The position numbers and the translations under genes are program-made. Under the pieces are notes generated by a model. The model worked only from the letters and a program-made list of their open reading frames with translations. It ran no database searches and was not told the DNA's origin. A stretch of DNA of 20,000 bases, from the IMG/VR virus record IMGVR_UViG_3300044608_000291; one strand, written 5' to 3'. This document shows, in pieces, positions 1-20,000 of the stretch; the first letter of the stretch is position 1, and the number at the start of each line of letters is the position of its first letter. Source of the stretch: an uncultured virus (IMG/VR IMGVR_UViG_3300044608_000291) (lineage: Duplodnaviria > Heunggongvirae > Uroviricota > Caudoviricetes).

Positions 1-747
1 GAGGCGCGGGTGCTTGCATGGCTAGCTGGTCAAGACGACGTGGTGCAGCAGTTTGCTAAGGGTGAGGATGTCTACTCGATCTTCGCGTCGAAGATTTACG
101 GACGCCCGATCTCCAAGGCGGATCCCGTCGAGCGGTTCGTTGGCAAGACCTGCATCCTCGGACTCGGGTACGGCACAGGCGCAGCAAAGCTACAGCACAC
201 GCTCGCCACGGCGCAGCCAGTCAACAAGAACATGACTATCGACGAGTGCCAAGACATAGTAAAGATCTACCGCGATGCCAATGAGATGATCCCCCAACTA
301 TGGCAGGACGGGGACGACGCCATCCGAAGCATGTTCCACGGCGGGGGCGACTACTACTTTGACCGGCGCGGGAGCCTGATCATCACGAAAGAGGGCATAC
401 GCTTGCCTAACGGACTTCATATCCGTTACCCGAACATCACGCTGGAACAGGGTAAGTTTACGTATAAATCTCGAAAAGGCCCGGTCTCGATCTGGGGCGG
501 AGTGATCGTCGAGAACGTGGTGCAAGCCCTTGCCCGGATCATCGTGGCTACACAGATGCTCAAGGTCGCCGAGCGATACAAGGTGGCCTGTACTGTGCAT
601 GACTCGATCGTCGCTGTCGTTCACAAAGACAAGATCGATGAAGCCGTGGACTACATCACTGAATGTATGTCTACACCACCAAATTGGGCGGAAGGTCTGC
701 CCATCACATGCGAAGCAAAGTACGCGCAAGCGTATGGACAATGCTGA
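1..747 (+). CDS. polA: Family A DNA polymerase, C-terminal part (5' truncated by window)
   Basis: Frame open from base 1 (EARVLAWLAG = tail of motif A); motif B RFVGKTCILGLGYG; ENVVQALAR; motif C TVHDSIV; stop TGA at 745-747. Confidence 0.95.
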   Translation, partial: EARVLAWLAGQDDVVQQFAKGEDVYSIFASKIYGRPISKADPVERFVGKTCILGLGYGTGAAKLQHTLATAQPVNKNMTIDECQDIVKIYRDANEMIPQLWQDGDDAIRSMFHGGGDYYFDRRGSLIITKEGIRLPNGLHIRYPNITLEQGKFTYKSRKGPVSIWGGVIVENVVQALARIIVATQMLKVAERYKVACTVHDSIVAVVHKDKIDEAVDYITECMSTPPNWAEGLPITCEAKYAQAYGQC

Positions 748-777
748 ACCAACCCGATATAGTCAAAGGAAGTCGTT

Positions 778-1017
778 ATGTCAATCATGAAGCAGAATGA
801 AAAAGCTGAAACGCACGAACAAATTGTCTACGATCTAAAAGGTATCACCTACGTCCCACACTACCGAAACAGCTCAATCTTCGTCGGTCCCGGTTATCCA
901 AGACATACCAACACACGGTATTCAAAGGCAGAACTGTTACTGCGTGGCGCAAAGCCACGGACTGAGTTCTTGTGGTCGCGTGGTACGACGGGAGAAGTTT
1001 CCGACCGTAACCCATAG
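778..1017 (+). CDS. Hypothetical phage protein (79 aa)
   Basis: ATG with AAGGAAG SD-like sequence upstream; fills the gap between polA and the nuclease; no recognisable motif. Confidence 0.7.
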   Translation: MSIMKQNEKAETHEQIVYDLKGITYVPHYRNSSIFVGPGYPRHTNTRYSKAELLLRGAKPRTEFLWSRGTTGEVSDRNP

Positions 1018-1024
1018 AGGATCT

Positions 1025-1687
1025 ATGTCAGCCACCGACTTCACTTGGTCATACTCTTCGCTCAAGGACTACATCAATTGCCCTCGGCAGTATCACGAGG
1101 TCAAGGTTCTCAAGCGGTTTACTAAACGTGTCACGCCACAAATGCGGTATGGCACAGAAGTTCACTCAGCCATAGAAGATTATGTGCGTGAGGGTAAACC
1201 CCTAAAGAAGAACTATGAAATTTACAAACCAATGCTTGATGCGGTCCGTGAGATCCCCGGCGAGAAGTTTTGTGAATTCAAGATGGCGCTTGACCGAAAC
1301 ATGTCCCCGTGTAGTTATGGCAAGGATTACTGGGTACGTGGGATTGCGGACTTGGTGGTCATCGACGGCGACAGTGGGTTTGTCATTGACTACAAGACTG
1401 GCAGTAACAAGTACCCGGATCCAAATCAGTTGAAGTTGATGGCTATCATGGCATTCGCGCATTTCCCCGAGCTTCAGAGCATCAAGGCTGGGCTACTGTT
1501 CGTAGCCCACGCTAGCTTTGTGACCGAGGAGTACACCCGCGACATGGTGTCGTCAATGTGGGAAAAATACTTTGCGCCCGATCTCGATCGCTTACGTGGT
1601 TCTTACACGAGTAATGTGTGGAACCCTAACCAAACCCCGCTGTGTGGCTGGTGCCCAGTGGACACATGCGAATACCACCGAGGATGA
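1025..1687 (+). CDS. Cas4/RecB-like PD-(D/E)XK exonuclease with putative Fe-S cysteines
   Basis: WSYSSLKDYINCPRQY, GTEVH, RGIADL, VIDYKTG, QLKLMA, C-terminal CGWCPVDTC (1+3 Cys pattern). Start moved to ATG 1025 because AGAGG lies just upstream. Confidence 0.9.
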   Translation: MSATDFTWSYSSLKDYINCPRQYHEVKVLKRFTKRVTPQMRYGTEVHSAIEDYVREGKPLKKNYEIYKPMLDAVREIPGEKFCEFKMALDRNMSPCSYGKDYWVRGIADLVVIDGDSGFVIDYKTGSNKYPDPNQLKLMAIMAFAHFPELQSIKAGLLFVAHASFVTEEYTRDMVSSMWEKYFAPDLDRLRGSYTSNVWNPNQTPLCGWCPVDTCEYHRG

Positions 1688-1923
1688 ATATGGAAGAAGT
1701 AATTGATCATGCACTGCCGCTCATCAAGATCCGCGCGTTCATAAAAGCAATTGAGCAGGAACTTCTCCGGAATGATTTCTTAGCCGCTCGTACTACAGCA
1801 CTGAACATGATTGTGGAAGTGCGGGCTCTTAGCGTAATCATCCGACATATGCAGCAGCAAGAAGAGGCGCTGACGCAAGCGAGGGATAGAAATGCCGTAC
1901 AAGAACAAACCGAGACCGTATAA
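1684..1923 (+). CDS. Hypothetical helical phage protein
   Basis: ATGA start/stop overlap with the nuclease gene (alternative ATG at 1690 with GAGGA upstream); amphipathic helical sequence. Confidence 0.65.
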   Translation: MNMEEVIDHALPLIKIRAFIKAIEQELLRNDFLAARTTALNMIVEVRALSVIIRHMQQQEEALTQARDRNAVQEQTETV

Positions 1924-2146
1924 AAAAGAGTATCAGCAACAGGTCGAGCGCGGCGAGCATGAAGACCGCATGGAACGCCAACGTGCAAGGCGGACGCTCG
2001 ACAAGAAAGGTGTTAACCGAAAAGGCAAGGACGTGGCGCACGTCAAAGCCTTGAGCAAGGGTGGCACGAACGCTGATGGATACAAACTTGAATCGCCCAG
2101 TAAGAACCGATCGTTCCGTCGCAACTCTGACGGTTCGATGAAATGA
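1892..2146 (+). CDS. Small HNH-like protein (possibly degenerate nuclease)
   Basis: Basic N-terminus (RPYKKEY...RARR) followed by GKDVAHVKALSKGGTN...S.NRS, the pattern of small phage HNH proteins; GGGA SD-like sequence upstream. Confidence 0.75.
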   Translation: MPYKNKPRPYKKEYQQQVERGEHEDRMERQRARRTLDKKGVNRKGKDVAHVKALSKGGTNADGYKLESPSKNRSFRRNSDGSMK

Positions 2147-2147
2147 G

Positions 2148-2269
2148 CAGTTGCAGGGCGTCGCTGTTAGGCGTGAGTGGGCGACTGGGGAAGGCTTCAA
2201 AACCGCGCCAGCTAATTAGCGGGACTCCTCTTCGCTGAATTAGCCGACTAACCCCCGTAAGGGGTCAGT
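2148..2269 (+). promoter_or_regulatory. Structured intergenic leader upstream of the helicase (hairpins, possible pseudoknot)
   Basis: Inverted repeat 2211-2244; CCCC-GTAA-GGGG hairpin 2253-2264; GTCGCT/GGCGAC 2160-2185; GGCGTG/CGCGCC 2170-2209. Confidence 0.4.
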
Positions 2270-2289
2270 ACAACACGTAAAGGATCGTC

Positions 2290-3849
2290 ATGGAAGTCAT
2301 TGATAACACCGCGTTGCGTATCGTTGTACCGACCGGTGATGTACCGTCAATTAAAAATCACATCGAGCGATGTGAAGTTTTGCAAAGTAATACACAGCAC
2401 TCTGAGCTGTTGGTCTACTGGGGTATCAACGAGATGCAACGTCTCGCAAGGCTGTATGCCGACATACCCTCACCAATCGAACGCGACTACAAGTGGCCGG
2501 GGCTCTACAAGCCCTTCAAACATCAGCGCGTCACTGCTGCGTTCCTGTCTATGCGCGATCGTGCTTTCTGCTTCAACGAAGCGGGTACAGGCAAGACCTC
2601 CTCCGTAGTCTGGGCAGCGGATTATCTGATGCAAGAAAAGCAGATTAGACGTGTGCTGATCATCTGCCCGCTGTCGATCATGTACTCCGCATGGCAAGAC
2701 GATATCTTCAAGACGGCAATGCATAGGACTGCGGCCGTAGCGCACGGTGACACGAAGAAGCGTCAGAAAGTTATTAGAGGAGAGTATGAGTTCGTCGTGA
2801 TCAACTACGACGGGGTGGGCACGGTCGAGGACGATATCAAGGCATCAGGGTTTGACCTAATAGTCATCGACGAAGCAAATGCGTATAAGAACACTTCAAC
2901 TAAACGGTGGAAGACCTTGAGTCGCTTGCTTACCCCCTCTACGCGCTTGTGGATGTTGACCGGCACACCAGCGTCACAGTCTCCTGAGGACGCCTTTGGC
3001 CTTGCCAAGCTCATCTGCCCCGGCAACGTACCGAAGTGGAAGACTACGTGGAAAGAGCAAGTGATGTATCAAGTCTCGCGCTTCCGCTGGCTCCCCAAAG
3101 CGAACTCCCGCAAGCTCGTGTACCAAGCTCTACAGCCCGCGATCAGGTTTGAAAAATCACAATGCCTTGATCTACCTAGCGTGACATATCAGACGCGCCA
3201 TGTCGCACTGACTGCGCAGGTTGCGAGGTACTACAAACTGATCAAGGACCAAATGCTCGTCGAGACTGCGGGCGTACAGATCACAGCGGTCAACGCTGCC
3301 GCGAAGGTCAGCAAGCTGTTACAGATTTCAGGCGGCGCAGTGTATGCAGAGGGTAACGACATCGTTGAGTTCGACATCGGCCCAAGGCTCGACACACTGC
3401 TTGAGGTACTGGAAGAGACTGAGCACAAGGTCATCGTCTTTGTACCGTTCCGTCACACGATCGAACTCGTCAGCAAATTTTTAACTAGTAAAGGAGTGAC
3501 CAATGAAATCATAAGCGGAGATGTAACCGCTCGTAATCGAGCAGACATCATCAGTCGATTCCAAAAGCAAACTGACCCACGTGTACTTGTTATTCAACCT
3601 CAGGCGGCTTCGCACGGTGTAACACTGACTGCCGCTGATACCGTTGTCTTCTGGTCCCCCGTAACAAGTGTGGAGACATATCTGCAATGCATAGCGCGGA
3701 TCGATCGTGTCGGTCAACAGAACAAGATGACCGTCGTACACCTGCAAGGGTCTGCGATCGAGAGACAGATGTACACAATGCTACGCAACAAAGTGGATCT
3801 GCATAGTCAGTTAGTCGATTTGTACAAACAGGAGTTAGAGAATGAGTGA
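2290..3849 (+). CDS. SNF2-family (SF2) DNA helicase
   Basis: PFKHQ Q-motif, FNEAGTGKT (I), IICPLS (Ia), VIDEAN (II), LTGTP (III), SHGVTLTAAD (V), QCIARIDRVGQ (VI); AAAGGA SD. Confidence 0.93.
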   Translation: MEVIDNTALRIVVPTGDVPSIKNHIERCEVLQSNTQHSELLVYWGINEMQRLARLYADIPSPIERDYKWPGLYKPFKHQRVTAAFLSMRDRAFCFNEAGTGKTSSVVWAADYLMQEKQIRRVLIICPLSIMYSAWQDDIFKTAMHRTAAVAHGDTKKRQKVIRGEYEFVVINYDGVGTVEDDIKASGFDLIVIDEANAYKNTSTKRWKTLSRLLTPSTRLWMLTGTPASQSPEDAFGLAKLICPGNVPKWKTTWKEQVMYQVSRFRWLPKANSRKLVYQALQPAIRFEKSQCLDLPSVTYQTRHVALTAQVARYYKLIKDQMLVETAGVQITAVNAAAKVSKLLQISGGAVYAEGNDIVEFDIGPRLDTLLEVLEETEHKVIVFVPFRHTIELVSKFLTSKGVTNEIISGDVTARNRADIISRFQKQTDPRVLVIQPQAASHGVTLTAADTVVFWSPVTSVETYLQCIARIDRVGQQNKMTVVHLQGSAIERQMYTMLRNKVDLHSQLVDLYKQELENE

Positions 3850-4273
3850 GACCGCTGAAGTAAGCATGGAAAGTGATCTTGGCTTTGAGGATCTGGTCAA
3901 GGCATACATGAACATCCGCGAGGCACGTCAGCAACTGAAAGAGAAGTACGAGCTTGATGACGCCGCGCTGTCGAACGATATGAACACTATTGAGGGACTG
4001 CTGCTCAACAAGTGTAACGAGATCAACGCAAGTAGCATCCGCACAGGTTATGGCACGGTCGTGCGCAAGTTGAACGAGAGGTTCTACTGCAACGATTGGC
4101 CGAACTTCAGAAACTTTGTTCTTGAACACGGCGCGATTGAATTGCTGGAGCGTCGCATTCACCAAAGTAACTTCAAGGAATTCATGGAAGGTCGGCTAGA
4201 GAAAGACGGTCTGCCTCCCGGAGTAAACGTCATGCGTGAGTATGGCGTAGTTGTTCGTAAACCCACCAAGTAA
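3842..4273 (+). CDS. Conserved phage replication-module protein, coiled-coil N-terminus, function unknown
   Basis: 143-aa ORF overlapping the helicase stop, GGAG upstream; LVKAYMNIRE...SIRTGYGTV...DWPNF...LLERRI...PPGV pattern familiar from phage replication modules. Confidence 0.8.
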   Translation: MSETAEVSMESDLGFEDLVKAYMNIREARQQLKEKYELDDAALSNDMNTIEGLLLNKCNEINASSIRTGYGTVVRKLNERFYCNDWPNFRNFVLEHGAIELLERRIHQSNFKEFMEGRLEKDGLPPGVNVMREYGVVVRKPTK

Positions 4274-4285
4274 GGAAAGTCAATC

Positions 4286-5116
4286 ATGGCTAATGAACTC
4301 GCAACCCTCATCGCTAACAACCCCGCACTCGTTCAAACCGGGCTTGATGAAGATACCGCCGCTATTGCAGGTGGTAATCGTGGGGGCACGAAGCGTATCT
4401 CGATCAAGGGCGGTGTCTTCCGCAAGTATGTTGGCGGTAAAGAGGTCGGCGCGATCGAAGACCGTCACATGAACATCATCTTCGTCAAGATGGCGCACAA
4501 GCCCGCGCGTACGTACTACGAGCAAGACTACGTGGAAGGCGAGCGGATCAGCCCGACTTGCTGGTCTACTGATTCCGATACCCCGGATGCGGAAGTCCCG
4601 AGTCCGATGTCCGACAAGTGCTCAAACTGCCCGAAGTCAATCAAAGGCTCGGGGCGGAACAACAGCGCGGCGTGCCGTTTGTCTTGGCGTACAGCAGTGG
4701 TTCTCCCCAATGATCCGTCGGGCGATGTGATGCACCTGACGCTTCCGGCTACTTCTGTGTTCGGTGAGGAAGACAACGGTCGCTATCCGTTCCGTCCGTA
4801 CATCATGTATCTCGCAGCACACAACGTCGCAGCGGGGCGCGTGATCACCCGCATGGCGTTTGATACTAAATCGCCAACTCCAAAGGTGATGTTCAGTGTG
4901 GCCGGAGTTGTACCGGACGAAGATCTCGCCGTGCTCGCTAACCAAGCGAAGACCCCGGCAGCAGAGAGCGCGATCAAGATGACGGTCTATAAGGCGGACG
5001 AGGCCACAGGTGAAGCCACACGGGCGCAACCTGTGCTGCGCGAGAGCGCGGGACTCAACGAGACCAAGACCGCTGAGACGAGTGAAGTCATCAAGAAGTG
5101 GTCCAAGAAGAGCTGA
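4286..5116 (+). CDS. Putative ssDNA-binding/recombination protein with Cys cluster
   Basis: AAGGAAAG SD; beta-rich core, PTCWS...CSNCP...AACR (4 Cys), low-complexity tail; located between helicase and primase. Function is inference. Confidence 0.55.
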   Translation: MANELATLIANNPALVQTGLDEDTAAIAGGNRGGTKRISIKGGVFRKYVGGKEVGAIEDRHMNIIFVKMAHKPARTYYEQDYVEGERISPTCWSTDSDTPDAEVPSPMSDKCSNCPKSIKGSGRNNSAACRLSWRTAVVLPNDPSGDVMHLTLPATSVFGEEDNGRYPFRPYIMYLAAHNVAAGRVITRMAFDTKSPTPKVMFSVAGVVPDEDLAVLANQAKTPAAESAIKMTVYKADEATGEATRAQPVLRESAGLNETKTAETSEVIKKWSKKS

Positions 5117-5117
5117 T

Positions 5118-5435
5118 ATGTCGAGGTCATATAGTCAAGAGTTCGTAGACTACGTGACCAAGACAGAACGCGAGAGCGCGGGTATTGATCTAGCAAGGCT
5201 ATGTATCAAAGCTAATCTGCCCGCTGCTTTCGTGGCACAGTTTCTTGGTGTGTCACGCATGACAGTCTACACATGGTTCCGAGGGGAGAAACTTCGCTTC
5301 AAGAATATGTTGATGGTGGAGTCTCTGACCGCACGGGTTCAGAAAGATCTCGATGCCGGTAGGTTGCCGGTCGATAACAAGAAAGGAGCAAAGGCATACC
5401 TTGAAGAGCTAGGTATGCAAAGCAAGCAAGAGTAG
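5118..5435 (+). CDS. Cro/CI-like helix-turn-helix DNA-binding protein
   Basis: AAFVAQFLGVSRMTVYTWFRG HTH signature; ATG at 5118 immediately after the upstream stop (5114-5116). Confidence 0.85.
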   Translation: MSRSYSQEFVDYVTKTERESAGIDLARLCIKANLPAAFVAQFLGVSRMTVYTWFRGEKLRFKNMLMVESLTARVQKDLDAGRLPVDNKKGAKAYLEELGMQSKQE

Positions 5436-5462
5436 GTGGCCCCCACCATCTACGATCTTCAT

Positions 5463-5486
5463 AGGCGAGCGAGTCTCGCCTTTTTT
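5463..5486 (+). terminator. Rho-independent terminator-like hairpin
   Basis: AGGCGAG-cgagt-CTCGCCT stem-loop running into a T6 tract. Confidence 0.75.
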
Positions 5487-5500
5487 GACCCTGACAACAG

Positions 5501-8395
5501 ATGCTAAAACAATTTTATGAGAAAGCTCTTCCAGTCATGGAAGGAGGCATGTACTGCATCGGTGCAGCGGACTCGACAATGCGCGATCCGGATGCGCCAC
5601 ACAAGCCAAGCCCATACGCATGGAAACATCATTGGGTGGAATCACTAGAGGAGGCGTACGACAAAGTTGAACAACTGAAGAAGGCGGAGAAATATAATAT
5701 CTACGTTGCGATGGGCATCTTCCCCGGCCCGAAGCGAGATGCCGAGACCTGCGCTTTTCTGAAGACGGTATTCCTCGACATCGATGTCGGCCCCGCTGCT
5801 GTCAAAGCGAAGATGGGGTACGCGACAAAAGAAGAAGCCATCGCCGCGCTAGATAGATTGATACAAGAAGCAGAGTTACCAGAACCGTTCCGCGTGGATT
5901 CAGGAGTTGGTATTCATGCTTATTGGGTCTTTGATACGCAGATCCCGAAACATGAGTTCATCCCATACGCCAAACTTTTCCGAGACCTGTGCAGAAAGCA
6001 CATCGACTTCGACCCAAATGCAAACTCCACAGACGCCGCCCGCTGTATGCGATGGATCGATTCCGTCAATTACTCCGCTGAAACCCCACAACATACGAAA
6101 GTTCTTAGCGACGAGCTGCACATATATTCTTTCGACGAGTTCAAAGAATTCTTAGGTGAGCCGCCGTTTGATGTCAAAGAAATCTTAGCCTCCGCGCACA
6201 AAGGGCTAGACGAAGAGACTAAGAAGTTTCTGAAGAACGACAACTTCGAACGGTCGTTTGAACAACTCGCCGCAAAGAGTCTTGATGATGTTGGTTGTAA
6301 TCAAATTAAGAACATCATCATTAACGCACGAGATTTGGTAGAGCCGCTGTGGTGGGCGGGGCTATCGATTGCGAGATTCTGCGACGACGGCGACACAGCA
6401 ATCCACAAACTATCCGAAGACTACGACGGCTACAGCCATGAAGAGACAAAACAAAAAGCAGAACGTCTCGATGCCCCCCGAACCTGCCAATGGTTCCTTG
6501 AGAACTACCCCGATCACTGTGATGGATGTCAACATCGAGGAAAGATCAACAGCCCTATTTCTCTCGCCCGAGTCTTTAAAGTTGCTCCCCCGTCCAATGA
6601 GACGGACCCAATTCGGACGGACGAGGATTCCCAAGGTATTCAAGGTTTCCCGAATGCCCTCTTCCCATTCATGAGGGGGGAGAAAGGTGGTATCTACTAC
6701 CAGCCGCCACCGAAAATCGACAAAAAAGGGAAGAAGCTTGATCAAGATGTAGAGATGATCTTCCCGTACGACTTTTATCCAATTCGCAGGATCTATAGTC
6801 CGCACGACGGCGAGTGTTTGATGATGCATGTGGATCTACCACGTGACGCGCGTCGATCATTCCTGTTACCGATGAGGTCGGTGTATGCGCAAGAAACTTT
6901 CCGCTCACTTCTTACCTCAAACGGTGTATTGTTTTCACACCATAACTCGCAATCAATCATGAACTACGTAATCAAATGGGGGCAGTATATGCAGACCTCG
7001 GGGCAAGCTGAAGTTATGCGGATGCAGATGGGCTGGACTGAAAATATCTTCGACGACTCGTGGGTCGATCGATCGTTCGTCATCGGCACACGCGAGATAA
7101 AAAAGACAGGCGAAGTTACAGACGCCCCAACATCACCGTTTGTGAAAGGCGTGTCACGACTACTGCATCCGCGCGGTACATACGAGAAGTGGCAGCAGTC
7201 GGCTCAAGAACTCAACGCGCCGGGGTTCGAGCTACATGCACTCGCCATGCTCGCTGGATTTGGGTCGCCGTTGATGTGCTATACATCAACTTCAGGTGTC
7301 ACCATTTCCTTTACAGGCAAGTCAGGTGTAGCCAAGACCGGTGCTTTGTACGGGGCGCTAAGCATCTGGGGCAACCCGAAAGAGCTAAGCGTGTGTGAGA
7401 CGACGGAGAACGGATTTACTGGGCGTTATCTATCTTTACGCAATCTTCCATTCGGTCTTGACGAGGCATCGAACCGTGAAGGTAAGTGGATCTCAGACAT
7501 GATCCACAAAGTGTCGCATGGCAAGACGAAGATTCGTATGCAAGCATCTGTCAACGCTGAGCGTGAGTATGAAATGGCCGGGTCGATGATTGCCATCATC
7601 ACGACTAACCAGCCGTTGTACGCAAAGCTGGAATCCTACAAGGTTAATCCAGACGGGGAAGCTGCGCGGCTCATGGAGTTCATGCTCGCAAAGCCCGAAG
7701 CACTTGAGATAGGTGGTGGCAGTATCGGTCGCATGATCTTCGACCCGTTTAACTTTAACTACGGTCATGCGGGGCCGAAGTTTGTGCAAGCCTTGATGCA
7801 GTACACCGACAACGCTATCCGAGACATGATCAACAGATGGCTAGCGCGGTTCGCTGCTGACTTCGGACATGACTCTGCGTATCGCTTCCACGCTAACGGC
7901 GTAGCGTCGATGTTCACAGCAGGAGAGGTCGCGAACAACGCAGGCATCATCAACTACGATCTTGAACGCATATACAAAAGCACGATCAGAGAGTTGATCA
8001 ACATCCGCGACACAGTGATCGAAGTCAATCGGACAGACTACAGCGCCTTGCTTGGCGAATACATCAACAAGAACCTCAACAGCATTTTGGTGTTGCACGA
8101 CAAGCGAGTGAAAGTAGAGCCACGCAATCAGATCGTCGCTCGCATCTCTGTTGATGAGAACTTGCTACAAGTGTCGAAGACAGAGTTCAAGAAATATCTG
8201 CAAGACCGAAACATCTCGTCGCGTGAGTTCGAAGAGGATATGCGGCAACGTGGCTATCTCACCGAGGTCAAGAAAGGTAGGCTGACGACCGGATGGAACG
8301 GCGGGTTCGGTACAGACCCCGTGTACCTGTACATATTCAAGACACAGATCCCAGAGGAGTGGAAGAATGGACCCGCAGCAGATGCTGGAGCCTGA
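5501..8395 (+). CDS. Primase-helicase fusion (AEP/RepB-like primase + Cys-rich region + DUF927/Cch-like P-loop helicase)
   Basis: VFLDIDVG and VDSGVGIHAYW (AEP motifs), RTCQWF...CDGCQHRG, QMGW, Walker A-like GKSGVAKT, Walker B FGLDE, ITTN, NYGHAG. Confidence 0.88.
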   Translation: MLKQFYEKALPVMEGGMYCIGAADSTMRDPDAPHKPSPYAWKHHWVESLEEAYDKVEQLKKAEKYNIYVAMGIFPGPKRDAETCAFLKTVFLDIDVGPAAVKAKMGYATKEEAIAALDRLIQEAELPEPFRVDSGVGIHAYWVFDTQIPKHEFIPYAKLFRDLCRKHIDFDPNANSTDAARCMRWIDSVNYSAETPQHTKVLSDELHIYSFDEFKEFLGEPPFDVKEILASAHKGLDEETKKFLKNDNFERSFEQLAAKSLDDVGCNQIKNIIINARDLVEPLWWAGLSIARFCDDGDTAIHKLSEDYDGYSHEETKQKAERLDAPRTCQWFLENYPDHCDGCQHRGKINSPISLARVFKVAPPSNETDPIRTDEDSQGIQGFPNALFPFMRGEKGGIYYQPPPKIDKKGKKLDQDVEMIFPYDFYPIRRIYSPHDGECLMMHVDLPRDARRSFLLPMRSVYAQETFRSLLTSNGVLFSHHNSQSIMNYVIKWGQYMQTSGQAEVMRMQMGWTENIFDDSWVDRSFVIGTREIKKTGEVTDAPTSPFVKGVSRLLHPRGTYEKWQQSAQELNAPGFELHALAMLAGFGSPLMCYTSTSGVTISFTGKSGVAKTGALYGALSIWGNPKELSVCETTENGFTGRYLSLRNLPFGLDEASNREGKWISDMIHKVSHGKTKIRMQASVNAEREYEMAGSMIAIITTNQPLYAKLESYKVNPDGEAARLMEFMLAKPEALEIGGGSIGRMIFDPFNFNYGHAGPKFVQALMQYTDNAIRDMINRWLARFAADFGHDSAYRFHANGVASMFTAGEVANNAGIINYDLERIYKSTIRELINIRDTVIEVNRTDYSALLGEYINKNLNSILVLHDKRVKVEPRNQIVARISVDENLLQVSKTEFKKYLQDRNISSREFEEDMRQRGYLTEVKKGRLTTGWNGGFGTDPVYLYIFKTQIPEEWKNGPAADAGA

Positions 8396-8573
8396 GTGGA
8401 TATTCCCGTTTCAAGGCATGGCAGTCGGGGATAGTTTCTTTATCCCCACTGCACGGGTCGCAGAGATGATGTACGCGATTGAGTCGGGGGCCAAGCGGGC
8501 GCAAGTCCGTGTTAAGGCTTACCCGACTATCAAGGATGAATGCTTAGGCGTACGTGTGTGGCGAGTGCGCTAG
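8367..8573 (+). CDS. Small conserved phage protein (FPF..M.VGDSFFIP...VRVWR type), possibly DNA-binding
   Basis: 68 aa, GAGGAG SD upstream; motif recurrent in phage genomes. Confidence 0.8.
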   Translation: MDPQQMLEPEWIFPFQGMAVGDSFFIPTARVAEMMYAIESGAKRAQVRVKAYPTIKDECLGVRVWRVR

Positions 8574-11500
8574 TCTTCCAGCCCGTATGCTTTCAGTGAT
8601 TGAACAATCTCATTCTTGATCAGATTTTGTTCAAACATATTAATCTTGAGCAGGGCTTGACGATCGGCGGGCGAATAGGCAGTAGTCCGCCGAATCTCAT
8701 TAGCTTCTTGGCGCAGAGCGCGTAGCCGTCCGTTCACGTTCTTGTTGTATGACTCTACAATCGCCTCATCGAAAGGATGCTTGGATATGTAGTCGTCATA
8801 CTTGGGCGGATTCGTAGCAAACATCTTCAAGCGCCGCTCTATGTCGGCAACTTTCTGCTCAGCCTTTGCGAACTCACGTGCATCAACATTCCCGCGTGTG
8901 CCGAAGAAAGACCCAAGCAACGGAATGTCGTTCTTGGGGTTGAACGCTTTCTCGCCAGTGGAAAGCTGCGATATCCCGTATGGCATCTCAAATAGCAGTT
9001 TAGCAAAACCATCAAGATAGCTATTAGCTAGGAAATACATTGTGTTGGGGCTGATGTCGATGCCCCCATCGCTCTCGTCCGCCAAGAACCGCGCGGCATC
9101 CCGATAGATCCCCGGAATTTTGTCCCCGGCGGTATACGCATCACCAAAACGACGGTTTCGGTCGTTGTAAATATCCTGCCCTAGACCATTCTTGTTCATC
9201 GCAAACTCAATCAGCGGACGTGCAAAGCTAGGCGTAATCGAGTCAATAGCGAACTGAAGCGGCATCTCTGTAGCAGGCATCCGCGAGATCGGCAATGGGA
9301 TGAATGAGTCAAACGCGATCTGCGTGAATACATTAGCTAGCGCATCACTAACCTTTGCTTCACCGAATGTCGCTGAAGCTAGCTGTGCCCCGGCTGAAGC
9401 AAACGCGCCAAGGCCAAAGCCCCACGGGATCTGGATGATCAAGGGTTCGTCAAGATTCAATCCGAGCGAGTCTGTTACTGCCTTCGGGATGTGGAACCGT
9501 GCGTACCGAGTCCACTGCTGCATGTTGTCGTAGGCGACAGTATTGCGACCGAGGTCATCGTCATCCGACATCATGAGTGCCATCATGTAGACCATGACTC
9601 CGGACATGAGTAGTCCAGTCGTGGCGACTCGGGCATTCTTTTGCCGCTCTCCGTAATTCTTCCGCCATTTAGCAAGAGCGGCCGGGTCAGTTTGAATTGA
9701 TGTCGGAAGAGATTTCTCTACGCTTTTGATATCTCTAAACGCAGGCGCTACCGCTTCAATCGCGCGGACCGCACCAGTTGCAGCGGGACGGAAGAACATG
9801 AAGAGAGACCCGAGGATCTTGCCCCACTGTCCGACTTGTTCAAAGTTTGCAAGGTTCTTCACGTAAGCAACCGCTTTAGCTGCGGCCTCATCACGTGACA
9901 TGCCTTGCTTAATATAACGGTCTCGAACAGAAGCAAAAGCTGCGGAACGACTGGCGATCTCAAACATGTCGTTCCAGATATCAATAAACTTGTTGATATC
10001 TTCGACCTTACGCACAACGCCGTTTCGACCAATGCTCTTGTAGAGTTCTTGAAACTGAGAACGCAGGCTCATGCCTGCGAGATATGACACCATACCCCCA
10101 GCGCGGATGTACTCCACCATATCGCGGATGTACGGATCTTTCTGCGCCATCGAGTTGAGAGCGAGTTCAGCCTGTGCGCCACCTTTACCGTATGTGGCTG
10201 CAACCATCATGGCTTTATACAAACCATTGTTGAACACGACTCTATTTGAAAGAGTGCGCAAGAAGTCTAAGCCCGCCTTCGGCCCCATCTCTGCGCCAAG
10301 CGTAAACGCATTCGTGAACGCATCAGTCACGAAGTTCTTCGGCGCGAATTGATAGTTGTAGCGAGTATGGGTCTTACCGATAAAGCTCGTGATTCCATTT
10401 GCCGCCGTGATGATGCCTTGCACCAACGGGTCAGATTGTTGGAAAGTTTTACGGATCGATTCAAGATAATTCTTGTCCGCGATCTTCAATACGTAGACCG
10501 TGCCGTCTCTGTCATAGTGGAAGATGTAGTCTGCATTCTTGCTGTACTTCTCTAAGTCACCACTCTCTCGTTCAGCAAACGGGATGACCTTATACACAGA
10601 TCCGCCCAATAGATTCTGGCCGTCTGGGTTTTTCTTCGGGTTCGCATCCAGAGAATTTTTAATCGCAAGGGTCACATCTTTACGCCCTGCGCGAACGGAA
10701 GCCCGGACTGCATCCGAGAGAGCCTGCAAGATCGGGTTGTCAGAAACGGTAGCACGCCCTTCCATCGCGAAGGTCGAATCCTGCAACTCCGCGCCCATCT
10801 TGCGGCTATTGGGGTCAAGCATTTCATCAGCTTCGGTCGCACCAGCGACCTTTTTACGCTCTTTCCCCTTTAACGGGACATAGTGCTTGTAGCCGTAGAA
10901 ATTGACATGGTTCGAAACCGGGTCTGACCAGTAGTTTGATTCTTTATCCAGCTTAGCTGAAACGTCGGTTACTTTTTTCAGAGCTTTTAAGATGTCATCG
11001 ATTTCTTTTAGATTGACATTACGTTTGTATTCATCCGTGATCTGATCTACCGACGCTTTGTTCATAGCCGTGACTTGATAGACATCGGCATCATCTTTAT
11101 TAACCGGATAGAAGTTTGTATCGACTCCCGCAACGGTGCCATCTTTCTTGACGACTTGCAGCGGACTCTGCCCAAACTTATCTACGTATGCAGTCGTCTC
11201 ATAATTAACCGGCATACCATCAGCGTCGATATTTTTGAATACAAGTTTGTTGAGCCGCTTGCGTAAGGCTTCAGCTTCAGCCTTAGTGAGTTTGTCCTCT
11301 TTCAGAGACTTAAAGATTGCATCGCGCCGCGCATTCGCTTGATCAGTAAGTGGGACAAGCCGCAAGTATTTAATCATCCGACGCTCAGGTTCATGCAAAG
11401 CCTCAGTGATCAAGTGCAGTTCAGCGAGCACATCATCAATTTTCTTACCGGCCTTCTTCGCGTAGACATCAATCGCTTGCTCAAGTTCACGATAGACCGG

Positions 11501-14500
11501 TGCAACCTCGCGCAAATAATAGTCTTTGGCTTTACCCGTCGCGGTCGTAATCGCACTATAAATAGCCGTGGTTTTTGGCCCGCTATACGTCAGCTTCCCT
11601 GCCATCGCAAGGGCATCTTCCCAAAGCTTGATGAAGTAGCGATCGTTCTGAAGATTACGTGCAACCCGCTGCATCCCCGGCACACTGAGCAAAGTCTTCC
11701 GCCAGTCATTCACTGTACGTGGACGCTCTTTGTTGTTCAGTTGGTAGTCATCTGGGATCTTATTCAAACTAAGGACGGCTGCGGGCGCAGCAGTTGTCTT
11801 CTTAGCGGCAAGCGGTTCAACCTCAACAAGAGCAGGGGCAGTAATGATATTGCGGAAGATTTCAGCGGTCTCGATCAGCGCGTTACCTTCAAAGCCGGGG
11901 AGTGTGGCTAAGAATGCTTTGCCTTGTTTCGGTACATAACGCTTACCTTTTGGTTTCTCTACCTCGTCAACAACCGCATTATCTTCAGGCGTGACTAACT
12001 CTTCGACCGTATACAAATCGCGCTTCTGCTCCGGCTTCAATCGAGAATTAAGATCGCTAGCAAAAGCCTTGAAAAATTCGGGCCGCAATTCCATCGCAGT
12101 AGCACCGGGGCGCAGAAGATCAAACATCTTCATGAACATCTTCGTAAATTGATGGAAGAGGTTCGCGGCTTTCTTGGTGTACTTTGCAAGTGGACGTGAC
12201 TGGATGTTAGCTAACTCAGTTTGAAACCGAGTGTCGGTCATTGCGTAGCTGACAAACTCATACAGACTTTCAAACGCGGGCTTGAATCGTCCGTTTAACT
12301 TCGGTTTTGCAGCGTCAAAAATCTTCTGTAAGTGCTGCATTGCCTCGCGCTGCGCGTCAGTCAGCGCGGAGGGATTGGTCAGATACGTGTAAATCGTCTG
12401 AACAGTTACTGCATGAACAATCTCATGCAGGACCGTAGTCTCATCCATCCCGTCTTTAGACAGGTAAATCGTATTAGTCTTGGGATCATACTCAGCAAGT
12501 TTGCCAGCCGCCTTCAGCCGTGCGTCAACATCCGCGCCTGTCTTAAATTGAGGCGGGTTCTTCATCGCAAAAGCGCGAATCGAACTGGCGATGTGCGACG
12601 TAAGAGCGGCAGAGATCTGTTGGCGAAGAGCAAGGATGTCGGCAAAGTCGCTCGTTGCTCCGGTACCTTTCAACTCGTCTTTGCTAGGCTGATATATGCG
12701 TAGCCCAGTTGCTGTCTTGGCAATTGAATCTAATACACGACTAAGAATAATTGCAGGCCGAGCTTTGTCTGCTGATTCTAGGTCTTGTTGCAGAGTCTCT
12801 TTAAGGCTAGCGCCTTTACCCTTTTCTTGTTCGCTCTTGCGTGTTTCTTCAGCCGCGCGTTCATCAGCGCGGCGTTTAGTTTCAGCCGCTTGATCTTGTT
12901 CCCGTGTAGTTTCAATCACCTGCTGTCGCTTAGCACCGCGCACACCGGGGACATACTCGCCCGTCTTGACTAGTGCGTCGGCAATTTTATCAACCGCATT
13001 CGTTACGTCCTGTACAGTCGGTCGGAAGACATCAAAATCTTTGCCCGCCGAGACTTCATTGACTGGCACCCCAAGTCGCGCAGCAACATCCGCGTTTACC
13101 GAATCAGTAAATGTTTTTTGAAGCTCAGGCGATAGCTGCCCCCAAGCTGGCAGATCAAAATCCACTCGATCAGATTGTTCAGCGCGAAACAAATCGTAGT
13201 TAACAGCCGACCGCTGCTCAGGAACCGACTGTTTCTTAGACCGTAAATCTTCTAACTCAGCAATTGCAGTCTGATGTTCGTCATACGTGTTGCGACGAAT
13301 GTTGTTCAGATAGAAATCACGCTCAGCAAGTGTCAACTCGCCCCATGACGGGAGCGGTTTCTTTGCTTCACCGAATTCTTCTCGGGCTTCCTCGTACAGA
13401 TCAATTACCGGCTGAGGCGTAGCGCCGCGCTCAAGATCAAGTTGACCTTGTTCCTTTGGTACAGGAGGTTGACGGACTTCAGTCTCGGCAGTAACTGTCT
13501 CAACCGGTTTTGGTTTGCGCCCGCGACGCGGGAACATTTCAATCTGTTCACCAAGTGGCGCAGGTAGATCCGCAACAATTGCAGTTGGGGGAGTCAGCTC
13601 GACTTTTGGCGCTGCTGTTCCTTGAGCAGCCGCTTCTGTTCTTGCTTCTTCTGTTTGGACGGCTTGGGGGGCTTCAGTGACACTGGGGGCTCCTTGAGGT
13701 GGGGTAGCAGGAGTTAAAAGTGTGCGCGAGCCATTTGCTCGCATCGGGGAAACCAAACCAGCTTGTTCCATCTGTTCAAGCAATCGTGCGGCGTGGTTAT
13801 ATCCGATCCGGAGTTGCCGTTGAAGCAATGAAATTGAAGGCCGCCCCGTCTTCGTGACAACATCAACTGCCTGATCATAAAATTGCTCAGACGTAGCCGC
13901 AGGAGGAGTCGTAGCCGCAGGAGGAGTCGTAGCCGCAGGAGGAGTCGTAGCCGCAGGAGGAGTCGTAGCCGCAGGAGGCGCGGGGGGTGCAGGTGTAGTA
14001 ACAGCAGGCGCAGGAGGAGCGGGCGGAGGACCGAGATCCTCGGATAACAAACCGCTAACCTTTGCTTGACGTTCCGCTTCGGCTTTCTGTTCTTCTGGGG
14101 TTAACGCAGTCTGTGTCTGTGTTTGTGCAGCCGCTTCGGCTTCCGCCTTGGCTTGGAGTTCAGCGCCGCGCTTAGCTTCCTCTTCCTGACGAGCTGCCAT
14201 ACGGGTACGGGCACCACCAATACCCCCCGGACCAACAGACATGCCGAATGCAGCCGCGACTGTATCAATGTATTCTTTTAACGCCTCAGCATCTTGTAGA
14301 GAAAGCTTAGCGCCGTAGCGTTCAGCAGCAGTCTGGATCAACTCGACCGGCGTTTCTTTCGCGCCGGTAACAAGAATGCCTTTGGTGATGTCCGTGGCAA
14401 GGTTGCCAGTAGACTTGGGATTTAACTTAAACGCACCAAGCGCGATCTTATCGCCGATGAATTCCGCAACTGTTGAAACAAGACCCGCAGGAAGGACACG

Positions 14501-15268
14501 CTCAAGTTCAATGTCTTCTGGGCGTCCTGTTTCTTCAATAGCCCGACCCGTGACCCCACCAAAGCCTTGCACACCTGCTTGTGCGCCAAGACCAATTGTG
14601 GACCCGGTGCGCTTAGCTGCTTGTGTCAATACTTGCTTGGCTTCGCGCTCAACAAATTCTTTAGCAGCTTGTTCGCCGCTTTCTGCCGCAATCTTCTGCG
14701 CGGCTTCCATCACGCCTTTCTTGATGAGCGTCTTGCCCACCAGACCAGCAGCGGCACCGGGGATAGCCCCCACACCCCCGCCACCGATACCCCCCGCAGT
14801 AGCGCCCCCGGCCATAAACACAAGAGATTCAAGAACACTACCGAGACCCGCGCCCACCTGATACGGTAGCCAGTCGGTCAAGACAGTAGTGATTCCCTTA
14901 TCCCACGCATTTGTGAACGAGTCAGACTCGCGGACGGTTTGACGGGCTTCCCCCGCCTTCATAGTCTGGACACCGGCCTGCATCATCTCCGGACTACCAG
15001 CAACTTTGCCCGTCAATGCTTTTACCGCGCCATATGCTTCCTGCAATTGGCCGGGGATATTAGCGACCCCACGGAACAGATCACTGGACTTGTCTTCATC
15101 TGACAACCGACGTGGGCCGGGGGGAGGTGGCGTGTATTTCTGATAAGACGGCGCAGAGCTTTCAAATTGACCACGAAGATATGTCAGCCCCTCAAGTGAT
15201 ACCCCGTCTAAGTTGCCCTCACGTAGCGCGAGAAGATCAGGTAGAGAAAGCCGATCATAATCAATCAC
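8570..15268 (-). CDS. Large polyvalent virion/ejection protein (Gly-rich hydrophobic N-region, FtsK gamma domain, zincin HExxH peptidase-like domain, C-terminal LPD38-like region)
   Basis: 2232-aa ORF with GTG start and AAGGA SD; SISLLQRQLRIGYNHAARLLEQME (FtsK gamma); AEYDPKTNTIYL...TVLHEIVH...YEFVSYA; IQIPWGFG...PSFARPLIEFAMNKNGLGQDIY...DISPNTMYFLANSYLDG (LPD38-like). Confidence 0.9.
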   Translation of the reverse strand: MIDYDRLSLPDLLALREGNLDGVSLEGLTYLRGQFESSAPSYQKYTPPPPGPRRLSDEDKSSDLFRGVANIPGQLQEAYGAVKALTGKVAGSPEMMQAGVQTMKAGEARQTVRESDSFTNAWDKGITTVLTDWLPYQVGAGLGSVLESLVFMAGGATAGGIGGGGVGAIPGAAAGLVGKTLIKKGVMEAAQKIAAESGEQAAKEFVEREAKQVLTQAAKRTGSTIGLGAQAGVQGFGGVTGRAIEETGRPEDIELERVLPAGLVSTVAEFIGDKIALGAFKLNPKSTGNLATDITKGILVTGAKETPVELIQTAAERYGAKLSLQDAEALKEYIDTVAAAFGMSVGPGGIGGARTRMAARQEEEAKRGAELQAKAEAEAAAQTQTQTALTPEEQKAEAERQAKVSGLLSEDLGPPPAPPAPAVTTPAPPAPPAATTPPAATTPPAATTPPAATTPPAATSEQFYDQAVDVVTKTGRPSISLLQRQLRIGYNHAARLLEQMEQAGLVSPMRANGSRTLLTPATPPQGAPSVTEAPQAVQTEEARTEAAAQGTAAPKVELTPPTAIVADLPAPLGEQIEMFPRRGRKPKPVETVTAETEVRQPPVPKEQGQLDLERGATPQPVIDLYEEAREEFGEAKKPLPSWGELTLAERDFYLNNIRRNTYDEHQTAIAELEDLRSKKQSVPEQRSAVNYDLFRAEQSDRVDFDLPAWGQLSPELQKTFTDSVNADVAARLGVPVNEVSAGKDFDVFRPTVQDVTNAVDKIADALVKTGEYVPGVRGAKRQQVIETTREQDQAAETKRRADERAAEETRKSEQEKGKGASLKETLQQDLESADKARPAIILSRVLDSIAKTATGLRIYQPSKDELKGTGATSDFADILALRQQISAALTSHIASSIRAFAMKNPPQFKTGADVDARLKAAGKLAEYDPKTNTIYLSKDGMDETTVLHEIVHAVTVQTIYTYLTNPSALTDAQREAMQHLQKIFDAAKPKLNGRFKPAFESLYEFVSYAMTDTRFQTELANIQSRPLAKYTKKAANLFHQFTKMFMKMFDLLRPGATAMELRPEFFKAFASDLNSRLKPEQKRDLYTVEELVTPEDNAVVDEVEKPKGKRYVPKQGKAFLATLPGFEGNALIETAEIFRNIITAPALVEVEPLAAKKTTAAPAAVLSLNKIPDDYQLNNKERPRTVNDWRKTLLSVPGMQRVARNLQNDRYFIKLWEDALAMAGKLTYSGPKTTAIYSAITTATGKAKDYYLREVAPVYRELEQAIDVYAKKAGKKIDDVLAELHLITEALHEPERRMIKYLRLVPLTDQANARRDAIFKSLKEDKLTKAEAEALRKRLNKLVFKNIDADGMPVNYETTAYVDKFGQSPLQVVKKDGTVAGVDTNFYPVNKDDADVYQVTAMNKASVDQITDEYKRNVNLKEIDDILKALKKVTDVSAKLDKESNYWSDPVSNHVNFYGYKHYVPLKGKERKKVAGATEADEMLDPNSRKMGAELQDSTFAMEGRATVSDNPILQALSDAVRASVRAGRKDVTLAIKNSLDANPKKNPDGQNLLGGSVYKVIPFAERESGDLEKYSKNADYIFHYDRDGTVYVLKIADKNYLESIRKTFQQSDPLVQGIITAANGITSFIGKTHTRYNYQFAPKNFVTDAFTNAFTLGAEMGPKAGLDFLRTLSNRVVFNNGLYKAMMVAATYGKGGAQAELALNSMAQKDPYIRDMVEYIRAGGMVSYLAGMSLRSQFQELYKSIGRNGVVRKVEDINKFIDIWNDMFEIASRSAAFASVRDRYIKQGMSRDEAAAKAVAYVKNLANFEQVGQWGKILGSLFMFFRPAATGAVRAIEAVAPAFRDIKSVEKSLPTSIQTDPAALAKWRKNYGERQKNARVATTGLLMSGVMVYMMALMMSDDDDLGRNTVAYDNMQQWTRYARFHIPKAVTDSLGLNLDEPLIIQIPWGFGLGAFASAGAQLASATFGEAKVSDALANVFTQIAFDSFIPLPISRMPATEMPLQFAIDSITPSFARPLIEFAMNKNGLGQDIYNDRNRRFGDAYTAGDKIPGIYRDAARFLADESDGGIDISPNTMYFLANSYLDGFAKLLFEMPYGISQLSTGEKAFNPKNDIPLLGSFFGTRGNVDAREFAKAEQKVADIERRLKMFATNPPKYDDYISKHPFDEAIVESYNKNVNGRLRALRQEANEIRRTTAYSPADRQALLKINMFEQNLIKNEIVQSLKAYGLED
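13712..13888 (-). other. FtsK gamma winged-helix domain within the large protein (approx. aa 461-519)
   Basis: EQFYDQAVDVVTKTGRPSISLLQRQLRIGYNHAARLLEQMEQAGLVSPMRANGSRTLL matches the FtsK C-terminal consensus (YDQAV..V....SIS..QR.LRIGYNRAARL.EQME..G.VS....NG.R..L) along its whole length. Confidence 0.93.
13892..13978. repeat. 18-bp in-frame tandem repeat (~4.8 copies, encodes PPAATT)
   Basis: Unit CGTAGCCGCAGGAGGAGT repeated perfectly, directly abutting the FtsK gamma domain. Confidence 0.97.
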
Positions 15269-15270
15269 GT

Positions 15271-17157
15271 TTATTGTCCTTGACCAGACTTACGAGCAAT
15301 AGCTGCATTGATTGCGTTTAGATCCATACCGCCTGAAGAAGTGCCTAAGTTGATACCGGCGCGTTTAGCATACGCTGTATAGGTCTGCCGCGCGCGACTA
15401 ATTTCATCTTGGAATTGCTTGTCGAGATTCGACAACCTTTGAGCAGCCGTGTTGTACATGGATTCGGCTGTCTTATTATTTGGCTCTTTTTCTAGCATAG
15501 CGCGGGCTCTCGCCAATTGCTGCGCACTTGCCGCGTATTCGCCATTCGGTTTATTTTTAACTTCCGCAATCTGCGTAAATAGTCGGCTAAGATTTTTGTC
15601 TGCTTCAAGGAAGTCACGGTATGCTCTATCTTCCTGACGGCCAGTCTCAGCAAACCTTTGTTTGGCTTGTTCAAGCGCAAAAGTACGATCACGGTCGAGA
15701 GCTTGCGCCATAATGCTGGACTGATCGAGGCGGTTCTTTTCCTCATTATTCAGGAACGACCCAGCAGAACTCAAAGCAGAAGTCCGGGCACGAGTAGTTT
15801 CAGTGCGCCCAGCAGCCCCTGCTTTCTCTGCTGCACCACGTCGGCCAGCCTCAAGCCCACGGGCTTGTTCTTCTAAATCGAAGATGTCACGCATCCCGCG
15901 CTCACGTGCGGACTCTTCGCGTAGCGCGGCGTTCAACCCACTAGCCCCAGCAGCAGTCAATGCGCCGAGTCCACTTGTACGGCCACCGGCACCGATCAAC
16001 GCTTGAATCAATTCACGTCGAGGAGCGTTACGCTCAGATTCAGCTAACGTGCCCCGCCGACGCTCGACTTCAGCGGCCCGTGCTCTTGCTTCTTCCTCTG
16101 CTTTTGGCCCCGCAAGATATCTTTCGGTTTCCTCCCGAATACGCCTTGCTTCTGCGTTTGGATCCATCGAAATATCGGCTTGAGCCTGTTCTCGATATTT
16201 TAGACCCAGCGGATCCGGTGGTCCTGCTCGTTGTGCTGCTTGTTGCTGTAAATATGCAAGACCGCTTTCACGCTGTGTGGGTGCTTCGGGGCGCGGTGCA
16301 GCGGGGCGTGGTGCTTCGGGACGCGGAGCAGATGGGGGAGGCGTCTGATTATCCGTCGGGGGCGCTCCTTCATAGGTCGCTACACCACCGGGAACCGCAG
16401 TCGGATCACCAAGCGTTCTAGTCGCCGCTTCAGCCGCCTCACGCCGACGCACCCTATCATAAGCCGGTGTCATACTTGAACGATCGCCGCCGTATGCTGC
16501 TTCCGGTAGATATGGTATTGGCACACCAAGCGCACGTAATGGGCGTGTAACGCCGGTTTCAAACGCCCCCATAAGCCCGCGCGGTACAAGGGTCGCAATA
16601 TCATACCCAGCAGCGGCAAGTTTACGTAGCGCATTTAACATAGCTTCACGATCGCCACGAGCCTGCGCCGCTTCAACCTCCCGTTTTGCTTCTTCTGTGT
16701 CTCCAGCAGAACCGCCCGCTTGAAAGGCAACAATCCCACCTCCAGCCATCCGCACATTACCTGCGCCGGGAGCAGCAGCGATCCCACTCATCAACGGGCT
16801 TTGCTGACCTTGACCCTGCATAGCCTGCATGATTTGCTTTAGCGCGGCTTGCTGTTGACGTTGATTATTTTGGGCGACACCAGTTGCTTGCTGGGCTACG
16901 CCTTGTGAAGGATTTACTTCACTCTTCGCACCTTCAACGGCTTCTTGCTGAAGCGCTTCGACAACAGTTGGCTGTTGCCCTTGCTGCTGCGCCATATCCG
17001 CGATCATTTGATTTTTCGCGGACGCTTGCATCTCTTTAACTTTGGCGAGCGCAAGTGCGTCAAGGAGATTGTTGGACATGCCCAAGCGTTTCATCAACGC
17101 AGCAGGATTACCTTTAAAGGTTTGAACCCGCGAGTCAACGTCACTATAGATAGACAT
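15271..17157 (-). CDS. Putative internal virion/DNA-ejection protein (628 aa)
   Basis: Ala/Gln/Arg-rich coiled-coil, MAGGGIVAFQAGG motif, Pro-rich linker; immediately upstream of the giant polyvalent gene; AAGG SD. Confidence 0.7.
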   Translation of the reverse strand: MSIYSDVDSRVQTFKGNPAALMKRLGMSNNLLDALALAKVKEMQASAKNQMIADMAQQQGQQPTVVEALQQEAVEGAKSEVNPSQGVAQQATGVAQNNQRQQQAALKQIMQAMQGQGQQSPLMSGIAAAPGAGNVRMAGGGIVAFQAGGSAGDTEEAKREVEAAQARGDREAMLNALRKLAAAGYDIATLVPRGLMGAFETGVTRPLRALGVPIPYLPEAAYGGDRSSMTPAYDRVRRREAAEAATRTLGDPTAVPGGVATYEGAPPTDNQTPPPSAPRPEAPRPAAPRPEAPTQRESGLAYLQQQAAQRAGPPDPLGLKYREQAQADISMDPNAEARRIREETERYLAGPKAEEEARARAAEVERRRGTLAESERNAPRRELIQALIGAGGRTSGLGALTAAGASGLNAALREESARERGMRDIFDLEEQARGLEAGRRGAAEKAGAAGRTETTRARTSALSSAGSFLNNEEKNRLDQSSIMAQALDRDRTFALEQAKQRFAETGRQEDRAYRDFLEADKNLSRLFTQIAEVKNKPNGEYAASAQQLARARAMLEKEPNNKTAESMYNTAAQRLSNLDKQFQDEISRARQTYTAYAKRAGINLGTSSGGMDLNAINAAIARKSGQGQ

Positions 17158-17166
17158 AGCGCTACC

Positions 17167-18024
17167 TTAATTCTGTCTAAAGAGTGTATCCAACAGGCTC
17201 AAGATGCCGCCTGTGCCGCCAAGAATCTCGGACAGAGCACTGGGCGCTTGATAGCCGTAGCTTTGCGCCGCAAGGGGAAGCCCCTGCAAGAGTGATTGCG
17301 TAAACTGCACTTGCTTGTACGGAAAGTCGCGCTGCTCTTTGAACTGTTCATAGTCCGCAGTGATACCTTGCTGTTCGATATCGCGCTGTTGCCCGCCAAA
17401 ATCAGCTTGCTTTTGTAGCGCCGCGAGACCGTACTGCTGCGCAGCTTGATTCGCAGCCATCTGACGTTGCTGCTCAGTATTGAACTGCCCTTGTGCCACG
17501 TCGTAAGCTGACTTATAGCCCTCGCCTAATGTACGTGCGATATTGGCCCCAAGTCCACGCTCAAGTTCACCCTCAAGAATCGCTTGCCGTCCGCCACCAT
17601 AAGCACCGGCTCTAGACATCCGCGAAGCATTCTCCATCCTACGGATATCCGCTTGACGATTCATCTCGTCAATCTGAGGCTGCAATGCCGCCGTCAGATA
17701 CGGGTTCATATATTTACTGGCTGTACCTTGATCAGTAAACGACCCCGGCGTAAACGACTTCATCTGATCGGTAGGAATGATCAGATTACCTAGCCCACTA
17801 AAAGCTTGATTTTGAAGATTCGACGTGCCCGCAGTCAGCGGACCGGTGTATGTCTGATATGGCATGTCCGCGAGCGCTTGCCCGCGACCCAACATCTGCG
17901 TGACATACGGCCCCGCCCAAGTCGAGAGATTAGACTCAGTGCTGGTCTGCCTACCGGCTAAAGCATCCGGGGGGATATTCACCCCACCAACAGTAGCTGT
18001 GTTCGTGTTTGCAACGGATGTCAT
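17167..18024 (-). CDS. Putative DNA-transfer/ejection protein (285 aa)
   Basis: YMNPY, AGAYGGGRQA and Gln-rich helices with a C-terminal hydrophobic Gly segment (ILGGTGGILSLL), typical of podovirus ejection proteins; GAGG SD. Confidence 0.7.
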   Translation of the reverse strand: MTSVANTNTATVGGVNIPPDALAGRQTSTESNLSTWAGPYVTQMLGRGQALADMPYQTYTGPLTAGTSNLQNQAFSGLGNLIIPTDQMKSFTPGSFTDQGTASKYMNPYLTAALQPQIDEMNRQADIRRMENASRMSRAGAYGGGRQAILEGELERGLGANIARTLGEGYKSAYDVAQGQFNTEQQRQMAANQAAQQYGLAALQKQADFGGQQRDIEQQGITADYEQFKEQRDFPYKQVQFTQSLLQGLPLAAQSYGYQAPSALSEILGGTGGILSLLDTLFRQN

Positions 18025-18025
18025 A

Positions 18026-19153
18026 TTAGCCTCGTGCCGGGAGGAATTTATTAGGGTTAATTTGCCGACCCTGTTTGGTTGTACCAGTCCGCGCTTTACG
18101 AATGCGGTCCATCATGCCGTACAACTGCTGTGCTCCGGCTTCTGAATTGCCGTTGCCAAGATGGCTAACAACATCAGCAGGGATTACAAACTCACCGTGG
18201 CTTAAACGAGCTTCTTGTTTGCCGTCGATATTAGCAGGGATCTTGTCCGCCATACCATCTGTGCCACCTGCGAGATAACGGCCACGTGCCATATATGCGA
18301 GACCGCCCTGAGCAAGTCCACCGCCGGGGTTTTGTTCAACAGCAGCCGCAGCCGCAGGTGGGGTAGCAGGAGCAGGTCTAGGAGCGTACGTAATATCAGA
18401 GAAATAACTACGCCCCGCTGAACCCGGCCTGCGATTTGGATCGTTCGGCATTGCTAACTGTTGACGCACAGCAGTGTATTGGGGGATACCGCCTTGATAA
18501 CCAGTTGGACGAGGGGAAGCGCCGCTCCCACCCCCAAGTTGTCGCGTTAAAGCGGCGATACCAAGACCAACAAGAGGATTAACTCTCCCGTCAGTCATTA
18601 AGCCTGCGTCGGTCAAAATTCTTGAAAGGCCGGTCGGCGGCGGTCTTCCCCCAGCTCCACCACCAGCTCCACGTCCAGCCCCACCACCAGCCCCACCACC
18701 AGCCCCACCACCAGCCCCACCACCGGACCCGCCAGCTCCACCACCCGAGCCCCCCGGCATACCACCGGGCGCAGCAGTTGGATCACCGAGACTGGAATCC
18801 TCCGGCGTACCACCGGGCGCAGCAGTTGGATCACCGAGACTGGAATCCTCCGGCGTACCACCGGATGCAGCAGTTGGGTCGCCAAGACCGGCATCACTTT
18901 CCCCGCCCGGAGTATTCGCCTCAGTCCAAGCATCAAGACGCGCAAAATATTCTGCGTCGGACAGGTCATCAGGCAGAGTCATCGCATAAGCGTACAACCC
19001 ACTTGCTTGTTCAGGGGATAGCTCTGAAAAAGTTTCGACAAGATCGGTATAGGCAGGATCTAAATCAACTAACGAAGACGTAAAATCAGGCTCGCTAGAT
19101 CCGATACCAAACGCATCGCTATAACTATCCCAACTCCAATCATCCTCGTCCAT
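18026..19153 (-). CDS. Putative internal virion protein with C-terminal DGMADKIPA...LSHGEFVIPADVV module
   Basis: Acidic N-terminus, 16-aa repeats, Gly-Ala tract, conserved C-terminal motif; GAGGA SD. Confidence 0.75.
   Translation of the reverse strand: MDEDDWSWDSYSDAFGIGSSEPDFTSSLVDLDPAYTDLVETFSELSPEQASGLYAYAMTLPDDLSDAEYFARLDAWTEANTPGGESDAGLGDPTAASGGTPEDSSLGDPTAAPGGTPEDSSLGDPTAAPGGMPGGSGGGAGGSGGGAGGGAGGGAGGGAGRGAGGGAGGRPPPTGLSRILTDAGLMTDGRVNPLVGLGIAALTRQLGGGSGASPRPTGYQGGIPQYTAVRQQLAMPNDPNRRPGSAGRSYFSDITYAPRPAPATPPAAAAAVEQNPGGGLAQGGLAYMARGRYLAGGTDGMADKIPANIDGKQEARLSHGEFVIPADVVSHLGNGNSEAGAQQLYGMMDRIRKARTGTTKQGRQINPNKFLPARG
18651..18745. repeat. 12-bp imperfect tandem repeat (encodes GGGA)
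   Basis: CCAGCCCCACCA unit repeated with variants. Confidence 0.85.
18760..18888. repeat. 48-bp in-frame tandem repeat (2 perfect + 1 partial diverged copy; LGDPTAAPGGTPEDSS)
   Basis: Units at 18760-18807 and 18808-18855 are identical; third copy from 18856 is diverged, mostly synonymously. Confidence 0.95.
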
Positions 19154-20000
19154 AGCTTCCTCGCATCGTTTCTAAGATTGCGTCAAAATCATCGGACGCA
19201 TACGGTGTATAGAGTTCATCAAACGGCGTCGGCTCAATTTGGACAGGCTGCGGCTGTTGTGGCTGTTGCTGTTGTTGCTGCTGTGGACTACGCCCGCCGA
19301 GTAGGGCTAGTAATGGCAAGATATTACTAAAATTAGTGCCACGAGTCGATGATGCAATCCCCGTCCCAGTATCAACCCCTACGCCCGCTCCAGCTCCAGC
19401 GCCAGCTCCAGCCCCAGCGCCAGCTCCAGCCCCAGCTCCAGCTCCAGCCCCAGTTCCAGCTCCAGCATCCATCCCCGTCCCCGTCCCGGTTCCGGGACTG
19501 ACTGGTCTAGTGCGCGGGCGAAGAGCCGGGGGTCTTGCACCACGCGGCGGGGGCGATGGTTTCTCGCCACGCAACAATGCTGCAAAGAATTTCCCCCAGT
19601 CAAATTTACTTGGGTCGGTTTCTTCGTCGGTTAGATCTTCGTCGGTTAGATCTTCGTCGGTTAAATCTTCGTCAAGCAAGTCCTCATCTAGCAGATCCTC
19701 ATCTAGCAGATCCTCATCTAGCAGATCCTCATCTAGCAGATCCTCGTCCAAGAGTTCATCATCAAACAATAACTCTTCTTCCTCGACCGGAATCTCTTCT
19801 TCCTCGACCGGAATCTCTTCTTCCTCGACCGGGATCTCTTCTTCCTCGACCGGGATCTCTTCTTCCTCGACCGGAATCTCTTCTTCCTCGACCGGAATCT
19901 CTTCTTCCTCGACCGGAATCTCTTCTTCCTCGACCGGAATCTCTTCTTCCTCGACCGGAATCTCTTCTTCCTCGACCGGAATCTCTTCTTCCTCGACCGG
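19140..20000 (-). CDS. Highly acidic, repeat-rich disordered protein (5' truncated by window), probably virion-associated
   Basis: Frame stays open from 20000 (PVEEEE-IPVEEEE...) to the stop at 19140; overlaps the next gene by 14 nt. The TTG at 19769 is internal. Confidence 0.8.
   Translation of the reverse strand, partial: PVEEEEIPVEEEEIPVEEEEIPVEEEEIPVEEEEIPVEEEEIPVEEEEIPVEEEEIPVEEEEIPVEEEEIPVEEEELLFDDELLDEDLLDEDLLDEDLLDEDLLDEDLLDEDLTDEDLTDEDLTDEETDPSKFDWGKFFAALLRGEKPSPPPRGARPPALRPRTRPVSPGTGTGTGMDAGAGTGAGAGAGAGAGAGAGAGAGAGAGVGVDTGTGIASSTRGTNFSNILPLLALLGGRSPQQQQQQQPQQPQPVQIEPTPFDELYTPYASDDFDAILETMRGSYGRG
19383..19465. repeat. 6-bp imperfect repeat (Gly-Ala tract)
   Basis: CCAGCT/CCAGCC/CCAGCG units; third-position variation keeps GA. 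Confidence 0.9.
19621..19760. repeat. 15-bp tandem repeats (LLDED x6, LTDED/E x3)
   Basis: TCCTCATCTAGCAGA and TCTTCGTCGGTTAGA unit arrays. Confidence 0.95.
19773..20000. repeat. 21-bp tandem repeat, >=10.8 copies (IPVEEEE), runs off the window
   Basis: Unit CTCTTCTTCCTCGACCGGAAT; copies 3 and 4 end GAT (synonymous Ile ATC vs ATT). Confidence 0.98.

Follow-up and report, generated by a model that had tools for sequence, protein, structure and literature searches.

An FtsK gamma winged helix in the hypervariable slot of a giant LPD38 protein from an uncultured phage

Introduction

The gamma domains of bacterial FtsK, full-length winged helices with solved structures (2J5P and 5DCF; 2J5O and 2VE8/2VE9), are the closest described relatives of the domain analyzed here. 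In FtsK, gamma is located at the C-terminus of a protein that also contains a membrane-anchored N-terminus and an alpha/beta translocase motor. Gamma domains have also been described in phages. In Bacillus phages Sam46 and Sam112, gamma is part of the small terminase; the relevant section of that report calls the role of the phage gamma unknown and notes that KOPS are few in these phages (PMC8190038). In a description of polyvalent proteins by Iyer, Burroughs, Anand, de Souza and Aravind (2017; PMC5512222), the passages on individual domains list the FtsK winged helix-turn-helix (wHTH) as infrequent, predict that it binds dsDNA, and describe LPD38 as phage-type only. The example of the FtsK wHTH given in those passages is a Cupriavidus protein.

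Three further phage proteins are of importance for comparison. The gp47 protein of phi24B has been detected in virions by proteomics, and both a role in ejection and a metallopeptidase domain were proposed for it; the domain description of that preprint names LPD5, LPD1, LPD38 and MuF-C, and FtsK gamma is not mentioned there (bioRxiv 10.64898/2026.04.10.717836). According to its abstract, a study of 80alpha gp44 offers a precedent for a DNA-binding ejection protein. The satellite phage TLCphi encodes XafT (DUF3653), which is unrelated to FtsK in sequence; according to the sections of PMC6744903 devoted to it, XafT binds to XerD and makes it active even when FtsK is absent.

Here, we analyze a stretch of 20,000 nt from an uncultured virus (IMG/VR record IMGVR_UViG_3300044608_000291), in the following called the window. 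It encodes a giant protein that combines a gamma domain with LPD38. The first-pass annotation of the window had regarded this architecture as potentially novel. This view has to be restricted, because the presence of the FtsK wHTH in polyvalent proteins is already in print, whereas its pairing with LPD38 and the exchange of a three-helix module in one variable slot come from the present analysis.

Results

The giant gene (P0001; 8570..15268) encodes 2232 aa on the minus strand, which is also the strand of its two neighbors and of all protein features given below. It begins with a GTG codon 2 nt past the stop codon of the upstream gene (15271..17157, 628 aa), for which a family search gave no match. 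This upstream gene lies between the giant gene and a gene for a 285-aa "DNA ejection protein" (17167..18024; phrog_4287, E 4.3e-10), and the shared strand and order place the giant gene as the last gene of a structural/ejection operon. An independent IMG/VR record of 44 kb, which is 71% complete (G001), contains the same gene order around the ejection protein gene, and its TerL, portal, and head genes are on the strand of the giant gene. Its counterpart of the giant protein is 92% identical overall and has gamma at the identical place; therefore, the architecture is not an assembly artefact. Specifically, a chimera with a host ftsK fragment was considered and excluded, as the domain is in frame, is embedded in linkers, and is present in the independent record. 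A megablast comparison of the whole window with 50,697 phage records yielded no match. When 185,579 species genomes were searched for prophages with a relative of the giant protein, 58 pattern matches turned up, and none was confirmed. The giant protein is probably an ejection or "polyvalent" protein of a podophage-like virus that is packed in the virion and injected together with the DNA; its presence in the virion is inferred.

In its size, in its several domains, and in LPD38, which is polyvalent-protein-associated, the product agrees with the large polyvalent proteins of phages. A Pfam search of all 2232 aa at E <= 0.01 reported only two families, FtsK_gamma and LPD38 (PF18857, E 7.6e-17; residues 1912-2094, 8987..9535). 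The FtsK_SpoIIIE motor family was not reported, in agreement with the first-pass view of a motor-less LPD38 protein in a phage structural/ejection module, and neither was any peptidase family. A conserved N-terminal domain (residues 41-375, 14144..15148) could be aligned in 85-111 of the best 120 homologues. According to hydropathy it contains a Gly-rich hydrophobic segment (residues 138-156, 14801-14857), and in three homologues (P0106, P0005, and P0024) weak Gly-zipper/DUF6861 matches fall in this region. In the central part, an HExxH motif (residues 948-952, 12413..12427) marks a putative zincin-type metallopeptidase site. It is enclosed by a phrog_2206 match (residues 789-1040), and its H, E, and H are invariant in 110 out of 110 aligned homologues.

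The C-terminal part connects the protein to described phages. With tblastn, residues 1460-2062 (9083..10891) found homologues in the giant ORFs of Vibrio phages and of Stx-converting podophages, phi24B among them, at 23-24% identity (E-values from 1e-11 to 4e-16). The phi24B match falls in the CDS at 49148-57571, and in the comparison with gp47 this LPD38-containing region showed 23.6% identity (E 4e-11), a distant similarity that covers only 27% of the query. The most hydrophobic segment of the whole protein (residues 1881-1899, 9572..9628; Kyte-Doolittle mean of 1.73 over 19 residues) is a candidate transmembrane helix.

The gamma domain comprises residues 460-519 (13712..13891). It matches Pfam PF09397 with an E-value of 3e-21 and 75.3 bits, compared with a cut-off of 30.6, and covers profile positions 3-62 of 63; the 59-aa piece at 13712-13888 (residues 461-519), searched alone, gave an E-value of 2.4e-23. 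The winged helix is thus intact from end to end, as the first-pass annotation had stated, and the composition of the flanking regions bears out its description of Pro/Ala/Thr-rich linkers. Linker 1 (residues 376-459, 13892..14143) is rich in Ala, Pro, and Thr (A 23, P 20, T 15 for residues 376-460) and includes a tandem repeat of 18 bp x 4.8 that abuts gamma (13892-13978); because the repeat is perfect, it must be recent. Linker 2 (residues 520-640, 13349..13711) is rich in Pro, Ala, and Glu. It contains the basic stretch RRGRKPKP (13505-13528), which, among 121 proteins checked, occurs only in the window and in G001. The closest solved structures are those of P. aeruginosa FtsK gamma (2J5O, 2VE8/2VE9; E ~3e-18) and E. 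coli FtsK (2J5P, 5DCF), and identities counted on the alignments amounted to 34/62 and 32/61 positions, respectively, i.e. about 52-55%. In contrast to FtsK, gamma is internal in the window protein, it is present in one copy per chain of a phage structural protein, and both the motor and the membrane-anchored N-terminus are missing.

The residues with assigned roles in FtsK were compared individually. The six positions at which gamma contacts XerD in 5DCF (Q1288, R1289, R1292, I1293, G1294, and N1296; Table 1 of PMC5052618) all carry identical residues in the window gamma. Also, R1300, E1303, and E1306, the triple alanine substitution of which renders E. coli FtsK KOPS-blind (PMC2680272), are all retained. 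The residues of the alpha2-loop-alpha3 region are kept as well, and the DNA-contacting surface is intact. However, the XerD-contact and KOPS-blind columns are invariant or nearly invariant in all 24 aligned gammas, whatever the fusion partner (R1300 and E1303 are invariant, E1306 is nearly so), and therefore these residues do not identify a function. Compared with the consensus, the window gamma has lost two basic residues, with R replaced by G at the R1280 position and by H at R1297. A complex prediction with the gamma alignment and residues 108-298 of XERD_ECOLI gave a value of 0.11 (mark 0.32); it was run without controls and counts neither way. The gammas of the window and of G001 are 98% identical, and the respective codons show three synonymous differences and one non-synonymous difference, too few for a selection test.

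The giant-protein family has 821+ homologues, and comparisons were made on the best 120. None of these 120 carries gamma, and this particular gamma is known from two records only, the window and G001. The first-pass expectation that LPD38 proteins do not normally include gamma was therefore correct. The region that holds gamma could be aligned across in only 23-30 of the best 120 homologues, compared with 110-117 elsewhere in the protein. The length of this slot, which could be mapped in 80 homologues, varies from 224 to 579 aa, and its content is variable, too. In 89 of the best 120 homologues, a different module of about 65 aa with three helices is found at residues ~415-600, which is lacking in the window protein. 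Gamma is a lineage-specific swap into a hypervariable slot, where it replaces the usual three-helix module. One homologue (P0008) contains a gamma-like wHTH in the corresponding slot with a sub-threshold score of 22.2 bits. A search for further homologues with residues 452-527 among proteins of 1227-3906 aa gave 55 candidates and none at E <= 0.001, the word index being too coarse for 76 aa.

The three-helix module was modelled with AF2 (pLDDT 82). By visual impression it resembled SAP/HeH, which was not confirmed: none of 22 members had a significant Pfam match to SAP, HeH, or any other family (the best was GP3_package with E 0.0013, below its cut-off), Foldseek found no match at E <= 0.001, and VIA returned Ku70-C, SAP, Rho-N, and LEM at Z 3.7-4.5, which does not rise above the noise of that search.

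The nearest relatives of the window gamma are Burkholderiales FtsK gammas, with 61-74% identity. In the gamma tree, it is placed on a long branch of 0.81 changes per column, and phage gammas occur at no fewer than six separate places among those of Burkholderiales FtsK. Motor-less gammas are common in viral contigs; two patterns together matched at least 384 IMG/VR stretches. Analysis of 41 viral gamma loci revealed RdgC (13), GapR (10), DUF5906 (9), PrimPol/D5_N (1), and giant proteins (2) as partners, while gamma was the sole Pfam family found at six loci; the FtsK motor was present in none of the 41 ORFs. In three further giant polyvalent proteins, gamma either follows an SLT domain or is accompanied by LPD1. 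Counted together, four or more giant viral proteins other than the present one carry gamma. The occurrence of gamma in other phage proteins, which the first-pass annotation had mentioned, is thereby substantiated.

The available phage DNA, i.e. the window and G001, was also scanned for the target sites of FtsK and XerCD, as the first-pass annotation had suggested, and neither scan was positive. KOPS were not enriched: exact matches numbered 0 versus 1.45 expected, and with one mismatch allowed the numbers were 40 versus 40.2. The best dif-like site in the window and G001 had 7-8 mismatches at 22 scored bases, while the best sites of 30 shuffled sequences had 3-8; the scan was scored against an E. 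coli-type core, from which the dif of the host may differ. A tyrosine integrase was not found in the available phage DNA, including G001. Because G001 is only 71% complete, the lack of an integrase and of a dif site says little for or against any reading. Nor did this phage DNA show any sign of an IMEX lifestyle.

Discussion

The best reading of these results, for which we see slightly less than an even chance, is that gamma is a captured tether for double-stranded DNA. The frame of the protein is formed by the glycine-rich N-terminal domain, the invariant HExxH motif, and the C-terminal LPD38 region with its hydrophobic segment, and the hypervariable slot sits on Pro/Ala/Thr linkers, probably flexible, between the N-terminal and the central conserved parts. 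In the lineage of the window and G001, this slot would have taken up gamma from a betaproteobacterial, Burkholderiales-like FtsK. As the duplex-binding module of the slot, gamma would then anchor either the whole protein or a processed fragment to the DNA that travels with it, i.e. the phage genome, both inside the capsid and where the ejection conduit reaches the cytoplasm. Binding would show little or no sequence specificity, given a single gamma per chain and the absence of KOPS from the phage DNA. That gamma binds DNA in this context, and which DNA it binds, is inferred.

A tether would fit the intact DNA-contacting surface, the lack of a motor family, the exchange within the slot, the structural/ejection context, and the lack of KOPS enrichment. 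Several comparisons with other proteins are compatible with a tether, too. Judged from their domain composition, the viral fusions of gamma with RdgC, GapR, and primase-helicases link it to DNA-handling partners, and, by analogy, the dsDNA binding predicted by Iyer et al. for the rare FtsK wHTH and the 80alpha gp44 precedent point in the same direction. The window protein also resembles the polyvalent proteins of Iyer et al. in its giant size, its multidomain make-up, and its LPD domain, and its HExxH motif is metallopeptidase-like. The small terminases of Sam46 and Sam112 and the RdgC, GapR, and primase-helicase fusions are similar to it in that a host-like gamma was captured onto a phage DNA-handling protein. 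However, these partners act in packaging, replication, and recombination in the cytoplasm, whereas the partner in the window is a putative injected, envelope-spanning protein. Other points weigh against a tether. The replaced three-helix module had no significant family or fold match that would predict DNA binding. The KOPS-specific residues, which non-specific binding would not require, have been kept, albeit in a family that conserves them throughout. The repeated capture among Burkholderiales gammas could reflect a matching host partner instead of the availability of donor genes. In addition, the surface of gamma that binds DNA also binds XerD (PMC5052618, section 4), and therefore the sequence cannot separate the two roles. 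If gamma merely tethers DNA, the locus would be a tidy case of module exchange in polyvalent proteins. The family as a whole represents a natural experiment, as one lineage among more than 800 giant ejection-type proteins has swapped its slot module for a host-type gamma.

The first-pass annotation had considered an injected KOPS reader or XerD activator; the residues that suggest it are those conserved, invariantly or nearly so, in all 24 gammas. In the version with XerD, which we regard as unlikely, the motor-less gamma would meet XerCD at the host dif or at a dif-like site of the phage and would activate XerD outside of the septum. Host chromosomes would end up tangled or dimerised, or phage DNA would be integrated or resolved with no integrase of its own; in line with the latter, no tyrosine integrase was found in G001, which is 71% complete. 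The complete set of XerD contacts is consistent with this reading. A peptide of nine residues (1289-1297) is sufficient when fused to XerC, and two of its residues are changed in the window gamma, including R1297, a neutral control site. Isolated gamma activates XerCD-dif, yielding topologically complex products, as summarized in the abstract of Grainge 2011. XafT, a phage-encoded XerD activator, provides a functional model and a phage-borne precedent, but the element of XafT integrates at dif, whereas the dif-like sites of the window and G001 were not better than those of shuffled sequence with the E. coli-type core. Moreover, the XerD contacts are shared with gammas on any fusion partner, none of the best 120 family members needs gamma, and, in the part of PMC6744903 dealing with this point, free gamma is described as an efficient activator of XerD only if translocating FtsK delivers it or if it forms a fusion with a recombinase.

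Improbable to the same degree is the possibility that gamma recognizes KOPS of the host and either aims the protein at host DNA or competes with the loading of FtsK, such that chromosome segregation would be disturbed early in infection. As KOPS are not enriched in the phage DNA, binding with sequence specificity would have to be directed at host DNA, and the retention of R1300, E1303, and E1306 as well as the close relationship to host-type Burkholderiales gammas would be in line with such a target. However, one KOPS is bound by three gammas, and PMC3384302, in its treatment of this binding, reports that monomers bind poorly and that covalent trimers were built, whereas the giant protein has a single gamma. 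The long branch and the loss of two basic residues also argue against a KOPS reader. Furthermore, KOPS-blind E. coli grow normally (PMC2680272), and therefore occlusion alone may cost the host little.

That an injected motor-less gamma switches on XerD at the host dif, or blocks FtsK loading at KOPS, right at the start of infection is, in our view, a little less probable still. Its consequences would nevertheless be considerable. Should gamma act on XerD or KOPS, the chromosome-dimer-resolution machinery would have its first known injected effector. Xer recombination would be uncoupled from septation, leading to knotted or dimerised host chromosomes or to recombination of phage DNA via the host XerCD. 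The target would be a chromosome-segregation checkpoint, and the repeated capture of gamma by unrelated phage proteins would represent a general anti-host strategy.

The least probable reading is that gamma is a passenger or spacer without a function of its own, a piece of host sequence that was captured recently and that a permissive linker tolerates: the variable length and content of the slot, the recent repeat in the adjoining linker, and the restriction of this gamma to two known records would agree with it, but the domain is complete, all family-invariant columns have stayed intact despite the long branch after capture, gamma is 98% identical between the window and G001, compared with 92% for the whole protein (only four changed codons, too few for a test), and gamma has recurred in other giant viral proteins.

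An FtsK gamma domain in a giant phage protein

The single very long ORF of the window (8570..15268, minus strand) encodes a giant protein of 2232 aa, in which Pfam recognized two families. FtsK_gamma was matched over residues 460-519 (profile positions 3-62 of 63; E 3e-21; 75.3 bits vs. a cut-off of 30.6), and LPD38 (PF18857) at residues 1912-2094 (E 7.6e-17). No FtsK/SpoIIIE motor family was detected by Pfam in the 2232 aa. The 59 residues delimited by the first-pass annotation gave, on their own, an FtsK_gamma match with E 2.4e-23. The best solved-structure matches were the isolated P. aeruginosa FtsK gamma domains (2J5O, 2VE8/2VE9; E ~3e-18) and those of E. coli FtsK (2J5P and the XerD-gamma fusion 5DCF). 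Counted from the alignments, 34/62 positions were identical to P. aeruginosa and 32/61 to E. coli. The flanks of the domain are Ala/Pro/Thr-rich, and a perfect tandem repeat (18 bp x 4.8, 13892-13978) lies directly 5' of the gamma-coding DNA. Based on the Pfam matches, the structure matches and the flank composition, the initial observation of an intact FtsK gamma on Ala/Pro/Thr-rich linkers within a motor-less 2232-aa protein was confirmed in every particular.

An HExxH motif is present at residues 948-952, with H, E and H invariant in 110/110 aligned homologues, and hydrophobicity over 19-residue stretches peaks at residues 138-156, which are glycine-rich, and at 1881-1899. Furthermore, a basic stretch, RRGRKPKP (13505-13528; residues 581-588), is located 60 residues past gamma. 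Among 121 family proteins checked, it was limited to the window and its nearest relative, the independent IMG/VR record G001. This stretch resembles an AT-hook-like minor-groove motif.

Conservation of the contact surface

Residues Q1288, R1289, R1292, I1293, G1294 and N1296 of gamma are reported to contact XerD, with R1289 being critical, and the same surface also binds KOPS DNA (Keller et al. 2016, PMC5052618). In that work, a nine-residue peptide (1289-1297) fused to XerC was enough for some activation, and R1297 was a neutral control. R1300A, E1303A and E1306A are described as making FtsK KOPS-blind (Sivanathan et al., PMC2680272). Alignment to E. coli FtsK gamma revealed that six of six XerD-contact residues are identical in the window gamma, and that the equivalents of R1300, E1303 and E1306 are all retained. 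Apart from R1297 to H, the contact stretch differs only by conservative exchanges between hydrophobic residues. When 24 gammas were aligned (the window, G001, 11 more fusions of various types from viruses and 11 FtsK proteins from bacteria), Q1288, R1289, G1294, N1296, R1300 and E1303 were invariant, and R1292, I1293 and E1306 nearly so. At the sequence level, the intact surface shows that the window gamma should be a working family member; it does not tell which of the two activities of the gamma family is used.

A variable slot in the LPD38 giant family

A search of a 5.8-billion-protein collection yielded 821 homologues of the giant protein at E <= 0.001, and the best 120 of these 821 were examined. 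PF18857 was annotated in all 120 and PF09397 in none (precomputed Pfam annotation), in agreement with the earlier statement that gamma is not a standard part of LPD38 proteins. Other Pfam cargo in the same 120 comprised one ParB_N and one DUF6861. Homologue coverage of the giant protein falls from 110-117/120 to 23-30/120 over residues ~441-600, within a hypervariable, linker-flanked slot between the N-terminal and central conserved parts. In the 80/120 homologues with both flanks mappable, slot length was 224-579 aa, vs. 275 aa in the window, and 77 of the 80 slots form one cluster. An iterative HMM search seeded on a shared slot stretch found a ~65-aa module at residues ~415-600 in 89/120 homologues and none in the window protein. 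Because coverage drops at the slot and the module present there in most relatives is missing from the window, gamma, in this lineage only, fills the site of another small module.

The common module was modeled with AlphaFold2 from 22 sequences as three helices (pLDDT 82, confident). It gave no Foldseek match at E <= 0.001 and no significant Pfam family in any of the 22 members, and the rows of a wide VIA search (Ku70-C, several SAP, Rho-N, LEM; Z 3.7-4.5) lay within the VIA noise band. Therefore, a DNA-binding nature of this module is conjecture only.

The slot of one homologue, P0008, contains a degenerate gamma-like winged helix (residues 445-479) adjoined by RTX-like GGxGxD repeats. This stretch was the single, weak phmmer match of the window gamma among the best 120 homologues (E 2.5e-4), and it reached 22.2 bits in Pfam, under the cut-off. 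Another homologue, P0118, has a divergent N-terminal half, in which ParB_N was found at residues 636-701 (29.5 bits). The N-terminal third of the LPD38 giant family is a general cargo region. In P0002, the nearest gamma-less homologue, slot residues ~426-677 hold a ~220-aa stretch in place of gamma or the three-helix module. Nothing was found in it by Pfam; by eye, its glycine-rich loop, conserved lysine and Asp-rich loop are reminiscent of a kinase-like fold.

Gene setting and relation to virion proteins

On its plus strand, the window has a replication module comprising a family-A DNA polymerase fragment, a PD-(D/E)XK exonuclease, an SNF2 helicase and a DUF927 primase/helicase. Between the genes for the SNF2 helicase and the primase/helicase lies a 143-aa 'minor head protein' ORF (3842-4273, plus strand; phrog_13900, E 3e-21; weak Pfam match to Pam3 gp33-like), an odd location for a head protein.

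The giant gene is the final gene of a minus-strand operon that also encodes a 285-aa match to a 'DNA ejection protein' (phrog_4287, E 4.3e-10) and three other proteins without a family match. The two minus-strand genes heading this operon (18026-19153 and 19140-20000), whose proteins matched no family, are full of in-frame tandem repeats, including 21 bp x 10.9 at 19773-20000 (99% matches), 48 bp x 3 at 18754-18895, 12 bp x 6.2 at 18651-18724, 18 bp x 4.7 at 19382-19466 and further arrays. The 21-bp array was also found at the start of G001.

In G001 (44,428 bp, 71% complete), the giant protein is 92% identical to that of the window, has gamma at the corresponding position and contains 7 extra aa inserted after residue 425. 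Genes for the large terminase, the portal and the head share the strand of the giant gene in G001. The divergence between the two giant genes is a mosaic: identity is 97.5% over residues 641-1200, where synonymous changes are few, and 87% over residues 1201-1900, where 221 codons differ only synonymously. This pattern suggests recombination inside the giant gene between related phages.

Distant homology (23-24% identity; E between 1e-11 and 4e-16) links residues 1460-2062 to giant ORFs of Vibrio phages and of Stx-converting podophages. The phi24B match falls in CDS 49148-57571, which appears to be gp47, as no other ORF in the stretch examined is of that size; the gene numbering differs. A preprint (bioRxiv 10.64898/2026.04.10.717836) describes gp47 as a protein of 2811 aa with LPD5, LPD1, LPD38 and MuF-C metallopeptidase domains, abundant in the proteome of phi24B virions and not visible in the cryo-EM map, and its authors propose an encapsidated ejection protein. 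Judging from gene order and distant homology to the phi24B protein, the giant protein of the window would likewise be virion-borne.

Possible roles of the gamma domain

It had been proposed that the phage may inject a KOPS reader or XerD activator that could act on phage DNA or on host KOPS. Exact KOPS (GGGNAGGG) occurred 0 times in the window, vs. 1.45 expected, and 40 times vs. 40.2 expected when one mismatch was allowed, i.e. KOPS was not enriched; the 44-kb G001 record contains two, both on the plus strand. The best dif-like matches did not exceed those in shuffled sequence when scored against an E. coli-type core, from which the host's own dif may differ. No integrase was found among 27 G001 ORFs in PHROGs, and no PF00589 in this incomplete record. 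The functional proposals of the first-pass annotation gained no support from the tests run.

We tentatively favor, at slightly short of an even chance, an encapsidated ejection or polyvalent protein with a captured FtsK gamma as a duplex-DNA tether. The variable slot, on its flexible linkers, would carry a small binding module; in the window lineage this would be a captured FtsK gamma that binds duplex DNA and holds the giant protein, or a cleaved fragment of it, on the DNA travelling with it.

An injected XerD activator is unlikely. Isolated gamma is reported to be able to activate XerCD-dif, with topologically complex products (Grainge 2011); efficient activation is described only when translocation delivers gamma or when gamma is part of a fusion with a recombinase, and the phage factor XafT, unrelated in sequence, activates XerD without FtsK (PMC6744903). 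A similarly low probability applies to a reader or decoy of host KOPS: the KOPS-binding residues are retained, and one KOPS is reported to be bound by three gamma domains, with monomers being poor binders (PMC3384302). Most doubtful is a functionless passenger, to be set beside the intact contact surface; these four readings leave part of the probability unassigned.

Gamma domains in other viral proteins and their origin

The FtsK winged helix has been named as a rare DNA-binding domain of polyvalent proteins (Iyer et al. 2017, PMC5512222). The gamma of the window is a real and tidy finding, but it adds one more case to a type that is already published. Among the papers listed by literature searches, none was seen to describe an LPD38 protein with gamma; the supplement of Iyer et al. 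2017 may tabulate one. A small terminase with an N-terminal FtsK_gamma is described in PMC8190038, where the role of phage gamma genes is given as unknown.

The expectation that gamma occurs in other phage proteins was borne out by an IMG/VR survey with the window gamma as query, which confirmed 41 loci, none with an FtsK motor beside gamma. Gamma was fused to RdgC (13 loci), GapR (10) or DUF5906 (9), stood between PrimPol and D5_N (1), was the sole Pfam family found (6), or was part of a giant with a Strawberry-notch-type helicase (1) or of the LPD38 giant of G001 (1). With a gamma alignment as query, gamma relatives were found in 384/423 matched IMG/VR stretches. The best 80 of these include three more giants, and Pfam was run on these three only: one of at least 4218 aa (SLT, gamma, InPase, Eco57I-type methylase), one of at least 4150 aa (SLT, gamma, methylase, Helicase_C) and one of 3560 aa (gamma, LPD1). 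Gamma thus turns up repeatedly as an add-on, both in phage proteins that handle DNA and in several unrelated giants of the polyvalent type.

A pattern-based scan with one genome per species gave 439 confirmed relatives, of which the best 80 were kept. Their identity to the window gamma was 61-74% by tblastn re-scoring (57-74% by best segment), and their titles named 72 Burkholderiales taxa, 2 'beta proteobacterium' and 6 other or unspecific sources; as the exact-word patterns favor query-like sequences, this bias is a lead and not a census. Gamma ends at most 7 residues from the ORF end in 80/80 of these loci and lies in an open frame of at least 769 codons in 75/80, which are therefore ordinary FtsK genes.

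A gamma tree was built from 117 sequences, leaving out the second gamma of viral locus L011 and five bacterial frames of <700 codons; with ~70 columns, many of its forks are unresolved. The branch leading to the window and G001 gammas is long (0.81) and falls within a six-row set with support of 96/93, whose other members are three betaproteobacterial-type FtsK and one phage RdgC-gamma; the phage label requires at least 6 changes. From this placement and these changes, the window gamma seems to have been taken from a host FtsK in one of several independent events, and the host is probably a betaproteobacterium. Several RdgC, GapR and DUF5906 fusions are placed next to individual Burkholderiales FtsK groups (Paraburkholderia, Massilia, Alcaligenaceae), a pattern suggestive of host-matched capture on repeated occasions. 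L011 (5354-6769) itself encodes a 472-aa protein with a tandem gamma pair, the second divergent, and no other Pfam domain.
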